Part shown: positions 1 to 64,000 of the stretch, one piece after another | Layout of the letters: every line of letters begins with the position of its first letter | Numbering within the stretch: position 1 is the first letter of the stretch | Assembly (NCBI GenBank): GCA_902530635.1 | Contig: CACABC010000001.1 | Span: 66,582 to 130,581 of the forward strand | Length of the DNA: 64,000 bases | Direction of reading: 5' to 3' | Source of the DNA: an uncultured Pelagibacteraceae bacterium | GTDB lineage: Bacteria; Pseudomonadota; Alphaproteobacteria; Pelagibacterales; Pelagibacteraceae | The notes under the pieces: model-generated | What the model saw: only the letters and a program-made list of their open reading frames with translations | The model's database searches: none | What the model was told of the DNA's origin: nothing | Program-made: the position numbers and the translations under genes

Positions 1-15
1 AAAGTGTTTAATTTA

Positions 16-672
16 TTATTTAGCAGACTGTATAATTTTTTTGATGTTTTGACCAGCATCTCCACTTTCGTAGATTGGTCTACCTATTACGGCGAAGGCT
101 TTATCATCATTTTTTGAGATCTTACAAAACTCAGAGTAACTCATAACTCTTTTCTGGTCATCTTTTTTATCTTCAACACCTCTTATACCAGGACAGAAAA
201 TCTTTAAATCTTTGGATAAAGATCTTACTGATGTATATTCTTGCGCTGACGCAATGATACCACTAAGCTTCGATTTTATTCCTAAGTCTGCTAAAAGTTT
301 TACTTGTTCTTTAGATGCAGACTGCGAAGTCAATATTGTTACACCTAGTAATTCTAAATTATCTGCAGCATCTCTAGCTGCTTTAAGCATATCGTAGCCA
401 CCACTGGTATGAACTGTTAAATATTTTACAGTTTTTAATGATGCGATACTTGCTACAGTTTTTTTTACTGTATTAGGAACGTCATGAACTTTTACATCTA
501 AAAATATTTCAAGGCCAATATTCGCAAGTTTAGATATTCCATCTTTTCCACAAATAGCAAATAATTCATTAGTAATCTTAAGGCCTGCTGCATCACTCTT
601 CACACTTTTAGCAACATCTAGTGCTTTATCAAAACTAGAAAAATCTAAAGCAACAAAAATATTTTTTTTCAA
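16..672 (-). CDS. pyrF: orotidine 5'-phosphate decarboxylase
   Basis: 218 aa. N-terminal VALDF and FLDVKVHDVPNTV (DxKxHDIPNT-type) motifs typical of PyrF. Confidence 0.85.
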   Translation of the reverse strand: MKKNIFVALDFSSFDKALDVAKSVKSDAAGLKITNELFAICGKDGISKLANIGLEIFLDVKVHDVPNTVKKTVASIASLKTVKYLTVHTSGGYDMLKAARDAADNLELLGVTILTSQSASKEQVKLLADLGIKSKLSGIIASAQEYTSVRSLSKDLKIFCPGIRGVEDKKDDQKRVMSYSEFCKISKNDDKAFAVIGRPIYESGDAGQNIKKIIQSAK

Positions 673-971
673 TTTATATTACCCTCATTTTCGTTAATCT
701 TGCTTTTTAATTCTTTCGACATTTTAAAAGATATTGATTTTCTTGCCGGAGTATGAATTTTTTGACCAGTACGAGGATTTCTCGCATTCATTTTTTCTTT
801 AATTTTTTTTAAAGAAAATCTGCCAAAGTTTCTAAGCTCAATACTTTTATGATCTCTTATTCCTTCAACTATTGTCTCAATTAATATGTTAAGAATTTTT
901 TCTAGTTCTGACTTTTTAATTTTTCGGTGGATTTTATCTGATAATTTAGAAATTATCTCAGATCTCACCAT
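669..971 (-). CDS. ihfB: integration host factor beta subunit (HU/IHF family)
   Basis: 100 aa HU/IHF fold (RNFGRF, RNPRTG arm). Conserved cmk-rpsA-ihfB synteny. Confidence 0.8.
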   Translation of the reverse strand: MVRSEIISKLSDKIHRKIKKSELEKILNILIETIVEGIRDHKSIELRNFGRFSLKKIKEKMNARNPRTGQKIHTPARKSISFKMSKELKSKINENEGNIN

Positions 972-977
972 ACTTAA

Positions 978-2723
978 TTAATCCTTATTCTTCTTTTTCT
1001 TTGAGCTAAATACTTTACCTAATATGTCTCCTAGAACACGTCCTGAACTTGTACCATCTTTACCATACTTCTTAATTGCAATTTTCTCGTTATGAATTTC
1101 TAACTCCTTTATAGAAAGATTAACTTTTCTCTTTTCTTTTTCTAGATCTACTATCATACAGTCTGTTCTGTTTCCTACTTGAAAGATTTCTGGACGACAA
1201 GATGCTGGATCAGCACTTAAATGTTTTTTAGGTATTGTTAGTAATAAATTTTTATCGTTTCCAACTGATACTTTGATTCCGTTTTTTAAAACCTCTCTAA
1301 CGGTTACAGTAATAATTTCTTTGTTTTCTTTTTTTGCAAAAAATTCAAAAGGATCCTTTTCATTTAACTGTCTTAAACCTAATCTAATTGTTTCTTTATC
1401 TCTATCAATCATAATTAACTTGGCTTTTATTGGATCATTTTTTTTAAATTTCTTAAGATTTTCTTCCGTCTCTTTATAAGAAATGTCTTTCCAATGAATC
1501 AGTCCAGTCAATTCAGAATTTTCTATTGAAACAAAAAGTCCAAATTCAGCTACATTTTTTATCTTACCTTTAACTACTGATGAAATTGGATAATTTTTTA
1601 TAAAAGAGTCCCAAGGATTTTCCATGGTGTCCTTGTAGCTCATCGAGATTCTTCTTTTTGCTTTATCAAGTTCTAAAATTTTTACCTTAACTTTTTGAGA
1701 AGATGATAATACTTTACTTGGTTGAATATTCTTTTTAGTGTGCGAGAGAGTAGATTGATGACAAAGCCCTTCTAAGCCTTCCTCAACTTTCCCATCAGAA
1801 CCAACCAATTTAATGAATGCACCATAATCAACGACTTTTGAGACAACTCCATCGTATATTTTTCCCACTTCATATTTTTTTTCTAAGTTTTCAAATGGAT
1901 CAGGATGAAGTTGTTTAACACCTAGAGAAATACGTTTTGTTTCAGGGTCTAGCTTTATTACCTTGCATTTAATATTATCTCCTATTGATAAAAGATCAGA
2001 CGGTTTATTGACTCTTGAGTAACTTAAATCTGTTACATGTAAAAGTGCATCAGCTCCCATTACATCTAGAAAAGCACCCCAATCTAAAATTGATTTTACT
2101 TGAGCTGTAACGATATCGCCTTCTTTTATTTTTGATAAGATATTTACTAATTCTTTGTCTCTTGATTTAGTTAAAACAGCCTTACGGGATACAACTATAT
2201 TCCCTCTAACATTATCAATTTTAACACATAAAAATTTTTGAGGTACATTCATTAGAGAGTCCATATTTTTAATTGGTCTAGTGTCAACTTGCGAACCTGG
2301 TAAAAAACATAAACATGAATCGATGTTCACAATGAATCCACCTTTTACTTTATTAGTAATTATACCTTCAACTTCCTCTTGGGTTTCAAAAGCCTTTTGC
2401 ATTCTTTTTAGAGACCCCATTCTTCTTGCTTTTTCTCTACTAACAACAATCTCACCTTTGTAGCTTTCAATTTTTTCTAAATAGACATCTATATTTGACC
2501 CAACTTTTAAATTATCCAACTCTTTTGCAGATTTAAATTCTTCTGTAGCAATTGATCCTTCAAATTTGCTTCCTGGTATTTCACATAAAACAAATTTTTT
2601 TCCGATTTCAGATACTTTTGCTTTAATTATTGTTGATTCTTTAATAGAATTTTTTTTAAATGACTCTTCTAATAGAGCCTTAAATTCCTGAACATCTTTT
2701 TTTTCAATTGTTTCTGTTTCCAT
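978..2723 (-). CDS. rpsA: 30S ribosomal protein S1
   Basis: 581 aa with repeated S1 domains (G.I..G.V..I..G.FV..). Lies downstream of cmk. Confidence 0.95.
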   Translation of the reverse strand: METETIEKKDVQEFKALLEESFKKNSIKESTIIKAKVSEIGKKFVLCEIPGSKFEGSIATEEFKSAKELDNLKVGSNIDVYLEKIESYKGEIVVSREKARRMGSLKRMQKAFETQEEVEGIITNKVKGGFIVNIDSCLCFLPGSQVDTRPIKNMDSLMNVPQKFLCVKIDNVRGNIVVSRKAVLTKSRDKELVNILSKIKEGDIVTAQVKSILDWGAFLDVMGADALLHVTDLSYSRVNKPSDLLSIGDNIKCKVIKLDPETKRISLGVKQLHPDPFENLEKKYEVGKIYDGVVSKVVDYGAFIKLVGSDGKVEEGLEGLCHQSTLSHTKKNIQPSKVLSSSQKVKVKILELDKAKRRISMSYKDTMENPWDSFIKNYPISSVVKGKIKNVAEFGLFVSIENSELTGLIHWKDISYKETEENLKKFKKNDPIKAKLIMIDRDKETIRLGLRQLNEKDPFEFFAKKENKEIITVTVREVLKNGIKVSVGNDKNLLLTIPKKHLSADPASCRPEIFQVGNRTDCMIVDLEKEKRKVNLSIKELEIHNEKIAIKKYGKDGTSSGRVLGDILGKVFSSKKKKNKD

Positions 2724-3377
2724 CTATATATTTAGCTTTTTATCTATTATTTTTTTAACTTTTAAAAAGCTCCCTTTTATAGATAAGTTGGTAGTATTTA
2801 TCAAGGTAGAATCCTTTGTTTTTTTAAGCTTAGAATAACGTCTAGATCGATCTTCCAAGTCCCTACGTTTTAAATTTTTAAGAATCTTTGAATATGTAAC
2901 TTTTTTACCAAGTTTTTTTAGTTCTTTAAATCTTCTCTTTGCTCTTTCCGTCACGCTTGCTGTTACATAAAACTTGAAATCTGCATCCTTTACAATCTTA
3001 GAATTAATATCCCTACCATCTAAAATTGAACCATTAAATTTTTTAGGTGGTCTATAAGCTAAATCTTTTTGAAATTTTACCACTAATTTTCTTACTCTTA
3101 AATCTTTCGCAATTTGTGATGCTATATAAGCCACATCATCTGTCAGTAAATTTTTGTTATTTAATTTTTTAAGGTTAATTTTCTTACTTATTTTTTTAAG
3201 AAATTTTATTTTATCTAGAGGTTTTTTCTCAATAATTTGTTTGGCCATGTACCTATAAATTTTTCCAGTGTCGCAATATAGCAAATTATAATTTTTTGCT
3301 AACATTTTTGATATAGTTCCAGCACCTGCAGCACTAGGAGAGTCAATGCCTATCTTAATTTTTTTTTTTAATTTCAA
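2724..3377 (-). CDS. cmk: cytidylate kinase (atypical P-loop)
   Basis: 217 aa. Cmk motifs CDTGKIYRY, LDGRDI, TASVTERAKRR. The P-loop reads SPSAAGAGT instead of GPxGxGKGT. Confidence 0.8.
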   Translation of the reverse strand: MKLKKKIKIGIDSPSAAGAGTISKMLAKNYNLLYCDTGKIYRYMAKQIIEKKPLDKIKFLKKISKKINLKKLNNKNLLTDDVAYIASQIAKDLRVRKLVVKFQKDLAYRPPKKFNGSILDGRDINSKIVKDADFKFYVTASVTERAKRRFKELKKLGKKVTYSKILKNLKRRDLEDRSRRYSKLKKTKDSTLINTTNLSIKGSFLKVKKIIDKKLNI

Positions 3378-4710
3378 ATTTTCCTCCTAATCTTGAAATT
3401 GTTGATAAGAAATTTGGACAACTTGTTTTTACTTGCTCAAAATTTTTAAGTTGAGTTTTAATACCACTGATCAAACCTAAAATGGATGCAGAAATTAATA
3501 TTCTGTGGTCAAGAACCCCTGAAACAGAAATTTTTTTATTTTTTATGTTTAAATTAGAATTTCCGTAAATTTTAATATAATTTTTTGATGATTGAGTTTT
3601 TATTCCAATTTGTTTACAAATTTTTTCCATCTCTTTGATACGATTGCTTTCTTTATTAGCTAAATCTTCTATACCCTTAAAAATTGAAGTACCAGGTAAA
3701 AAGCATGCCATACCCATCATTATCGGATATTCATCTTGGCAACTTACGAATTGATTCTCGGCAACTTTTAAAGGCTTTATTCTGCTACTATGCACATGAA
3801 TATCGGCAACTATTTCATTACCTTGTATTTTTTTGTTTTTAAAACTTATCTTACCGTTATGTTTTTTAATTATATTAAAAAAACCAATACGAGTAGGATT
3901 TATATGAACTTTTTTTAATATAATTTTTGAATTTTTATTTAAAAGGCAAAGTGCAGCATAAAAACTTGCAGATGATGGGTCTCCTGGAACAGATAAATTT
4001 ATTGGATTTAACTTTTCTCGACCTTTAATCTCAATAATATTTTGTTTACCTTTTTTTAATTTAATAACATTTCTGTTATGTATAAGCATTTTTTCGGTAT
4101 GATCTCTGCTTTTTATTTTTTCAACTATTGTAGTTTTGCCATACGAATTTATTCCAGCAAGCATAACAGCAGATTTAATTTGACTTGAAATACCTGCATC
4201 GAATTTAATTCCAATTGGCATTGAGGAAGAAACTAAAGTTAAAGGAAAATGAAATTTATTTTTTGGTATAATCTCAGCACCAAATTGCTCCATTACTTTT
4301 ATAATTTTAAACATACTTCTTTTGCTTAAGCTTTTATCACCAGTCAACCTTACTTGAAGATCTGGGTTGGTACTGCAAGCTCCAAAACCTAATAATCTTG
4401 CAGCAGTTCCTGAATTACCAAAATTCAATACAGTATTTTTTTTGCAATAAAAACTTCCAAGACCTTTTCCGTAAATCTTATATTCTCCAGTTTTAACTTT
4501 TTGAATTCTGCAACCTAATTTTCTGAGAGCTGAAATGGTGCTAAATATATCCTCTGACATCAAGGCATTTTTAACCACTGAAACACCCTCAGAGATTGAT
4601 CCAATAATAAAACTTCTTTGAGAAATTGATTTGTCGGAGTCGACTATAATACTCTTATTAAAACTTTTAATTTTTTTTCTAAAAGTTACAGAAATATGTT
4701 CTTGTGCCAT
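3355..4710 (-). CDS. aroA: 3-phosphoshikimate 1-carboxyvinyltransferase (EPSP synthase)
   Basis: 451 aa. DKSISQR and GNSGTAARLL motifs. Overlaps cmk by 23 nt. Confidence 0.9.
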   Translation of the reverse strand: MAQEHISVTFRKKIKSFNKSIIVDSDKSISQRSFIIGSISEGVSVVKNALMSEDIFSTISALRKLGCRIQKVKTGEYKIYGKGLGSFYCKKNTVLNFGNSGTAARLLGFGACSTNPDLQVRLTGDKSLSKRSMFKIIKVMEQFGAEIIPKNKFHFPLTLVSSSMPIGIKFDAGISSQIKSAVMLAGINSYGKTTIVEKIKSRDHTEKMLIHNRNVIKLKKGKQNIIEIKGREKLNPINLSVPGDPSSASFYAALCLLNKNSKIILKKVHINPTRIGFFNIIKKHNGKISFKNKKIQGNEIVADIHVHSSRIKPLKVAENQFVSCQDEYPIMMGMACFLPGTSIFKGIEDLANKESNRIKEMEKICKQIGIKTQSSKNYIKIYGNSNLNIKNKKISVSGVLDHRILISASILGLISGIKTQLKNFEQVKTSCPNFLSTISRLGGKFEIKKKN

Positions 4711-4715
4711 ATTCT

Positions 4716-5471
4716 TTAACTGTCAAAAGAACCAAAATATAATTCCCTTGCTTTTGTAGATTGTAAAATATCTTTTGGTTTGCCTTCAGCTATTATAGTG
4801 TGTTCACCTATTACAGTAGCTCGATCACAAATTTGAAATAAATTCTGTATAGAGTGTTCTGTTATAATAATACCACATCCATATGCTTGTAGTTTTAAAA
4901 TATATTTTTGAATATCTTGAACAATAATTGGATCTAACGCTGCTAACGGTTCATCCAATAAAATAACTTTTGGATTATTAATTAATGTTCTTGCAATCTG
5001 TAAACGTCTCACTTCACCACCTGATAACACAGAACTATTCAAGCTACGTAAGTGTTCTAATTGAAATTCACTCAATAATTTTTCAACAATTTCTTTTTGT
5101 TTTTGCTCATTTTTTATTGAAAGCTGACATATTCCCATAAGATTGTCGTACACACTCATATTAAAGACATTTCGATATTGACTTAAGTAGGCAATTCCAA
5201 GTTTTGCTCTTTCATGAATAGGTTTTTCAGTAATGTCTTTTGAACCTAAAAATATGGCTCCAGAATCTACTCTTGTCTGGCCGATTATGAGATTAAAGAG
5301 AGTAGTTTTTCCCGAACCATTAGGCCCAACCAAACCAAGTATTTCACCAGGAGAAACTTCCAGGTTTATTTTTTTCAAAACAGGTCTACCGCTAAAAGAT
5401 TTGCTTACACTTTTGATTTGCAGAGCAGGTCGGTTTTTTTTAAATTTAATTATTCTGAATTTTTTTTTCAT
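4716..5471 (-). CDS. lptB: LPS export ABC transporter ATP-binding protein
   Basis: 251 aa ABC ATPase (GPNGSGKTT, LSGGE, LLDEP). Position downstream of kdsD and an OstA-like gene. Confidence 0.85.
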   Translation of the reverse strand: MKKKFRIIKFKKNRPALQIKSVSKSFSGRPVLKKINLEVSPGEILGLVGPNGSGKTTLFNLIIGQTRVDSGAIFLGSKDITEKPIHERAKLGIAYLSQYRNVFNMSVYDNLMGICQLSIKNEQKQKEIVEKLLSEFQLEHLRSLNSSVLSGGEVRRLQIARTLINNPKVILLDEPLAALDPIIVQDIQKYILKLQAYGCGIIITEHSIQNLFQICDRATVIGEHTIIAEGKPKDILQSTKARELYFGSFDS

Positions 5472-6053
5472 CTAAAACTTTGTTTTAATATTTACTCTTT
5501 CTTTACTATACATACTTATCTTTAAATTTTTAGTATTTAAATCAAAATCTAACTCATCTGCTTCTAATTTCGACTGAGGATTTTCCCCCTTAACATTACC
5601 AGCAACCAGCATTTGATTTTCATAATTATTAAATATTGCTCGGTCTGAAAACAAAACATTTTCTAAATAATTCATTTTAACGTTGTCTGAAAATTTCATA
5701 TCATTAGTAATGTTATTAAACACTCCTTTATCAGCAATAATTGTTAAAAATGTGTTATCTTTAAAATAAAAAGTACATTTTAATACTTCCATATTTATTA
5801 TTTCAGGTCTTTCTTGTTCAAATTGCGCGAATTCTGATCCTATAACAAATCTATTCCCAGAGTTATCAACTCCTTGATATTCGACGTTTTCAAATTTATT
5901 AATTTCTTCCTCACTAAAATCTTCTTTAACAATCTCTTGTTTCTCTTCAATATTTTGTTTTACATCAACACTTTTAAAAAAATAAGTAAAAAAAATAACA
6001 AATATTGCTGTAAGAATTAAACCCACTTGAAAAAATTTTCTTTTAGCTAGCAT
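5472..6053 (-). CDS. LptC-like (OstA-fold) membrane-anchored LPS export protein
   Basis: 193 aa with a single N-terminal TM helix. Synteny between kdsD and lptB. The LptC versus LptA assignment is an inference. Confidence 0.5.
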   Translation of the reverse strand: MLAKRKFFQVGLILTAIFVIFFTYFFKSVDVKQNIEEKQEIVKEDFSEEEINKFENVEYQGVDNSGNRFVIGSEFAQFEQERPEIINMEVLKCTFYFKDNTFLTIIADKGVFNNITNDMKFSDNVKMNYLENVLFSDRAIFNNYENQMLVAGNVKGENPQSKLEADELDFDLNTKNLKISMYSKERVNIKTKF

Positions 6054-6056
6054 AGT

Positions 6057-7040
6057 TTACCTCATACCATATTTTAATAATGAATGGATATGTAGAATTC
6101 CTTTTGGTTTGAACATTGCTTTCTTTTTTTCATAATCTAAATCGGAAGATACTATTAAACTTGTAATTTTTTTATCATTCATTATCGAAAGTGCTTTAGC
6201 TGCCGAAACACTTTCACCGATATAAAAAGGTTTTTTGGACATTAAAGTTGTAATTTTTGTTTTCTTTGAATAATTTCTAGCTCCTCTTCTAATATCTCCA
6301 TCTGTAACTATACCAATAACTTTTTTATTTTTAGCAACAATACCGATTCCTAAATTTTTTTTACTAATTATTTTTACTGCACTAACTATGTTATTACTAA
6401 AATTAATTAGAGGAATTTTATTTCCAGTTAACATAACATCTTTTACTAATAATAGCGCTCTCCCTAAATTTCCTCCAGGATGGTAAACTTTAAATCTTTC
6501 TTTGGTAAATTTTTGTTTAGTTAATAGCGCAGACATTAAACAATCGCCTAACAATAAAGTAATTGATGTACTTGAGCTAGGCACCATACCTATTGGGTCA
6601 GCTTCTTTTACTTTTGGAAGCATAAGAGGAATATCACTTGCCTTTATTAGAATGCTATCTTTTTCAGATGCAATTCCTATAACTTTAATTCCAAATCTAT
6701 TTGCGTATTTTAATAAGCTAGTTAACTCTGATGTGTTACCAGAATAAGAAAAGACAATTAATATATCTCTTTTATCTATTTGACCTAGATCTCCGTGAAT
6801 AGCTGAATTTGGATCTAGAAAAAAAGAACTTATGCCAACAGAAGATAGAGAGGCACTAACTTTTCGAGCAATTAATCCTGATTTTCCAATTCCAGAACAA
6901 ACTACCTTACCTTTAGTTTTATGAATAGCTTCTACTGACTTTACAAAATTTTGATTAAAAGTCTTATTAATTTTTTTTAATTCTCTTATTTGAATGCTTG
7001 CAGACTTTTTTGCTATCTTTATAAAATTTATTTTAGCCAT
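6057..7040 (-). CDS. kdsD: arabinose-5-phosphate isomerase (KpsF/GutQ family, SIS + CBS domains)
   Basis: 327 aa. SIS motif GIGKSG, C-terminal CBS pair. Synteny with lptB. Confidence 0.85.
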   Translation of the reverse strand: MAKINFIKIAKKSASIQIRELKKINKTFNQNFVKSVEAIHKTKGKVVCSGIGKSGLIARKVSASLSSVGISSFFLDPNSAIHGDLGQIDKRDILIVFSYSGNTSELTSLLKYANRFGIKVIGIASEKDSILIKASDIPLMLPKVKEADPIGMVPSSSTSITLLLGDCLMSALLTKQKFTKERFKVYHPGGNLGRALLLVKDVMLTGNKIPLINFSNNIVSAVKIISKKNLGIGIVAKNKKVIGIVTDGDIRRGARNYSKKTKITTLMSKKPFYIGESVSAAKALSIMNDKKITSLIVSSDLDYEKKKAMFKPKGILHIHSLLKYGMR

Positions 7041-7663
7041 TAATGTTCAAATATATCAAATTTAAATCCGGACTGGTCTAATTCGATTCTTGTATCTAAA
7101 AAAGTTATACAATTTTTATATAATTCCATCCTGTTTTCTCTCTTAAGCATTTTTTCTAATTCATCTTTAATTTTGTGTAAGAAAATTACATCATTTGCTG
7201 CATACTCTAATTGTTTATCAGTTAGTTCGTTTATATTTTTATTCCAATCACTACTTCCAGCTCTTTTATCTAAATTCTTATTACAAAATTCATAAACTAA
7301 ATTTTTTAAACCGTGCTGGTCGGTATAGGTTCTAACAACTTTACTTGCAATTTTTGTATCGAAAATATTCTTAATTTTACATTTAAGAAAAAACTCTAGA
7401 GCGTTTTTGTCAAATCTTAAAAAGTGACCTATCTTTAAAATTTTTTCATCCTCAAGTATTGAAACTAAATTTGGTGCTTTGTAAGTTTTTCTGTCAGGTT
7501 GAATTACGTAAACATTTCCAGAACCATCACATAACTGAATTAGGCTTAACTTATCCCTTTCGGGTATCTTCAATCCAGTTGCCTCAGTGTCTATTGCAAC
7601 ACTACCTTTGATTTTTGCGACAATTTCTTTAGGCAAATCGTTTGAAAATTTATTTATCTTCAT
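7040..7663 (-). CDS. RNase D-like DEDD 3'-5' exonuclease
   Basis: 207 aa. AIDTEATGL exo I motif and YAANDV exo III motif. Confidence 0.7.
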   Translation of the reverse strand: MKINKFSNDLPKEIVAKIKGSVAIDTEATGLKIPERDKLSLIQLCDGSGNVYVIQPDRKTYKAPNLVSILEDEKILKIGHFLRFDKNALEFFLKCKIKNIFDTKIASKVVRTYTDQHGLKNLVYEFCNKNLDKRAGSSDWNKNINELTDKQLEYAANDVIFLHKIKDELEKMLKRENRMELYKNCITFLDTRIELDQSGFKFDIFEH

Positions 7664-7681
7664 ATACTCATTCTAATTAAC

Positions 7682-8629
7682 ATGAATAATTACCCTGTCA
7701 CAGTAATTTTTGGTGGAGGTGGCTTTATTGGACGATATTTAACGCGCGTATTAACTAAAAAAAACCACCGCTTAATAATTCCAACTAGAAAACCATTCCA
7801 AAAAGTTTACCTAAAAACCCAGGCACCTCCTGGCCACATAGAATTAATAGATTTTAATCCTGGCAATTTTTCGGCAATGAAAGAAGCAATAGAAAATGCA
7901 GATTATGTAATAAATTTATGTGGTATTTTATTTGAAAATAGAAATCAAAAATTTCATAGCATTCATGTAGACATTCCAGAAAGTATTGCAAAACTCTGCT
8001 CACAATCAAATGTAAAAAAATTTATTCACGTTTCAGCTATAGGTGCAAACAAAGACTCAAAATCAAAATACCAACAATCTAAATTTTTAGGTGAAGAAAA
8101 GGCCTTAAATAATTTTGATAAGACGGTTATTATAAGACCTAGTGTTGTGATTGGTAATGAAGATAATTTTACAAATTTATTTGCTAAATTAAGTCTTTCT
8201 CCAATAATCCCTGTAGTGAACGTTAATTATAAATTTGAACCAATTTTTGTAAATGATGTAGCAAGAGCAATTTTAAAATCTATTGAAACAAAAAATAATG
8301 AAGGAAAAATTTATGAAATTGGTGGTGGCAGAGTAATTAGTTTTGGCGATATGATAAAACTAATTTTAAGTACAATTGGAAAAAAAAGAATGGTTGCTGA
8401 TGTTCCAATGACTTTAGCAAAAATTCAAAGTTCGCTTTTAGGTATTTTACCTATTGATCCAATTATAACAAAAGATCAATGTTTAATACTTTCTGAAAAA
8501 GATAATGTGGTATCGGGAGATCATTTAACTTTAAAAGACTTGAATATCAAACCCTCTGACATTGAAAAAGAAATGGAAAAGTGGTTATGGCGATATCGAT
8601 CAGGCGGAGAATTTGCTAAGACTTCATAA
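7682..8629 (+). CDS. NAD(P)-dependent epimerase/dehydratase family protein (NDUFA9/39-kDa-subunit-like)
   Basis: 315 aa. N-terminal Rossmann GGGGFIGRYL. Length and C-terminal region resemble the complex I 39-kDa-like family common in alphaproteobacteria. Confidence 0.65.
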   Translation: MNNYPVTVIFGGGGFIGRYLTRVLTKKNHRLIIPTRKPFQKVYLKTQAPPGHIELIDFNPGNFSAMKEAIENADYVINLCGILFENRNQKFHSIHVDIPESIAKLCSQSNVKKFIHVSAIGANKDSKSKYQQSKFLGEEKALNNFDKTVIIRPSVVIGNEDNFTNLFAKLSLSPIIPVVNVNYKFEPIFVNDVARAILKSIETKNNEGKIYEIGGGRVISFGDMIKLILSTIGKKRMVADVPMTLAKIQSSLLGILPIDPIITKDQCLILSEKDNVVSGDHLTLKDLNIKPSDIEKEMEKWLWRYRSGGEFAKTS

Positions 8630-8763
8630 ATTAAACCTACAGTAGAAAAAATATAATATATCATCAATTATTAATAGAATTGTTATTATAACGAACAGTT
8701 TGCATCTTTACACATATCTAATTTTCTAATCTTATATTGTTATTAATAATAAGTGGGGGAAAC

Positions 8764-10074
8764 ATGAAAAACATGCGAAAAATTTTAGCTGCACTTTTAA
8801 TAACTTTATTTGTTAGCTCAAGTGCATATGCTAAAGTTGAAATACAATGGTGGCATGCATTCGGTGGACGTTTAGGTGAACTTCTAAATGAACAAGTCGA
8901 AAAGTTTAATGCAAGCCAAAACAAGTACACAGTTGTACATACTAGAAAAGGTAACTACTCAGAAACTCTTAATGCTGGAATAGCTGCATTCAGAGCTGGA
9001 CAACATCCAAATATATTAATGGTGTTCGAGGTCGGTACTGCCAGTTTGATGGCAGCTAAAGGAGCTTATGTTCCTATGTACCAACTTATGAAAGACGCTG
9101 GTCAAAAATTTAATCCAAAAGGATTCGTGTCGGCGGTAAGTGGATACTATACGACTACAGATGGCAAAATGTTATCTATGCCATATAACTCTTCAACACC
9201 TGTTCTTTGGGTTAATAAAGATTTAATGAAAAAAGCAGGTTTAGATCCAGAAATGGATTTAAGCACATGGAAAAGAGTTGGAAACGCACTTGATGCTGCT
9301 AAGGCAAAAGGTATTGGTATGCCTTTTTGTACTTGTTGGCACAGTTGGGTCCACCTTGAGAATTTTTCAGCTTATCACAATATACCATTCGCGACTAAAG
9401 CTAATGGATTTGGTGGTTTAGATACTGAATTAACTTTCAATAGTCCAGTGCATATCAAACACATCCAAACTTTAGGTAAATGGGCTCAAGAAGGTAAATT
9501 TACTTACATGGGAAGAAGAAACGAAGCAGGTAAAAATTTCAGAGCTGGTGAATGTATGTTAATGACAGAATCATCTGCAGGTTATGCTGGAATTAAAAAA
9601 GCTGCCAAGTTCGAGTTTGGTATCAGACACTTACCTTACTACGGCGGAACAAAGGCACCTCAGAACACTATAATCGGAGGTTCATCTTTATGGGCTCTTT
9701 CAGGAAAATCTGCTGAAGAGAACAAAGGTACTGCTGCATTTTTAGCTTTCCTATCAGGAACTGATATTCAAGCTAAATGGCACCAAGATACTGGTTATCT
9801 AGGTGTTACAACGGCTGCCGCTAAAAAAACTAAAAGTTCAGGTTTCTACAAAAAAAATCCTGGAACTGATTTAGCTGGAGTACAGATGATGAGAAATAAA
9901 GTTACTCAAAACTCTAAAGGCTTACGTCTTGGATCTTTTGATCAGATAAGAGGAATTATCGATGAAGAGATGGAAGGAGTTTACAGTGGTAAAAAAACTG
10001 CTCAAGTAGCTTTAGATAGCGCTGTAAGAAGAGGAAACGTTCTTTTAAGAAGATTTGAAAGAGCAAACAAATAA
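8764..10074 (+). CDS. ugpB: sn-glycerol-3-phosphate ABC transporter substrate-binding protein
   Basis: Signal peptide MKNMRKILAALLITLFVSSSAYA. Family 1 SBP followed by ugpAEC. I prefer the ATG at 8764, preceded by GGGGGA, over the ORF-track start at 8737. Confidence 0.85.
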   Translation: MKNMRKILAALLITLFVSSSAYAKVEIQWWHAFGGRLGELLNEQVEKFNASQNKYTVVHTRKGNYSETLNAGIAAFRAGQHPNILMVFEVGTASLMAAKGAYVPMYQLMKDAGQKFNPKGFVSAVSGYYTTTDGKMLSMPYNSSTPVLWVNKDLMKKAGLDPEMDLSTWKRVGNALDAAKAKGIGMPFCTCWHSWVHLENFSAYHNIPFATKANGFGGLDTELTFNSPVHIKHIQTLGKWAQEGKFTYMGRRNEAGKNFRAGECMLMTESSAGYAGIKKAAKFEFGIRHLPYYGGTKAPQNTIIGGSSLWALSGKSAEENKGTAAFLAFLSGTDIQAKWHQDTGYLGVTTAAAKKTKSSGFYKKNPGTDLAGVQMMRNKVTQNSKGLRLGSFDQIRGIIDEEMEGVYSGKKTAQVALDSAVRRGNVLLRRFERANK

Positions 10075-10085
10075 ATCATTTTAAT

Positions 10086-10108
10086 ACTAGGGGCCTAAAA
10101 AGCCCCTG
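10086..10108 (+). terminator. GC-rich hairpin after ugpB (intra-operon attenuator/terminator)
   Basis: CTAGGGGC-ctaaaaa-GCCCCTGG, an 8-bp stem including one G-U pair, followed by T-rich tataatttat. Lies between the SBP and permease genes. Confidence 0.5.
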
Positions 10109-10127
10109 GTATAATTTATAAAATCAA

Positions 10128-11009
10128 ATGGAAAAAAGAGTTGTATTTAAAGGCTGGAAATTACCAATTCTTTTGGTTACACCACAATTAATTATATCAG
10201 CTGTTTTTTTCTTTTACCCTTCTGGGCAAGCAATATGGAATTCACTTTTTTTACCTGATCCATTTGGTTTAAAAACTCAATTCGTAGGTTTAGATAATTT
10301 TAAGTTTTTATTAACCGATCCTTATTACTTAGCTAGTTTTAAAACTACAATTACTTTTTCAATTTTAGTAACAGTCTCGTCTATGCTCATCGGACTTTAT
10401 CTTGCTGCACTTGCAGATAGATTAATAAAAGGTTCAGGGGTTTACCAAACACTTTTAATTTGGCCTTATGCTATTGCACCAGCTATTGCTGGCGTACTTT
10501 GGCTTTTTCTTTTTAATGGAAATATAGGTCTAGTTTCTTGGTACTTACAAGGCCTAGGCTACGAGTGGAATCATAATTTAAAAAGTGATCAAGCTATGTT
10601 TTTAGTTGTTTTGGCATCTGCCTGGGGAAGAATTAGTTATAATTTTTTATTCTTCTTTGCAGGTTTACAAGCAATACCTAAAAGCGTTATCGAAGCAGCT
10701 GCTATTGATGGAGCAAGTTTTTGGAAGAGATTTGCAACAGTTGTGTTACCTCTGCTTTCACCCATAACTTTTTTCTTATTAGTAGTTAATATTGTTTATG
10801 CATTTTTTGATACTTTTGGTGTAATACACACCATAACTTCTGGTGGTCCCGAGCAATCTACAACAATACTCGTTTATAAAGTATTTAGTGATGGTTTTGT
10901 TAGTCAGGACCTTGGTTCGAGTGCAGCTCAATCAGTTATTCTTTTAATTTTAGTCGGAATTTTAACGGTGGTTCAATTCAAATATATTGAAAGAAAGGTT
11001 CATTACTAA
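10128..11009 (+). CDS. ugpA: sn-glycerol-3-phosphate ABC transporter permease
   Basis: 293 aa MalF/UgpA-type permease with the EAA loop ([10 protein letters not shown]). Confidence 0.85.
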
Positions 11010-11869
11010 TGGTCGAGAAAAAGAAAACTGCTTATTGGTTAACTCACCTTGGTTTGATTATTGGTGTATTATTTATATTTTTTCCAGTTTGGGTGGCATT
11101 TGTCGGTTCTACGGTTTCGCAAGATGATATAATTTATCCGCCTATACCACTATTACCTGGACCACATTTAATTGATAATTATGCAAACGCATTATTTCGT
11201 GGTGGGCCCGAGGGTTATGCTGGCGCAAGTCAAGTTCCAGTTATAAGAATGCTCTTCAACTCTGCTGTGATGGCTTTTGGTATTGCATTTGGAAAAATTG
11301 CAATTTCTTTATTATCTGCATTTGCTTTTGTATATTTTAGATTCCCATTTAGGAATGCATGTTTTTGGCTAATATTCATAACACTCATGTTACCTGTTGA
11401 AGTAAGAATTTATCCCACATATGAAGTGGTAGCTAATCTGGGTATGCTTAATAGTTATTCCGGATTAATTTTACCATTGATAGCTTCAGCTACTGCTACT
11501 TTTTTATTTAGGCAATTTTTTATGACAATACCAGACGAGATGGTCGAGGCAGCTCGGATGGACGGATGCAAACCAATGCGTTTCTTTTTTGATATTTTAA
11601 TACCAATTAGCAAAACAAATTTAGCAGCTATTTTTGTTATTATGTTTCTGTTTGGATGGAACCAGTTTTTATATCCCATGTTATTGACGACTGATCCAAA
11701 TATGAAAACTATTGTTATGGCAGTAGATTCAATGATACCTACTGGAGACGATTATGCACACTGGCCAACAGTTTTTGCAAGCGCAATGCTAGCAATGCTT
11801 CCACCTATTGTTATTATTATAACTATGCAAAAATTCTTTGTTAAAGGGCTATTGGAGAGCGATAAATAA
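11009..11869 (+). CDS. ugpE: sn-glycerol-3-phosphate ABC transporter permease
   Basis: 286 aa MalG/UgpE-type permease with the EAA loop (VEAARMDGC). Confidence 0.85.
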
Positions 11870-11870
11870 G

Positions 11871-12926
11871 ATGTCTGAAATAAGTTTAAAAAATTTAAAA
11901 AAATCTTTTGGATCAACCCAGGTTATTCATGATTTAAGTATTGATGTCAAAGACGGAGAACTAATTGTAATAGTAGGACCATCAGGATGCGGAAAATCAA
12001 CATTATTAAGAATGGTAGCAGGCCTTGAAGATGCTAATCAAGGTGACATCACCATAGATGGAAAAAAAGTTAATGAGCTCGAACCTATGGAGAGAAATAT
12101 TGCAATGGTATTTCAAAATTATGCTCTTTATCCGCATATGAGTGTTTTTGATAACATGGCTTATGGTTTAAAGATTGCAAAGGTTTCAAAAGAAGAAATT
12201 AATTCAAGAGTTCAAAAGGCTGCAGAAATTCTTGAACTACATGAATTATTAAAAAGAAAACCCAACCAATTATCTGGCGGTCAAAGACAAAGAGTTGCTA
12301 TGGGAAGAGCAATTGTTAGAAATCCTGTGGCTTTTTTATTTGATGAACCACTCTCTAATCTTGATGCAAAACTAAGAGTGCAAATGAGATTAGAAATTAA
12401 AAAATTACAAACACAACTTAAAACTACCTCTTTATATGTAACTCATGACCAAGTTGAAGCCATGACCCTAGCAGACAGAATGATAGTAATGAACGAAGGA
12501 AATGTTGAGCATATTGGAACACCTTTAGAGGTTTATACTAAACCTAAAACTTTATTCACCGCCCAATTTATTGGAAGCCCAGCAATGAATATTTTAAATG
12601 CTGAATGTAAAAATGGGAGCGTTATTTTAGGTAAAAATATAACATTAAACACAAATATTAAAAATCAAGGTAAAGTTAGCGCTGGTTTAAGACCAGAGGA
12701 TTTTTCAATAGATGACAATGGACCAATTAAAATAAAAATAGATTTAGTTGAACTAATTGGATCTAATTCTCTTCTTCATGGAAGATTAGAAAATAGTAAT
12801 GAAATTTTAGTGGCGAGTATTTCAGGTGTAGTGGATGACAAAATTGTGGGCAAAACTATTGGTTTAAGTTTTAATGATAAAAATTTACATTTATTTGATT
12901 CTAACTCAGGTCAAAGGCTAAATTGA
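11871..12926 (+). CDS. ugpC: sn-glycerol-3-phosphate import ATP-binding protein
   Basis: MalK/UgpC-type ATPase ([22 protein letters not shown]). The ATG at 11871 (MSEISLKNL) is preferred over 11838, which overlaps ugpE. Confidence 0.9.
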
Positions 12927-13855
12927 AAAATTCTTTTTTAACAAAACCTAACTATATTAGGATTTATGGTCATCGTGGAGCCAGAGGGGACATAGTTGAA
13001 AATAGCTTAGAGGGTTTTAAATATACTTTTGATTTGGGTATTAAAGCTATCGAATTCGATGTGGTTGTGACTAAAGATAATATTCCAATTTTGTTCCACG
13101 ATTATCGATTAAATAAGGACATGGTAAAAGATAGCAATGGAAATTGGTTGGATAAACCAGATCTTAAAATTATAGATTTAACTTACGAGGAGATAAGCAC
13201 TTATAGTATAGATAGTTTAAAACCTGACAGTGCCTACTCTAAAAGATTTAAAAAACAAAAACCAGCAAAAGGAGCCAAAATTCCTAGGTTAACAGATTTA
13301 TTTAAGTTAGTGGCTGAGAAAAAAAATAAAGATGTTTTTTTAAATCTTGAGATTAAAACAACGCCTACCCAAGATGCAGTGACACCAGATAATAAATCCA
13401 TGGTATCGTTAATTTTAGAGGATATTCAAAAATTTGAGCTTGAGGACCGAATTGTTGTCACTTCCTATGATTTTAGAAATTTATATGAGCTTAAAAAACA
13501 AAATTCAAATGTATTAAGAGGTTTTATAACGTTACAACAAGATCTTTCTACAACAAAAAAAAATGTATACGAGGGATCACCTTGGATGGCCAAAACATTT
13601 CCCTTGGAGGATCTTTTTCTTTTACCAAATCTCATTAAGTCTTTAGAGGGGCATGTTTGGAGTGTTTTTTACAGGGATCTTACAAAACAAAATGTTGAAC
13701 TAGCTCATAAACACGGTCTGGCAGTAAATGTTTGGACCGTTAATAGAGAAAAAGATATTATAAAAATGATCGACTATGGTATTGATGGTATTATCACAGA
13801 TTATCCAAAAAAAGTTCAAGATATTTGTAAATTAAAAAATATTGAGTGGTTTTAG
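12923..13855 (+). CDS. ugpQ: glycerophosphodiester phosphodiesterase (GDPD family)
   Basis: 310 aa. GHRGARG...ENSLEGF...EFDV...HD GDPD motifs. TTG start overlaps the ugpC stop (TTGA). Confidence 0.8.
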
Positions 13856-13906
13856 AAATTTAGTCTTAAATCTTGATATCAAGCTATCTTTTGTATATTA
13901 AGCATT

Positions 13907-14044
13907 ATGGCAAAAAAAAAATATCAAAGAAATTGGTTGGAAAGAAAATTGGACGAATACAATCACACTATGGAGTTAATTAGAACAATACTGCCATTTA
14001 TTATTTTGCTGCTACAAATATATATACTTCTTAAAATTGTATAG
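13907..14044 (+). CDS. hypothetical 45-aa tail-anchored membrane peptide (not in ORF track)
   Basis: ATG..TAG ORF read by hand: MAKKKYQRNWLERKLDEYNHTMELIRTILPFIILLLQIYILLKIV. Basic N-terminus plus a C-terminal TM helix. Confidence 0.3.
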   Translation: MAKKKYQRNWLERKLDEYNHTMELIRTILPFIILLLQIYILLKIV

Positions 14045-14070
14045 TTCCCCTTCTTAAGTTATATTTAATA

Positions 14071-14304
14071 ATGGATTTACTCTTTATATTAATAGGCGCA
14101 GGTCTTGCTATATTTGTTATATTCGTATCTTTTAAAAGCATCGGAGCAGGTATAGCCGCAAAATCAGAAATAAATAGACAAAAAGACAAACTAAAATCAG
14201 ATGAAATTGAAAAAGAAGAAGAAGTACTCGATAAATTAAAAAATGAAAATTTAACACAAGAAGAACTTACAAAGATTTACGACGATCTTAAAAAAAAGAA
14301 ATAA
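14071..14304 (+). CDS. hypothetical small membrane protein (N-terminal TM, acidic/basic coiled tail)
   Basis: 77-aa ORF in an otherwise empty interval. One TM helix followed by a K/E-rich tail. Confidence 0.4.
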   Translation: MDLLFILIGAGLAIFVIFVSFKSIGAGIAAKSEINRQKDKLKSDEIEKEEEVLDKLKNENLTQEELTKIYDDLKKKK

Positions 14305-14310
14305 TACTTT

Positions 14311-15291
14311 TTAATATAATCCTTGAGGGATAATGAAATAGTGAATTGCCAAAACTATTGCAACTGAAACACTTAGACCAAAAAACATTTTAACAAAATC
14401 TTTTCCAATTAAAGGAAATACATATTTAAACTTATAATCTTTGTTCATGGTTGAAATGGCTAGCTCTCTACCACATAAAAGGCCTACGAATACCCAAGTA
14501 GTTGACATTGGAAGATCATTTAATTCTTTAAAATAGAATAATACTGCAGCATAAATAATGTTTATTATTGTTGCTGATCTAGCGTATCTTGTACCTGTTT
14601 TTTCTAAAACTACCTTTTGTATTGGACCACCATGAATATAAAAAATATAAAATAGAAGCACAGTGAAGTAAGCCATAACAGTTAGCAGCAAAGTAATATC
14701 TAATTGTCTTGGCAAGAATACTGCAATATTTGCAACATCGTGTGATAACCATACCCACCATAACCAACCGGATGTTACCCAAACTGCATTTCTCCAAAAC
14801 TTTATCCAAAAATCTCCTTTTACCTCATCGAGTTTTTCATTAATAAATTTAGAAACCCCAATCCAGCATATATAAGCGACAGTTGCTGCAATACCATAAC
14901 CAACTATACTTTTTACCAGCATTTTTTCTAAAACAACTGTTGATGCAAAAGCCGATAAAACCAAAAAAGTCGTTGAGACCGGGATTCCTATTCTTGTGAG
15001 CAATAAAAGAATTGCTGGAGCAACTGCATGATACCACTGAATTTCCTGATAAGGTATTCTAGTTAATCTTCCATAAGAAATGTCACCATCGTAACTGTAC
15101 CAACCCCATGCCAGAGCTATTATCATTACAGATGAAGCTGAACCTGCTAATATATACCAAGCGAACCATTTTTTCTTAGATGCAATGAATGTTCCAAGTG
15201 TTTGAATGGAATCGTTAGCTATTACACTATAGCCTGCTAGCCCGAAACCAACGATTGTATATATTAATGTTAGGTCCATAAGACGACTCAC
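14311..15291 (-). CDS. polytopic membrane protein, putative PiT/PHO4-like inorganic ion (phosphate/sulfate) transporter
   Basis: 326 aa, about 9-10 TM. Two repeat-like motifs, IANDSIQTLGTFIAS and SHDVANIAVF, resemble the duplicated GANDVANxxGT signature of the PiT family. Weak, by-eye similarity only. Confidence 0.4.
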   Translation of the reverse strand: MSRLMDLTLIYTIVGFGLAGYSVIANDSIQTLGTFIASKKKWFAWYILAGSASSVMIIALAWGWYSYDGDISYGRLTRIPYQEIQWYHAVAPAILLLLTRIGIPVSTTFLVLSAFASTVVLEKMLVKSIVGYGIAATVAYICWIGVSKFINEKLDEVKGDFWIKFWRNAVWVTSGWLWWVWLSHDVANIAVFLPRQLDITLLLTVMAYFTVLLFYIFYIHGGPIQKVVLEKTGTRYARSATIINIIYAAVLFYFKELNDLPMSTTWVFVGLLCGRELAISTMNKDYKFKYVFPLIGKDFVKMFFGLSVSVAIVLAIHYFIIPQGLY

Positions 15292-15461
15292 TTATATCTA
15301 ATTTATAAATCGAGTCTAGAGGTTAAATTTATTATTTAAAATTTTGGTATGGAGGATTTGTCCTGTATAATTTTTTTTTTATTTAGATCAAGTTGTAAAA
15401 TTGTTAGTAAGTTTTTTTACCAAGTATTTGAGATAACATTTTGTTACTAATTTTTTTAAAA

Positions 15462-15485
15462 TTTCACGCCATGTTTCACGCCATG
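15462..15485. repeat. perfect tandem 12-mer (TTTCACGCCATG x2)
   Basis: Read directly. A GC-richer island in an AT-rich intergenic region, immediately 3' of the 75-aa gene and about 170 nt upstream of the PiT-like gene start. Confidence 0.9.
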
Positions 15486-15488
15486 AAT

Positions 15489-15716
15489 CTATATCGAATA
15501 CTTTATTATGCCCGCAAACATTATAGGTATTTGCAATGCAAAGTTTGTAAGTAGCGGTTTATCCTTTGTTACTGTGCCTACAACTGTCCATCCAATAATA
15601 CCAAGTCCGTGAGGTATCATGCTGTAAGGATAGTAATCTAAGTAGAATGCCAATATTCCAAACAAGGTTAAAAACGTACTTATCCATTTAAGATATTTTA
15701 TAGTTATTTTATTCAT
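15489..15716 (-). CDS. hypothetical small membrane protein (about 3 TM)
   Basis: 75-aa hydrophobic ORF. No recognisable motif. Confidence 0.4.
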   Translation of the reverse strand: MNKITIKYLKWISTFLTLFGILAFYLDYYPYSMIPHGLGIIGWTVVGTVTKDKPLLTNFALQIPIMFAGIIKYSI

Positions 15717-15768
15717 ATTTTTTCTCCTGATTATTATATTAAAGTATTGTTAAGGTTTTATTAAAGGA

Positions 15769-16266
15769 TTACTTAGAAGCTTTAACCTTTTTCTCTATAA
15801 AGGCTGGAACATCATCCTCTTTATTAATCAATTCTTCCTTCGGATTTTTAGGTTGGAAGGCGTACAAAACATGCAACTTACAGTAAGCAAATCCTTCAAT
15901 TGGTTTTCTACCACAGAAATAAAAATTCTCCTCATCGGGGTGACCAATTGGCCATCTACAATTGTCATTATCTAACTGTTCTAAAGTTTTTGGATTTTCA
16001 GGTTCAAAGTTTTTGTCTAAAAGAAGTGATTTAAATCTGCTTTTTCTTCCAACGTATTTTTCGCTTTTAGGACTGTTATCCATGACTTGTTTTTTTTGTG
16101 ATTGTGATTTTTTAGAGGTCGCTCTTGCTGCAAGTTTAAGCCTATGTGCTTTTCCAATAACTGCGTTTCTTGTGGTATCGCCTAAAATCTCGGCAATTTG
16201 ACTTGCCGTATGGCCTTTTTTCCACAATTCTTTAAGTTTTTCTTCTTTATCTTGGGTCCAGCTCAT
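15769..16266 (-). CDS. gcrA: GcrA cell-cycle regulator
   Basis: 165 aa. N-terminal MSWTQDKEEKLKELWKKGHTASQIAEILG..TRNAVIGKAHRL is the characteristic GcrA signature. C-terminal CRWPIG...FCG motif. Confidence 0.85.
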   Translation of the reverse strand: MSWTQDKEEKLKELWKKGHTASQIAEILGDTTRNAVIGKAHRLKLAARATSKKSQSQKKQVMDNSPKSEKYVGRKSRFKSLLLDKNFEPENPKTLEQLDNDNCRWPIGHPDEENFYFCGRKPIEGFAYCKLHVLYAFQPKNPKEELINKEDDVPAFIEKKVKASK

Positions 16267-16403
16267 TTATCTAGAAACTATATTTAGTTTCCATGTTCTA
16301 AACTATTACATAATCTAGTAGTATGAAAATGAAATAGCATTAAATTTGTTCAAAAGAAAAGTTTTTCACAGAAAAATTATTTTTTGAAGTTATAAGACTA
16401 CGT

Positions 16404-17219
16404 ATGGTTGAAATTACAAAAAAATATAAACTAAAAAATACAGTAAGATTTGGCTCAATTAATTGGATTGGGTTGTGGACACTTTATAAAAGAGAAGTTT
16501 TTAGATTTTTAGTTGTGTGGGTTCAAACGTTACTATCTCCCATAGTTTCCTCTCTTTTATTTCTTTTGGTTCTATCGGTGGCGATAGGAAGTGGTAGATC
16601 TGATATGCTGGGATTTCCATTTATAACCTTTCTATCTCCTGGGTTGATAGCAATGCAGGTAATTCAACAATCTTTTTCTCATTCCTCATCTTCTTTTATG
16701 ATTGGAAAAATACAAGGAAGCATAGTGGATGTTTTGTATGCCCCATTGTCAGCTGGAGAGGTTACAACCGCAGTTGCATTAGCTTCTACAACTAGAAGCT
16801 TTATGATTGGAATTGTATCAATATTTATTTTTTATTTTTTGGTGGATATTGAAGTAAAAAATTATTATTCCCTAATTTTTTTCACATTTATTTCATCTTT
16901 TATTCTTGGTTGTGTCGGGATTATAGCAGGTCTTTGGGCTGAAAAATTTGATCACATGGCATCGGTAACTAACTTTATAATTATACCTTTATCATTTCTA
17001 TCAGGAACTTTTTATACCATTGAGAACTTGCCTCAATTTTTACAAACTATAAGTAAATGTAATCCATTTTTTTATATGATTGATGGTTTCAGATATAGCT
17101 TTTTGGAAAAATCAGATGGCTCAATTTTTGTTGGATCTGTCTATCTAACTATATTAGCAATTTTACTATGGTTTATATCTTATTTGCTTTATAAAAAGGG
17201 ATATAAAATTAAATCATAA
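16404..17219 (+). CDS. ABC-2 type transporter permease (YadH/NodJ-like)
   Basis: 271 aa, 6 TM. N-terminal LYKREVxRF motif typical of ABC-2 permeases. No adjacent ATPase gene. Confidence 0.7.
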   Translation: MVEITKKYKLKNTVRFGSINWIGLWTLYKREVFRFLVVWVQTLLSPIVSSLLFLLVLSVAIGSGRSDMLGFPFITFLSPGLIAMQVIQQSFSHSSSSFMIGKIQGSIVDVLYAPLSAGEVTTAVALASTTRSFMIGIVSIFIFYFLVDIEVKNYYSLIFFTFISSFILGCVGIIAGLWAEKFDHMASVTNFIIIPLSFLSGTFYTIENLPQFLQTISKCNPFFYMIDGFRYSFLEKSDGSIFVGSVYLTILAILLWFISYLLYKKGYKIKS

Positions 17220-17222
17220 TCC

Positions 17223-18389
17223 ATGAGTGCTTTAGCTAAAAACTATAATAGAAGAAAAATCTCTTTTAAGAGAGGAAAGGGAAGCTTTTTGTATTCAACT
17301 AATGGAAAGAAATATTTAGATTTCGTACAAGGTATCGCAGTTAATTCCTTGGGTCACGCTAATTCTTATTTGACAAGAGCAATGAATAAGCAAGCAAAAA
17401 ATGTTTGGCACGTATCGAATGCATTTACAATTCCTGAACAGGAAAGACTTGCAAAAAGGCTTACCCAAAAAAGTTTTGCTGATTACGTGATATTCCAAAA
17501 CAGTGGCGTTGAAGCAACAGAGGCTGCAATAAAGGTTGCAAGAAGGTACTTTTACTCAATTGGAAAACCACAAAAAAACAGAATTCTTTGCATAAAAAAT
17601 TCTTTTCATGGAAGAACTCTGGCGGCAATTTTTGCTAGTGGATCAAAAAAAATGACTGAAGGATTTGGACCTAAAATTCCTGGGTTTGATCACTTTAACT
17701 TTGGTGATCACAAAGGTTTAAAAAAAGCTATTACTAAAAAAACAGCTGCGATAATGATAGAAACAGCAATGGGAGAATCAGGAATAAAAGTAATACCAGA
17801 TTGGTGCTTAAGAGACCTAAGAAAGCTTTGCAACAAGAAAAAAATCTTATTAATTTTAGATGAGGTTCAGTGTGGAATCGGAAGATCTGGTAAATTTTTC
17901 GCTTTTGAACATGCGAAAATAAAGCCGGATATAGTCCCAATAGCCAAAGGTATAGGAGGAGGGTTTCCAATAGGAGCAGTTCTGATGAATAAAAAAGTTG
18001 CAACTGCGATGACACCAGGATCACATGGAAGCACTTTCGGTGGGAATCCTCTAGCTATGAGCGTAGGTAATGCGGTGTTAGATCAAATATTTAAAAAGGG
18101 TTTTTTAAAAAATGTTCAGAAACTATCTAAACATTTTATTTCTGAGTTAAATCAAATTAAGGAAGACTATCCTGAAATAATAAAAGAGGTAAGAGGAATA
18201 GGCTTGTTGATAGGTTTACAGCTTTATAATGATCAAAATAAATTTATCAAAATATTAGAGGATAATAAATTGCTTGCAATGAGAGCAGGTGAAAATGTGG
18301 TCAGAATCCTGCCTCCTTTAAATGTTAAAAAACAGGAAATAGATTTAGCTATAAAAATTATAAGAAAAGTTTGTAATAAACTAAATTAA
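17223..18389 (+). CDS. argD: acetylornithine aminotransferase
   Basis: 388 aa class-III aminotransferase (DEVQCGIGRSGK, PDIVPIAKGIGGG). Synteny with argF. Confidence 0.85.
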   Translation: MSALAKNYNRRKISFKRGKGSFLYSTNGKKYLDFVQGIAVNSLGHANSYLTRAMNKQAKNVWHVSNAFTIPEQERLAKRLTQKSFADYVIFQNSGVEATEAAIKVARRYFYSIGKPQKNRILCIKNSFHGRTLAAIFASGSKKMTEGFGPKIPGFDHFNFGDHKGLKKAITKKTAAIMIETAMGESGIKVIPDWCLRDLRKLCNKKKILLILDEVQCGIGRSGKFFAFEHAKIKPDIVPIAKGIGGGFPIGAVLMNKKVATAMTPGSHGSTFGGNPLAMSVGNAVLDQIFKKGFLKNVQKLSKHFISELNQIKEDYPEIIKEVRGIGLLIGLQLYNDQNKFIKILEDNKLLAMRAGENVVRILPPLNVKKQEIDLAIKIIRKVCNKLN

Positions 18390-18392
18390 AAT

Positions 18393-19316
18393 ATGAAAAA
18401 TTTTATAAATATTTCTGATTTGTCAAAGAACGAACTAAGATCAATTATTGACAATGCTAAAAAGAGAAAATCTGAAAGAGGTAAAAAACCAAACTCTGAA
18501 CCTGATTTAAATCAGTCAATTCAAGGTAAGACAATGATTATGTTTTTTGCAAAACCTTCTACAAGAACAAGAATATCTTTTGATCTGGCAGTTAAACAAT
18601 TAGGTGGATCATCTATTATTTTAAATCAGGATGAAATTCACTATGGAAAAGGAGATGAAACAATTAAGGATACAGCCAAAGTTCTATCTCAATATGCAGA
18701 TATTCTTATGATAAGAACTGACTCACATAAAGATATAGATGAATTTAAAAAGCATTTAGAAATACCAATCATAAATGGCTTAACTAATTTAAGTCATCCA
18801 TGTCAAATTATGGCTGACATTTTGACTTTTGAAGAATCAAAGGGCGATATAGAGGGAAAGACTCTTGCTTGGCTAGGAGACGGAAATAATGTTGCTAATT
18901 CATTAATTGAGGCGGCAACCAAATTTAAATTTGAATTAAACATTGCGTGCCCAAAAAAATATCAACCTAATAAAAAAATAATAGATGCCGCAAAAAAAAA
19001 TAATTGCAAACTTTTAATAACAGAAGACCCATACAAAGCAGCAAAAGATGCTGACTGTATTATGACAGATAAATGGATTTCCATGAGTGACAAAGGTGAT
19101 AAAAAGAAGAAGAAAAAAATTCTTCAAAAATATCAAGTAAATAAAAAAATTATGAAAGTTGCTAAATCAGATGCAATTTTCATGCACTGTCTACCAGCAA
19201 GTAGAGAAGAAGAAGTCACAAGTGAAATTATGGATGGAAAAAAATCAGTTGTATGGCTTCAAGCTTTTAATAGAATTCATGCCCAAAAAAGCATTATCGA
19301 ATGGTGTATGAAATAA
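18393..19316 (+). CDS. argF: ornithine carbamoyltransferase
   Basis: 307 aa. STRTR, HPCQ and HCLP motifs. Confidence 0.9.
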   Translation: MKNFINISDLSKNELRSIIDNAKKRKSERGKKPNSEPDLNQSIQGKTMIMFFAKPSTRTRISFDLAVKQLGGSSIILNQDEIHYGKGDETIKDTAKVLSQYADILMIRTDSHKDIDEFKKHLEIPIINGLTNLSHPCQIMADILTFEESKGDIEGKTLAWLGDGNNVANSLIEAATKFKFELNIACPKKYQPNKKIIDAAKKNNCKLLITEDPYKAAKDADCIMTDKWISMSDKGDKKKKKKILQKYQVNKKIMKVAKSDAIFMHCLPASREEEVTSEIMDGKKSVVWLQAFNRIHAQKSIIEWCMK

Positions 19317-19317
19317 T

Positions 19318-19851
19318 TTATGGTTTTGGAAGCGGACTATCGCTAAAAGAATTCATATAAAGTATTACCGAAGCTCTGTCCTTTTCATTTTTTAAACCTG
19401 CAAAAGCCATCTTAGTTCCTTTTATGTGAGCAGCAGGCTTGATCAAATACCCGTTCATTTCTTCGTAAGACCAAACTTTTCCATGAGCCATAAGTGCTTT
19501 TGAATATTTATAATCAGATATAGATCCAGATTTTCTTCCTAAGACACCGTACAAAACTGGTCCAATTTTATTTTTTCCACCTTTAGCAACCACATGACAA
19601 GCAGTGCATTTTTTAAAAACTTGTTTCCCGTGCTCTATAGTGCCTAAAGCTAAAAAATCTTTTAAGTTTAAACTTTCTGAACCAGATGATTTTGAGCTTG
19701 TCGTCTTTACGACAGGGGCTTCTACTTTGTAAGCAGCCTCAGAGGGTTTTTCTACATGGAATATAATATCTGTAATCTTATCTATTCCAAAAACGACTAA
19801 AACAGTAAAAATTATTGCAGCTATAATTTTATTTATTTCAAAACCATTCAT
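19318..19851 (-). CDS. membrane-anchored class I cytochrome c (CycM-like)
   Basis: 177 aa. N-terminal TM anchor, single CTACH heme-binding motif, distal Met (GTKMAFAG). Confidence 0.75.
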
Positions 19852-19947
19852 AAATTTGGTAATTAATATGTTAGATATATCACGAGTTAATTAAAAAGAC
19901 TTTAATTAAATTTAACATTGTTGCGTCCTTGAGCCGCACAAATATTT

Positions 19948-20688
19948 ATGAGTAGCACAGTCATTATAATTCCATCACGGTTAGAAGCAAAAAGACTTCC
20001 CAACAAACCATTAAAAATTATCAAAGGTAATGAAATTATAAATCATGTTTATGATTTGGCAGTTAAATCAGGTGCAGGCGAAGTATTGGTTGCAACACCA
20101 GATAAGGAAATTTCGGAGTTAATAATAAAAAAAGGAGGAAAATCATTTTTATCAAAAGACAGACATGAGACAGGAACAGATCGAGTTTATGAAGCGTTCA
20201 AAGTCTACTACTCTAACAAACCAAGTATCATAATTAATTTGCAAGGTGATATGCCCAACTTAAAATCGGAGTCTATTTCTTATCTGAGTAATTATTTAAA
20301 AAAAGGCCTTTGCGATGTCGCTACCCTGGCATCCTCTTTACAAGATAAAAGTGAAATAGAAAATAATAACATAGTTAAAGTTGTTACTAAAAATAATATT
20401 CAAAACTCTGATTTCTCCGAGGCCTTAGATTTTAAAAGAATAATTGATCCGAAAGAAAGTAAATTTATTTATCATCATATTGGAATTTATGGCTTTACTA
20501 GTAAAGCTTTAATAAGGTATGTAAATTGCAAAAGAAGTAAATTAGAATTGGAAAGAAATTTAGAACAAATGAGGGCCTTAGAAAATAATATGAAAATTCA
20601 TGTTGGGTATATAAAATCTAATCCTCTTAGTATTGATACCGAGGAAGATTTTTTAGAAGTAAAAAAAGAGATGGAGTCGAATGACTAA
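19948..20688 (+). CDS. kdsB: 3-deoxy-manno-octulosonate cytidylyltransferase (CMP-KDO synthetase)
   Basis: 246 aa. IIPSRLEAKRLPNKPL and GTDR motifs. Confidence 0.85.
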   Translation: MSSTVIIIPSRLEAKRLPNKPLKIIKGNEIINHVYDLAVKSGAGEVLVATPDKEISELIIKKGGKSFLSKDRHETGTDRVYEAFKVYYSNKPSIIINLQGDMPNLKSESISYLSNYLKKGLCDVATLASSLQDKSEIENNNIVKVVTKNNIQNSDFSEALDFKRIIDPKESKFIYHHIGIYGFTSKALIRYVNCKRSKLELERNLEQMRALENNMKIHVGYIKSNPLSIDTEEDFLEVKKEMESND

Positions 20689-21526
20689 AGATAAAATAGC
20701 ATTTCAAGGAGAAGAAGGTGCTTATTCTCACTTAGCTTGTGAGCAAATTTTTCCTGGCTCTTCTATCAAACCGTGTCCAACATTTGAAGAGACTTTTAAA
20801 ACCGCTTATGAAGATGATGCATTTAAAGTAATCATTCCTATAGAGAACTCATTGGCTGGAAGAGTAGCAGATATTCATTATCTTTTAACAAAATACAAAC
20901 TACAAATTTATTCTGAACACTTTCAAAAAGTTGAACATAATCTTTTAGTAAAAAAAGGTACAAAATTAAACGATATAAAATATGTAAGAAGTCATGCGCA
21001 AGCAATTGATCAATGCCAGAAAATTATTATAAAACATAAATTTAAAACTATAATTTCAGCAGATACCGCAGGCTCTGCTAAAGAACTTTCAAAAAGTAAC
21101 GATAAATCAATTGCAGCAATAGCCTCAAAACTTTCTGCTAAAATATATGATCTGGATATTCTGGAAAAAAATATTGAGGATGACAGCGGCAATGTCACTA
21201 GGTTTTTAATTATGGGTAAAAACGTCAAACAGCCAGAATATGAAAAAAATAAAAAATATATTACCAGTTGTATATTTAGAGTAAAAAGTATTTATGCTGC
21301 ACTTTACAAATGTCTTGGGGGTTTTGCTACAAACCAAGTAAACCTTACAAAGTTAGAAAGTTTTTCAGTTAAGAATACTTTTGACCAAACAAATTTTTAT
21401 TTGGATTTAGAAGGACATATAGAGGACACAAGAGTTCAAAAAGCTCTAGAAGAGTTGGGTTTTCACACTCAAAGCTTGAATATCCTTGGAGTTTATGAAG
21501 CTTCTTCGTTTAGACAAAAAAAATAG
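20681..21526 (+). CDS. pheA: prephenate dehydratase (monofunctional, PDT + ACT)
   Basis: 281 aa. FQGEEGAYS start, ENSLAGRV and TRF motifs. Overlaps kdsB by 8 nt. Confidence 0.85.
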   Translation: MTKDKIAFQGEEGAYSHLACEQIFPGSSIKPCPTFEETFKTAYEDDAFKVIIPIENSLAGRVADIHYLLTKYKLQIYSEHFQKVEHNLLVKKGTKLNDIKYVRSHAQAIDQCQKIIIKHKFKTIISADTAGSAKELSKSNDKSIAAIASKLSAKIYDLDILEKNIEDDSGNVTRFLIMGKNVKQPEYEKNKKYITSCIFRVKSIYAALYKCLGGFATNQVNLTKLESFSVKNTFDQTNFYLDLEGHIEDTRVQKALEELGFHTQSLNILGVYEASSFRQKK

Positions 21527-21584
21527 TCCACAAATCATAGATTCGAGACTTGTAGAATTCAATTTGATATTGATATAATAATTT

Positions 21585-21673
21585 GGAGGCCATTCAGGCG
21601 GTTTCGATATGTTTAATGTGTCAGGGTGTAACAACAGCAGCACGGACTTTTGAAAGCGGGTTGTTTGGTCTCC
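21585..21673 (+). ncRNA. ffs: small (4.5S-type) signal recognition particle RNA
   Basis: Terminal helix GGAGGCCA/UGGUCUCC. Core UGUUUA-N5-UCAGG-N10-AGCAGC has the same spacing as E. coli 4.5S (UGUUUACCAGGUCAGGUCCGGAAGGAAGCAGC). Conserved ffs-dnaX-ybaB-recR synteny. Exact ends uncertain. Confidence 0.65.
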
Positions 21674-21679
21674 TGAACA

Positions 21680-23362
21680 ATGACAGAAAATAAATCAAAA
21701 ATTTTAGCATTAAAATATAGACCAAAAATATTTAAGGAATTAATTGGACAAGAAATTATTGCTGAAACAATTTCTAATGCCATAAAAATAAACAAAACAC
21801 CAAACGCATATCTTCTAACTGGAATTAGAGGTGTGGGTAAAACAACAACAGCACGATTGATTGCCAAAGCATTAAACTGTTCTAAAAATATTGGAAAAGG
21901 TGAAATGTGTAATGACAAAGATGTTTGTAATCATTGTGAAGAGATTGATGGCTCAAACCATATTGATGTTTTAGAAATGGATGCTGCATCCAAAACAGGT
22001 ATAGACGATGTTAGAGAATTAATTGAAAATTCAAAATATAATCCAACAAGTGCAAAATATAAAATATTTATTATTGATGAAGTACATATGCTTTCCAAAC
22101 AGGCTTTTAACGGTTTACTAAAAACTTTAGAGGAACCTCCTGAAAAACTTAAATTTATCTTAGCAACTACTGAAGCAAGAAAAATTCCTGTAACTGTTTT
22201 ATCTAGATGTCAGAGATTTGATCTAAAAAGAGTAAGTTTAGAAGTTATTTCTTCACATCTTAAAAAAATATCACAAATTGAAAAAGGCAAAATATCAGAT
22301 GAGTCTTTAAATTTATTAGCAAGAGCCTCGGAAGGATCAGTAAGAGATGCCATCTCTTTACTCGATAGAACTTTGATTTTGCAAAGCTTGAACCCAGAAA
22401 AGGTTATAGAGCCAAGTGAAGTTAGAAAAATACTTGGCTTAGTTGATAAATCAAAATTAATAAATTTATTAAAATATGTACTTTTAGGTGATGAAAAAAA
22501 TGCATTGAGTGCTTTTAAAGAAATCTTTGATCAAGGTTTAGACGCAAAAATGTTTTTAAATGATATTTTAGAAATTTTATATCTATTTAGTAGAAGAATT
22601 AATTTAGGATCAATTGAAAAAGACCTTTTTATTTCAGAAGGTGAATTAAAACTCATAGATGAAAACAGCAAAAATGTAACTACCCAAGATCTCGCTTTAT
22701 TTTGGCAGCTAACTATAAAAACAATAGAAGATTTAAAAACAGTTTCTAGTGAAAAGATAGCATTAGAGATGTATCTAATACAGCTAATGCACGTAAAAAA
22801 TATCGAAGGGCAAGAAGACGTTAAAAATTTTCAATCAACCTCTGAAAATGAAACAGTAGTGACAAAAAAAAAAATTGATATAGGAGGAAATGACTCAAAT
22901 TTAATAAATTCTACAAAAGACCAATTAAAAAGCGTTGATCAAATCAAAGTTTTTAAAGATAGCACACTAGAATCAACAGCTGAAAATGAAAAGCAAATAA
23001 AAGTCGGATCTTTTTCTGATTTAGTTTCTTTAGCAAACCAGGATAAAGATATGGAATTAAAATATGATCTTGAAAAAAATGTTAAGTTAGTGAGATTTGA
23101 GCAAGGAAAAATAGATATAAATTTCAATGAAAATTTAAATAAAAACTTTATTAAAAAGTTATCTCAGAGTTTATTCAAATGGACAAAAAAAAGATGGATT
23201 ATATCTTTAAGCAAAGAAGAAGGAGCAAAAACATTACACGAACAAAAAATTGAAAGAAAAAAAAATATTCTAGAAAGTGAAAAAAATAATTCAGTTTACA
23301 AAAAAATTATAAATACGTTCCCAGATGCAGATTTGGTAGATGTGAAGGAGGAAAATGACTGA
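21680..23362 (+). CDS. dnaX: DNA polymerase III subunit gamma/tau
   Basis: 560 aa. KYRPKIF..LIGQE, GIRGVGKTT and DEVHML motifs, plus a Zn module with Cys residues. Confidence 0.95.
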   Translation: MTENKSKILALKYRPKIFKELIGQEIIAETISNAIKINKTPNAYLLTGIRGVGKTTTARLIAKALNCSKNIGKGEMCNDKDVCNHCEEIDGSNHIDVLEMDAASKTGIDDVRELIENSKYNPTSAKYKIFIIDEVHMLSKQAFNGLLKTLEEPPEKLKFILATTEARKIPVTVLSRCQRFDLKRVSLEVISSHLKKISQIEKGKISDESLNLLARASEGSVRDAISLLDRTLILQSLNPEKVIEPSEVRKILGLVDKSKLINLLKYVLLGDEKNALSAFKEIFDQGLDAKMFLNDILEILYLFSRRINLGSIEKDLFISEGELKLIDENSKNVTTQDLALFWQLTIKTIEDLKTVSSEKIALEMYLIQLMHVKNIEGQEDVKNFQSTSENETVVTKKKIDIGGNDSNLINSTKDQLKSVDQIKVFKDSTLESTAENEKQIKVGSFSDLVSLANQDKDMELKYDLEKNVKLVRFEQGKIDINFNENLNKNFIKKLSQSLFKWTKKRWIISLSKEEGAKTLHEQKIERKKNILESEKNNSVYKKIINTFPDADLVDVKEEND

Positions 23363-23675
23363 TTTTACTGACATGCTGTCTAAGGCAAAAAAAATGCAGG
23401 AAAGAATGAAAGAAGTTCAAAAGACATTAGAAAACATAGAGGTGGAAGGTACAGCAGGAGGTGATTTGGTAAAAGTTGTTCTCAGAGGGGATTACGAAAT
23501 GAAATCAATTTTAGTTACAGAAAAAGCAAAAAATGAAAAAAGAGAAATTATAAATGATTTAATAATTGCAGCTCATAACGATGCAAAAGAAAAACTTAAG
23601 AAAAAAACTTCTGAGGAGCTTTTGAAAGTTAGTGGTGCTTCTAACTTGCCTTTTGATTTTAAATTACCTTTTTAG
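23355..23675 (+). CDS. ybaB: YbaB/EbfC family nucleoid-associated protein
   Basis: 106 aa. Synteny dnaX-ybaB-recR. Motif MLSKAKKMQERMKEVQ. Confidence 0.85.
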   Translation: MTDFTDMLSKAKKMQERMKEVQKTLENIEVEGTAGGDLVKVVLRGDYEMKSILVTEKAKNEKREIINDLIIAAHNDAKEKLKKKTSEELLKVSGASNLPFDFKLPF

Positions 23676-24284
23676 ATGGACAATAATATTCCAGATATCG
23701 AACAATTAATAAAACAATTTTCTAAATTGCCTGGACTTGGTCCGAAGTCTGCAAAAAGAATTATTCTAAAGCTTATTAATAATAAAGAAAATATGATTAA
23801 GCCATTAGCAAAACTGTTGGCAAATGTTTACAAAAATGTTGTCCGTTGTACTGACTGCGGAAATCTAAAAGTAGTAAACCAGCAATGTACATGTGAATTA
23901 AATAGCAATACATACGATAAGATATGTGTGGTTGAAAATCTGGCTGACATGTGGGTAATTGAATCTGCAAATATTTTTAAAGGCCATTTCCATATTTTAG
24001 GTGGCACACTTAATTCTGACGAAAAGTATGAACAAAAGAATTTACTAATAAATTCACTTGTAAAAAGAATTAAAAAAAATAATTTAAAAGAGGTTATCAT
24101 AGCTACCAGTGCTACAGTTGAAGGACAGACTACCGCACACTACATTGAGGATGTTATCAAAAATGATAAAATTAAAATATCTAAACTAGGACAAGGTTTG
24201 CCAGTGGGTGGAGAAATTGAACAATTAGATGACGGAACTTTAGTATCTGCCTTTAAAAATAGAGTTCCAGTTTCTACTGACTAG
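23676..24284 (+). CDS. recR: recombination protein RecR
   Basis: 202 aa. LPGLGPKSA HhH motif, Cys4 zinc finger, Toprim region. Confidence 0.9.
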
Positions 24285-26418
24285 ATTTTTTTTCAAGCCT
24301 TCTTTGATGCAGCAAAGGCTCAGTGTAGCCTGAAGGCTGTTCTCTTCCTTTAAAAACCAAATCGCATGCTGCCGCAAATGCTATAGATTTTTCAAAGTTC
24401 GGAGACATAGGTTGATAGTTTTTATCTTTTGAATTTTGTTTATCTACAATTTCTGCCATTTTCTTTAAGACTTTCATAACTTGATCCTTTGTACATATAT
24501 TATGATGTAACCAATTAGCCATATGTTGTGAGGATATTCTTAAAGTTGCTCTGTCTTCCATCAACCCGACATTTTTTATATCAAGAACCTTTGAGCAACC
24601 AACTCCCTGGTCAATCCACCTGACGACATAACCCAAAATTCCTTGAGCATTATTTTCTAACTCTTTATTAATATCTTCAACTGACCAGTTAGGCCTATCA
24701 GCTTTTGGAATTTCTAAAATATTTTCAAGTTTAGCTTTCTCTCTTGATTCTATTTCTGACTGTTTTTTAAAAACATCAATTTTGTGATAATGAGTTGAGT
24801 GAAGAGTTGCTGCTGTTGGTGAGGGGACCCAGGCACAATTAGCACCAGACTTTGGATGCCCGATTTTTTGTTTCATCATGTCACCCATTTTGTCAGGCAT
24901 TGCCCACATTCCTTTTCCTATTTGAGCTTTACCAGAAAAACCACAAGCTAAACCTGTATCTACATTCCAATTCTCATAAGTATTAAGCCAGGTTGATTTT
25001 TTCATTTCTCCCTTAAAAATCATTGGACCAGCTTCGAAAGAGGTGTGCATCTCATCTCCGGTTCTATCTAGAAAACCTGTATTAATAAAAACCACTCTAT
25101 TTTTTACTTTTCTAATACATTCTTTAAGATTTACTGTTGTACGTCTTTCTTCATCCATGATCCCAACTTTTATAGAATATTTTTTTAAACCTAAAACTTT
25201 TTCAACTGTTTCAAAAATATCGTTAGTAAAACTAACTTCATCTGGACCATGCATTTTAGGTTTAACAATATACATTGATCCTGTTCTAGAATTTTTTTTG
25301 TTTTTAAAATCGTGGATGGCACAAAGAGTAGATATAAATGCATCCATTATACCCTCTGGAATTTCAGAGCCATCTTTTAAAGTTATTGACGGATTAGTCA
25401 TTAGGTGACCTACATTTCGATTAAGCAACAAAGCTCTTCCATGCAAAACAACTTTAGACCCATCTAGGCCAGTGTAAATTCTATCAGAACTCAATTTTCT
25501 AACAAATTTTTTTCCATTTTTTTTAACTTCTGCTTCTAAATTTCCCTTCATTAAGCCAAGCCAATTTCTATAACATTTAACTTTATCCTTAGAGTCTACT
25601 GCTGCAACAGAGTCTTCGTTATCTACAATTGTAGAAATCGCAGACTCTACTATCACATTAGAAATATTTGCTTTATCACTTTTTCCTGCAGAACTATTAG
25701 GATCAATTATAATATCAATATGTAGATTATTATTTTTCAATAAAACTGATGTTGGATTTTGTTTTTCACCTACAAAACCTACAAAATGTTTTTTATTTTT
25801 AAGACTTTCATTTTTATCTTTAATTAAAAACTTTAATTCACTTCCGCTAATTATAATTTTTGTAACTTCTTTCCAACTTCCTTCGTTTATTGGAAAAATT
25901 TCATCTAAAAATTCTCTTACATAATTTATAACTTTTTTCCCTCGTTCTTCGCTATAAACTTTGCCAATTTCTCCAGGTATAACATCAGTTCCATAAACTG
26001 CATCGTACAAACTTCCCCAGCGTGCATTAGCAGCATTCAAAGCATATCTTGCATTATCTACTGGAACAACTAATTGGGGACCAGCAATTGACGAAATTTC
26101 TTTGTCGACGTTGGTTGTTTCTATTTTAAAGTCACCCTGATCTTCAGCAATATATCCAATGGATTTTAAAAAGTTAAAATACTCATCTTTGTTAAAATTA
26201 GATCCTTTTTTTTGTAAGTGCCATTCATCAATTTTTTTTTGTATATCGTCCCTTTTTTTTAATAATTTTTTATTAATAGGAGTTAAGTTATGAACAGCAT
26301 CGTCAAAGCCCTTCCAAAATTTATTTATATCCAAATCTGTACCTGGAATAGCCTCATCATTTATGAACTTAAGCAATTCTTCACTTATCTGTAAATTATT
26401 AACACTTACTTTTTTCAT
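24274..26418 (-). CDS. glcB: malate synthase G
   Basis: 714 aa, the length and motifs of the G isoform ([24 protein letters not shown]). Confidence 0.9.
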
Positions 26419-26517
26419 TTGAGGGATAATACATCAAATATTAAGTATTTTAACAACACTTTATTGACACATTTGAATTTTAATTAAATTAATAATATTA
26501 TTTTTGCTTAAGATTTT

Positions 26518-27627
26518 ATGAGAAATTATCTAGATTTTGAAAAAGAAATAAAAACATTAGAACAAGACCTTGATGGGCTGAAAAATCCATTTGATAAAGA
26601 TGGAATTTCTGAAGTTGATACGGTAAAAATTAAAAAAGTTCAAAATGAAATAAACGACAAATTAAATCTCACATATTCTAATCTAAATAGTTGGCAAAAA
26701 ACACAAGTAGCTAGACACGAGGATAGACCAAGAGCAAATTTTTACATTAATAAAATTTTTTCTGACTTTACTCTACTATCAGGAGATAGACTATTTGGTG
26801 ATGACAAATCTATAATTGCAGGTTTTGCGGTGATAGAAGGAAAATCTGTTTTAGTTCTAGGTCAAGAAAAAGGTGAGGACCTAAATTCACGGTTAGAAAG
26901 AAATTTTGGAATGATGAAACCGGAAGGTTATAGAAAATGTATACGTCTTATGAAACTTGCCGACCGTTTTAAAATTCCAGTAATTTCTTTTATAGATACA
27001 CCCGGGGCTTATCCAGGAATAGGTGCTGAACAAAGAGGACAGGCAATTGCAATTGCAAACTCTATAGAGTGTTGCATGTCTTTGAAGGTTCCTAATATAT
27101 CTATTATAATTGGAGAAGGTGGATCTGGAGGAGCAATAGCATTAGCTTCATCAAACAAAGTAATTATGTTGGAGCACTCAATATATTCAGTCATATCACC
27201 CGAAGGATGTGCATCTATTCTTTGGAGAGACCCTAGTAAATCATTGGAGGCTGCAGAGGCTATGAAATTAACAGCAAGTGAATTATTAAAAATAGGTATT
27301 ATAGATGAAGTAATTAATGAGCCGCTTGGTGGCGCGCACAGAGATGGTGAAAAAATAGCTTCTGAAATTAAAAAATCTATTATTAAAAATTTACAAGATT
27401 TTGAAAATTTATCAGGAGACGAAATATTTGAACAGAGAAAACTTAAATTCCTAAAAATAGGAAGAGACCAAGGTTTTAGGAAAGCATCTGGAAAAACAAC
27501 TTCGAGCTTGGGTTACACTGAACCTAGCTTTAATAAGATTGTTAGGCTTTATGTAAACAAAAAAAACATTTTTTTAGTATCTATGGGTGCCCTAATATTA
27601 GCCGGTATTATCTATATATTAGTGTAA
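26518..27627 (+). CDS. accA: acetyl-CoA carboxylase carboxyltransferase subunit alpha with C-terminal TM extension
   Basis: 369 aa. FIDTPGAYPG and GEGGSGGA motifs. About 50 extra C-terminal residues end in the hydrophobic helix IFLVSMGALILAGIIYILV. Confidence 0.9.
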   Translation: MRNYLDFEKEIKTLEQDLDGLKNPFDKDGISEVDTVKIKKVQNEINDKLNLTYSNLNSWQKTQVARHEDRPRANFYINKIFSDFTLLSGDRLFGDDKSIIAGFAVIEGKSVLVLGQEKGEDLNSRLERNFGMMKPEGYRKCIRLMKLADRFKIPVISFIDTPGAYPGIGAEQRGQAIAIANSIECCMSLKVPNISIIIGEGGSGGAIALASSNKVIMLEHSIYSVISPEGCASILWRDPSKSLEAAEAMKLTASELLKIGIIDEVINEPLGGAHRDGEKIASEIKKSIIKNLQDFENLSGDEIFEQRKLKFLKIGRDQGFRKASGKTTSSLGYTEPSFNKIVRLYVNKKNIFLVSMGALILAGIIYILV

Positions 27628-27770
27628 CAAATAGGTAGTTTTTTCAAATTTTTTTATAGAAACTTGATCATTCACTTGACATTTAATCTCTAAACGGTTT
27701 AAAGAGCCATATTAGTAAATTTGAACTATTTCAATTTACTGATTTAAAGTTAATAAATAAGGAAGAACAA

Positions 27771-27980
27771 ATGAGTCTAAAAGGAAAAGTAAAGTGGTTC
27801 AATGGAACTAAAGGTTATGGTTTTATTGAAAGAGAAGATAAGGAAAAGGACGTTTTCGTTCATTCTTCAGCAGTAAGAGCAGCTGGTTTAAAATATTTAA
27901 ACGAAGGTGATGAGCTTACTTTTGAAGTAGAGAACGGTGAAAAAGGACCTGCCGCGGTAAATCTACAGAAAACATCTTAA
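27771..27980 (+). CDS. cold-shock protein (CspA family)
   Basis: 69 aa. [12 protein letters not shown] (RNP1) and VFVHSS (RNP2). AAGGAAG ribosome-binding site upstream. Confidence 0.9.
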
Positions 27981-28004
27981 ATCTTATTACCAGCAAACAA
28001 ATAA

Positions 28005-28040
28005 TTGGGACAAAGACTAAGATTTAGATTTTTGTCCCAA
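28005..28040 (+). terminator. hairpin downstream of csp
   Basis: TTGGGACAAA-N16-TTTGTCCCAA, a perfect 10-bp inverted repeat 25 nt after the stop. No strong U-tract. Confidence 0.45.
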
Positions 28041-28086
28041 TAATCTAGGGTTGCTATTAATTTTTAATTTGTTAAAAGAACTACAA

Positions 28087-28161
28087 ATGTTTATTAAAAT
28101 TAACATTGTTAAGTCACACTCACACTCTCATAGAGTGCACGCTAGGCTATTGCTTAGCTAA
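28087..28161 (+). promoter_or_regulatory. candidate His-rich leader peptide ORF (MFIKINIVKSHSHSHRVHARLLLS) with overlapping hairpins
   Basis: Hand-translated ATG..TAA ORF. It has 4 His codons (CAC, CAC, CAT, CAC) within 9 codons. Hairpins CACTCT-cat-AGAGTG (28123-28137) and GCTAGG-ctattg-CTTAGC (28141-28158). Located 56 nt upstream of tRNA-His/hisS/hisZ/hisG. Confidence 0.3.
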
Positions 28162-28216
28162 ATCACTACATATTTAAAATACAAATTTATAAACAATTAA
28201 TATAAAAAGGAGTTAT

Positions 28217-28293
28217 GCAGCAGTAGCTCAGTTGGTTAGAGCACTAGTTTGTGGAACTAGGGGTCGGTGGTTCGAATCCACCCTGCTGTACCA
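28217..28293 (+). tRNA. tRNA-His (anticodon GUG), CCA encoded
   Basis: Cloverleaf read by hand: acceptor GCAGCAG/CUGCUGU, D arm GCUC-AGUUGGUUA-GAGC, anticodon arm CUAGU-UUGUGGA-ACUAG, T arm GGUGG-UUCGAAU-CCACC, then A73-CCA. Confidence 0.95.
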
Positions 28294-28297
28294 AAAA

Positions 28298-29632
28298 ATG
28301 GTAAAAGATAAAAAAACAAAACCTTCTAAGGAATTACCATTAGGTTTTGTAGATAGACAAGAAAAAGAATTATTAATCCGTGATTTTGTAATTTCTAATA
28401 TTAAAGAAGTTATGATTAAATACGGCTTTCGATATCTCGAAACACCAAGCTTCGAGTATACGGATAGTATTGGAAAATTTTTACCTGACAAGGAAAGACC
28501 TGATGCTGGAGTATTTTCTTTTAAAGATGAAAATAAATGGATGTCACTTCGTTATGATCTTACCGCTCCTTTAGCGAGATATGTTGCAAAAAACTATCTT
28601 GAAATATCAAAACCATTCAAACGTTACCAGTTAGGTTCTGTTTGGAGAAATGAGAAACCTGGACCAGGAAGATTTAGAGAATTTTTACAATTTGATGCTG
28701 ACTACGTTGGAACAAACAATTTACAAGCAGATGCTGAACTTTGTGTATTAATTTCTGAGATATTAGAAAAATGTGGTTTAGATAAAAAAGATTATACTGT
28801 AAAAATTTCTTCTAGAAAATTAACAGATAAATTATTCGAAAAGTTGAAAATTACATCGAAAGATCAAATCTCTACTGCACTCCGAGCCCTAGACAAAATT
28901 GATAGACTTGGCTGGGAGGAGGCAAAAAAACTTCTCGGAGAGGGCAGAAAAGATAAATCAGGAGATTATACAAAGGGAGCAGGACTTAGCATCGACCAGA
29001 TCAAAACAATCGAGTCTACCTTGCTAGGAAAAATTCCTGACAGTGAAGATGTCTTAGAAATTCTAAAAATATTTGAGGCTTACAATTTTAAAAATTATAA
29101 ATTTGATCCATCTGTTATAAGAGGGCTGGAATATTATACTGGACCTATTTTTGAGGTTAATTTAAATTTTCAAGTAAAAAACTCAAAAGGACAGAACATT
29201 CAATTTGGATCAATAGGTGGAGGAGGAAGATATGATAATCTTGTTAGTAACTTTGGAAATTTAGATTGTCCCGCAACCGGAATATCAATTGGTCTAGACA
29301 GACTTGTATTTGCTTTAATGCAGAAAAAAGATTTTAAAATAAAGTCTACACGACCAATTATTATATGTGTTTTTGATAAAGACAAAACTAAACAATATGT
29401 AGATATACTAAAAAAACTTAGAGCCTCGAATATCAGTTCTGAGATTTACCCAGGAGAGGGTAAGTTAAAAAAACAAATGGAATATGCGAATAAGATAGGT
29501 TCGCCGGCTGTTATTTTGTACGGGGATAACGAAATAAAATCAGGAAAAGCAACTTTAAAAAATTTAGAAAGCGGGAATGAGAGTTCAATTAAAATTGAGG
29601 AAATAGCAAATGAAATCAAAAAATTACTCTGA
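28298..29632 (+). CDS. hisS: histidine--tRNA ligase
   Basis: Class II aaRS motifs (FRYD-like LRYDLTAP, WRNEKPGPGRFREF, GGGGRYD). The ORF-track start at 28232 lies inside the tRNA. The first ATG after the tRNA is 28298 (MVKDKK...). Confidence 0.9.
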   Translation: MVKDKKTKPSKELPLGFVDRQEKELLIRDFVISNIKEVMIKYGFRYLETPSFEYTDSIGKFLPDKERPDAGVFSFKDENKWMSLRYDLTAPLARYVAKNYLEISKPFKRYQLGSVWRNEKPGPGRFREFLQFDADYVGTNNLQADAELCVLISEILEKCGLDKKDYTVKISSRKLTDKLFEKLKITSKDQISTALRALDKIDRLGWEEAKKLLGEGRKDKSGDYTKGAGLSIDQIKTIESTLLGKIPDSEDVLEILKIFEAYNFKNYKFDPSVIRGLEYYTGPIFEVNLNFQVKNSKGQNIQFGSIGGGGRYDNLVSNFGNLDCPATGISIGLDRLVFALMQKKDFKIKSTRPIIICVFDKDKTKQYVDILKKLRASNISSEIYPGEGKLKKQMEYANKIGSPAVILYGDNEIKSGKATLKNLESGNESSIKIEEIANEIKKLL

Positions 29633-30659
29633 AAATATAATAAAGGTATTTAAGAAAGACGGTTTTGTTTTATCAGAACCAGATGTGCTTTTAGATTCAG
29701 ATTATATTATTGAAAGATCCGGTGAAAATTTTAGGAAAATAATGCTTACTTTTGAGGATGATACTGGAAAGAGTATGTGTTTAAGGCCAGACTTGACAGT
29801 TGCTTCGTGCATTAAATATTTAAAAGATAATTCTAAAGCAAATTCAAAGATATATTATTCAGGTCAAGCTTATAGGAGGTCAAAAAGTTTAAACAAAGTT
29901 ATTAATTATCAACTAGGTTTGGAGATCTTTAACTCTAAAAATAAATCCATCGATGATTTAAAAGTTTTAAAAACAATAACCAGCTCAATTAATAAGGTAA
30001 AAATTAAAAATATATTAATTAAAGTTGGCGATGTAAGTTTATTCAAACAGTTAATCGAGTCTTTAAAAATACCAGAAAGATGGAGAATGAGATTAAAAAG
30101 ACACTTTTGGCGACCAAAATACTTTGAAGATTTACTTAATAGGCTCGAAACAAATTCTGATGTTGATCCTTCAACAGTTGAACTAGATAAGAAAAAGTTT
30201 TTTGAAATGAAGAATATTGATCAGAACAAAGAAGTTGCAAATAGAAAAGTTTCAGAGATCATATCGAGATTCGATAGAAAAATTAAAGACCCGAGATCAT
30301 TTAAAGAAAATAAAAAAACAGTAAAAATTATTAAAGATTTTTTAAAAATTAGTTGTCCGTTAGATAAATTAGAAAAAACATTAGATAATTTTATTAATAA
30401 AAATCAATTAAATAAAAGTGTTTTTAAAGATATATCAAGTTTGAAAAATTTATCTAAGTTAAATTCTAAAATTATTTTTTCTACTAATTTTGGTAGAGAT
30501 ATTGAATACTATTCAGGAGTGGTATTTGAGATATACAACTCTTCGAAAAAAGAGATAGCAAGAGGTGGAAGATATGATGGTTTATTAAAGAGTCTTGGAT
30601 CTAAAAAAAATATTTCAGCAGTAGGTGCTGCAATTAATTTAAATAATTTAGAGATATGA
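29610..30659 (+). CDS. hisZ: ATP phosphoribosyltransferase regulatory subunit (HisRS paralogue)
   Basis: 349 aa HisRS-like catalytic core without an anticodon-binding domain (LRPDLT, GGRYD). Directly precedes short-form hisG. Confidence 0.85.
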   Translation: MKSKNYSENIIKVFKKDGFVLSEPDVLLDSDYIIERSGENFRKIMLTFEDDTGKSMCLRPDLTVASCIKYLKDNSKANSKIYYSGQAYRRSKSLNKVINYQLGLEIFNSKNKSIDDLKVLKTITSSINKVKIKNILIKVGDVSLFKQLIESLKIPERWRMRLKRHFWRPKYFEDLLNRLETNSDVDPSTVELDKKKFFEMKNIDQNKEVANRKVSEIISRFDRKIKDPRSFKENKKTVKIIKDFLKISCPLDKLEKTLDNFINKNQLNKSVFKDISSLKNLSKLNSKIIFSTNFGRDIEYYSGVVFEIYNSSKKEIARGGRYDGLLKSLGSKKNISAVGAAINLNNLEI

Positions 30660-31333
30660 AAAATTTAATTACTATAGGGTTACCAAGCAAAGGCAGATTG
30701 AAAGATGGCTCAATAAACTTTCTTGTAAGAAATAATTTAAAACTAACCTCAAATGGAGGAGAGCGAAATTATTTTGCTGAGGTGAAAAATTTTCCTAATA
30801 TAAAAATCATTTATTTACATGCAAAAGAAATCATTCAAAGAATTGGTGATGGTACCCTTGATATAGGGATTTCAGGTTTAGATCTTTTAAATGAGTCAGC
30901 CACAAACCTTAAACAAAAAATCGAAGTTAAAAAAAAATTAGATTTTGGTTCAGCCAATGTTGTTGTTGCTATTCCTAATGATTGGATTGATGTGCAAACT
31001 GTTGCTGATTTGGAGGAGGTATCTTTCGATTTTAGAGATAAAAAAAATACCAGATTGAGAGTTGCAACTAAGTACCCAAATCTAACAAATAATTTTTTAG
31101 TTTCAAAAGGTGTTACTCAATACAAACTAGTTGCAAGCCTTGGTGCAACAGAAACTTATCCTTTTATTGGTTCCTCAGAAATTATTACTGATATCACTTC
31201 GACTGGAAAAACCTTAAGAGATAATAACCTTAGAATTTTGAAAGACGGTTTAATTTTAAAGTCACAAGCTTGTGTGTTGTACTCAAAAAAAAAGGCTGCA
31301 AAATTGCAGCCTTTTTTAAATTCTTTGAAGTGA
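30656..31333 (+). CDS. hisG: ATP phosphoribosyltransferase, short form
   Basis: 225 aa. LPSKGRL start and DITSTGKTL motif. Lacks the C-terminal regulatory domain, consistent with a HisZ partner. Confidence 0.9.
   Translation: MKNLITIGLPSKGRLKDGSINFLVRNNLKLTSNGGERNYFAEVKNFPNIKIIYLHAKEIIQRIGDGTLDIGISGLDLLNESATNLKQKIEVKKKLDFGSANVVVAIPNDWIDVQTVADLEEVSFDFRDKKNTRLRVATKYPNLTNNFLVSKGVTQYKLVASLGATETYPFIGSSEIITDITSTGKTLRDNNLRILKDGLILKSQACVLYSKKKAAKLQPFLNSLK
31285..31317. terminator. bidirectional rho-independent terminator (A9-GGCTGC-aaaatt-GCAGCC-T6)
   Basis: Perfect GC-rich stem flanked by A9 and T6. It lies 23-55 nt downstream of the groEL stop on the minus strand and inside the last 16 codons of hisG on the plus strand. 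Confidence 0.6.
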
Positions 31334-31339
31334 TTGGGA

Positions 31340-32992
<1,653 letters not shown>

Positions 32993-33016
32993 TTATTAAT
33001 TCTCCTTTTAAATAAT

Positions 33017-33310
33017 TTATTTACTTTTTGAAACTCCCATAATGTCTGACTCTTTCATTATGCTATATTCTTTTCCGTCGATTTTTACTTCTGTTCCAGA
33101 CCATTTTCCAAACAATACTCTATCTCCAACTTTAACATCCATTTTTATAAGTTTACCATCTTCAGTTTTAGCACCCGCACCAACAGCAACAACTTCGCCT
33201 TCTTGAGGCTTTTCTTTAGCAGTGTCAGGTATAATGATGCCACCCTTGGTTTTTTCTTCACTATCAAGTACCTTAATTAAAACTCGGTCGTGTAATGGTC
33301 TAAATTTCAT
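33017..33310 (-). CDS. groS: co-chaperonin GroES
   Basis: 97 aa. [11 protein letters not shown] start. AGGAG ribosome-binding site 5 nt upstream. Confidence 0.95.
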
Positions 33311-33340
33311 GAAAACTCCTATAATTTATAATATTGAGAA

Positions 33341-33368
33341 ATATGGTATGTATTTAGAATATTGCAAG
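33341..33368 (-). promoter_or_regulatory. possible sigma-32 (RpoH)-type promoter of groESL
   Basis: The minus strand reads CTTGCAA-N13-TACCATAT, against the E. coli sigma-32 consensus CTTGAAA-N13/14-CCCCATNT. About 30 nt upstream of the groES start. No CIRCE element seen. Confidence 0.35.
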
Positions 33369-33411
33369 TGTATGATAAAAAAAAATTGCTTAAAAAAGCC
33401 TTGAATTTCCT

Positions 33412-34221
33412 ATGAAAACTAAAAAATTAGATCACTTAGCTAAAATATACAACGAATATGATGCTTTTATAATCGATTTATGGGGTGTTATGCATAACGG
33501 TATAAAATTAAATTCTTCAGCGATAAATGCAGTAAAAGAACTTGATGAAAAAGGTAAAAAAATTGTTTTTTTATCTAACGCACCTCGCCCAACAAAACAA
33601 GTTGTTGAGTTTTTAAAAAAAATGAAAATGGATAATAAATTTCTTAAAAACGTTTTAACTTCAGGGGAAGCAGCCTTGAATTCACTCAAAAAAAATAAAT
33701 TTGGAAAAAAATTTTACCATTTAGGTCCGGTCAGAGATGATTCTTTGTTTTTTGATATAAAGGAAAATAAAACAACGATTGATAAATGCGATTTTATTTT
33801 ATGTACAGGATTATTTGATGAAGAAGAAAATTTAAATTACTATGAAAATCTTTTAAAAAATTATATAAATAAAAAATTAATATGTACTAATCCAGATCTT
33901 ACTGTTCACAGAGGAAATGTGGAGGAATACTGTGCAGGTAAAATTGCAGAAATTTTTGAGATTTTAGGTGGAGAGGTAATATATTTTGGAAAACCTCATA
34001 AAGAAATTTATTTATCCTGTTTAGAAAAAAATCAAAAAACTTTAATAATAGGAGATAACCTTAAAACTGATATTAAAGGTGCCAACAATATGAAACTAGA
34101 CTCTTTGTTCATAACTAGTGGAGTTCATAGATCAAAAATTGACAATGAAGAATTTATTTTAGAGCTACTAAAAAAATACAAAGTTTCATCTAATTATTTT
34201 CAGAAAGAATTAACTTGGTAA
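33412..34221 (+). CDS. HAD-superfamily hydrolase (subfamily IIA-like)
   Basis: 269 aa. DLWGVMHNG (DxxGV) motif I, LSNAPR motif II, GDNLKTDIKGA motif IV. Confidence 0.7.
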   Translation: MKTKKLDHLAKIYNEYDAFIIDLWGVMHNGIKLNSSAINAVKELDEKGKKIVFLSNAPRPTKQVVEFLKKMKMDNKFLKNVLTSGEAALNSLKKNKFGKKFYHLGPVRDDSLFFDIKENKTTIDKCDFILCTGLFDEEENLNYYENLLKNYINKKLICTNPDLTVHRGNVEEYCAGKIAEIFEILGGEVIYFGKPHKEIYLSCLEKNQKTLIIGDNLKTDIKGANNMKLDSLFITSGVHRSKIDNEEFILELLKKYKVSSNYFQKELTW

Positions 34222-35136
34222 ATGAAGATATATAAAAATTTTAATATTCAAAATAAATTCCAAAAATCAGCTATTGCAATTGGAAATTTTGATGGTTTTC
34301 ATTTGGGGCATCAAAGGGTTATTAAAATAGGGAAAGCGGTTGCAAAAAAAAATAATCTTAAATTTGGTTTGTTAGTTTTCCAACCATTACCGGTAATGTT
34401 TTTTAATAAAAAACTAAAAAATTATAGATTAGACTCATTAAATCAAAAAATTGCTTCTTCAAAAAAACTAGGAATAGATTTTTTAATAATAAAAAAATTT
34501 GATAAAAAATTTTCAAAAATTAGTTCAGATAAATTTATAGAAAGTATTCTTTACAAGAAACTAAAAACAAGATTCATATTTATAAGTCGAAACTTTAGAT
34601 TTGGAAAGAACAGGACTGGTAATGTAAAATTACTTAAAAAAAAAGAGAAACTTTATAATTACACAACAAACACTATCAAACCTTTTAATAAAAAAGGTTT
34701 AACTATATCTTCTACATTAATTAGAAAAAATATTTTAAAAGGCAAGATTGCTTATGCTAATAAATTATTAGGAAGATTTTGGACAATAGAGGGATTGGTT
34801 ACAAAAGGCGAGCAACGAGGTAGGAAAATTGGTTTTCCTACATGTAATTTAGATATGAAAAATTATATAGTTCCTAAAATTGGTGTTTATTCTTGTAATG
34901 TAATAATAGACAAAAAAATAAAAAAGAAAGGTATTGTAAACGTTGGTTATAGGCCGACTTTCGGAAAAAATAGACTTGTTTTGGAGGTACATATTTTTGG
35001 TCTTAAAAAAAATTTATATGATAAAAGAATAAAAATAATGCTAATAAGATTTATTAGAAAAGAAAAAAAATTTAAAAATATTACCCAATTAAAAAAACAA
35101 ATTAAAAAAGATATAAAAAAAGCTAAATCTGTTTAA
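34222..35136 (+). CDS. ribF: bifunctional riboflavin kinase / FMN adenylyltransferase
   Basis: 304 aa. GNFDGFHLGHQ, GEQRGRKIGFPTCN and GYRPTF motifs. Confidence 0.9.
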   Translation: MKIYKNFNIQNKFQKSAIAIGNFDGFHLGHQRVIKIGKAVAKKNNLKFGLLVFQPLPVMFFNKKLKNYRLDSLNQKIASSKKLGIDFLIIKKFDKKFSKISSDKFIESILYKKLKTRFIFISRNFRFGKNRTGNVKLLKKKEKLYNYTTNTIKPFNKKGLTISSTLIRKNILKGKIAYANKLLGRFWTIEGLVTKGEQRGRKIGFPTCNLDMKNYIVPKIGVYSCNVIIDKKIKKKGIVNVGYRPTFGKNRLVLEVHIFGLKKNLYDKRIKIMLIRFIRKEKKFKNITQLKKQIKKDIKKAKSV

Positions 35137-37856
35137 TGCCTGAAAATAATTTAAATCTACCGAAGACAGCTTTTTCCATGAAAGCCAACCTTCCCTCTAA
35201 AGAGCCAAAAATTTTAGAAACTTGGGATAAAACAAAGCTCTACGATAAACTAAGAAAAAAATCTGCAGGAAAAGAAAAATTCATTCTTCACGACGGTCCT
35301 CCCTATGCAAATGGTCATATTCACATGGGAACAGCACTTAATAAAATTTTAAAAGATATAGTGACGAAGTTTCATCAAATGAGAGACAAGGATTCAATTT
35401 ATGTCCCTGGTTGGGACTGTCATGGACTACCTATTGAATGGAAAATTGAAGAACAATATAAAAAAAAGAAGAAAAACAAAGATGAAATTCCAACTAAAGA
35501 TTTTCGAAAAGAGTGTCGTGAATTTGCAGAAAAGTGGATTGAAATTCATAAAAAGGAATTTAAAAGATTAGGCGTTATAGGAGACTGGGAGAATTATTAT
35601 TCTACCATGAGTTTTGAAGCAGAAGCTCAAATAGTAAGAGAACTAGGAAAATTTCTAACAGAGGGAAGTCTTTACAAAGGTTTCAAGCCAGTTTTGTGGT
35701 CGACAGTTGAGAAAACAGCATTAGCAGATGCAGAGGTTGAGTACAAAGATCACAAATCAAATACAATTTACGCAGAATTTCAGGTTAAAAAAACAAATAA
35801 GGATTATTTAAAAGATGTTTCAGTAATAATTTGGACCACAACTCCTTGGACAATTCCGGCAAATAAAGCTTTAGCTTACAACAAAGATATTAGCTATTCA
35901 GTTTTAGAATTAAAAAATAAAAAAATTGTGGTAGCAGAAAAACTAATTAATTCTGTTATTGCAGATTGTGGACTAGAGAAATTTAAAATTATCAAATCAT
36001 TTAAAGGAGAAGAGTTTAAAAATACAATTTGTTCTCATCCTTTCAAAAATTTGGGATATAACTTTGATATACCAATGCTTGAAGCAAACTTTGTAACTTT
36101 AGAACAGGGTACTGGAATTGTTCATTGTGCTCCTAGTCATGGTCCCGATGATTTCAATTTATGTTTAAAGCATGGCATGAAAGCAATAGAAACTGTTAAT
36201 AATGATGGAAGATATACAAAAAATATTCCTATTTTTGAAGGAACTCATGTATTTAAAGCAGACGAAATTATTATACAGAACTTAAGAGAACAAAAAAATC
36301 TTTTAGGAAACGGCACTTTAGTTCATAGTTATCCGCATTCCTGGAGATCTAAAGCTCCACTCGTTCATAGAGCAACCCCGCAATGGTTTATATCAATGGA
36401 AAGTCATAAACTAAGAGAGAAAGCTTTAAACTCTATTGATCAAACAGAATTTTATCCAGAGAAAGGAAAGGCAAGGATAAGAGCCATGATAGAAACTCGC
36501 CCAGATTGGTGCATTTCTCGACAAAGATCTTGGGGAGTTCCTTTACCAATTTTCGTAAATAAGAAAACAAATGAACCCTTAAGAGATGCTGATGTCATTG
36601 AAAATATAGCTAAGATTTACGAAAAAGAAGGATCTGATTGCTGGTTTTACGACGACCCGCAAAGATTTTTAGGAAAAAAATACAAAAAAGAAGATTATAT
36701 TAAATCAAAAGATATAGTTGAAGTATGGTTTGATAGTGGATCTACACATTCTTTTGTACTAGAAAAAAGAAAAGATTTGAAATGGCCTGCATCAATGTAT
36801 TTAGAAGGTTCAGATCAACACCGAGGTTGGTTTCACTCTTCACTACTTGAGTCTTGTGGGACAAGAGGTAGAGCACCTTTCGATAGCATATTATCCCACG
36901 GATTTGTTGTTGACGGAAAAGGAATGAAGATGTCAAAATCATCAGGAAACGTCATATCACCTGATGAGATACTTAAAAAATACGGTGCAGATATACTAAG
37001 ACTATGGGTTGCTTCATCTGATTATTCTGAAGATTTAAGAATAGATCATTCCATATTAGACCAGCATGCTGAGTCTTATAGAAAAATTAGAAATACATTC
37101 AGATATATATTAGGAAATTTACGGGATCAGTTTAACCAAAAAAATTTTAAACAGATAAAAATAAAGGAATTCCCTGAGCTCGAACAGTTAATTTTACATA
37201 AAATTTTTGTTTTAAATGAAGATATTAAAAAAAATTTGAAGGAGTATAATTTTCATAAACTTCAAAAAGATTTATTAAATTTTTGTGCTTTAGATCTTTC
37301 TTCCTTCTATTTTGATATAAGAAAAGATATTTTGTATTGTGATGATTTAAATTCAAAAAAAAGAAAGTCTTGTGTCACATTGTTAAACGTTGTTTTAGAA
37401 TGTTTGATAAAATGGTATGCGCCTGTTCTTTCTTTTACTACAGAAGAAATTAGTGAATTGTCTCAAAAAGATAAAAAGACAAGTATTCATGAGGAAAACT
37501 TTCCCGAAATTCCTAACAATTGGAAAAATGAATTGTTATTTAAAAAATGGGAAAAACTTATAAGCGTTAGGCAACAGGTAAATGTTGCTATTGAGGAGAA
37601 AAGATCGAGTAAAATAATTGGATCAAGTCTTGAAGCTGATGTTGACATTGTCTTACCAAAACAAGAATATGATTTTTTAGAGGAAATAGATGCAAAAGAA
37701 TTTTTTATTACGTCAAATGTAACTAAAGATATCTCTAAAAAAAATGATATATCCGTTTCTGTAAAGAAGGCAGAGGGTACCAAATGCTCACGATGTTGGA
37801 AAATTGTTAAAAGCGTAAAGGAAGGTAAGTGCCAACGATGCTATTCAATAAAATAG
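35136..37856 (+). CDS. ileS: isoleucine--tRNA ligase
   Basis: 906 aa. PYANGHIHMGT (HIGH), KMSKS, C-terminal CxxC...CxxC zinc finger. ribF-ileS-lspA synteny. Confidence 0.97.
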   Translation: MPENNLNLPKTAFSMKANLPSKEPKILETWDKTKLYDKLRKKSAGKEKFILHDGPPYANGHIHMGTALNKILKDIVTKFHQMRDKDSIYVPGWDCHGLPIEWKIEEQYKKKKKNKDEIPTKDFRKECREFAEKWIEIHKKEFKRLGVIGDWENYYSTMSFEAEAQIVRELGKFLTEGSLYKGFKPVLWSTVEKTALADAEVEYKDHKSNTIYAEFQVKKTNKDYLKDVSVIIWTTTPWTIPANKALAYNKDISYSVLELKNKKIVVAEKLINSVIADCGLEKFKIIKSFKGEEFKNTICSHPFKNLGYNFDIPMLEANFVTLEQGTGIVHCAPSHGPDDFNLCLKHGMKAIETVNNDGRYTKNIPIFEGTHVFKADEIIIQNLREQKNLLGNGTLVHSYPHSWRSKAPLVHRATPQWFISMESHKLREKALNSIDQTEFYPEKGKARIRAMIETRPDWCISRQRSWGVPLPIFVNKKTNEPLRDADVIENIAKIYEKEGSDCWFYDDPQRFLGKKYKKEDYIKSKDIVEVWFDSGSTHSFVLEKRKDLKWPASMYLEGSDQHRGWFHSSLLESCGTRGRAPFDSILSHGFVVDGKGMKMSKSSGNVISPDEILKKYGADILRLWVASSDYSEDLRIDHSILDQHAESYRKIRNTFRYILGNLRDQFNQKNFKQIKIKEFPELEQLILHKIFVLNEDIKKNLKEYNFHKLQKDLLNFCALDLSSFYFDIRKDILYCDDLNSKKRKSCVTLLNVVLECLIKWYAPVLSFTTEEISELSQKDKKTSIHEENFPEIPNNWKNELLFKKWEKLISVRQQVNVAIEEKRSSKIIGSSLEADVDIVLPKQEYDFLEEIDAKEFFITSNVTKDISKKNDISVSVKKAEGTKCSRCWKIVKSVKEGKCQRCYSIK

Positions 37857-38329
37857 AATTAAAAAAATTTGATATTTATAGTTTTTTTTTAATACTCTTA
37901 ACATTTGGAATTGATAGACTTTCAAAAATTTTTGTTATTAATTTAATAGAAAGCAACCAAAAAGAATTGTTTGTTAATGATTTTTTAAATTTGACATTAA
38001 ATTGGAATAGAGGAATAGGATTTGGTTTATTAAGTTTTGATGTATCTATGGTATATCACGCAATATCTGCCTTAATTCTGTTAATAATAATTTATTTAAT
38101 ATACTTAATGGTTACATCTGACAATTTTAGTAAACTCATACTTGCGTTCATAGTAGGTGGAGCAGTAGGAAACCTTTTCGATAGACTAACCTATTTTGCA
38201 GTTCCTGATTTTATTGATTTTCATATTAATAATTACCACTGGTTTACTTTTAACGCAGCTGATATTTTTATCACGATTGGAATTTTTCTTATGATAATAA
38301 AAGAGTTTTTTATTTCAAAAAAAGTATGA
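37838..38329 (+). CDS. lspA: lipoprotein signal peptidase II
   Basis: NRGIGFG and GGAVGNLFDR motifs. The start may be ATG 37838 (GAAGG upstream) or GTG 37829. Either overlaps the ileS 3' end. Confidence 0.85.
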   Translation: MLFNKIELKKFDIYSFFLILLTFGIDRLSKIFVINLIESNQKELFVNDFLNLTLNWNRGIGFGLLSFDVSMVYHAISALILLIIIYLIYLMVTSDNFSKLILAFIVGGAVGNLFDRLTYFAVPDFIDFHINNYHWFTFNAADIFITIGIFLMIIKEFFISKKV

Positions 38330-38637
38330 ATTACATTAAAAAATATTTTTTCTTTTTTTCAATTTTGATAATCCTTAACAATTGTAGTGGTTGGAAAAAT
38401 TTTACAAAAACAATGAGTGGAGAAAAAGTTACTACTACTGACGAGTTTCTGATTAAAAAAAAAGATCCACTAGCATTACCTCCCGGATATGAGGAATTAC
38501 CTTTGCCAAATACAAAAAAAAAGAAAAATACCAATACAGTTCAGTCATCAATTGGTTCAAAAAATACCGAAACAGGTTCGCAAGCTCCTAGCGTCCTTGA
38601 GAACATGGTATTGGAAGAGCTAAAAAAAAATAATTAA
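38326..38637 (+). CDS. small lipoprotein (unknown function)
   Basis: 103 aa. Signal peptide ending ILNNC (lipobox-like Cys). Follows lspA with an ATGA overlap. Confidence 0.5.
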   Translation: MNYIKKYFFFFSILIILNNCSGWKNFTKTMSGEKVTTTDEFLIKKKDPLALPPGYEELPLPNTKKKKNTNTVQSSIGSKNTETGSQAPSVLENMVLEELKKNN

Positions 38638-39756
38638 ATGATATCTGCAAAAACTATAATTACTGAACTAAATTTTAATTCAAGTTTATTTAATTCGTTT
38701 TTACCAACTTCAGGCTATAGTTTTAATTTTAAAGATATTAAAAAATTTAAAAAATTTAAAACGGTACTTGTTATAGGGATGGGAGGTTCTGTTTTAGGTT
38801 CAAAAGCTATTTATTCTTTTCTAAAATATAAAATAAAAAAAAAATTTATTTTTATAGATAATTTAGACCAAACATTATTGGCTAATATTAAAAAACAATA
38901 CAATCTTTCTAATTCACTTTTTTTGATTATTTCAAAATCTGGTAATACAAATGAAACAATATTAAATTTAAGTTTTTTTAAATCATTTTTAAAAAAGTCA
39001 AACACTATAATAATATCTGAAAATAAAAATAATTTTTTATCAAATTTAGCAAAAGAAAAAGGTTTTTATTTTATTCATCACAATATTAATATTGGCGGAA
39101 GATATTCGATTTTTTCTGAAGTTGGCATGGTGCCAGCGTATTTAATGGGTTTAAACCCTAAAAACTTTAAAAAAAATTTAAACAAACTGCTTAAAAATAA
39201 AAATTTTCATTTAAATATTTCCAAGGCAATTTCAAATTTAAGATTAAAAAAATTTAAAACCTTAATTCTGCTTAATTATGTTCCAGAGTTAAATAATTTT
39301 TTATACTGGTGCCAACAACTTTTAGCTGAAAGTTTGGGAAAAAATAAAAAAGGTTTTTTACCAGTAGTTTCTAATGCCCCAAAAGATCATCACAGCTTAT
39401 TGCAGTTATATTTAGATGGTCCAAAAGATAAAGTTTTTTATATTTTTAGTTCTAAAAAAACCAAAAATATTCTAACTAGTTCAAATTTTTTTGGAGAAAA
39501 AATGAAATATCTAAATAATAAAGATTATCAAGATATTAAAATAGTTCAAAAAGATGCCTTAAAAGAAGTTCTAAAGAAAAAAAAAAATCCTTTTAGAGAA
39601 ATAATAATTAAAAAATTTAATGAGGACACTTTAGGAAAGTTATTTTTATCATTTATTGTAGAAACAATAATTTTAGGAAAATATATGAAAGTTAATCCTT
39701 ATGACCAACCTGCTGTAGAAGAAGTTAAGGTTTTAACAAGAAAATTTTTAATTTAA
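38638..39756 (+). CDS. pgi: glucose-6-phosphate isomerase, unusually compact
   Basis: 372 aa. GMGGSVLG, ISKSGNTNET, GGRYSIFSEVG, ESLGK and NPYDQPAVEEVK match the PGI signatures. Confidence 0.7.
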   Translation: MISAKTIITELNFNSSLFNSFLPTSGYSFNFKDIKKFKKFKTVLVIGMGGSVLGSKAIYSFLKYKIKKKFIFIDNLDQTLLANIKKQYNLSNSLFLIISKSGNTNETILNLSFFKSFLKKSNTIIISENKNNFLSNLAKEKGFYFIHHNINIGGRYSIFSEVGMVPAYLMGLNPKNFKKNLNKLLKNKNFHLNISKAISNLRLKKFKTLILLNYVPELNNFLYWCQQLLAESLGKNKKGFLPVVSNAPKDHHSLLQLYLDGPKDKVFYIFSSKKTKNILTSSNFFGEKMKYLNNKDYQDIKIVQKDALKEVLKKKKNPFREIIIKKFNEDTLGKLFLSFIVETIILGKYMKVNPYDQPAVEEVKVLTRKFLI

Positions 39757-40334
39757 AATAGCCTTATAAATAAAAGTTCAGACCGGCCGTAAGACCTATT
39801 ATCAACAATATTAAATTTATTATATAAATTAATATTCTTATTTTTTTCCACATGTAAGATTAAAATATGTTTCTCAGATAAAACATTTTGCTTTCTAATG
39901 ATTTCAATAATTTCATCGTTTTTTTTATTTGAATAAGGTGGGTCCATAAAGGCTATATTGACTTTCTTATCAAAATTTGAACTTACAATGACTTTAGAAA
40001 TATCTTCAGCAAATATTACCGTTTGTCTTTGAACTTTAAAATTTTCAATATTTTTTTTTAAATTTATTAATGCATCTGGATCTTTTTCAACAAAATAAAC
40101 TTGAGAAGCTTCTCTTGATAAGCATTCAAAACCGAAGGAGCCTGCCCCGGCATACAAGTCCATAACATGGGAATTTTTAATTTTAATTTCAAAATCACTT
40201 GAATGTTCTAATATATTAAACAAATTTTCTCTTACACTATCTTTAAGTGGCCTGGTTTTTAAATTTTTTGGGAAAAAAAGTTTTTTATTTTTGAAATTTC
40301 CACTAATTATTCTCATTTTTTTAAAGCTCTCCAA
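39753..40334 (-). CDS. rsmD: 16S rRNA (guanine966-N2)-methyltransferase
   Basis: 193 aa. MRIISG start, DLYAGAGSFGFE SAM motif, DPPY catalytic motif. Confidence 0.8.
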   Translation of the reverse strand: MESFKKMRIISGNFKNKKLFFPKNLKTRPLKDSVRENLFNILEHSSDFEIKIKNSHVMDLYAGAGSFGFECLSREASQVYFVEKDPDALINLKKNIENFKVQRQTVIFAEDISKVIVSSNFDKKVNIAFMDPPYSNKKNDEIIEIIRKQNVLSEKHILILHVEKNKNINLYNKFNIVDNRSYGRSELLFIRLF

Positions 40335-41578
40335 CCTATATCTTTTCTATAAAAACCATCATTCCAATCAATTTTTTTAAGATTCAAAAGACATCTATCT
40401 CTTGCTTCTACAAGTGTTTTTCCTAAAGATGTAATATTTAATACTCTCCCACCACTTGAAAATATTTTGTTATTTTTTTTATAAGTTCCTGCATGAAAAA
40501 TTTGCTTGTTATTATCTTGATCTGCTGAAGCTAACTTTTCAATTTCACTGTTTTTAATATGATTACCAGGATAACCATTTGCACACAAAACAATTGTCAT
40601 ACAATTATCTTCATTCCATTCAATTTCAAAATCATTTAATTTATCTTTAGTTGCAAGATCTATAATTTCTAATAAATCTGTCTTGAGTCTCATCATTAAT
40701 ACTTGACACTCAGGATCACCCATTCTGATATTATATTCAATCAAATATGGTTCTCCCTTGCTAATCATTAATCCCGCATAAAGAAAACCTCTATAAGGAT
40801 GACCTAAATTTTTCATCGCTTTCAAAGTTGGATTTATAATTTTTTTTTTAATTTTTTCATCTAGTTTTACATCTAATAAATTTGAGGGAGAATATGCCCC
40901 CATACCACCAGTGTTTGGACCTGTATCTCCCTCGCCAACTTTTTTATGATCTTGAGCAGAACCAAAAAATTTATAACAGTTACCATCAACTATAGAAAAA
41001 TAACTTATCTCCTCACCATTTAAAAATTCTTCAAGCACTACTTTTCTAGAAGATTTATATTTTCCATTCAAAATTTCTATAATTTTTATTTTTGCTTCTT
41101 CTATAGATTTACAGATCGTTACTCCTTTTCCAGAAGCCAAACCATCAGCTTTAACAACAATAGGCATTTTATTTTTATTCAAGAAATCTAATGCACCATT
41201 TAAATCATCAAACGATCCAAATTTTGCTGTAGGAATATTATTTTTTTTACATAGATCTTTCATGAAAACTTTAGAACCTTCTAACTGTGAGGCGAATTTA
41301 TCAGGACCAAAAACTTTTACATTTTTTTCTGACAAAAAATCTACTATACCATCAACTAACGGCTGTTCTGGACCCACAATAACTATATCAATTTCATAAT
41401 TTCTTATTGTTTCAAAAACTGAATTGAAGTCTGAAATATCAATATTAATATTTTTAGCTAAACTCTCAGTTCCAGCATTCCCAGGTATGCAAATTAGCTT
41501 TTTTAATCTTTTTGACTGCTTTAGTTTGTAGCAAATAGAATGTTCCCGACCACCACTTCCTATGACAGCTAAATTCAT
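40313..41578 (-). CDS. purD: phosphoribosylamine--glycine ligase
   Basis: 421 aa ATP-grasp. GSGGREH start, ADGLASGKGV motif, GDTGPNTGGMGAYSP loop. Confidence 0.95.
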   Translation of the reverse strand: MNLAVIGSGGREHSICYKLKQSKRLKKLICIPGNAGTESLAKNINIDISDFNSVFETIRNYEIDIVIVGPEQPLVDGIVDFLSEKNVKVFGPDKFASQLEGSKVFMKDLCKKNNIPTAKFGSFDDLNGALDFLNKNKMPIVVKADGLASGKGVTICKSIEEAKIKIIEILNGKYKSSRKVVLEEFLNGEEISYFSIVDGNCYKFFGSAQDHKKVGEGDTGPNTGGMGAYSPSNLLDVKLDEKIKKKIINPTLKAMKNLGHPYRGFLYAGLMISKGEPYLIEYNIRMGDPECQVLMMRLKTDLLEIIDLATKDKLNDFEIEWNEDNCMTIVLCANGYPGNHIKNSEIEKLASADQDNNKQIFHAGTYKKNNKIFSSGGRVLNITSLGKTLVEARDRCLLNLKKIDWNDGFYRKDIGWRALKK

Positions 41579-41609
41579 ATATTATAAATGTATTAATGGT
41601 GAAGTTAGC

Positions 41610-41810
41610 ATGAACGGAATTAAAGCAAAACTTAAATTTAAACCAAATAGTTTTGATATTGTTAAAGAGGGTAACTATGTAGTTTGTGCGGTTTCTGGAA
41701 AAAATATACCATTGAGCGAACTTTCCTACTGGAATGTTGACTTACAAGAAGCTTATTTCTCTCCGAAAGAAGTTAAGTTAAGATATGAACAAATTAAATT
41801 AAAAAAATAA
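41610..41810 (+). CDS. small conserved hypothetical protein (DUF2093-like)
   Basis: About 66 aa from MNGIKAKLKF. The ORF-track start at 41562 would overlap the purD start. The family assignment is from memory and is weak. Confidence 0.45.
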   Translation: MNGIKAKLKFKPNSFDIVKEGNYVVCAVSGKNIPLSELSYWNVDLQEAYFSPKEVKLRYEQIKLKK

Positions 41811-42686
41811 TCATTTCCATCTTCCGTGTGTCCATATCCATTGTCCTGGATTTCTTAATATCATTTTCTCAATTATTTGGTTAATTTTGATAGTTATTAT
41901 TTTTTTGTCACTTTCTGGATCATTTGTCTTTTGAAACTCTATTGGTTTTAAGACTTCCATTTTAAAAAAATTTTTTTTATTTCTTTCTAAATATATTGGA
42001 ATAATTTTACAATCAAACTTTAAAGCGAGTTGGGCAGGTAGGGTAGTAGTATGTGCCTGTTTATTGAAAAAAGGATACCTATCAGACTCACCAAGCCTTT
42101 GGTCGACCATTAATGCAATACTGTGTTTTTTCTTTAAAAACTCAATCACTTCTTTAGTTCCAGCAAGACCTTTTTTTATCTGATTTTTACAAATGTATTT
42201 TTTTCTAAGAAAAGTCATATATGGATTTATTAAAAAATTATTTAAAGGCCTATAAATTGCTGCTAAACTTAAATTATATTTATCAAGTTCCATAGCCATC
42301 AACTCAAAATTTCCAAAGTGACCAGAAACAAAGACAGCTGGTTTGTTAGATTTTTTAACTTCATCGAGTATCTCTTTACCAGATATATCAATATGTGGTT
42401 CAGAAAGTTTATTTAAACGGTATTTTCTTAAATAAATATATTCTGCAAAGGTAAATCCATAATTTCTCCACATCGATTCCGTTATATTTTCAATTTCAGA
42501 ATTAGAAATATTTCCTAGTGCATTTATAATATTTTGTTTTATTATTTTTTTCGATCTAAATAATTTACCTATTTTTAAAAAAACATAAGCAGAAAGCTTT
42601 CTGCCCATATTTAATCCTATTATTTTTATAACTAAAAATATAAAATAAATTAATATTGCTTCTACTATGTATTTTAAAACTTTCAT
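41811..42686 (-). CDS. lipid A biosynthesis (Kdo)2-lipid IVA acyltransferase (LpxL/HtrB family)
   Basis: 291 aa. N-terminal TM and the SGHFGNFE (HxGNWE-type) catalytic motif. Clustered with lpxK, waaA and msbA. Confidence 0.75.
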   Translation of the reverse strand: MKVLKYIVEAILIYFIFLVIKIIGLNMGRKLSAYVFLKIGKLFRSKKIIKQNIINALGNISNSEIENITESMWRNYGFTFAEYIYLRKYRLNKLSEPHIDISGKEILDEVKKSNKPAVFVSGHFGNFELMAMELDKYNLSLAAIYRPLNNFLINPYMTFLRKKYICKNQIKKGLAGTKEVIEFLKKKHSIALMVDQRLGESDRYPFFNKQAHTTTLPAQLALKFDCKIIPIYLERNKKNFFKMEVLKPIEFQKTNDPESDKKIITIKINQIIEKMILRNPGQWIWTHGRWK

Positions 42687-43615
42687 TCTAGTAATTTTTT
42701 TATACTATTTTTAAAACCCTGTTCATCTTCAAACTTTACTTCCACTTTGATATAATCAAACCTTTTTCTGACAAATGAATTCATTCTTAAATGATCCTTT
42801 TCTGTAGTAATTAATTTAGCTTTAAATTTTTCTTCTAGTTTATTTAAATCTTCAAGGTCCTTTTCTGAGTACGCATAATGATCAGGATAACTTATTTCTT
42901 TAACTAAATTTAGATGATTCTCTCTCAAGAAATCAAAAAAATTTATTGGATTACCGATTCCTGCAAATGCAATCAATTTTTTATTTTTTAAATTTTCAAT
43001 ACCTTTAGAAAAATAATTGTAATAAAAAAATATTAATTTTGGATTATATCTCTTAAGTTTTTGTTCAAACTCCAAATCTTTAAATCCATTTATTAAAACA
43101 ATTTGACAATTAATTAGCGTATCTAAGCTTTCTCTAAGAGGGCCTGCAGGAATAACTTGGCCATTGCCTGTTTTTTGTTTTGAGTGAAAACAAATAATGT
43201 TTAAATCTTTTTTTATACTTAAGTCTTGATACCCATCATCTAATACAATGAAGTTAAAATTTTTCTCTATAGCAAGATTAATTGCATCCCACCTCTTTTT
43301 TGCTGTTAAGATTTTGTTATGTTTTTTTATTAAAGATATTTCGTCTTCATGATTTTTATAATATTTTCTTATAACAACTGGGTTTTGCTCAAATTCTTTT
43401 AAAATTTTACAAATTTTTAGAGAAATAGGTGTTTTGCCTGTACCACCCAAATATATATTTCCAACACTTATTATAGGAACTGAAAATTTTTTTTCTGTTA
43501 CGAAAAGTTTTATAATAAAAAATATAAATTTATAAATTATTGAAAAAGGATATAAAAGAATTGAAAAAAAAGTAAAATAATTCTGGTCCCAAAATTTAGG
43601 TTTTAATACTTTCAT
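42683..43615 (-). CDS. lpxK: tetraacyldisaccharide 4'-kinase
   Basis: 310 aa. VGNIYLGGTGKTP P-loop and DDGYQ motif. Confidence 0.85.
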   Translation of the reverse strand: MKVLKPKFWDQNYFTFFSILLYPFSIIYKFIFFIIKLFVTEKKFSVPIISVGNIYLGGTGKTPISLKICKILKEFEQNPVVIRKYYKNHEDEISLIKKHNKILTAKKRWDAINLAIEKNFNFIVLDDGYQDLSIKKDLNIICFHSKQKTGNGQVIPAGPLRESLDTLINCQIVLINGFKDLEFEQKLKRYNPKLIFFYYNYFSKGIENLKNKKLIAFAGIGNPINFFDFLRENHLNLVKEISYPDHYAYSEKDLEDLNKLEEKFKAKLITTEKDHLRMNSFVRKRFDYIKVEVKFEDEQGFKNSIKKLLE

Positions 43616-44877
43616 CTAATAAGATTATTATATTCTTTAATTACTTTATCAAAAATAGTTTTACTATAAATATTTAAATTTTTTATTTTTTCAACATCGG
43701 CTTCTTTATTCGCCTCAAAGTTTTCGATTAACTTGCTTGCTAAACCTTCAGAATCTTTAATTTCCTCGGATAATCCAGACCCATCAAGATATTGATAAAT
43801 TTCCTCAAAATTATAAACATATGGACCATGATAAATAAAACAACCCATTTTTATAGCATCAATTGGATTTTGACCACCGGTTTTTTCAAATTTTTTTAAA
43901 AGAGATTTTCCAACAAATATATTTTTAAAATATTTTAAGTACTTTGAAACCGCACCATAATAATTTACTAAAACAATATCTGAATTATTATCAATTTTGT
44001 CACTTTCACTTTTAATCTGAATTTTCAAACCTAAATCTTTCAATGTTGAAAATATTCTTTCTGTTCTGTGAATATGTCGAGGTATTATGATAGTTAATAT
44101 ATTTTTATTTGATTTTTTAATTATAGAATGGACCTTACCGCAAAAGTTTTCTTCTCCTTCGTGAGTACTAATGGCACACCAAGTTTTTTTATTTGAAAGT
44201 GATTTAAAATGACTATCTTCAATTTTATCATCTTCTAAATTAGAACAGAATTTTATATTCCCAAAATACTTAATATTTTGTGCACCAAGAATTTTTAAAT
44301 AATCATGTGTATTTTTACTGGAAGATATACAGAGAGAAAAAGATTTAAATATTTTACTCGATAGCGTTCGAAAAAAATTCCACCTCATGAAACTCTTTTT
44401 GGTTATCCTTGCATTTAGCAATACAAAAGGTATTTTTTTTTCTTTAATTTTAAAAATAAAATTTGGCCAAATTTCAGAATCAACAAAGGAAACAATATCT
44501 GGTTTCCAGTTTTCAAAGAAATTATTTATGAGTATATTAAAATCATATGGTAAAAATTGGTGATAGACTCTATTATTTGAAGCATATTTTTTATTTAATT
44601 CTTTAAAAGAACTTAAAGTTACTGTTGTAATAAGAAAATTATTTTTAGTACTCTGTTTTAAATAAAAATCAACTATTGGCTGAATACTTTTAAATTCGCC
44701 TATACTTGCTACGTGGAACCAAAATAAAAATCCTTCTGGTCGTTTGAAATTTCTTAAAAAAATTTTTTCTTTATATTTTTCTTTATGTTCTTTATTTAGA
44801 AATCTTCGAAAAAATATTATGAATATATATGGAATATAAAAAAAAATTATTAAAAAATTGTAAAATATTTTTAACAT
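43612..44877 (-). CDS. waaA: 3-deoxy-D-manno-octulosonic acid transferase
   Basis: 421 aa. WFHVASIGEF motif, GGQNPIDA near the C-terminus. Synteny. Confidence 0.85.
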   Translation of the reverse strand: MLKIFYNFLIIFFYIPYIFIIFFRRFLNKEHKEKYKEKIFLRNFKRPEGFLFWFHVASIGEFKSIQPIVDFYLKQSTKNNFLITTVTLSSFKELNKKYASNNRVYHQFLPYDFNILINNFFENWKPDIVSFVDSEIWPNFIFKIKEKKIPFVLLNARITKKSFMRWNFFRTLSSKIFKSFSLCISSSKNTHDYLKILGAQNIKYFGNIKFCSNLEDDKIEDSHFKSLSNKKTWCAISTHEGEENFCGKVHSIIKKSNKNILTIIIPRHIHRTERIFSTLKDLGLKIQIKSESDKIDNNSDIVLVNYYGAVSKYLKYFKNIFVGKSLLKKFEKTGGQNPIDAIKMGCFIYHGPYVYNFEEIYQYLDGSGLSEEIKDSEGLASKLIENFEANKEADVEKIKNLNIYSKTIFDKVIKEYNNLIR

Positions 44878-44879
44878 GC

Positions 44880-46625
44880 TTAGTGCACTATTTGTTTTCT
44901 ATAAAGACTCTCATACTCCTTTGAAGATTTTAATAATTCACTATGAGTTCCAGATTGGAGAACCTCTCCCTCTTTCATTACAATAATTTTATGAGCTTTA
45001 TTTATTGTCGATAATCTATGAGCTATAACTAAAGTTGTTCTATTTTTTGTTAAATTAAATATTGCATTTTGGACTTTTTCTTCTGACTCTGCATCTAAAG
45101 AAGAAGTTGCTTCATCCAAAAGTATTATTGGTGCATTTTTAAGTATAGCTCTTGCAATTGATATTCTTTGCTTTTGTCCTCCAGATAGGCGAACACCGTT
45201 TTCACCAATCATAGTTTTATATTTTTCAGGTAATTTTTCAATAAATTCATGTGCAGCCGCAAGCATACATGCTTCTTTTATTTGACTATCTTTTGCACCC
45301 AAATTTGCGTATTTAATGTTGTTTTCAACTGTATCGTCAAAAAGAATTACATCTTGGCTAACAAGAGATATTTTATTTCTTAATGATTTTAGGGAAACTT
45401 TATTTATTTCCTGTCCGTCTAGAATTATTTTCCCTTTTTGAGGTGCATAAAATCTTGGTATTAAATTTAATATTGTACTTTTTCCTGCTCCGCTGTGTCC
45501 AACTAGTGCAGTAATTTTTTCCCCTTCTATATCTATACTAATATTTTTAATTGCTCTTTCTTTTCCAGTCTCATATTGAAAACTTACATTTTCAAATTTT
45601 ATATTAGAATTTTTAACTTCTAGTTTAGGTAAATCAGTCTCATCTTTAATTTTGATTTCTCTATCTATTATTTTAAAAACTCTGTTGCCTGCAGCCGCTC
45701 CTTGATAAATTAGCATGTTAACAGTAGCTAAAGACCTCACAGGTTGATAAGCCAACATCATAGCAGCAAGGAAAGAGAAAAAATTGTTAATACCTATCTC
45801 TCCTACGGCAATTAAAGTACCAGAGTAATAAATAAAACCCGCTATCATGAATCCAGTTAAGGTTTCCATTATAGGTGCAGCTCTAATTGCAACTTTCCCA
45901 ATTTTAATTTGAGTATCAGTCAGGTGTTTAATGGCTTCTGAACTTCTATTTTTTTCAAATTCTTCTTTTTGGTAAATTTTTATTATTTTTGAACCCCTTA
46001 ATATTTCTGAAATTAAAGTGGTAAAATTTCCTGATGAAATAACACTTGCGGTAGCAGCCTTACCCATTCTCTTTCCTAAAGATTTTGCAACAATTGCTGC
46101 CATAGGCATCATAATGAGAGAAAATATTGCTAATTTCCAATTTTGGTAGAACATTAAGCAGATTAAAGTAATGAGGGTCAAACTATCCTTCATAATATTT
46201 AACATTCCCGTACTAACTAGTTCTTGAACCATATTCACGTCATATAAAAAAGTAGATATGTATTTTCCAGTATGTTTTGACTCTATTGTCTGTGAGTCTG
46301 ACAACAAGATATTATCGGTCATTCTATTTTGCAGGGCTTGCTTTATTCTATTTCCTAAAACAATTACAATTAATCTTGCGTAATATAATGAAATTCCTTT
46401 TCCCGCAAAAGCAAGAACAACTAAAATTGGAATAAAAATTGCATAGGTTTTATCCTGATCAATAAAAATTTTTTTCACCGCAGGATCTAATAGCCAAGCT
46501 ATGGAAGATGTTGATCCCGCAACAACTACTGATAAAATTAATGCGATTAATATACGACCTAAATATTTTTTTATGTACTCTCTGTACAATCTTTTTACTA
46601 TTTCTATAACTTCTTTTAATTTCAT
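44880..46625 (-). CDS. msbA: lipid A export ABC transporter (permease/ATPase fusion)
   Basis: 581 aa. 6-TM domain plus NBD (GHSGAGKST, LSGGQKQR, LLDEATS). Lies in the lipid A cluster. Confidence 0.85.
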   Translation of the reverse strand: MKLKEVIEIVKRLYREYIKKYLGRILIALILSVVVAGSTSSIAWLLDPAVKKIFIDQDKTYAIFIPILVVLAFAGKGISLYYARLIVIVLGNRIKQALQNRMTDNILLSDSQTIESKHTGKYISTFLYDVNMVQELVSTGMLNIMKDSLTLITLICLMFYQNWKLAIFSLIMMPMAAIVAKSLGKRMGKAATASVISSGNFTTLISEILRGSKIIKIYQKEEFEKNRSSEAIKHLTDTQIKIGKVAIRAAPIMETLTGFMIAGFIYYSGTLIAVGEIGINNFFSFLAAMMLAYQPVRSLATVNMLIYQGAAAGNRVFKIIDREIKIKDETDLPKLEVKNSNIKFENVSFQYETGKERAIKNISIDIEGEKITALVGHSGAGKSTILNLIPRFYAPQKGKIILDGQEINKVSLKSLRNKISLVSQDVILFDDTVENNIKYANLGAKDSQIKEACMLAAAHEFIEKLPEKYKTMIGENGVRLSGGQKQRISIARAILKNAPIILLDEATSSLDAESEEKVQNAIFNLTKNRTTLVIAHRLSTINKAHKIIVMKEGEVLQSGTHSELLKSSKEYESLYRKQIVH

Positions 46626-47491
46626 TAAATTTCAATTGTTAATAAAAATAAACTTAAAAAAATAAATAGACCTGAAAAATTATTTATTTTAAATGCCCGC
46701 AAGCAACTTGAAGAGTTATTTACTTTAAAAATTTTAACTTGATAGAACAACGTTGCAATAAAAAATATCGTAAACATAAAGGAATAATTAATTTTTAAAT
46801 TTAGCATTATTAATACAAATATTATTGAACTTAATAAATAACAACCCATTACAAATTGGTTAATATTATTTTTAAATTTAATTGCTGTTGATTTTACTCC
46901 TATTACTTCGTCATCTGAAATATCTTGTATTCCATAAATCGTGTCATACCCCAGTGTCCAAAATATGGCCCCCATATAAAGAAGTATTGGTAAATATGAT
47001 ATTTCATTTGTTAAAGAAGCCCATGCCATTATGATTCCCCAATTAAATGTGAAACCTAAAAATAATTGTGGCCAGTAGGTATATCTTTTCATAAAAGGGT
47101 AAGAAAATGCAAAAATCATTGAAAACATTCCAAGACATATAGTTAAAAAATTGAATTGGATTAAAACTAGGAAAGCCAACGAACATAATATTAATACATA
47201 TATCCAGGCTGTAGTTTTATTCAAAGATCCAGATGCTATAGGTCTACTCATTGTTCTTGAAACTTTTTTATCAAATTTTTCGTCAACAATATCGTTCACA
47301 ATACATCCTGCACTTCTCATTAGAACTGACCCTAAAAAAAATAAAATAATATAATAAAAAAAAGTTTTTAAATCTTTTTCAAAATATAGACCCAGTGACA
47401 AACCCCATGAACATGGCCAAAATAATAATAAAAAACCAACTGGTTTGTTAAGCCTTGTTACACTTATGAAATTTCTTAAATTAGACGACAT
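46625..47491 (-). CDS. ubiA: 4-hydroxybenzoate polyprenyltransferase
   Basis: 288 aa. NDIVDEKFDKKV (NDxxDxxxD) and a second Asp-rich motif, DTIYGIQDISDD. Confidence 0.85.
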   Translation of the reverse strand: MSSNLRNFISVTRLNKPVGFLLLFWPCSWGLSLGLYFEKDLKTFFYYIILFFLGSVLMRSAGCIVNDIVDEKFDKKVSRTMSRPIASGSLNKTTAWIYVLILCSLAFLVLIQFNFLTICLGMFSMIFAFSYPFMKRYTYWPQLFLGFTFNWGIIMAWASLTNEISYLPILLYMGAIFWTLGYDTIYGIQDISDDEVIGVKSTAIKFKNNINQFVMGCYLLSSIIFVLIMLNLKINYSFMFTIFFIATLFYQVKIFKVNNSSSCLRAFKINNFSGLFIFLSLFLLTIEI

Positions 47492-47543
47492 TAATTTTAC
47501 TTGTAAATATCAAACACTAAATACATAATCAATTCGATTCGAA

Positions 47544-47948
47544 ATGAATATAGATTATACAGTAACAGCACTTATGTTTCCGGCCATACCTTTAATAATG
47601 GGAGTTTATAGTACCAGATTTCATACTTTAAGTGCTCTGATTAGAAAACTTCATGATGAGCATGTATTTGAAAAACACATTCCGCCTGAATGGGAGAAAC
47701 AACTCAAAAATTTAAGTCAAAGGATTAATTATTTAAAATATGCAATTGGAGCTGCTGGATTGGGTTTTTTATTTAATATGACGACTGTATTAGGTTTGTA
47801 TCTAGATAAAATCTTAATTGCCAGATTAATATTCGCATCATGTTGCATATCAATGATTGTATCAATAGTACTTTTTTTATTTGAAATTTTTCTATCTACA
47901 TATGCGTTAAAATTGCATTTGTCAGATATGAAATTTAATGACAAATAG
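47544..47948 (+). CDS. membrane protein of unknown function (DUF2721-like)
   Basis: 134 aa, 3 TM. STRFHTLSALIRKLHDEH resembles the DUF2721 N-terminal motif (from memory). Confidence 0.45.
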   Translation: MNIDYTVTALMFPAIPLIMGVYSTRFHTLSALIRKLHDEHVFEKHIPPEWEKQLKNLSQRINYLKYAIGAAGLGFLFNMTTVLGLYLDKILIARLIFASCCISMIVSIVLFLFEIFLSTYALKLHLSDMKFNDK

Positions 47949-47953
47949 GTTTT

Positions 47954-48055
47954 ATGAAAATAAACGCAATAAGAGCTTTTATAATTGCATCTATTATAAT
48001 AATTCTACTGTATGCATTAGGATTGTTTTTGCCTATTATACTAACATCTAATTAA
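47954..48055 (+). CDS. hypothetical 33-aa hydrophobic peptide (not in ORF track)
   Basis: Hand-translated: MKINAIRAFIIASIIIILLYALGLFLPIILTSN. Sits 5 nt after the previous stop and 2 nt before the next start. Confidence 0.25.
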   Translation: MKINAIRAFIIASIIIILLYALGLFLPIILTSN

Positions 48056-48057
48056 TT

Positions 48058-48249
48058 ATGTTTGGAAAACCTATAATACTTATTATTCTTTTAGCTCTTT
48101 TGTTAGTATTTTACCTCGTAATAAGATTTGGCGCTGGAAAAAAAAAAGATATTGATGAGTCAAAAAACTTAACTAGATATCTATATGGAATAAGAATTTT
48201 GATAATTCTTCTAGCCGTTGTAGGATTAATCCTTTGGTTTTTTCTATAG
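48058..48249 (+). CDS. hypothetical small 2-TM membrane protein
   Basis: 63-aa ORF with two hydrophobic helices flanking a K/D/E-rich loop. Confidence 0.35.
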   Translation: MFGKPIILIILLALLLVFYLVIRFGAGKKKDIDESKNLTRYLYGIRILIILLAVVGLILWFFL

Positions 48250-48498
48250 TTTTTTTGAATAGACTAACTTCCCAAATTTGATTTTCTCATTATACGACTG
48301 ATTAAAAGTTTTTAATTGTGAGTCACTCATTCTTGAAGTTAAAACTTTTAAATTTTCTTTTTTCCAATCATTTTTAGTTTCTGGGTTTTTCCAAATTTTT
48401 TTCTCTTCCTCTGTCCTTGCACAACCGTAGCAAAATCCTGTTGAATAATTACTTTTACAGATACTAATACAAGGGCTGATGATTTTTTGATTATTCAT
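48244..48498 (-). CDS. DUF1289-type small Cys-rich (putative Fe-S) protein
   Basis: 84 aa. SPCISICK...GFCYGCARTEEE matches the DUF1289 Cys pattern. Confidence 0.6.
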   Translation of the reverse strand: MNNQKIISPCISICKSNYSTGFCYGCARTEEEKKIWKNPETKNDWKKENLKVLTSRMSDSQLKTFNQSYNEKIKFGKLVYSKKL

Positions 48499-49471
48499 TT
48501 GGTATTAGCAAAGCCGAACCCAATATTTTTCTTGCCTCTAGATCTTCATGGGCTTTTATCGCTTCAGATAAGGCATATTCTTTAAAAATTTCAATTTTTA
48601 CTTTTCCAAATTTTATTTTTTCAAAAAGTGAAGAAGATGCTTCTACAAGTTCACTTCTTTCAGATATGTAATTTGTAAGGCCTGGTCTTGTAAAATAAAG
48701 ACTTTTTGCAGCTATATATTTTTTAACGTCTATTGGAGAAAGAGGTCCTGAAGAATTTCCAAACGATACCATCATACCTCTTGGTTTTAAACAATTTATA
48801 GATTTTTCAAAAGTATTTTTACCAACCCCATCATAAACAACACCAATTCCCTTATTATCAGTAATTTCTAAAACTTTTTTATCAAAACTTTCTTTGTTAT
48901 AATTTATAACAAAATCACATCCATTTTTTTTTGCTATTTCTATTTTGTCTTCAGATCCCACTGTTCCTATTACCTTGCAACCAATACTTTTAGCCCATTG
49001 GCAAAAAATTTGACCAACACCGCCAGCTGCCGCATGAAATAAAACTATTTCTCCAGCTATAGGTTTGTAAGTTTTACACAAAAGATAAAATACCGTTAAA
49101 CCTTTTGTCATAATGCTAGCTGCAATTTTGTGACTAATACCCTCGGGAATTTTTACAGCAATTTTTTCTGGTATTATTCTTTTATCTGAATAAGAACCTA
49201 ACGGTGGAGACGCATAAGTTACATTATCTCCTTTTGAAAAACTTTTTACATCTGAACCTACATCCTCAACAACTCCAGCTCCCTCCATTCCTAAACCAGA
49301 AGGTAACTTCAAGGGATAAAGTCCAGATCTGTGATATGTATCAATAAAGTTTAAACCTATTGCCAAATTTTTAATTTTAATATCTTTTGGACCAGGGCTT
49401 CCTATTTCAGAATCAACCAATTCTAAAACTTTTGGACCACCATGTTTGTTAATAATAATTGATTTTGGCAT
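48491..49471 (-). CDS. qor: NADPH:quinone oxidoreductase (zeta-crystallin/MDR family)
   Basis: 326 aa. HAAAGGVG cofactor motif, no catalytic Zn ligands. Confidence 0.8.
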   Translation of the reverse strand: MPKSIIINKHGGPKVLELVDSEIGSPGPKDIKIKNLAIGLNFIDTYHRSGLYPLKLPSGLGMEGAGVVEDVGSDVKSFSKGDNVTYASPPLGSYSDKRIIPEKIAVKIPEGISHKIAASIMTKGLTVFYLLCKTYKPIAGEIVLFHAAAGGVGQIFCQWAKSIGCKVIGTVGSEDKIEIAKKNGCDFVINYNKESFDKKVLEITDNKGIGVVYDGVGKNTFEKSINCLKPRGMMVSFGNSSGPLSPIDVKKYIAAKSLYFTRPGLTNYISERSELVEASSSLFEKIKFGKVKIEIFKEYALSEAIKAHEDLEARKILGSALLIPNE

Positions 49472-49492
49472 TTTAACTTATATAAATTCTTC

Positions 49493-50215
49493 ATGACCTC
49501 AAAAGCAAGACTTTTTTACTCTAAAGAATTGAAAAGTGGGCTTATTTCTAAACTTTCAGAATCACAATCACATTATATTAAAAACGTAATAAGATTAAAA
49601 CCAAATGATAAAATATCTCTATTTAATTCAATGAATGGTGAGTGGGACGCTTTCATTCTTGAACATGGCAAGAATTTAACAGAATTTAAAATTGAAAAAT
49701 TATCTAGACCACAAGAGAAAACTAATAACTTATGGTTAGCTTTTTCACTTATTAAAAAAATTCCTCAAGATATGATTTTACAAAAGACTACTGAACTTGG
49801 AATTAATAAATTTATACCAATTTTGTGCGAAAGGAGTGTTGTGAGGGAAATAAATATTGAAAGAGCAAAAAAGATTATAATTGAGGCTAGCGAACAATCA
49901 AATAGAATATCAGTACCAGAAATTTTACCGGTTCAAAATTTAGAAAACTATATGAAAAATTTAGCAAAAAAAAATGTTAATCTTATTTTTTGCGATATAA
50001 ATTGTGGAACAAATAATTTAAAAAATATTTTATCAAAACAAAATCCCACATGTATTTTAATCGGTCCAGAGGGAGATTTTTCAGAAAAAGAAAGACAATT
50101 AATAGTTGATTACCAAAATACTATTTCTTTTTCATTGGCTAAGAATATTTTACGTGCAGAAACAGCTGCAATCTCAGCAACGACAATTTTAAATTATCAT
50201 ATAAATTCTAAGTAA
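49493..50215 (+). CDS. rsmE: 16S rRNA (uracil1498-N3)-methyltransferase
   Basis: 240 aa. HYIKNVIRLK PUA-like N-terminus, LIGPEGDFSEKE, LRAETAA. Confidence 0.8.
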   Translation: MTSKARLFYSKELKSGLISKLSESQSHYIKNVIRLKPNDKISLFNSMNGEWDAFILEHGKNLTEFKIEKLSRPQEKTNNLWLAFSLIKKIPQDMILQKTTELGINKFIPILCERSVVREINIERAKKIIIEASEQSNRISVPEILPVQNLENYMKNLAKKNVNLIFCDINCGTNNLKNILSKQNPTCILIGPEGDFSEKERQLIVDYQNTISFSLAKNILRAETAAISATTILNYHINSK

Positions 50216-50311
50216 TTTGACCCATATATTAGTGGAAAATTTACCCTTGCAAAAGTGTCGCAAAACCTTATTAAACATGCATTAAATGTTTATATATAGT
50301 AAATTAAAATT

Positions 50312-50572
50312 ATGAACACATCTTACGCGCTATTACTTGGATTAGTCATTTTTTTAATCCTATTTATATATTTTGTTTTCTTTTCAATGTCTTTAAGATT
50401 AGAAAAAAATGAGAACGAGGCTGAGATAGCAGTTAAAAGAAAATCTGTGCCATTTAGGTGGAAGGATTTAATTGACCCTAAAAATAAGAAAGTAGGTTTG
50501 ATTGATTTAGGGAACCATATTCTTATTGCAGGTATAGTACTTATAGGAATCTTTATTATTTCAAACGCTTAA
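50312..50572 (+). CDS. hypothetical 2-TM membrane protein leading the oxidase operon
   Basis: 86-aa ORF. Its stop is 2 nt before the subunit II start. Confidence 0.4.
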   Translation: MNTSYALLLGLVIFLILFIYFVFFSMSLRLEKNENEAEIAVKRKSVPFRWKDLIDPKNKKVGLIDLGNHILIAGIVLIGIFIISNA

Positions 50573-50574
50573 GA

Positions 50575-51411
50575 ATGATAGTAGCTCTTAGTATATTTTT
50601 AATTACAATCGGTTCAATCGCCTTTCATTTTTGGTCGCCTTGGTGGTGGACAGAAGTAGCTTCCAATTGGGGAAATATGGATGATACAATTCTCCTTACA
50701 TTCTGGATTACTGGGTTTGTATTTGTAGCAATATGTTTTTTTGTTGCATATTGTGTTTGGAAATTTAGTTACAACAAAGATAGAAGAGCAGAGTATAAGC
50801 CAGAAGATAAAAAACTAGAGAGCAAACTTACTTGGGCAACCGCAATTGGAGTTGCAGCTTTATTAGCTCCAGGATTAGTTGTTTGGAATCAATATGTTAC
50901 GGTACCAGAAAATGCATATAAAGTAGAGGTATTCGCTTACCAATGGGGATGGAAATATAGATTACCAGGAAAAGACGGAATATTAGGAAAAACAGATATT
51001 AAATATATTAATGATGACAATCCTTTTGGTTTGATTTTAGAGGACCCCAATGGAAAAGATGATTTATTAGTTGATGAACAAGAACTACATGTTCTTAAGG
51101 ATCGTCCAGTAAAATTTGAATTAAGAACTATTGATGTGTTGCATAATTTTTATGTACCTCAATTTAGAGGTAAAATGGATATGGTCCCTGGAATTGTAAC
51201 CTACTATTGGCTCACTCCAACAAGAGTTGGTGATTTTGAAGTTTTATGTGCAGAGTATTGCGGATCAGGTCATTACGCTATGCGAGGTAGAGTGATAGTT
51301 GATGAAAAGGGTGATTATAAGAAATGGGAAGCAAAACAGATAACTTTTGAGAAAATGTTGGCAAAAAACCAAAAAAACGACAATTTGCAACTAGTAAAAA
51401 AGGACAAATAA
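50575..51411 (+). CDS. cytochrome c oxidase subunit II (CuA)
   Basis: 278 aa, 2 TM. Complete CuA site HNFYVP...CAEYCGSGHYAM. Confidence 0.9.
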   Translation: MIVALSIFLITIGSIAFHFWSPWWWTEVASNWGNMDDTILLTFWITGFVFVAICFFVAYCVWKFSYNKDRRAEYKPEDKKLESKLTWATAIGVAALLAPGLVVWNQYVTVPENAYKVEVFAYQWGWKYRLPGKDGILGKTDIKYINDDNPFGLILEDPNGKDDLLVDEQELHVLKDRPVKFELRTIDVLHNFYVPQFRGKMDMVPGIVTYYWLTPTRVGDFEVLCAEYCGSGHYAMRGRVIVDEKGDYKKWEAKQITFEKMLAKNQKNDNLQLVKKDK

Positions 51412-51430
51412 ATTATAAAGATTTTAAATT

Positions 51431-53260
51431 ATGTCAGATGAATACGAACATAAATTAGAGGCAAAATCGGATTACGTTGGAGACGCTTCATCTGTATCGA
51501 CACCAGATATTGATGCTGTTCCAGCCGCTGAACTACCAGATCAAGAGCTTTATCATTCACATAGTTGGTGGACAACTTATGTATTTTCACAGGATGCTAA
51601 ATATATTGGAATTCAATATGCATTAACTGCAGTCGGAACTGGTCTTTTAGGTTTAGTACTATCTTGGTTAATGAGAATTCAACTAGCATTTCCAGGTCTT
51701 GGATGGTTAGATCCAGCATCATATTATCAATTCGTTACTATGCATGGAATGATAATGGTCGTGTATTTATTAACGGCATTATTTTTAGGCGGATTTGGAA
51801 ATTTATTAATACCACTTATGTGTGGTGCTAGAGATATGGCCTTTCCATACGTAAACATGTTAAGCTATTGGGCATTTGTTGTTGCCGTTTTAGTTTTACT
51901 AGCTAGCTTTTTTGTTCCTGGAGGTCCTACAGGAGCGGGTTGGACGCTATATCCTCCACAAGCAATCACCGCCGGTACACCAGGAAGTGATATGGGTATT
52001 ATTTTAATGTTAATTTCACTAATACTTTTCGTAGCCGGTTTTACAATGGGGGGATTAAATTACATTATAACTGTACTGCAATTGAGAGCTAGAGGAATGA
52101 CATTAATGAGATTGCCCCTAACAATTTGGGGAATTTTTACAGCAACTGTACTTGCAATGTTTGCTTTTCCAGCATTGTTAGTTGGTTGTTTAATGATGAC
52201 GCTAGATAGTTTACTTGGAACAAGTTTTTTTATGCCTGCAATGGTATCCTTAGGAGAAACATTAACCCATGAGGGGGGAAGTCCAATTTTATTCCAACAC
52301 TTATTTTGGTTTTTTGGCCATCCCGAGGTTTATATTGTTGCTTTACCTGCTTTTGGAATTGTTTCAGATTTACTTTCAGTTCATTCAAGAAAAACAATTT
52401 TTGGTTACAGAATGATGGTTTGGGCAATTGTTGGAATTGGTGCTCTAAGCTTTTTCGTTTGGGCTCACCACATGTATGTTAGCGGAATGAACCCTTGGTT
52501 TGGGTTCTTTTTTGCAACCACAACATTAATTATTGCAGTTCCCACAGCCGTTAAAGTTTACAATTGGATACTAACTTTATGGAGAGGAAATATCCAACTA
52601 TCGTTACCAATGTTGTTTTCATTAGGTTTTATAGTTACATTCTTAAATGGTGGTTTGACTGGATTATTTTTAGGAAATGTAACAGTGGACGTTCCTTTAT
52701 CTGACACCTATTTTGTGGTTGCTCATTTCCATATGGTTATGGGTATCGCGCCTCTACTAGTAATTTTTGGTGCGATTTATCACTGGTATCCATTAATAAC
52801 TGGCAGGATGATGAATGAAACTTTAGGAAAGATTCACTTTTGGATAACTTTTATAGGATCGTATGCAATTTATTTTCCAATGCACTATCAAGGGTTTGTA
52901 GGAGTTCCAAGAAGATATTTTGAAATCTACGATAGTCCATACATCGATACATCAACATTGCTTTTAAATAAATTTATAACTATTGCGGTTTTAATAGTTG
53001 GTGCTGCACAATTATTGTTTTTGTACAACTTAATTGTGAGTGCGCGACTAGGAAGGAAATCAGAAAAAAATCCTTGGAAAGCTAATTCGTTAGAATGGCA
53101 AACACCACAAATGCCACCAGAGCATGGTAATTGGGGAAAGGAACTTCCAAAAGTTTACAGATGGCCTTACGATTTTAGTGTTCCTGGAGCTAAAGAAGAT
53201 TATATTCCGCAAAACCAACCTCCAAGCGAGATAATAGGAGCGAAAGTTGAGAAAACGTGA
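51431..53260 (+). CDS. cytochrome c oxidase subunit I (A1-type heme-copper oxidase)
   Basis: 609 aa. WFFGHPEVY (Glu of the D-channel), WAHHMY, HFH motifs. Confidence 0.97.
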   Translation: MSDEYEHKLEAKSDYVGDASSVSTPDIDAVPAAELPDQELYHSHSWWTTYVFSQDAKYIGIQYALTAVGTGLLGLVLSWLMRIQLAFPGLGWLDPASYYQFVTMHGMIMVVYLLTALFLGGFGNLLIPLMCGARDMAFPYVNMLSYWAFVVAVLVLLASFFVPGGPTGAGWTLYPPQAITAGTPGSDMGIILMLISLILFVAGFTMGGLNYIITVLQLRARGMTLMRLPLTIWGIFTATVLAMFAFPALLVGCLMMTLDSLLGTSFFMPAMVSLGETLTHEGGSPILFQHLFWFFGHPEVYIVALPAFGIVSDLLSVHSRKTIFGYRMMVWAIVGIGALSFFVWAHHMYVSGMNPWFGFFFATTTLIIAVPTAVKVYNWILTLWRGNIQLSLPMLFSLGFIVTFLNGGLTGLFLGNVTVDVPLSDTYFVVAHFHMVMGIAPLLVIFGAIYHWYPLITGRMMNETLGKIHFWITFIGSYAIYFPMHYQGFVGVPRRYFEIYDSPYIDTSTLLLNKFITIAVLIVGAAQLLFLYNLIVSARLGRKSEKNPWKANSLEWQTPQMPPEHGNWGKELPKVYRWPYDFSVPGAKEDYIPQNQPPSEIIGAKVEKT

Positions 53261-53889
53261 TCAAAAAAAAAAGTATTTTTCAATTACTAACTGAAAAGCC
53301 CTGGGAAAAAGATCAAATAGAGGCGGATAACCAACACGAAGGTAAAACAGTAAATCTAAGCAAACAGAAGTTAGGTCTTAGAACAATAATGGCTGCCAGT
53401 ACAGTTTTATTCTCACTATTTATAGTGGCCTATTCTGATCGTATGCTTATAAGCGATTGGAAAAATATGCCAGAACCATGGTTGCTTTGGCTTAATACTG
53501 GAATTCTAATAATAAGTAGCTTGGTTTTCCATATGACAACAAAATATGCTGAAAAAGATATTTTTGATAAAACAAAAAACGGTTTATACTTTATTGGTTT
53601 TCTTGCCTATTCTTTTTTGATCGGACAGCTTATAGTTTGGTATCAACTCATGAATACTGGCTATTACGCTACGAGTAACGTAGCCAATTCTTTTTTCTAT
53701 TTATTTACAACAATTCATGGTCTTCATATAGTCGGAGGAATATATTTCTGGGGTAAAACAACTTCAAAATTTATTAAAAAAAGTTTAAAAAAAGAAGAGA
53801 TTAATAATTTAATTGATACTTGCGCCGTATATTGGCACTTTTTATTAGCTGTTTGGATAGTACTTTTTGGATTAATGTTATCAACTTAA
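53257..53889 (+). CDS. cytochrome c oxidase subunit III-like protein (CoxO-like)
   Basis: 210 aa. COX3-family motifs TIHGLHIVGG and YWHFLLAVW. GTG start overlaps the subunit I stop (GTGA). Confidence 0.7.
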   Translation: MIKKKSIFQLLTEKPWEKDQIEADNQHEGKTVNLSKQKLGLRTIMAASTVLFSLFIVAYSDRMLISDWKNMPEPWLLWLNTGILIISSLVFHMTTKYAEKDIFDKTKNGLYFIGFLAYSFLIGQLIVWYQLMNTGYYATSNVANSFFYLFTTIHGLHIVGGIYFWGKTTSKFIKKSLKKEEINNLIDTCAVYWHFLLAVWIVLFGLMLST

Positions 53890-53901
53890 GGAATATTAAT
53901 T

Positions 53902-54606
53902 ATGTCTGACTCATCATTGCAAAATCTTCCCAAAGGTTGGAAAAGTGTTCCAAATGATCTTGGTTCAGATCAGACAGCTTTCAAAGGAGTTCAGTGGGGT
54001 AAGGCAATGATGTGGATTTTCCTTTTAAGTGACACCTTTATTTTTAGTTGTTTTTTAATTTCTTATATGAAAGGTAGGGCATCAACAGTTGTTGATTGGC
54101 CGAATACAAGCGAAGTATTTTCCCTTGATTTTATGGGAGTACCAGTACCTTTACTTCTGATTGCTATAATGACTTTCGTGCTTATTACTAGCAGCGGAAC
54201 AATGGCGCTTGCCGTAAAGTACGGTTATGAAAAAAATAGAAAAATGTGTGGCTGGCTTATTCTTGCAACCGCAATTGGTGGGCTAACCTTTGTAGGTATG
54301 CAAGCATACGAATGGTCTAAGTTAATACACGAGGGAGTCAGACCTTGGTCAAACCCTTTTGGCGCAGCGCAATTTGGATCTTATTTTTTCATGATAACCG
54401 GTTTTCATGGTACCCATGTTTCAATAGGAGTTATATTTTTATTTATTTTTGCAAGGAAGGTATTTAGAGGTGATTTTGATAAAGGAAAAAGAGGGTTTTT
54501 TACAACAATGAAATCAGACTATGTTTCTATCGAAATATTAGGACTTTATTGGCACTTTGTTGATTTAGTTTGGGTTTTTATATTTGCTTTCTTCTATCTT
54601 TGGTAA
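53902..54606 (+). CDS. cytochrome c oxidase subunit III (CoxP-like)
   Basis: 234 aa. GFHGTHVSIGV and YWHFVDLVWVF motifs. Confidence 0.85.
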   Translation: MSDSSLQNLPKGWKSVPNDLGSDQTAFKGVQWGKAMMWIFLLSDTFIFSCFLISYMKGRASTVVDWPNTSEVFSLDFMGVPVPLLLIAIMTFVLITSSGTMALAVKYGYEKNRKMCGWLILATAIGGLTFVGMQAYEWSKLIHEGVRPWSNPFGAAQFGSYFFMITGFHGTHVSIGVIFLFIFARKVFRGDFDKGKRGFFTTMKSDYVSIEILGLYWHFVDLVWVFIFAFFYLW

Positions 54607-54615
54607 GGTGATATT

Positions 54616-54966
54616 ATGAGTGAAAATTTAGAAATAAATAAAAATAAACAGAAACAAGAAACAACTCACAAAATTGGAATATATCTTTGGATTTGGGGCC
54701 TTTTGTTTGTTCTAAGTTTTTTTTCTTACATGGTTGACTGGTATCAATTTCAAGGTTTATTGAGATGGTCACTAATTTTATTTTTTATGTTCCTGAAAGC
54801 TGGTTTAATTATGGCTTTCTTTATGCACCTTTTTTGGGAACGATACACTCTTGTGAATGTTTTGTTATGGCCAATGACAGCAATAGCATGTTTTGTTGGA
54901 TTGATGGTTGCTGAGGGGAAATATACTGTTTTCACAAGATTTATTTATTTTGTTTTAGGTGAATAA
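54616..54966 (+). CDS. prokaryotic cytochrome oxidase subunit IV-like protein
   Basis: 116 aa, 3 TM. Position and size match the CyoD/CoxIV-type small subunit. Confidence 0.55.
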   Translation: MSENLEINKNKQKQETTHKIGIYLWIWGLLFVLSFFSYMVDWYQFQGLLRWSLILFFMFLKAGLIMAFFMHLFWERYTLVNVLLWPMTAIACFVGLMVAEGKYTVFTRFIYFVLGE

Positions 54967-54983
54967 TTAAAATAGGATCTTAA

Positions 54984-55898
54984 TTGTTAAATACTCATAC
55001 CAAAACTGGAGAGTTTAAATTTGATAGCATTCATTATGCCAAGGCTTTATTTGAATTAATGAAGCCAAGAGTCATGTCTCTTGCCATCTTCACCTGTGTA
55101 GTTGGTTTTTTAATTGCTCCTTTTAAAAGTGTTGATCATTTATATGCAATATTATCAATTACTGCAGTTGCTCTTGGATCTGGTGCTGCTGGCTCATTAA
55201 ATTGTTGGTATGAAGCTGATATTGATAAAGTAATGTCTAGGACATGCTTGAGGCCAATTCCAACTGGGAAATTAACCAAAAAAGAGGCACTAATTTTTGG
55301 GGTGCTATCCTCTTTCATTTCTGTAGGAGCTTTGTATTTTTTTTCAAATCTTATGGCAGCTTCTTTACTTGCCTTAACAATTTTATTTTATGTTTTTGTT
55401 TATACTATTTGGCTTAAAAGAAAGACCCCACAAAATATAGTGATCGGAGGAGCGGCTGGGGCTCTACCCCCTGTAATTGGGTGGGCAATAGCGACTGGAA
55501 GTATCTCAGTTGAGCCAATTATTTTATTTCTTATAATTTTTGTTTGGACACCATCTCATTTTTGGGCCCTGAGTCTTTTTAAATCTGAAGATTACAAAAA
55601 GGCAAATATTCCAATGTTACCCGTCACATCCGGTGTAGAAACAACAAAAAAAAATATATTTGTTTATTCAATTTTGTTATTTCCAGTGGCAATTGCTCCA
55701 TACTATTTAGAATTTTTAGGACTTATATATCTATTATTTTCCTTTCCATTAAGTGCATACTATATTTTTATTTGTTTTAAACTTCTAAAGACAAAAGAAA
55801 AAAAAACTGAAAAAAGTATTTCTAAACAAATATTTGCTTTTTCAATTCTCTATCTATTTGCAATTTTTATATCAATTTTAGTGGATAAATTTGCTTAA
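54984..55898 (+). CDS. ctaB: protoheme IX farnesyltransferase (heme O synthase)
   Basis: 304 aa UbiA-family protein. LMKPRV start region, RTCLRPIPTG, WTPSHFWAL. TTG start. Confidence 0.9.
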   Translation: MLNTHTKTGEFKFDSIHYAKALFELMKPRVMSLAIFTCVVGFLIAPFKSVDHLYAILSITAVALGSGAAGSLNCWYEADIDKVMSRTCLRPIPTGKLTKKEALIFGVLSSFISVGALYFFSNLMAASLLALTILFYVFVYTIWLKRKTPQNIVIGGAAGALPPVIGWAIATGSISVEPIILFLIIFVWTPSHFWALSLFKSEDYKKANIPMLPVTSGVETTKKNIFVYSILLFPVAIAPYYLEFLGLIYLLFSFPLSAYYIFICFKLLKTKEKKTEKSISKQIFAFSILYLFAIFISILVDKFA

Positions 55899-56328
55899 AA
55901 ATAAAAAAATAATTTTTTTAGTATTCAGCTTTCTAGTTTTAACTATAATTTTTTCTTTTGCATTTTTAGAAAACAAAAAAAATACTAACAAAAAAATTTC
56001 AGCTAAATTAATAACAAGTGTTCATAAAGATTTACCATTAAAATTTGATTCAGAACAGAAAAATGTTATTTTAGAGCCAGGTGAGATTAAAACAATAAAT
56101 TATTCTGTTGAAAATTTAGGTGAAAAAAGTGTTTCGGCAATGGCCACCTTTCAGGTTTATCCTGCTGAACTGAAAGATTACATGACTAAAATGAACTGTT
56201 TTTGTTACGAGAAGCAAACTTTAAAAGCAGGAGAGAAACAAAAATACGCGTTAGTTTTATTAGTTGACCCTAATGTGACAAAGAATATAAAAGAGGCTAT
56301 AATTCAATTTGTATATTTTAAAAAATGA
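55891..56328 (+). CDS. ctaG: cytochrome c oxidase assembly protein CtaG/Cox11
   Basis: 145 aa. N-terminal TM and the CFCYEKQTL...GE...VDP copper-site motif. TTG start. Confidence 0.8.
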   Translation: MLKNKKIIFLVFSFLVLTIIFSFAFLENKKNTNKKISAKLITSVHKDLPLKFDSEQKNVILEPGEIKTINYSVENLGEKSVSAMATFQVYPAELKDYMTKMNCFCYEKQTLKAGEKQKYALVLLVDPNVTKNIKEAIIQFVYFKK

Positions 56329-56498
56329 TTATTGATATTTCAAACCCCGAAACACTTAAAATGTGTGCAGTATGTATTTCAGAAACATCAGGAGGTCAAT
56401 TAGCTTTATTAATTATTGTAGCCTCACTCACTCTTGTAGGATTACTCAATAGATCTTGGAAGAAAAACTTTAAAAAAGAAGCAAAATCATCAAGCTAG
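56325..56498 (+). CDS. hypothetical 57-aa CxxC membrane peptide (not in ORF track)
   Basis: Hand-translated: MIIDISNPETLKMCAVCISETSGGQLALLIIVASLTLVGLLNRSWKKNFKKEAKSSS. Its ATG overlaps the ctaG stop (ATGA) and its TAG overlaps the thrC GTG start. Confidence 0.35.
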   Translation: MIIDISNPETLKMCAVCISETSGGQLALLIIVASLTLVGLLNRSWKKNFKKEAKSSS

Positions 56499-57874
56499 TG
56501 GAATACATAAGCACAAGGAATAAAAATCTAAAATACAACTTTAAGGAAATTTTTTTGAGAGGTTTAGCTCCTGATGGAGGACTTTTCATTCCTAAAAAAA
56601 TTAAAAAGTATAATGAAGATGAAATTAAAAAATTGGGCGTCCTGAGTTACATTGATCTTGCAACAGAAATAATATTTAATTTTTGCTCACCAAGTTTAGA
56701 AAAAAATCAACTTAAAAATCTTATTAAAAAATCTTACAAAAATTTTTCATCTGAAGAAGTTATTAAATTAAAGAAGTTCAAAGATTTAAATTTAATAGAG
56801 CTTTATCATGGACCCACGTTAGCATTCAAAGATATAGCGATGCAAGTTCTAGGAAATATGTATGATGAATTTAATATTTCTTCAAATAAAAAAATAAATA
56901 TAGTGGTTGCTACTTCTGGAGATACAGGATCAGCAGCTATTGCGGCGTTAAATGATAGAAAAAATATAAATGTATTTGTTTTACATCCGCATAACAAAAT
57001 TTCTAATATACAAAGAAAAATTATGACAACTATTGGATCTAACAATATTCATAATATAGCAATCAAAGGAACATTTGATGATTGTCAAAAACTTGTCAAA
57101 GAAATGTTTTCCGAAAATACATTTAGAGAAAAAATTAATATGTCAGGTGTAAATTCTATAAATTGGGCAAGGATAATTTGTCAGATAGTTTACTATTTTT
57201 ATTCTTATTTTAAGCTTCAAAGTAAAAAAGTTAGTTTTGCGGTACCAACTGGTAATTTTGGAGATGTCTTTGCTGGATATGTAGCAAAAAAAATGGGACT
57301 ACCAATTGAAAAGTTAATAGTTGCTACAAATGAAAATGATATTTTAGAGAGAGTTATAAATACAGGTGAATACAAACCAACTGAAGTAAAACCATCCTTG
57401 TCTCCAAGTATGGATGTTCAGATATCAAGTAATTTTGAAAGACTGCTTTTTGATGTGCTCAATGAGGATGATAAACAAGTATCAATTTTAATGAACAATT
57501 TAAAGTCAAAAGGATCATTTTTATTAAATAAAGAACAGCTAGCAATTATAAAAAAAGATTTCAGTGCTAAAAAAATAAACGATAAGCAAACTATCGAAAT
57601 AATAAAAAATTTTTCAAAAGATCATAATTTTATACTAGACCCTCATACTGCAACTGCAGTGGGAGCTTCCAAAGTGTTAAAAGATGATTCTGAAATTTTA
57701 ATTTTGGGCACAGCTCATCCTTATAAATTTTTAGAAACAATTAAAATTGCAACATCTCAGGAGGTAAAGACTCCAAAACAAATAGCGCATTTGGTAGATA
57801 AAAAAGAAAATTATGATATTTTGGAAAATAAAATAAACGACATAAAAAATTATATATTAGGCAAAATATCATGA
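56498..57874 (+). CDS. thrC: threonine synthase
   Basis: 458 aa. YISTR start, HGPTLAFKD PLP-lysine motif, ATSGDTGSAA. Confidence 0.9.
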   Translation: MEYISTRNKNLKYNFKEIFLRGLAPDGGLFIPKKIKKYNEDEIKKLGVLSYIDLATEIIFNFCSPSLEKNQLKNLIKKSYKNFSSEEVIKLKKFKDLNLIELYHGPTLAFKDIAMQVLGNMYDEFNISSNKKINIVVATSGDTGSAAIAALNDRKNINVFVLHPHNKISNIQRKIMTTIGSNNIHNIAIKGTFDDCQKLVKEMFSENTFREKINMSGVNSINWARIICQIVYYFYSYFKLQSKKVSFAVPTGNFGDVFAGYVAKKMGLPIEKLIVATNENDILERVINTGEYKPTEVKPSLSPSMDVQISSNFERLLFDVLNEDDKQVSILMNNLKSKGSFLLNKEQLAIIKKDFSAKKINDKQTIEIIKNFSKDHNFILDPHTATAVGASKVLKDDSEILILGTAHPYKFLETIKIATSQEVKTPKQIAHLVDKKENYDILENKINDIKNYILGKIS

Positions 57875-58359
57875 AAATTAAACCTGGTGATAAATTACCT
57901 CAAAGTGATTTTTTTCATTTAGATAATAAGAACGAGGTTAAAAAAATTTCAACAAGTGATTTATTTAAGGCTCAAAAAATAATACTTTTAGGTATGCCTG
58001 GAGCTTTTACAAAAACTTGTTCAGCAGTTCATTTACCAGGGTATGTAAAAAACTATGAATTAGCATTAAAAAAAGGAATTAAAAAAATAGTCTGTATAGC
58101 TGTTAATGATCCAAATGTAATGAAAGCCTGGGGTCAAAATCAAAAGGTAGGTAATAAAATATTAATGGTTGGAGATCCATTTTGCAAATTTACAAAAGCT
58201 ATTGGCGCAGAAGTAGATAAGTCAGCAAAAGGTTTAGGAATTAGATCGAATAGATATACAATGTTATTAGAAGATGGAGTTGTAAAAAAAATCGAGGAAG
58301 AAAAAGAAACCGCAACTTGTGAACTATCTGCAGCAGAAAGTTTTTTAAATAGAATTTAA
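57871..58359 (+). CDS. peroxiredoxin (Prx5-type)
   Basis: 162 aa. PGAFTKTCS peroxidatic Cys motif. Confidence 0.85.
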   Translation: MKIKPGDKLPQSDFFHLDNKNEVKKISTSDLFKAQKIILLGMPGAFTKTCSAVHLPGYVKNYELALKKGIKKIVCIAVNDPNVMKAWGQNQKVGNKILMVGDPFCKFTKAIGAEVDKSAKGLGIRSNRYTMLLEDGVVKKIEEEKETATCELSAAESFLNRI

Positions 58360-58740
58360 TTATTTTGTAGGAAGTTGACTATTTTTCCAACCAATTTTTT
58401 CCCCACCGTCACCTCTAAAACCATCAGAAACATTTGAGCATTTAAAACCTTTTTCAGTTAATAATTCCGCTGCTCTCTGAGATCTATTACCTGAACCACA
58501 TATTACAAGAATCTCAAAATTTTTATCAATTTTAAAATTTTCAAATTCTTTTATAAAATTTTCATTAATAATTCTTCCTTGAAATTGAGATGATAAAAAA
58601 TATGTTTTAATCCCTATTTTATCACCATCGGGCTTTCCTATTTGATCCCACTCTTCTTTTGTTCTTACATCTAGCAAAATACTTTTCGGATTCTCTTTTA
58701 TAAAGTCTTTAATTTTACTACTTGGAATTTGTTTAATCAT
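58360..58740 (-). CDS. rhodanese-domain sulfurtransferase
   Basis: 126 aa. LLDVRT..EW and the active-site loop CGSGNRS. Confidence 0.75.
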   Translation of the reverse strand: MIKQIPSSKIKDFIKENPKSILLDVRTKEEWDQIGKPDGDKIGIKTYFLSSQFQGRIINENFIKEFENFKIDKNFEILVICGSGNRSQRAAELLTEKGFKCSNVSDGFRGDGGEKIGWKNSQLPTK

Positions 58741-59169
58741 TTATCTTTTTATAGCTTCTTGTGCGAGTTCATCAACCATATTATTATATTTATTTTGAGA
58801 ATGTCCTTTGACCCAAATCCATTTAATAGAATGTTTTGAAGACAAATCATTTAATTTTTTCCATAGCTCTTTATTTTTAACGGGTTTTTTTGATGCTGTT
58901 TTCCATCCATTTTTTTCCCATTTTTTTATCCACATTGTTATTCCATCCTTAACATAAGTTGAATCTGTATAAATTGAAATTTCTGATTTTTTTTTAAATT
59001 TTTGAATTGCTTTAATTGGGGCCAAAAGTTCCATTTTATTATTTGTTGTAACATTTTCACTTCCCGAAATTTCATTTTCAATTTTGTCATCTACTAGTAT
59101 TATCGCTGCCCAACCACCTGGACCAGGATTTCCAGAGCACGCGCCGTCTGTATATATTTTGTATTTCAT
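58741..59169 (-). CDS. rnhA: ribonuclease HI
   Basis: 142 aa. YTDGACSGNPGPGGW, NNKMEL, TDS.Y and the HSQNKYNNMVDELA motif. Confidence 0.9.
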   Translation of the reverse strand: MKYKIYTDGACSGNPGPGGWAAIILVDDKIENEISGSENVTTNNKMELLAPIKAIQKFKKKSEISIYTDSTYVKDGITMWIKKWEKNGWKTASKKPVKNKELWKKLNDLSSKHSIKWIWVKGHSQNKYNNMVDELAQEAIKR

Positions 59170-59170
59170 A

Positions 59171-60139
59171 TTAAATTAAATAATCCTCAAAACTTCTTGC
59201 ATTCTTATGAAATTCAAGCCTTTTTAGATATTCCTCAGGATCTTTTATTTTCACAACTGCATTATCAACTGTATTTATATAATCAAAAACTCTTGTTAAA
59301 AGAAATCTTAGAGCAGCACCTTGTGAAAGGACTTTTATTGCAATCTTTTCTTCTTTAGATATTTTTCTAACCTCATTATATCCTTCCATTAGTTTTTTTG
59401 CTTTAGTTACATTAAAACTTAAATTTTGTTTAACTCCATCAAAGCAAAGGGCATTAAAACATATTGCAATTTCAAAAGCATAAAAATCATTACATGAAAA
59501 ATAAAAATCAATAAATCCGGAAAATTTATTGTTTTTAAAAAAAATATTATCACTAAATAAATCTGCATGAATAATTCCAGCAGGTAAATTCTTTGGCCAC
59601 TCTTTTTCGATACTTATTAAATTTGCCTCAATTAGCTTTGGTAAATCTAAATGAATTTTAGTACATTTATCTTTTACTTGTGAAAATATATTTCTCCAAG
59701 ATTTTACTGATAGATCATTTTTTCTTTCTATTTTAAAATTTTTTGTAATTTTATGCAATTTAGCAATTTGGTTTCCAACAATTTTACACTCTGATGGAGA
59801 TAGATTGTTTTTAGACTTGCCATCTAAAAAACTTACAATCATAAACTTTTTATTATTAATATCTGATATGTAATTATTATCTTTGTTTGATATTGGCTTT
59901 GGACACATAAAACCATTTTTACTGAGTTCAAACATCAAATTCGAAAAAAAAGGTAAATCCGTCTCTTTAACTCTTCTCTCATAAATTGTTAAAACATATT
60001 TACCTTTTTCAGTTTCAATAGAGTAATTAGTATTTTCAATACCTTCTTTTATCCCTTCAAATCTTTTGAGTTTTCCTAATTTATAATTTGATAAAATATT
60101 TTCTATCTCTTTACCGTCTAATTTTGTATATACAGCCAT
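59171..60139 (-). CDS. thrB: homoserine kinase, type II (aminoglycoside-phosphotransferase fold)
   Basis: 322 aa. N-terminal GIENTNY motif, HADLFSDNIFF catalytic loop, IDFYF. Confidence 0.75.
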   Translation of the reverse strand: MAVYTKLDGKEIENILSNYKLGKLKRFEGIKEGIENTNYSIETEKGKYVLTIYERRVKETDLPFFSNLMFELSKNGFMCPKPISNKDNNYISDINNKKFMIVSFLDGKSKNNLSPSECKIVGNQIAKLHKITKNFKIERKNDLSVKSWRNIFSQVKDKCTKIHLDLPKLIEANLISIEKEWPKNLPAGIIHADLFSDNIFFKNNKFSGFIDFYFSCNDFYAFEIAICFNALCFDGVKQNLSFNVTKAKKLMEGYNEVRKISKEEKIAIKVLSQGAALRFLLTRVFDYINTVDNAVVKIKDPEEYLKRLEFHKNARSFEDYLI

Positions 60140-61075
60140 TTAATTCAATTCTTTAGGCAGTTTAAATACAACTTTCTCATTAGCTGTCACAATTTCTTCA
60201 ATCGATACATTCATATTTTTTTTAATTTCAGCTATAAAGTTTTGAACTAATTCTTCAGGTGCTGACGCACCAGATGACAACCCGATGGTCTTACAATTTT
60301 TTATCTTTTCTATAGGGGCTTTTTTGCCATAAAAAATTAACTCTGATTTTTCACAACCAGATTTTTTTGCTACCTCAACTAATCTTGCTGAATTAGAAGA
60401 ATTTCTGCTACCTAGTACGAAAAACATTTCACAATTTGGAGCAATTTTTTTAACAGCAGTTTGTCTGTTTGTAGTAGCATAACATATGTCTTCTTTTATT
60501 GGTCCTTTAATTTTTGGAAACTTTTGTTTTAAAGCATCAATAATTTCTTTTGTATCATCGACCGACAATGTTGTTTGAGTTACATAAGCAACTGGTTTTG
60601 AAAAATTTAAATTTTTTATGTCCTCAAGAGTTTCTATAAGTTTTATAGAGCCCTGGGGCAATTGCCCCATTGTACCAATTACTTCTGGATGGTTTTTATG
60701 ACCAATTAAAACTATATCAAAACCCCTTTTAAACAGTTGCTCTGTTTCACGGTGTACTTTTGAAACAAGCGGACAAGTAGCATCAACGTAAAAAATTTTT
60801 TTTAGTTTTGCTTCTTCAGGTATTTTTTTTGGAACCCCGTGTGCGGAAAAAATAACTGGTCTAGATAAATCTTTTATTTCAGATATCTCCTCAACAAAAA
60901 TAGCACCTAAGTTTTTCAAGGACTCGACTACATTTTTATTGTGAACTATCTCATGCCTTACGTAGACTGGAGAACCATACTTATTTAAAGTTTTTTTTAC
61001 GATCTCTATAGCTCTATCTACGCCAGCACAAAAACCCCTTGGGGCAGCTAAATAAATTTTAATTTCGTTTTTCAT
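60140..61075 (-). CDS. ispH: 4-hydroxy-3-methylbut-2-enyl diphosphate reductase
   Basis: 311 aa. PRGFCAGV, DATCPLV, HPEV, NSSNS motifs. Confidence 0.95.
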   Translation of the reverse strand: MKNEIKIYLAAPRGFCAGVDRAIEIVKKTLNKYGSPVYVRHEIVHNKNVVESLKNLGAIFVEEISEIKDLSRPVIFSAHGVPKKIPEEAKLKKIFYVDATCPLVSKVHRETEQLFKRGFDIVLIGHKNHPEVIGTMGQLPQGSIKLIETLEDIKNLNFSKPVAYVTQTTLSVDDTKEIIDALKQKFPKIKGPIKEDICYATTNRQTAVKKIAPNCEMFFVLGSRNSSNSARLVEVAKKSGCEKSELIFYGKKAPIEKIKNCKTIGLSSGASAPEELVQNFIAEIKKNMNVSIEEIVTANEKVVFKLPKELN

Positions 61076-62000
61076 TAATTTCCAACAAGTATTCCAGCAA
61101 TATATGCGGAAATGTTAACGACGCCAAACCAATAAATATCACCTTAATAATCACATCATTTAAACCATAGGATTTTGATAAATAAAAGGTTGCTATAAAA
61201 TACAAAAGTGCCGTCAGAACAGTTAAAGGTAATGCTTTCTTAATAAAAACTTTCACACCATTTGAGAAGTCATTCTTATCAAGTTCGTTAGATAAAGATA
61301 TAATATGTCTTATTGAATGAAGAAAACAAAAGTAAACAGTAAAAGCTATAATTGGAGAAAATATATAATTTAAAATTAAAATTGACAACATATCTAAAAA
61401 TAAAACCTCAAAGTCATCAAATTTATTTCTATAAGCAAAATATATATAGCCAATAAAGCTCAAAAATAAGCAAAGATTAATAATCCAATGTTCTATTTCT
61501 AGGAAAGTTAAAAATACTTTGTTTAACATTAATGTCTCAAAAATTTTTAATGTTTCATCAAAATGAAAAAAAAGTGGAGCAAAAATTATTAATGATCCCT
61601 TAATTAAATAGAAAATTTGATCTAAGAAAGAATTTCCTTTGTGTAAAAATGAAGTGTCTTCTAGCCCAAAGTGATAAGAGGCAACAAGCAAAAAGGCTAG
61701 CAAAGTGAAAGTGCCATATAAACTCCAAACAAAAATTACTAATACAGAGATAAATATATAAATTATAAAAAAAATTGCTTTATTTTTTATCCTATAAATT
61801 TTGAGCAATTTATTAGCCTTATAATTATCTAAAGCACCGTGGGAAATACCTATTGATAAAATAAGAAACAAACAAATAAATAAAGCAATAGTTTCGTTAG
61901 TAAAAAAAAAAATATTTTTGGTCAAAAGAGTAGTTGCAGATAATACAACTGTGAAAAGTGTAAAATAAAATATATGTTTACCGTAAATTTTCTTGATCAT
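61059..62000 (-). CDS. blh: Brp/Blh family beta-carotene 15,15'-dioxygenase (retinal synthesis)
   Basis: 313 aa polytopic. Conserved His motifs SHGALD, YHFGLED, LHSIRH, FPHILL. Lies downstream of crtY. Confidence 0.8.
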   Translation of the reverse strand: MIKKIYGKHIFYFTLFTVVLSATTLLTKNIFFFTNETIALFICLFLILSIGISHGALDNYKANKLLKIYRIKNKAIFFIIYIFISVLVIFVWSLYGTFTLLAFLLVASYHFGLEDTSFLHKGNSFLDQIFYLIKGSLIIFAPLFFHFDETLKIFETLMLNKVFLTFLEIEHWIINLCLFLSFIGYIYFAYRNKFDDFEVLFLDMLSILILNYIFSPIIAFTVYFCFLHSIRHIISLSNELDKNDFSNGVKVFIKKALPLTVLTALLYFIATFYLSKSYGLNDVIIKVIFIGLASLTFPHILLEYLLEINEKRN

Positions 62001-62001
62001 T

Positions 62002-63075
62002 TTAATTTAAAAGAGATTTTATAAATATCCATTTCGGCATTTTTAAAATTATAGACAAATCATCAATTAAGTTACTTTTATTCGATAAAAATTTTATAGC
62101 TTTTAACTCATTTCTATGAAAAATTTTATAAAAAATATCTGGCATTTTTTCTGGGTTTTCCATTAAAACATTTAAAAAAATCTTATCTAGTATTTTATAT
62201 TTCTTTCCTAATTCAAACCTTTTTAAATTTTCAATTTTATCAATATTCATTCTTATGTATTTACTATGATCTTGAATATTTAAAAATGTGTATCCAGTGC
62301 TTAATCTTGTCATGCAGCCTGCCGTTCCTATATTAATTTTATTATTTTTATTTGAATTACTTGGATAAAATAATGGTATTGCACCTTCTTCTTTATAATT
62401 TATTTCATATTCAGGATTAAAAAAATTGCTCTTAATATAGCTTTTAATTTGTAAATCATAATCTTTAAGTGAATTGTCATTATTTTTTGAAATCCACGTT
62501 GTTTCTATTAAGGCTTTATTTTTAGAAAAAGGTAAAACATAAAAAAAGTGTACATTATTTTTTTGTTCACAGTTGAAATCCATTAACGCAATAGTTTTAT
62601 CATTAAAACAATCTTTCTTTGTTGTAATCTCATAACCACAAAAATGTTGCCATAAATGTGAGTCTTGATTTTCAAATTCTGGGACACTATTAAAAACAAA
62701 AGAGTTTTTAATATTTAAACCATCAATTTTATTGAAAAAATAAATATTTTTATTTTTTTTTAAATTGTCTGTAATTTTTTTATAAAAAAGACCACTATCT
62801 ATTGTTTGATATGGATATTTTTGGCATTGATTTACCTGGGTAGGAACAGAACCTTCTAATCTTAAATTAAAATTACTCCAACTTTTTTTAACACAATCTT
62901 CAAAATTATGAGAACTGACTTTCCAAAATGACCAGGTTTTATCTCTTACATATTCACTTCTAGGTTCAATGATAGCTAATTTTTTTTGGTTTAATTTGTT
63001 ATGTAAATTTAATTCATAAGCCAAAGAAAGACCCGCACATCCTCCACCAATTATTATGTAATCAAATTCTTTCAT
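62002..63075 (-). CDS. crtY: lycopene beta-cyclase (CrtY type)
   Basis: 357 aa. N-terminal FAD fold DYIIIGGGCAGLSLA. Position between crtB and blh. Confidence 0.75.
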   Translation of the reverse strand: MKEFDYIIIGGGCAGLSLAYELNLHNKLNQKKLAIIEPRSEYVRDKTWSFWKVSSHNFEDCVKKSWSNFNLRLEGSVPTQVNQCQKYPYQTIDSGLFYKKITDNLKKNKNIYFFNKIDGLNIKNSFVFNSVPEFENQDSHLWQHFCGYEITTKKDCFNDKTIALMDFNCEQKNNVHFFYVLPFSKNKALIETTWISKNNDNSLKDYDLQIKSYIKSNFFNPEYEINYKEEGAIPLFYPSNSNKNNKINIGTAGCMTRLSTGYTFLNIQDHSKYIRMNIDKIENLKRFELGKKYKILDKIFLNVLMENPEKMPDIFYKIFHRNELKAIKFLSNKSNLIDDLSIILKMPKWIFIKSLLN

Positions 63076-63925
63076 TTAGGCTTATATCCTCACTTATTAA
63101 ATTATATTCAATTTTCTTTTCATATTCTTTTGGTCTTATAAAAAAAAGTTTTATCAGGTCAAAAAATGAAAGAATTGTTTGAATTAACTTGCCAAAGTCT
63201 GAAACATAAATTTTTCCAGCTTTTTGATAATTAGAAATATCCTTTTTTTCTAATATTTTTACACCTATGTGCCGATAAACTCTTCTAGCTACTATTATTG
63301 AAAAGCGGCATGTAAGCGGAATATCTTTTATACCTTCAAAAGAACTATCATAAAAAGTATCTGCCTTTAAAATTGTATTTTTTATATTTAAGAAAGTATC
63401 ATTAGATTCCTTTATTAAATAGGTTCTATTTTTCTTTTCATCCTCAACTACATCTCTCGCAATATTTGTTAGTTGCATTGCAATTCCTAAATCAATTGCT
63501 CTTTGTAAGGACTCCTTTTTTTTTACCCCAAATATTTTGGCCATCATTAAACCAACTGTTCCTGCAACTCGATAAGAGTAAATCAATAATTCCTTTTCTG
63601 TTTTTATTATTACTTGTTTTTTAAGGTCAGAATTTACTCCATCAAATAAATCATCAACTATTTTTTTTGAAATATTTCTTTCATTCATTAAGTCCCACAT
63701 ATTTTTTATTATACTGTCACTCTTATTCTTTTCCTCAAATTTTTTTTTAAATTCTTCAAGTTCTTTTTTTTTTATTTCCAAATCTACATTTTGGTCAGCA
63801 ATATTATCTATTGTCCTACAAAAATCATATAATACAGAACATTTAAAATAAATTTTTTTTGGTAAAAAAAAACCAGACCAATTAAATGATTTTGCATAAA
63901 TAGATAAATAATTTTTTGTAGTCAT
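63062..63925 (-). CDS. crtB: phytoene synthase
   Basis: 287 aa. YDFCRTIDNIAD and YSYRVAGTVG plus a second Asp-rich region (NIARDVVED). Confidence 0.85.
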   Translation of the reverse strand: MTTKNYLSIYAKSFNWSGFFLPKKIYFKCSVLYDFCRTIDNIADQNVDLEIKKKELEEFKKKFEEKNKSDSIIKNMWDLMNERNISKKIVDDLFDGVNSDLKKQVIIKTEKELLIYSYRVAGTVGLMMAKIFGVKKKESLQRAIDLGIAMQLTNIARDVVEDEKKNRTYLIKESNDTFLNIKNTILKADTFYDSSFEGIKDIPLTCRFSIIVARRVYRHIGVKILEKKDISNYQKAGKIYVSDFGKLIQTILSFFDLIKLFFIRPKEYEKKIEYNLISEDISLNERI

Positions 63926-64000
63926 TATAAAATTTTGTCTAAAACTTTGGCTGAAGAAATTACACCTGGCATTCCTGCACCAGGATGTGTCCCAGCACCA
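63925..64000 (-). CDS. crtI: phytoene desaturase, C-terminal fragment (continues beyond the window)
   Basis: The minus strand translates to ...GAGTHPGAGMPGVISSAKVLDKIL*, the conserved CrtI C-terminal motif. Its stop overlaps the crtB start (TAATG). Confidence 0.75.
   Translation of the reverse strand, partial: GAGTHPGAGMPGVISSAKVLDKIL

What the first reader, a model, noticed from the sequence alone, without database searches (positions are those of the whole stretch)
28087..28161. His-codon-rich mini-ORF upstream of tRNA-His/hisS/hisZ/hisG: candidate histidine-sensing leader
In the 236-nt spacer after csp there is an ORF encoding MFIKINIVKSHSHSHRVHARLLLS. Four of nine consecutive codons are His (CAC, CAC, CAT, CAC), against a typical frequency of roughly 2%. 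The His codons overlap a 6-bp hairpin (CACTCT-cat-AGAGTG, 28123-28137), and a second hairpin (28141-28158) covers the ORF end. A ribosome stalled for lack of His-tRNA would remodel these structures. The downstream genes are exactly those that determine charged tRNA-His supply: the tRNA itself, its synthetase, and the first enzyme of histidine biosynthesis with its regulatory subunit. Three caveats apply. I see no canonical terminator with a U-tract after the hairpins. The Shine-Dalgarno sequence is weak. A TTGTTA-N17-TATTAA promoter-like element (28067-28095) would start transcription downstream of the ATG.
Basis: partly seen in the sequence, partly recalled or inferred. Interest (0 to 1): 0.7.

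Follow-up and report, generated by a model that had tools for sequence, protein, structure and literature searches.

The report
Histidine-codon leader ORF before tRNA-His/hisS
In the marine bacterium SAR11, a tiny conserved reading frame rich in histidine codons sits just ahead of the histidine tRNA, its charging enzyme and the first histidine-biosynthesis enzyme, and most likely lets the ribosome sense histidine shortage and adjust those genes.

Summary
Alone it is weak evidence: 4-of-9 His windows occur five times in the window's six frames, against about 2.7 in shuffles.

Comparison makes it strong. In 78 SAR11 species-level genomes (HisRS 74-94% identical) the ORF is always present.
- No in-frame stop occurs in 79/79, against about 50/79 expected.
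- Length changes are only multiples of three.
- The N-terminus is hypervariable, and each ORF keeps 2-4 clustered His codons (13% His against 1.6% in genes).
- It persists in two more distant lineages: HisRS 61% identical with a different upstream gene, and 49% identical with no tRNA in between (MLIIKHHHSHI).

A conserved -35/-10 promoter lies 34-36 nt upstream of the ATG.

The hairpin directly after the last His codon is universal. The stop codon falls before, inside or after it.

No canonical terminator, T-box or Rfam family was found.

Verdict: a real, apparently undescribed histidine-sensing leader ORF, a new variant of ribosome-mediated attenuation. Its output step is unresolved.

The parts
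28006..28040 (+). Terminator-like hairpin closing the upstream csp unit. It marks the boundary and is not part of the leader.
   Evidence: Folds at -16.2 kcal/mol with z = -5.9. Present with different stem sequences in relatives. Has no U tract.
28051..28056 (+). -35 element of the leader promoter (TTGCTA; TTGAAA, TTGCAA or TTGCAT in relatives).
   Evidence: Conserved in register in all groups. The distance from the start of the -35 to the ATG is 34-36 nt in 78/79 sequences.
28070..28078 (+). Extended -10 element (TGtTAAAAG). It ends 8 nt before the ATG.
   Evidence: Conserved as (TGn)TAAAAG, TAAATA, TACATA, TACTTT or TATTTA, followed by 5-8 variable nt and then the ATG. That this implies a leaderless start is inference.
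28087..28161 (+). Leader ORF of 24 codons plus stop: MFIKINIVKSHSHSHRVHARLLLS*.
   Evidence: Open in 79/79 sequences. Indels occur only in multiples of 3. No frame-0 stops. Third codon positions vary most.
28117..28140 (+). His-codon cluster: CAC 28117, CAC 28123, CAT 28129, CAC 28138.
   Evidence: Every leader has 2-4 His codons (49 have 3, 24 have 4, 6 have 2). His is 13.1% of leader codons against 1.55% in window genes. The positions shift between lineages, but the cluster persists.
28123..28137 (+). Hairpin 1, overlapping His codons 13 and 15.
   Evidence: Folds at -5.0 kcal/mol. Covaries as CACUCU/AGAGUG, CAUUCU/AGAAUG and CACACU/AGUGUG. Group B has a different stem, GCAAAA/UUUUGC, at the same place. 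Weak or absent in group C and in more distant lineages.
28141..28158 (+). Hairpin 2. It starts at the base after the last His codon and ends at the base before the stop codon. It is the universal RNA element of the leader.
   Evidence: Folds at -9.4 kcal/mol. 100% of cells are paired in 40 distinct sequences. Group C has GCUGGC-N5-GCUAGC with a variable loop. The 49% lineage has a 10-11 bp hairpin that covaries between members.
28162..28216 (+). AT-rich, almost G-free spacer between the leader and the tRNA. It contains the invariant TAnnAT motif at 28198-28203.
   Evidence: T28198, A28199, A28202 and T28203 are invariant in 79/79 sequences. No conserved -35 lies upstream of the motif (read from the same alignment). 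Its function is unresolved.
28217..28293 (+). tRNA-His (anticodon GTG), the first gene downstream of the leader.
   Evidence: ARAGORN and Rfam at 71.9 bits. The position is conserved in 76 of 80 loci by BLAST.
28298..31333 (+). hisS (28298-29632), hisZ (29610-30659) and hisG (30656-31333), the presumed regulated operon.
   Evidence: ORFs. Pfam tRNA-synt_His and HisG are assigned to the orthologues. hisS-hisZ-hisG synteny holds in every lineage examined.

Best explanation
This is a ribosome-mediated histidine sensor, a leader ORF that belongs to the (tRNA-His-)hisS-hisZ-hisG unit of SAR11 and its relatives.

A sigma-70-type promoter starts transcription at or within about 2 nt of the AUG, so the ORF is translated as a leaderless or nearly leaderless message. 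About ten codons of arbitrary sequence bring the ribosome to a cluster of 2-4 His codons. The last of these abuts a conserved hairpin (hairpin 2).

When charged tRNA-His is scarce, the ribosome stalls on these codons. Its footprint covers the 5' arm of hairpin 2, and it melts hairpin 1. When histidine is plentiful, the ribosome runs to the stop codon and leaves, and the hairpins can form.

I propose that folded hairpin 2 is the 'off' signal. It would act as a non-canonical terminator, pause or processing signal that limits RNA continuing into tRNA-His, hisS, hisZ and hisG. A stalled ribosome would then give read-through.

What is shown:
- the ORF and its frame are under selection;
- the His cluster, the promoter geometry and hairpin 2 are conserved;
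- the element is linked to hisS-hisZ-hisG across lineages.

What is inferred:
- that the ORF is translated;
- the position of the transcription start;
- that ribosomes stall there;
- the sign and the molecular nature of the output step.
For: (1) Coding signature without peptide conservation.
- No in-frame stops in 79/79 sequences; the other two frames have stops in 77 and 79.
- In the variable part, 0/79 have a frame-0 stop against about 50/79 expected.
- ORF length varies only by whole codons.
- Mismatch fractions by codon position are 0.34, 0.42 and 0.47.
- The N-terminus is hypervariable, with 78 distinct sequences.

(2) The stop codon lies after hairpin 2 in most SAR11, inside its loop in L038, and before it in the 49% lineage. 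The C-terminal residues are therefore not selected as protein.

(3) The His cluster persists while its layout changes: HSHRMHA, KHHFAHA, HRHHFHA, HRYHPHARH, HHHSH, HHHYH. His is enriched 8.5-fold over window genes.

(4) The element stays with hisS-hisZ-hisG whatever lies upstream: csp, tRNA-Phe or a divergent MFS gene. It does so with or without tRNA-His in between.

(5) Promoter geometry is conserved, with the -35 element 34-36 nt from the ATG in SAR11 and 36 nt in the 49% lineage.

(6) The last His codon is 0 nt from hairpin 2 in SAR11 and the 61% lineage, and 6-7 nt from it in the 49% lineage. Given the known reach of a ribosome (about 12-15 nt 3' of the A site, established knowledge), a stalled ribosome must prevent the hairpin from forming.

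(7) The V/M amino-acid change (GUG/AUG) compensates the synonymous CAC/CAU change in hairpin 1. RNA pairing is therefore preserved at the expense of the peptide.
Against: - No lineage has a GC-rich hairpin followed by a U tract. The scan found 0 terminator-like sites in 27500-28500.
- Hairpin 2 is only 7 bp (-9.4 kcal/mol). It is followed by UAAAUCAC in the window.
- I found no mutually exclusive terminator/antiterminator pairing.
- A ribosome translating through hairpin 2 in histidine-replete cells would also melt it, so the timing needed for termination is unexplained.
- The first downstream gene is a tRNA, probably the only tRNA-His gene. It should need steady expression.
- The invariant TAnnAT at 28198-28203 could be a separate promoter that bypasses the leader.
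- Some species keep only two His codons.
- There are no expression data of any kind.
Confidence: 0.65

Rival explanations
1. Same sensor, different output. The His-stalled ribosome acts not through hairpin 2 as a terminator but in one of three other ways. It could block Rho loading or translocation. It could control formation of a long-range helix between the 5' end (start-codon region) and the 9 nt after hairpin 2 (stop-codon region). Or it could change the processing or stability of the precursor that carries the tRNA and hisS.
For: - A 5'-3' helix is present and differs coherently between groups: UGAUUAUAA/UUAUAAUCA, AUGAUUAAG/UUUAAUCAU, AUGAUUAA/UUAAUCAU. The own-partner mean longest helix is 7.56, against 6.54 (maximum 6.85) in 200 partner permutations.
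- One pair switches between A-U (22) and U-A (18).
- The 49% lineage has a conserved C-rich GACCCCCUAUAU motif after the hairpin.
- The spacer in the window is nearly G-free.
- Two other terminator-like hairpins in the window also lack U tracts.
Against: - The long-range helix is weak or absent in the window's own clade: ATGTTx paired with AAATCAC gives 4-6 AU/GU pairs.
- AT-rich sequence gives a high background of chance helices.
- The SAR11 spacer is C-poor, which makes it a poor Rho site.
- A ribosome stalled upstream leaves the downstream RNA just as exposed as a released one does.
Confidence: 0.2
2. The ORF encodes a free-standing small protein, for example a His-rich metal-binding or regulatory micropeptide. 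It would merely be syntenic with hisS.
For: The ORF is under selection to stay open. Within SAR11 the motif HSHR[MV]HA[RK]LLLS is conserved at the amino-acid level.
Against: - That motif coincides with the two RNA hairpins, and its nucleotides are conserved even at synonymous sites.
- The stop-codon position varies: before, within or after hairpin 2.
- The peptide shrinks to 11 residues in the 49% lineage.
- The N-terminus is hypervariable.
- Only the His codons and the frame are common to all lineages.
- Linkage to hisS-hisZ-hisG survives changes of the upstream neighbour.
Confidence: 0.07
3. The region is a non-coding 5' leader or processing signal of the tRNA-His precursor, or promoter-proximal structure. 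The ORF would be a by-product.
For: The hairpins and the spacer motifs are conserved at the nucleotide level. The element lies directly upstream of a tRNA in SAR11.
Against: - Frame conservation, whole-codon indels and the absence of stops in a hypervariable AT-rich stretch are not expected of non-coding RNA.
- The His-rich ORF is present upstream of hisS in the lineage where tRNA-His lies elsewhere.
Confidence: 0.06
4. A chance ORF in an AT-rich spacer.
For: Taken alone, the His richness is not unusual: 5 such windows in the 64 kb against 2.7 expected.
Against: The comparative results.
Confidence: 0.01

Closest known systems
his operon leader peptide attenuator of Escherichia coli and Salmonella (hisL; Rfam His_leader RF00514)
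   Same: A short ORF with clustered His codons lies upstream of histidine genes. The ribosome's speed over those codons reports the supply of charged tRNA-His. RNA hairpins overlap the ORF.
   Different: - There is no run of seven consecutive His codons. SAR11 has 2-4 interspersed ones; the distant lineage has HHH.H.
- There is no terminator/antiterminator pair and no U-tract terminator.
- There is no Rfam match.
- The start is leaderless rather than led by a Shine-Dalgarno sequence.
- The genes downstream are a tRNA, the synthetase and HisZ/HisG, not the whole his operon.
Histidine leader peptides predicted upstream of a hisS paralogue and hisZ in Bacillus (Naville and Gautheret 2010, PMC2965389)
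   Same: A His-codon leader ORF is placed in front of HisRS-family genes (hisS-like, hisZ). It was likewise predicted by comparative genomics.
   Different: Those were found because they precede recognisable premature terminators. They are in Firmicutes, and the paper reports no sequence similarity between its Firmicute and proteobacterial leaders. No tRNA gene is involved there.
Polycysteine leaderless short ORFs of mycobacteria ('Cys ribulon', Canestrari et al., bioRxiv 10.1101/834739)
   Same: A leaderless sensory ORF is the first cistron of an operon. A ribosome stalled on codons for the limiting amino acid prevents an inhibitory RNA structure. No classical terminator is required.
   Different: [quoted passage not shown] Here the next gene is a tRNA, so that read-out cannot apply directly. 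The amino acid and the phylum also differ.
pyrBI leader of E. coli (from my own knowledge, not checked here)
   Same: The leader ORF runs through the regulatory hairpin. The ribosome acts by physically occupying the hairpin rather than by choosing between alternative pairings.
   Different: pyrBI senses UTP through RNA polymerase pausing, and it has a canonical terminator.
T-box riboswitches on hisS and his genes of Firmicutes
   Same: The physiological input is the same (charging state of tRNA-His), and so is the class of regulated genes.
   Different: A T-box binds uncharged tRNA directly and needs no translation. No T-box features and no Rfam match are present here.

Membership tests
Amino-acid leader-peptide attenuators (ribosome-mediated attenuation) | A short ORF upstream of, and on the same strand as, genes for the cognate amino acid, enriched in that amino acid's codons | tested here: met
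   The 24-codon ORF has 4 His codons and lies upstream of tRNA-His, hisS, hisZ and hisG. His makes up 13.1% of codons in 79 leaders against 1.55% in genes.
Amino-acid leader-peptide attenuators (ribosome-mediated attenuation) | The ORF and its regulatory codons are conserved in relatives while the rest of the peptide is free to vary | tested here: met
   (79/79 SAR11 sequences). (lineages with 61% and 49% HisRS identity).
Amino-acid leader-peptide attenuators (ribosome-mediated attenuation) | Mutually exclusive antiterminator and terminator structures, the terminator being a GC-rich hairpin followed by a U tract | tested here: not met
   - No terminator-like site was found in 27500-28500.
- The folds show two independent hairpins and no alternative pairing.
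- The sequence after hairpin 2 is not U-rich in most groups.
- The other terminator-like hairpins in the window also lack U tracts, so the criterion may not suit this organism.
Amino-acid leader-peptide attenuators (ribosome-mediated attenuation) | Downstream expression rises when the amino acid or its charged tRNA is limiting, and this depends on the regulatory codons | not testable with these tools
   Needs cultures or in vitro coupled transcription-translation.
Rfam His_leader (RF00514) | A match to the covariance model | tested here: not met
   No hit at E <= 10 with permissive filters in the window, L081 or L084.
T-box riboswitch | Stem I with a specifier loop, the T-box sequence and an antiterminator; a match to the Rfam T-box model | tested here: not met
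   No Rfam hit. The window leader contains no UGG to pair with the tRNA's NCCA end (read).
Leaderless sensory short ORFs ('ribulon' type, mycobacteria) | Transcription starts at the initiation codon | tested here: inconclusive
   A conserved -35/-10 places the ATG 6-9 nt after the -10 hexamer in SAR11. In L081 the ATG is 13 nt after it, which implies a short 5' UTR. There is no experimental mapping of the transcription start.
Leaderless sensory short ORFs ('ribulon' type, mycobacteria) | [quoted passage not shown] | tested here: not met
   In the window the next gene is a tRNA, 55 nt downstream. hisS starts 5 nt after the tRNA and has no Shine-Dalgarno sequence.

The most novel reading that the evidence does not exclude
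SAR11 puts its tRNA-His gene (probably its only one), the matching synthetase and the HisZ/HisG gate of histidine synthesis under one leaderless, ribosome-read histidine sensor. That sensor would work without a classical terminator. For example, the stalled ribosome could prevent a small hairpin and a 5'-3' clamp helix from closing the leader RNA. This would be a tRNA gene whose own transcription or maturation is governed by decoding of its cognate codons.
Probability: 0.3. Interest if true: 0.75.

Novelty: new variant of a known kind. Interest (0 to 1): 0.6.

Why it matters
SAR11 is the most abundant group of marine bacteria. It has very few transcription factors, and most of its known gene control is by riboswitches.

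A conserved ribosome-read histidine sensor would add a second class of RNA-level control to this streamlined genome. It would also link three levels of histidine supply in one transcript: the tRNA, its charging and the committed biosynthetic step.

It also shows a blind spot. The systematic screen for structured RNAs in Pelagibacter excluded intergenic regions that contain tRNAs (PMC2704228). Terminator-based attenuator searches would miss it because it has no U-tract terminator.

If the output step proves unconventional, it would be a tractable example of attenuation in an AT-rich organism whose terminators do not follow the E. coli rules.

Tried and rejected
- **Rfam.** Permissive scans of the spacer and of two distant leaders found only the tRNA, and no His_leader or T-box.
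Rejected, because its -10 lies in hypervariable codons and is not conserved.
- **Whole-leader MAFFT plus RNAalifold**. The alignment put hairpin 2 out of register and gave a meaningless 5-pair consensus. I replaced it with anchored, ungapped segments.
- **Classical 1:2 / 2:3 / 3:4 alternative pairings, and pairing of the leader with the 5' half of the tRNA.** Folds of 28087-28216 and 28087-28300 show nothing convincing, and the tRNA folds independently.
- **A proximal tRNA promoter at the invariant TAnnAT.** No conserved -35 exists at 16-18 nt in any group (read). Left open.
- **The first homologous-protein search with the window's HisRS.** It returned only relatives at least 91% identical. 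Distant lineages had to be reached through the representative library.
- **The distant lineage.** I considered pairing the conserved CCCCC motif with GGG upstream of the ORF. The GGG lies inside the putative promoter spacer and does not covary.
- **Literature searches.** Seven searches found no prior description.

Full report
**What is there**

The window is a 29.7% G+C genome segment. Its closest relatives are all Pelagibacteraceae (SAR11) genomes.

Around the finding the + strand carries these features:
- accA;
- a cold-shock gene, csp (27771-27980);
- a strong hairpin (28006-28040);
- the mini-ORF (28087-28161);
- tRNA-His(GTG) (28217-28293);
- hisS (28298-29632), whose ATG lies 5 nt after the tRNA's CCA;
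- hisZ and hisG;
- groEL, which converges from the other strand.

Hairpin 1 folds at -5.0 kcal/mol and hairpin 2 at -9.4 kcal/mol.

**Is it more than chance?**

Not from one sequence. Stop-free 9-codon windows with at least 4 His codons occur at five places in the six frames of this window. Shuffles give a mean of 2.7 and a maximum of 6. One of the five is simply the antisense of the GGM repeat at the end of groEL. The case therefore rests on comparison.

**Comparison within SAR11**

A scan of one genome per species returned 80 loci with HisRS 74-94% identical to the window. The order csp - tRNA-His - hisS is conserved. I extracted the spacer from 78 of these loci.

Every one has an ATG-initiated ORF of 19-26 codons ending at the same place. 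The peptides fall into groups:
- xHSHR[V/M]HA[R/K]LLLS(L), the window's type;
- AKHHFAHARLLLS;
- HRHHFHAGCTLAI.

The evidence for a selected reading frame is as follows.
- The N-terminal 8-11 codons are hypervariable, with 78 distinct sequences.
- The distance from the ATG to the last His codon is 48, 51, 54 or 57 nt, a multiple of three in 79/79.
- Frame 0 has no stop in any sequence. The other two frames have stops in 77 and 79 sequences.
- Restricting the test to the hypervariable part gives 0/79 with a frame-0 stop. The other frames give 58 and 47. Composition-matched shuffles give about 50 (minimum 34 of 2000). This part falls into about 10 sequence clusters, so the result does not rest on one inherited sequence.
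- Mismatches increase from codon position 1 to 3: 0.34, 0.42, 0.47.

His accounts for 13.1% of leader codons against 1.55% in the window's genes. Each leader has 2-4 His codons.

This is the signature of a translated regulatory ORF: the frame, the length and the regulatory codons are kept, and the peptide is not.

Aligning on the ATG shows a conserved -35 element (TTGAAA, TTGCAA, TTGCAT; TTGCTA at 28051-56 in the window). After 16-17 nt comes a -10 element, often with an upstream TG (TGtTAAAAG at 28070-78). Then follow 5-8 variable bases and the ATG. The start of the -35 lies 34-36 nt from the ATG in 78/79 sequences.

With the usual 6-9 nt between the -10 and the start site (established knowledge), transcription should begin at or 1-2 nt before the A of the ATG. 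The ORF would then be leaderless, which explains the missing Shine-Dalgarno sequence.

Its second hexamer lies in hypervariable codons 2-3.

**RNA structure**

Folding 72 distinct 54-nt cores predicts both hairpins in nearly all sequences of the first two groups. In the third group only hairpin 2 is predicted.

On an ungapped alignment of 40 distinct sequences, hairpin 1 has one clean compensatory pair: U-A in 28, C-G in 12, none unpaired. Further variants are CACACU/AGUGUG and a shifted ACACU/AGUGU. The covariation score is 0.116 against 0.075 in shuffles (0 of 500 reach it), and paired cells fall to 15-45% when partners are slid.

The compensating change turns Val into Met, so pairing is kept at the expense of the peptide. 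The second group has an unrelated stem (GCAAAA/UUUUGC) at the same place.

Hairpin 2 is 100% paired but nearly invariant, changing only between G-U and A-U. The third group has GCUGGC-N5-GCUAGC with a freely varying loop. In L038 that loop contains a stop codon.

I also found a possible long-range helix between the first 7-10 nt of the transcript and the 9 nt after hairpin 2, which include the stop codon. It differs coherently between groups. It is weak in the window's own clade, so I treat it as a lead only.

**More distant relatives**

HisRS representatives at 61% and 49% identity were traced back to contigs.

*The 61% lineage.* The upstream genes are hisD-infA-maf-tRNA-Phe, not csp. Between tRNA-Phe and tRNA-His lie a promoter, an ORF and the same hairpin 2 (GCUAGGC-AUGU-GCUUAGC). 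The ORF reads MKKIYISTHRYHPHARHVLS* or MKKIYISTLRHQIHARHLLG*.

*The 49% lineage.* It shares the hisS-hisZ-hisG synteny. In two of the three contigs first examined, groEL converges downstream as in the window. tRNA-His is elsewhere. The hisS upstream region carries an 11-codon ORF, for example MLIIKHHHSHI*, MFIIKHHCLHI*, MITLLHHHYHI* or MITKLIHHYHI*. Eleven distinct upstream sequences were examined. In ten the stop codon sits immediately before a 10-11 bp hairpin that covaries between members; in L090 a mutated stop extends the ORF three codons into the hairpin. A conserved TTGACW lies 36 nt upstream of the ATG.

The common denominator over this whole range is a promoter at a fixed distance, an ATG, a few arbitrary codons, a His cluster, a hairpin that begins 0-7 nt after the last His codon, and hisS-hisZ-hisG downstream. 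The stop codon can lie before, inside or after the hairpin. The hairpin is therefore an RNA element, and the peptide's tail is irrelevant.

**How it most likely works**

A ribosome with a His codon in its A site protects about 12-15 nt downstream (established knowledge). In every lineage that covers the 5' arm of the hairpin. [quoted passage not shown] is therefore a robust structural inference.

My best guess is that the folded hairpin limits continuation of the RNA into tRNA-His, hisS, hisZ and hisG, and that stalling relieves this.

The weak point is the output step.
- No lineage has a U-tract terminator, and I found no alternative pairing.
- A fast ribosome would also melt hairpin 2 on its way to the stop codon.
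- The only two other strong terminator-like hairpins in the window (after csp and after the gene ending at 10074) also lack U tracts. The E. coli terminator rule may therefore not apply in this organism, though two cases is a small sample.

Rho, the 5'-3' helix or RNA processing are viable alternatives. An invariant TAnnAT 13 nt upstream of the tRNA (28198-28203) could be a second promoter that supplies basal tRNA-His expression. It has no conserved -35.

**Comparison with what is known**

The logic is that of the classical his leader (hisL), but three defining features fail. There is no match to the Rfam model, no terminator/antiterminator pair, and no run of seven His codons.

- His leader peptides have been predicted upstream of a hisS paralogue and hisZ in bacilli (PMC2965389).
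- Leaderless amino-acid-sensing ORFs are documented for cysteine in mycobacteria, where they unmask a ribosome-binding site (bioRxiv 10.1101/834739). That mechanism cannot apply directly here, because the next gene is a tRNA.
- The systematic screen for Pelagibacter RNA motifs excluded intergenic regions containing tRNAs (PMC2704228).
- Seven full-text searches found no description of this element.

**Verdict**

The element is real and conserved, and almost certainly translated. It is very probably a histidine sensor for the tRNA-His/hisS/hisZ/hisG unit. It is a new variant of a known kind. The molecular read-out is open.

Noticed in passing
window 28293-28300; L001-L080 about 2996-3001; L081 2543-2552: The hisS ATG lies only 4-6 nt after the CCA end of tRNA-His and has no Shine-Dalgarno sequence. 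This spacing is conserved in SAR11. hisS must therefore be translated either from a nearly leaderless RNA made by tRNA 3' processing, or next to a folded tRNA. HisRS binding to the tRNA embedded in its own mRNA could in principle autoregulate hisS; that idea is speculation.
   Followed up: partly
L081 2501-3985; protein hits: Many public gene calls extend HisRS at the N-terminus into the tRNA-His gene, giving 454, 460, 466 or 494 aa instead of 444 or 478. In L081 the called start at 2501 lies inside the tRNA (2467-2543).
   Followed up: partly
window 28198-28203 (TAATAT), 13 nt upstream of the tRNA 5' end: T1, A2, A5 and T6 of this hexamer are invariant in 79/79 SAR11 spacers. A TATTAT motif sits at the equivalent place in the 61% lineage. 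The pattern looks like a -10 element, but no conserved -35 lies upstream. It could be a proximal tRNA promoter, a pause element or a processing signal.
   Followed up: partly
window 28087-28096 with about 28160-28176; clearer in L042-L080, L026-L040 and L016/L023/L025: The start-codon region is complementary to the 7-10 nt that follow hairpin 2 and contain the stop codon (for example AUGAUUAAG/UUUAAUCAU). The pairing differs coherently between groups. It would enclose the whole ORF and sequester the AUG. It is weak in the window's own clade.
   Followed up: partly
window 28216-28293: The tRNA-His has no encoded G-1: the base before G1 is T. It has G1-U72 and an A73 discriminator before the encoded CCA. 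From my own knowledge (not checked here), this matches the atypical tRNA-His identity set described for a group of alphaproteobacteria.
   Followed up: no
L013, L015, L016, L018, L020, L021, L023-L025: These loci carry two tandem csp copies upstream of the leader. There the leader's -35 and -10 elements lie in the two arms of an 8-bp inverted repeat (UGCAAAGU...ACUUUGCA). This may double as the csp terminator or as an operator.
   Followed up: no
window 31331-31345: hisG and the convergent groEL end 6 nt apart, with no room for a terminator. The antisense of groEL's C-terminal GGM repeat creates a spurious His-rich frame (HSHSTHSSH at 31343), one of the chance hits in the His-window scan.
   Followed up: yes
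L084 1935-1950; L086-L098 equivalent positions: In the 49% lineage a conserved C-rich motif (GACCCCCUAUAUAAA) follows the leader hairpin. A second conserved hairpin (GUAUCA...UGAUAC) precedes hisS. Their roles are unknown; they could be a Rho site or take part in control of hisS translation.
   Followed up: partly
window 10088-10116 and 28006-28044: The two strongest terminator-like hairpins in the window are followed by mixed A/U sequence rather than a U tract. Transcription termination signals in this genome may therefore be non-canonical.
   Followed up: partly
L081 2228-2543 compared with L084 423-580: tRNA-Phe and tRNA-His are 5 nt apart in the 49% lineage. In the 61% lineage they are separated by the 163-nt leader cassette. 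In the window's lineage tRNA-Phe is replaced by csp. The tRNA-His gene and the leader have therefore been rearranged relative to each other during Pelagibacterales evolution.
   Followed up: partly

What the first reader, a model, noticed from the sequence alone, without database searches (positions are those of the whole stretch)
28217..28300. tRNA-His is embedded as the 5' leader of its own synthetase mRNA (4-nt spacer)
The encoded CCA end of tRNA-His is at 28293 and the hisS ATG is at 28298 (CCA-AAAA-ATG). No promoter or Shine-Dalgarno sequence can fit, so tRNA-His and hisS-hisZ-hisG must be co-transcribed. 3' maturation of the tRNA would leave a virtually leaderless hisS message. Before processing, the tRNA acceptor stem sits directly against the start codon. 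Production of the tRNA and translation of its cognate synthetase are therefore physically coupled. This is an unusual arrangement, since aaRS genes and their tRNAs are normally unlinked. It is a potential autoregulatory device: HisRS binding to the precursor tRNA could occlude its own start codon.
Basis: partly seen in the sequence, partly recalled or inferred. Interest (0 to 1): 0.65.

Follow-up and report, generated by a model that had tools for sequence, protein, structure and literature searches.

The report
tRNA-His fused upstream of hisS
In this SAR11 (Pelagibacter-type) genome the histidine tRNA gene ends four bases before the start codon of its own charging enzyme; this tight junction is kept in nearly every relative sampled and sits behind a short histidine-rich leader reading frame, so the tRNA, its synthetase and the first histidine-synthesis enzyme probably form one histidine-sensing unit.

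Summary
tRNA-His(GTG) is 28217..28293, the spacer AAAA is 28294..28297, and the hisS ATG is at 28298. hisZ and hisG overlap downstream.

It is not a chance rearrangement. Of 146 tRNA-His genes in fetched Pelagibacterales loci, 144 have the hisS ATG 3-6 nt after CCA. These loci carry 12 different acceptor stems with compensatory changes.

Co-transcription is strongly implied but not shown. A conserved -10-like TAnnATAAA lies 10-16 nt upstream of the tRNA, so the tRNA is effectively the 5' UTR of hisS.

- Lacking a Shine-Dalgarno sequence and having a 4-nt spacer is normal here (SD core in 13 of 65 crude gene models).
- Eight unpaired nucleotides, not zero, separate the acceptor helix from the AUG.

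The HisRS-occlusion model is plausible but untested.

A new element was found upstream: a 24-codon ORF (28087..28161, MFIKINIVKSHSHSHRVHARLLLS) with two hairpins. It is intact in 83 of 83 distinct relatives and is 13% His. A sister lineage (HisRS 49% identical) has the tRNA apart from hisS, and a His-rich ORF (MLIIKHHHSHI) directly upstream of hisS. This is a more conventional candidate sensor. How it couples to the tRNA is unresolved.

Verdict: new variant of known kinds.

The parts
28005..28040 (+). Hairpin after the csp gene (TTGGGACAAA ... TTTGTCCCAA). It is the likely end of the upstream cold-shock transcription unit.
   Evidence: Read. Conserved in the alignment. It was not called by the terminator scan, because there is no T-run after the stem.
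28051..28078 (+). Candidate promoter P1 for the leader ORF: TTGCTA (28051-56), 16 nt, then TGT-TAAAAG (28070-78). The -10 ends 8 nt before the leader ATG, so the leader ORF would be leaderless or nearly so.
   Evidence: Sequence. A T[GC]nTA.... motif lies 6-8 nt before the leader ATG in the main sequence groups (alignment). This is inference only, and it falls below the threshold of the promoter scan.
28087..28161 (+). Leader ORF of 24 codons, MFIKINIVKSHSHSHRVHARLLLS*. His codons are at 28117-19, 28123-25, 28129-31 and 28138-40.
   Evidence: An ATG-to-stop ORF is intact in 83 of 83 distinct relatives (19-26 codons; one of 40). The other two frames are open in 2 and 0 of 83. His makes up 13% of residues, against 1.6% in six window proteins, and is clustered at codons -14 to -7 from the stop. 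The ORF is also present in most metagenome lineages.
28123..28137 (+). Hairpin 1 (CACTCT-CAT-AGAGTG), overlapping the His codons.
   Evidence: 95.7% of cells paired. Two pairs show changes on both sides: U-A to C-G in 14 sequences, which turns Val into Met in the peptide. In another group a different hairpin, GCAAAA/TTTTGC, occupies the same place.
28141..28158 (+). Hairpin 2 (GCTAGGC-TATT-GCTTAGC), at the 3' end of the leader ORF.
   Evidence: 97-100% of cells paired in 79 and 46 sequences. All changes are one-sided and preserve wobble pairing on the + strand. It appears in the MFE fold. In some lineages the stop codon falls in its loop (..HAG*), so the RNA stem is what is conserved, not the peptide tail.
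28162..28216 (+). Conserved AT-rich spacer carrying candidate promoter P2: -10-like TAATAT/TATAAA (28198-28206) and a purine box AGGAG (28208-28212) just 5' of the tRNA.
   Evidence: A [TG]ATAA[AT] hexamer ends 10-13 nt before tRNA +1 in 95 of 101 distinct upstream sequences. The context is TTA[AG][TG]ATAAA. A purine box lies within -10..-1 in 94 of 101 (alignment).
28217..28293 (+). tRNA-His gene with anticodon GTG (28251-53) and an encoded CCA. It is the G-1-less alphaproteobacterial type: G1-U72, C2-G71, A73, 9-nt D loop, and T at position -1.
   Evidence: Across relatives there are 12 acceptor-stem variants with compensatory changes, all keeping G1-U72. The type definition comes from PMC3064791 and PMC3937112.
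28294..28297 (+). 4-nt spacer AAAA between CCA and the hisS ATG.
   Evidence: In relatives the spacer is always 3-6 nt and A-rich: AAAA 75, AAATA 14, AACA 13, AAAAA 9, and others.
28298..29632 (+). hisS, histidyl-tRNA synthetase, 444 aa.
   Evidence: TIGR00442 at 364.6 bits, above its cut-off. Orthologues are 444 aa with the same start.
29610..30659 (+). hisZ, the regulatory subunit of ATP phosphoribosyltransferase. It overlaps hisS by 23 nt.
   Evidence: Best match is NF008953 at 290 bits, below that model's own cut-off. The paralogue pattern and the hisS-hisZ-hisG synteny support the call.
30656..31333 (+). hisG, short-form ATP phosphoribosyltransferase. It overlaps hisZ by 4 nt (ATGA).
   Evidence: TIGR00070 at 174 bits, above its cut-off.

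Best explanation
tRNA-His is the promoter-proximal gene of a compact, conserved operon in a streamlined SAR11 genome.

Transcription. It most likely starts a few nucleotides upstream of the tRNA, at a conserved TAnnATAAA -10 element. It then runs through tRNA-His, the 4-nt spacer, hisS, hisZ and hisG. The tRNA is therefore literally the 5' UTR of the hisS mRNA. This step is inferred.

Processing. RNase P frees the tRNA 5' end. The 3' end is freed either by an endonucleolytic cut in the A-rich stretch at or after CCA, or by 3'-to-5' decay of the mRNA back to the tRNA, followed by trimming. This follows from general knowledge of tRNAs that encode CCA.

Translation. hisS starts at an A-rich, unstructured AUG without a Shine-Dalgarno sequence, as most genes in this genome do. 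Translation is either from the precursor, with 8 unpaired nucleotides between the acceptor helix and the AUG, or from the short-leader product of processing. This step is inferred.

Sensing. Just upstream lies a nearly leaderless 24-codon ORF with 3-4 His codons, followed by two hairpins. It is most likely a ribosome-stalling sensor of His-tRNA-His supply that modulates read-through into the unit. All four products (tRNA-His, HisRS, HisZ, HisG) raise His-tRNA-His. This step is inferred, and the way the sensor couples to the tRNA is unresolved.
For: Anatomy.

Conservation of the junction: 144 of 146 tRNA-His genes across Pelagibacterales have the hisS ATG 3-6 nt after CCA. These include lineages with HisRS only about 55-61% identical, carrying 12 acceptor-stem variants. 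The upstream neighbours differ between lineages (csp, or maf plus tRNA-Phe), so the block itself is what is kept.

Co-transcription:
- There is no room for signals in 3-6 nt.
- No terminator-like site was found.
- The -10-like element sits at a fixed 10-13 nt from tRNA +1 in 95 of 101 distinct sequences, with a purine box at the expected start site in 94 of 101.

SD-less, tightly packed genes are the norm in this window. Accessibility of the hisS start region is ordinary.

Other tRNAs in the same genomes are not fused to their downstream gene: tRNA-Phe and tRNA-Lys lie 72-123 nt from csp. The tight junction is therefore specific rather than a genome-wide rule.

Leader ORF:
- Intact in 83 of 83 distinct sequences, while the other frames are closed.
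- His is enriched 8-fold.
- The N-terminal half is variable, with indels in multiples of three.
- The hairpins are kept by compensatory or wobble changes.

Sister lineage at 49% HisRS identity: the order is tRNA-Phe, tRNA-His, opposite-strand gene(s), then hisS. A His-rich ORF (MLIIKHHHSHI / MFIIKHHCLHI) and a hairpin lie directly upstream of hisS-hisZ-hisG.

Precedent: leaderless short ORFs act as amino-acid-sensing attenuators without classical terminators in mycobacteria (bioRxiv 10.1101/834739). Endonucleolytic cuts a few nucleotides after tRNAs that encode CCA are documented (PMC3848588).
Against: - There are no RNA data. The transcription start, the precursor and the processed 5' end are all inferred.
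- No hairpin with a U-tract (a classical terminator) follows the leader ORF.
- No alternative antiterminator pairing was found. RNAalifold on diverse sequences gave no consensus structure.
- The best promoter candidate (P2) lies between the leader ORF and the tRNA. The leader could therefore only modulate an extra upstream transcript, or it may act in some other way.
- His codons are few (2-4) and not consecutive.
- Some metagenome contigs (L104, L106, L109) lack the His codons, hairpin 2 and P2.
- The 49% lineage shows that hisS works without the fusion.
- A weak sigma-70-like match inside the tRNA (TTGTGG, 17 nt, TCGAAT) cannot be ruled out as an internal promoter.
Confidence: 0.7

Rival explanations
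1. HisRS binds the tRNA moiety of the unprocessed tRNA-hisS transcript and sterically blocks the hisS start codon. Free synthetase thus represses its own translation. This is the logic of the E. coli thrS operator, but with a real tRNA in place of a mimic. It could act together with the best explanation.
For: - The AUG is only 8 nt from the acceptor helix.
- Spacer length is held at 3-6 nt in 144 of 146 loci.
- HisRS of this G-1-less type recognises mainly the anticodon and U72, so a 3' extension need not prevent binding (PMC3064791).
- This tRNA carries those elements.
Against: - Nothing tested here shows binding or repression.
- Spacers of 0-5 nt are the genome norm, so the tight spacing needs no special explanation.
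- A separate candidate sensor, the His leader ORF, already exists upstream.
- The 49% lineage keeps hisS-hisZ-hisG and the leader ORF but not the fusion.
- Mature tRNA-His should greatly outnumber the precursor as a ligand. This last point is inference.
Confidence: 0.12
2. The adjacency is only a by-product of genome streamlining. In this view hisS is expressed from its own promoter inside the tRNA gene or from some other independent signal, tRNA and mRNA production are not functionally coupled, and the conserved junction merely reflects a lack of rearrangement.
For: - Intergenic DNA is minimal throughout the window.
- A weak promoter-like match lies inside the tRNA (TTGTGG, 17 nt, TCGAAT; 7 of 12 positions, read).
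- One other tight tRNA-ORF junction exists: a tRNA-Leu 8 nt before a 571-aa ORF in L132.
Against: - The internal match consists of universally conserved tRNA bases (anticodon loop and T loop), and it scores below the threshold of the promoter scan.
- The junction survives where the flanks have rearranged.
- A conserved -10-like element lies upstream of the tRNA rather than upstream of hisS.
- Where the tRNA and hisS are apart, hisS has acquired or kept its own leader and SD (AAGGAAG) in a 236-nt intergenic region.
Confidence: 0.1
3. Split ribosome-binding site. The conserved AGGA(G) box 1-4 nt 5' of the tRNA serves as the Shine-Dalgarno sequence of hisS. The closed acceptor stem brings it next to the AUG, as the hairpin does in phage T4 gene 38 and gene 25 mRNAs. 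RNase P cleavage would then switch hisS translation off.
For: - A purine box lies within -10..-1 of the tRNA in 94 of 101 distinct sequences, in a genome where only about 20% of genes have an SD core.
- No ORF starts at the box.
Against: - The effective spacing (1-4 nt, plus the width of the helix, plus 8 nt) is longer than optimal.
- The box is absent in the 61% clade (L081, L083), which keeps the fusion.
- The box sits exactly where the transcription start of the conserved -10 element is expected, which explains it more simply.
Confidence: 0.05
4. The upstream short ORF is not a histidine sensor. It would then be a small protein of unrelated function, or only the coding shadow of a conserved RNA or DNA element, such as a terminator or insulator between csp and the tRNA promoter.
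For: - Hairpin 2 is nearly invariant in sequence and has no double compensatory changes.
- No U-tract terminator or antiterminator was found.
- There are only 2-4 scattered His codons.
- P2 lies downstream of the ORF.
Against: - The frame is open in 83 of 83 sequences despite a highly variable first half with 3n indels.
- His codons persist in five different sequence contexts (SHSHSHRVH, KHHFAH, HRHHFH, THRYHPHARH, KHHHSH).
- The peptide tail after the last His is not conserved, and the stop codon moves.
- The same kind of ORF sits directly before hisS in the lineage without the fusion.
Confidence: 0.2

Closest known systems
Heterogeneous tRNA-protein operons of E. coli (thrU-tyrU-glyT-thrT-tufB; the tRNA genes always come first; PMC1183518; tufB details from my own knowledge)
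   Same: tRNA gene(s) lie promoter-proximal and are co-transcribed with a downstream protein gene of the translation apparatus. The tRNA is cut out of the mRNA precursor.
   Different: Here the tRNA is cognate to the enzyme encoded downstream. The spacer is 3-6 nt rather than about 100 nt with an SD, and a His-codon leader ORF lies upstream.
pylT-pylS of the pyl operon (Methanosarcina, Desulfitobacterium; from my own knowledge, not checked here)
   Same: The gene for a tRNA lies immediately upstream of, and in the same operon as, the gene for its own aminoacyl-tRNA synthetase.
   Different: That is a mobile accessory cassette for a 22nd amino acid. Here the pair is the essential canonical one. 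The junction length is fixed at 3-6 nt and is linked to amino-acid biosynthesis genes and a leader ORF.
Mitochondrial tRNA punctuation
   Same: A tRNA abuts an ORF with almost no spacer, so excising the tRNA would create an mRNA with little or no 5' leader.
   Different: It is not genome-wide here: tRNA-Phe and tRNA-Lys sit 72-123 nt before csp. CCA is encoded. The nucleases and the fate of the processed mRNA are unknown.
E. coli thrS operator (autoregulation of a synthetase through a tRNA-like 5' UTR; from my own knowledge)
   Same: A tRNA-shaped RNA sits immediately 5' of the synthetase's start codon. This makes competition between the synthetase and the ribosome conceivable.
   Different: This is a real, functional tRNA gene, not a mimic. 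No binding or repression has been shown.
Histidine leader-peptide attenuators (hisL, Rfam RF00514 His_leader) and leaderless Cys short-ORF attenuators of mycobacteria (bioRxiv 10.1101/834739)
   Same: A short ORF enriched in codons for the pathway's amino acid, followed by hairpins, lies upstream of his genes. Like the mycobacterial short ORFs, it appears to be (nearly) leaderless.
   Different: - There is no Rfam match.
- His codons are few and interspersed.
- There is no U-tract terminator.
- A tRNA gene and a promoter-like element lie between the ORF and the first protein gene.
- The controlled genes would include the sensor's own tRNA.

Membership tests
tRNA-His, G-1-less alphaproteobacterial type | Cloverleaf tRNA with anticodon GUG | tested here: met
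   ARAGORN. Rfam RF00005 at 71.9 bits against a gathering score of 29. Compensatory changes appear in 12 acceptor variants.
tRNA-His, G-1-less alphaproteobacterial type | A73 discriminator, G1-U72 pair, 9-nt D loop and no encoded G at position -1 (PMC3064791) | tested here: met
   Sequence: G1/T72, A73, D loop AGTTGGTTA, and T at position -1 (28216).
Histidyl-tRNA synthetase (TIGR00442) | Full-length match above the curated cut-off | tested here: met
   364.6 bits against a cut-off of 286.75. Residues 14-432 match model positions 3-405.
Heterogeneous tRNA-mRNA operon (tufB type) | tRNA first, same strand, with no terminator or promoter room before the protein gene | tested here: met
   4-nt spacer. 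No terminator-like site in 27600..28800. A conserved -10-like element lies upstream of the tRNA.
Heterogeneous tRNA-mRNA operon (tufB type) | A precursor RNA that contains both the tRNA and the mRNA | not testable with these tools
His leader-peptide attenuator (hisL / RF00514) | Short translated ORF enriched in His codons upstream of his genes | tested here: met
   The ORF is intact in 83 of 83 sequences, and His is 13% against 1.6%. Translation itself has not been shown.
His leader-peptide attenuator (hisL / RF00514) | Match to the Rfam covariance model | tested here: not met
   At E <= 1 only the tRNA model matched credibly in 27600..28800; the one other listed hit was a sub-threshold chance match on the opposite strand (Plastid-ycf2, 19.2 bits against a gathering score of 65.7, E = 0.59). 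Nothing matched the L084 leader either.
His leader-peptide attenuator (hisL / RF00514) | Mutually exclusive antiterminator and terminator hairpins, the latter followed by a U-tract | tested here: not met
   Two conserved hairpins exist. There is no U-tract, and no alternative pairing was found.
T-box leader | Match to the Rfam T-box model upstream of the aaRS gene | tested here: not met
   No match at E <= 1.
thrS-operator-type autoregulation | tRNA-like structure next to the start codon of the synthetase mRNA | tested here: met
   A genuine tRNA ends 4 nt before the AUG, with 8 unpaired nucleotides between the acceptor helix and the AUG.
thrS-operator-type autoregulation | The synthetase binds the leader and competes with the 30S subunit | not testable with these tools
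   This needs binding and toeprint assays.
tRNA punctuation (mitochondrial type) | tRNAs abut ORFs genome-wide and define mRNA ends | tested here: not met
   tRNA-Phe and tRNA-Lys lie 72-123 nt from the next gene in the same loci. Only tRNA-His, and one tRNA-Leu, are tightly joined to an ORF.

The most novel reading that the evidence does not exclude
The unit is a self-contained His-tRNA-His homeostat. A nearly leaderless His-codon ORF senses the charged form of the very tRNA whose gene lies directly downstream. Ribosome stalling on it raises transcription into tRNA-His, HisRS and HisZ/HisG together. The tRNA then acts as the structured 5' UTR of hisS, so that RNase P and 3' processing (and possibly HisRS binding) set how much synthetase is made per tRNA. 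A tRNA gene placed under leader-peptide control that reads its own aminoacylation state has not, to my knowledge, been described.
Probability: 0.25. Interest if true: 0.75.

Novelty: new variant of a known kind. Interest (0 to 1): 0.55.

Why it matters
SAR11 is among the most abundant bacterial groups in the ocean and is known for having very few regulators. This is a concrete, deeply conserved case in which three things are packed into about 250 bases ahead of hisS-hisZ-hisG: a tRNA, its synthetase start and a probable amino-acid sensor.

If confirmed, it would show how a streamlined cell couples tRNA supply, charging capacity and amino-acid synthesis from a single promoter. It would also give a bacterial example of a real tRNA acting as the 5' UTR of an mRNA, and a bacterial parallel to tRNA-punctuated, leaderless mitochondrial messages.

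There is a practical consequence too. Automatic gene callers often extend hisS into the tRNA, giving protein models of 454-494 aa instead of 444/478 aa. These start codons should be corrected.

Tried and rejected
- Downstream start for hisS: rejected. The HMM match begins at residue 14, and there is no alternative start codon before codon 39.
- Known RNA families: no credible match other than tRNA at E <= 1 (the other listed hits, Plastid-ycf2 and YrlA, are far below their gathering scores), so this is not RF00514 and not a T-box.
- Classical attenuator: no hairpin with a U-tract. Group-wise pair counts were used instead.
- Special accessibility of the hisS start: not seen. P(unpaired) is 0.53 for -8..-1 and 0.68 for AUG..+12, against 0.50 and 0.53 for 30 other genes. 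The small ACCA/UGGU stem in the MFE fold is not conserved.
- TTGCTT in hairpin 2 as a -35 box: the spacing is inconsistent between groups, so it was rejected.
- An ORF starting at ATG 28215 (MQQ*) behind the AGGAG box: absent in other groups, so it was rejected.
- Wider alphaproteobacteria: Labrys, a 1.28-Mb genome and GC-rich marine contigs all keep hisS-hisZ-hisG. They have no tRNA within 3-4 kb and no His-rich leader ORF upstream.
- Literature: Wang et al. 2007 (PMC1855720) is said in PMC3937112 to discuss co-transfer of tRNA-His and HisRS into SAR11, and may already mention the adjacency. It is not held in the library. Meyer et al. 2009 on Pelagibacter RNAs mentions neither hisS, histidine nor a leader peptide.
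- Taxonomic name for the 49% lineage: not obtained.
Full report
**1. What is there**

The window is AT-rich SAR11 (Pelagibacteraceae) DNA. The HisRS it encodes is 74-94% identical to those of 80 GTDB species representatives, all labelled Pelagibacteraceae or Pelagibacterales.

- ARAGORN finds a single tRNA in 64 kb: tRNA-His(GTG), 28217..28293, + strand. Rfam's tRNA model scores 71.9 bits.
- The sequence reads ...CTGCTGT-A-CCA(28291-93)-AAAA(28294-97)-ATG(28298).
- The ORF 28298..29632 is HisRS (TIGR00442, 364.6 bits; model position 3 aligns to residue 14).
- hisZ (29610..30659) and hisG (30656..31333) follow, with overlaps of 23 nt and 4 nt.
- No in-frame ATG, GTG or TTG exists between codon 1 and codon 39, so the ATG at 28298 is the start. 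The only upstream in-frame start is inside the tRNA.

**2. The tRNA is a functional, G-1-less tRNA-His**

It has G1-U72, C2-G71, A73, a 9-nt D loop and T at position -1. These are the features described for the alphaproteobacterial group that lost G-1. In that group HisRS reads mainly the anticodon and U72 (PMC3064791), and most SAR11 strains share these features (PMC3937112). Among relatives I found 12 different acceptor stems. All have compensatory changes and all keep G1-U72.

**3. The junction is conserved, not accidental**

- All 80 genome loci have the hisS ATG 3-5 nt after CCA.
- A clade whose HisRS is 61% identical has the order murA-DUF2948-hisD-infA-maf-tRNAPhe-...-tRNAHis-hisS-hisZ-hisG, with the junction CCA-AAACA-ATG.
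- A metagenome scan seeded with a divergent N-terminal fragment added 80 loci. These include lineages with 74-75-nt tRNA-His variants, and they show the same picture.
- In total, 142 of 146 tRNA-His genes have the hisS ATG 3-6 nt downstream (4 nt: 97; 5 nt: 36; 3 nt: 6; 6 nt: 3). L037 (poly-A frameshift) and L142 show the same junction. The spacer is always A-rich.

The only exceptions are two loci of a lineage whose HisRS is 49% identical. There tRNA-Phe and tRNA-His are 5 nt apart, one or two opposite-strand genes (MFS transporter, GST-like) follow, and then come hisS-hisZ-hisG-groEL(-). More distant alphaproteobacteria (Labrys, a 1.28-Mb genome, GC-rich marine contigs) keep hisS-hisZ-hisG but have no tRNA nearby.

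In the same SAR11 loci, tRNA-Phe and tRNA-Lys sit 72-123 nt before csp. Tight fusion is therefore not a general property of tRNA genes in these genomes.

**4. How special are 'no SD' and '4 nt'?**

Not very. In a crude gene model of the window only 13 of 65 genes have a GGAG/GAGG/AGGA core at -18..-4, and the median same-strand spacing is about 0-1 nt. The predicted accessibility of the hisS start is ordinary.

What is special is that the upstream 'gene' is a folded, processed RNA. Because A73, CCA and AAAA are unpaired, the acceptor helix ends 8 nt before the AUG. That is roughly where an SD-anti-SD helix sits on the 30S subunit, not against the start codon.

**5. Where does transcription start?**

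The most conserved element of the whole intergenic region is TTA[AG][TG]ATAAA. A [TG]ATAA[AT] hexamer ends 10-13 nt before tRNA +1 in 95 of 101 distinct upstream sequences. A purine box (AGGAG, AGGA) lies within -10..-1 in 94 of 101.

I read this as a -10 element (TAnnAT/TATAAA) with the start site in the purine box. This is candidate promoter P2, at 28198-28212 in the window. The primary transcript would then begin a few nucleotides before the tRNA, which makes the tRNA the 5' UTR of hisS. No terminator-like site occurs in 27600..28800.

This is inference from conservation. A weak promoter-like match inside the tRNA, made of universally conserved tRNA bases, cannot be excluded.

**6.

*The ORF.* 28087..28161 encodes MFIKINIVKSHSHSHRVHARLLLS*.
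- An ATG-to-stop ORF in this frame is intact in 83 of 83 distinct relatives (19-26 codons, one of 40).
- The other two frames are open in only 2 and 0 of 83.
- His is 13% of residues against 1.6% in window proteins, and is clustered 7-14 codons before the stop.
- The first half is highly variable, with indels in multiples of three.
- The His cluster persists in different contexts: SHSHSHRVH, KHHFAH, HRHHFH, THRYHPHARH.

*The hairpins.* Two hairpins overlap the 3' half of the ORF.
- Hairpin 1 (28123-28137) shows U-A to C-G changes on both sides that alter the peptide. In one group a different stem occupies the same place.
- Hairpin 2 (28141-28158) is 97-100% paired, with only wobble-preserving changes on the + strand.
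- In some lineages the stop falls in the loop of hairpin 2, so it is the stem that is conserved, not the peptide tail.

*Possible promoter.* A T[GC]nTA.... motif 6-8 nt before the ATG suggests a promoter (P1) that yields a nearly leaderless ORF.

*Sister lineage.* The 49% lineage has MLIIKHHHSHI* or MFIIKHHCLHI* plus a hairpin directly upstream of hisS, which there has an SD.

*What argues against a classical attenuator.*
- No Rfam family matches the leader region.
- There is no U-tract terminator and no detectable antiterminator.
- P2 lies between the ORF and the tRNA.

I therefore regard the ORF as a probable ribosome-stalling sensor of His-tRNA-His whose coupling to the downstream unit is unresolved. 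Possible couplings are read-through from P1 added to P2, Rho-dependent termination on the C-rich His-codon tract, or weak termination at hairpin 2. Leaderless short-ORF attenuators without classical terminators are documented in mycobacteria (bioRxiv 10.1101/834739).

**7. Most likely mechanism**

*Shown:*
- The anatomy.
- Conservation of the tRNA-hisS junction, of the -10-like element, and of the leader ORF and hairpins.

*Inferred:*
- Co-transcription of tRNA-His, hisS, hisZ and hisG.
- RNase P cleavage at 28216/28217.
- 3' maturation either by a cut in the A-rich stretch after CCA, as seen for tRNAs that encode CCA elsewhere (PMC3848588), or by 3'-to-5' decay back to the tRNA.
- SD-independent initiation at the A-rich AUG, either on the precursor or on a short-leader product.

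One transcription event thus yields one tRNA-His and one hisSZG message. This is a simple way to keep tRNA, synthetase and the first biosynthetic enzyme in proportion in a cell with few regulators.

It has no direct support, and it is no longer needed to explain regulation.

**8. Comparison with known systems**

The locus combines several known themes:
- tRNA-first mixed operons (tufB type; PMC1183518).
- Cognate tRNA-synthetase linkage (pylT-pylS; from my own knowledge).
- tRNA punctuation.
- tRNA-like synthetase operators (thrS).
- Amino-acid leader ORFs.

It is a member of none of the regulatory families by their defining tests: there is no RF00514 or T-box match, no terminator/antiterminator pair, and no genome-wide punctuation. 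The adjacency itself is visible in public genomes and may have been noted by Wang et al. 2007, which I could not read. I found no description of the leader ORF or of the tRNA acting as a 5' UTR.

**9. Verdict**

This is a new variant of known kinds. Interest is moderate (0.55). It would be higher if the leader ORF proves to control a tRNA gene by sensing that tRNA's own charged form.

Noticed in passing
L104, L106, L108, L109 (compared with L105, L110), upstream of tRNA-His: Four closely related metagenome contigs from one assembly series (LUM*) carry different deletions. Each removes the His codons, hairpin 2 and the -10-like element. In L108 the deletion also removes the 5' acceptor strand of tRNA-His. 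These could be real population variants or cloning/assembly artefacts. If real, they show the leader is dispensable.
   Followed up: partly
Protein models P0003, P0005, P0012, P0087 and P0121 (454-494 aa), compared with window 28232..28297: Public gene calls often start hisS inside the tRNA gene. For example, the N-terminus MEPDVGGSSPPSCTKTM is a translation of the tRNA 3' half. This inflates HisRS by 10-22 residues (16 in the 61% clade) and hides the junction.
   Followed up: yes
L132, minus strand, tRNA-Leu (plus-strand coordinate about 1852): A tRNA-Leu gene is followed 8 nt later by a 571-aa ORF (MNLKEFNSLTDLFFY...). This is a second tight tRNA-ORF junction in a SAR11-like contig. The ORF was not identified.
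   Followed up: no
L149 182..255: A divergent lineage has a 74-nt tRNA-His with discriminator G73 (..AGGACGT-G-CCA) instead of A73. It is still followed by hisS after a 3-nt spacer (CAA), and still preceded by a His-containing leader ORF (MIKNVTISVSTKRHHIFHGSFTLSF).
   Followed up: no
window 31333..31340: hisG (+) and groEL (-) converge with only 6 nt between their stop codons. This leaves no room for terminators, so the transcripts must overlap or end inside the opposite gene. The hisG-groEL neighbourhood is kept even in the 49% lineage (L084, L085).
   Followed up: no
window 26518..27627: The accA ORF is 369 aa, but the AccA models end near residue 316. The extra C-terminal tail ends in a hydrophobic stretch (..NIFLVSMGALILAGIIYILV) that looks like a membrane anchor.
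   Followed up: no
L084 3850..3960 and L085 3845..3950: In the lineage without the fusion, the His leader ORF upstream of hisS is followed by a 9-10-bp hairpin. In L084, a long-range stem (AAAUAGGG / CCCUAUUU) followed by a U-run encloses the whole ORF. This long-range stem is not conserved in L085.
   Followed up: partly
Loci L013-L036, L089-L168 and others, about 0.5-2 kb upstream of tRNA-His: A csp (cold-shock) gene lies about 72-123 nt downstream of tRNA-Phe or tRNA-Lys in many lineages. In the window, csp (27771..27980) is present but has no tRNA upstream of it. The region between maf and the leader ORF is therefore a rearrangement hot spot, while the leader-tRNAHis-hisS block stays intact.
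   Followed up: partly
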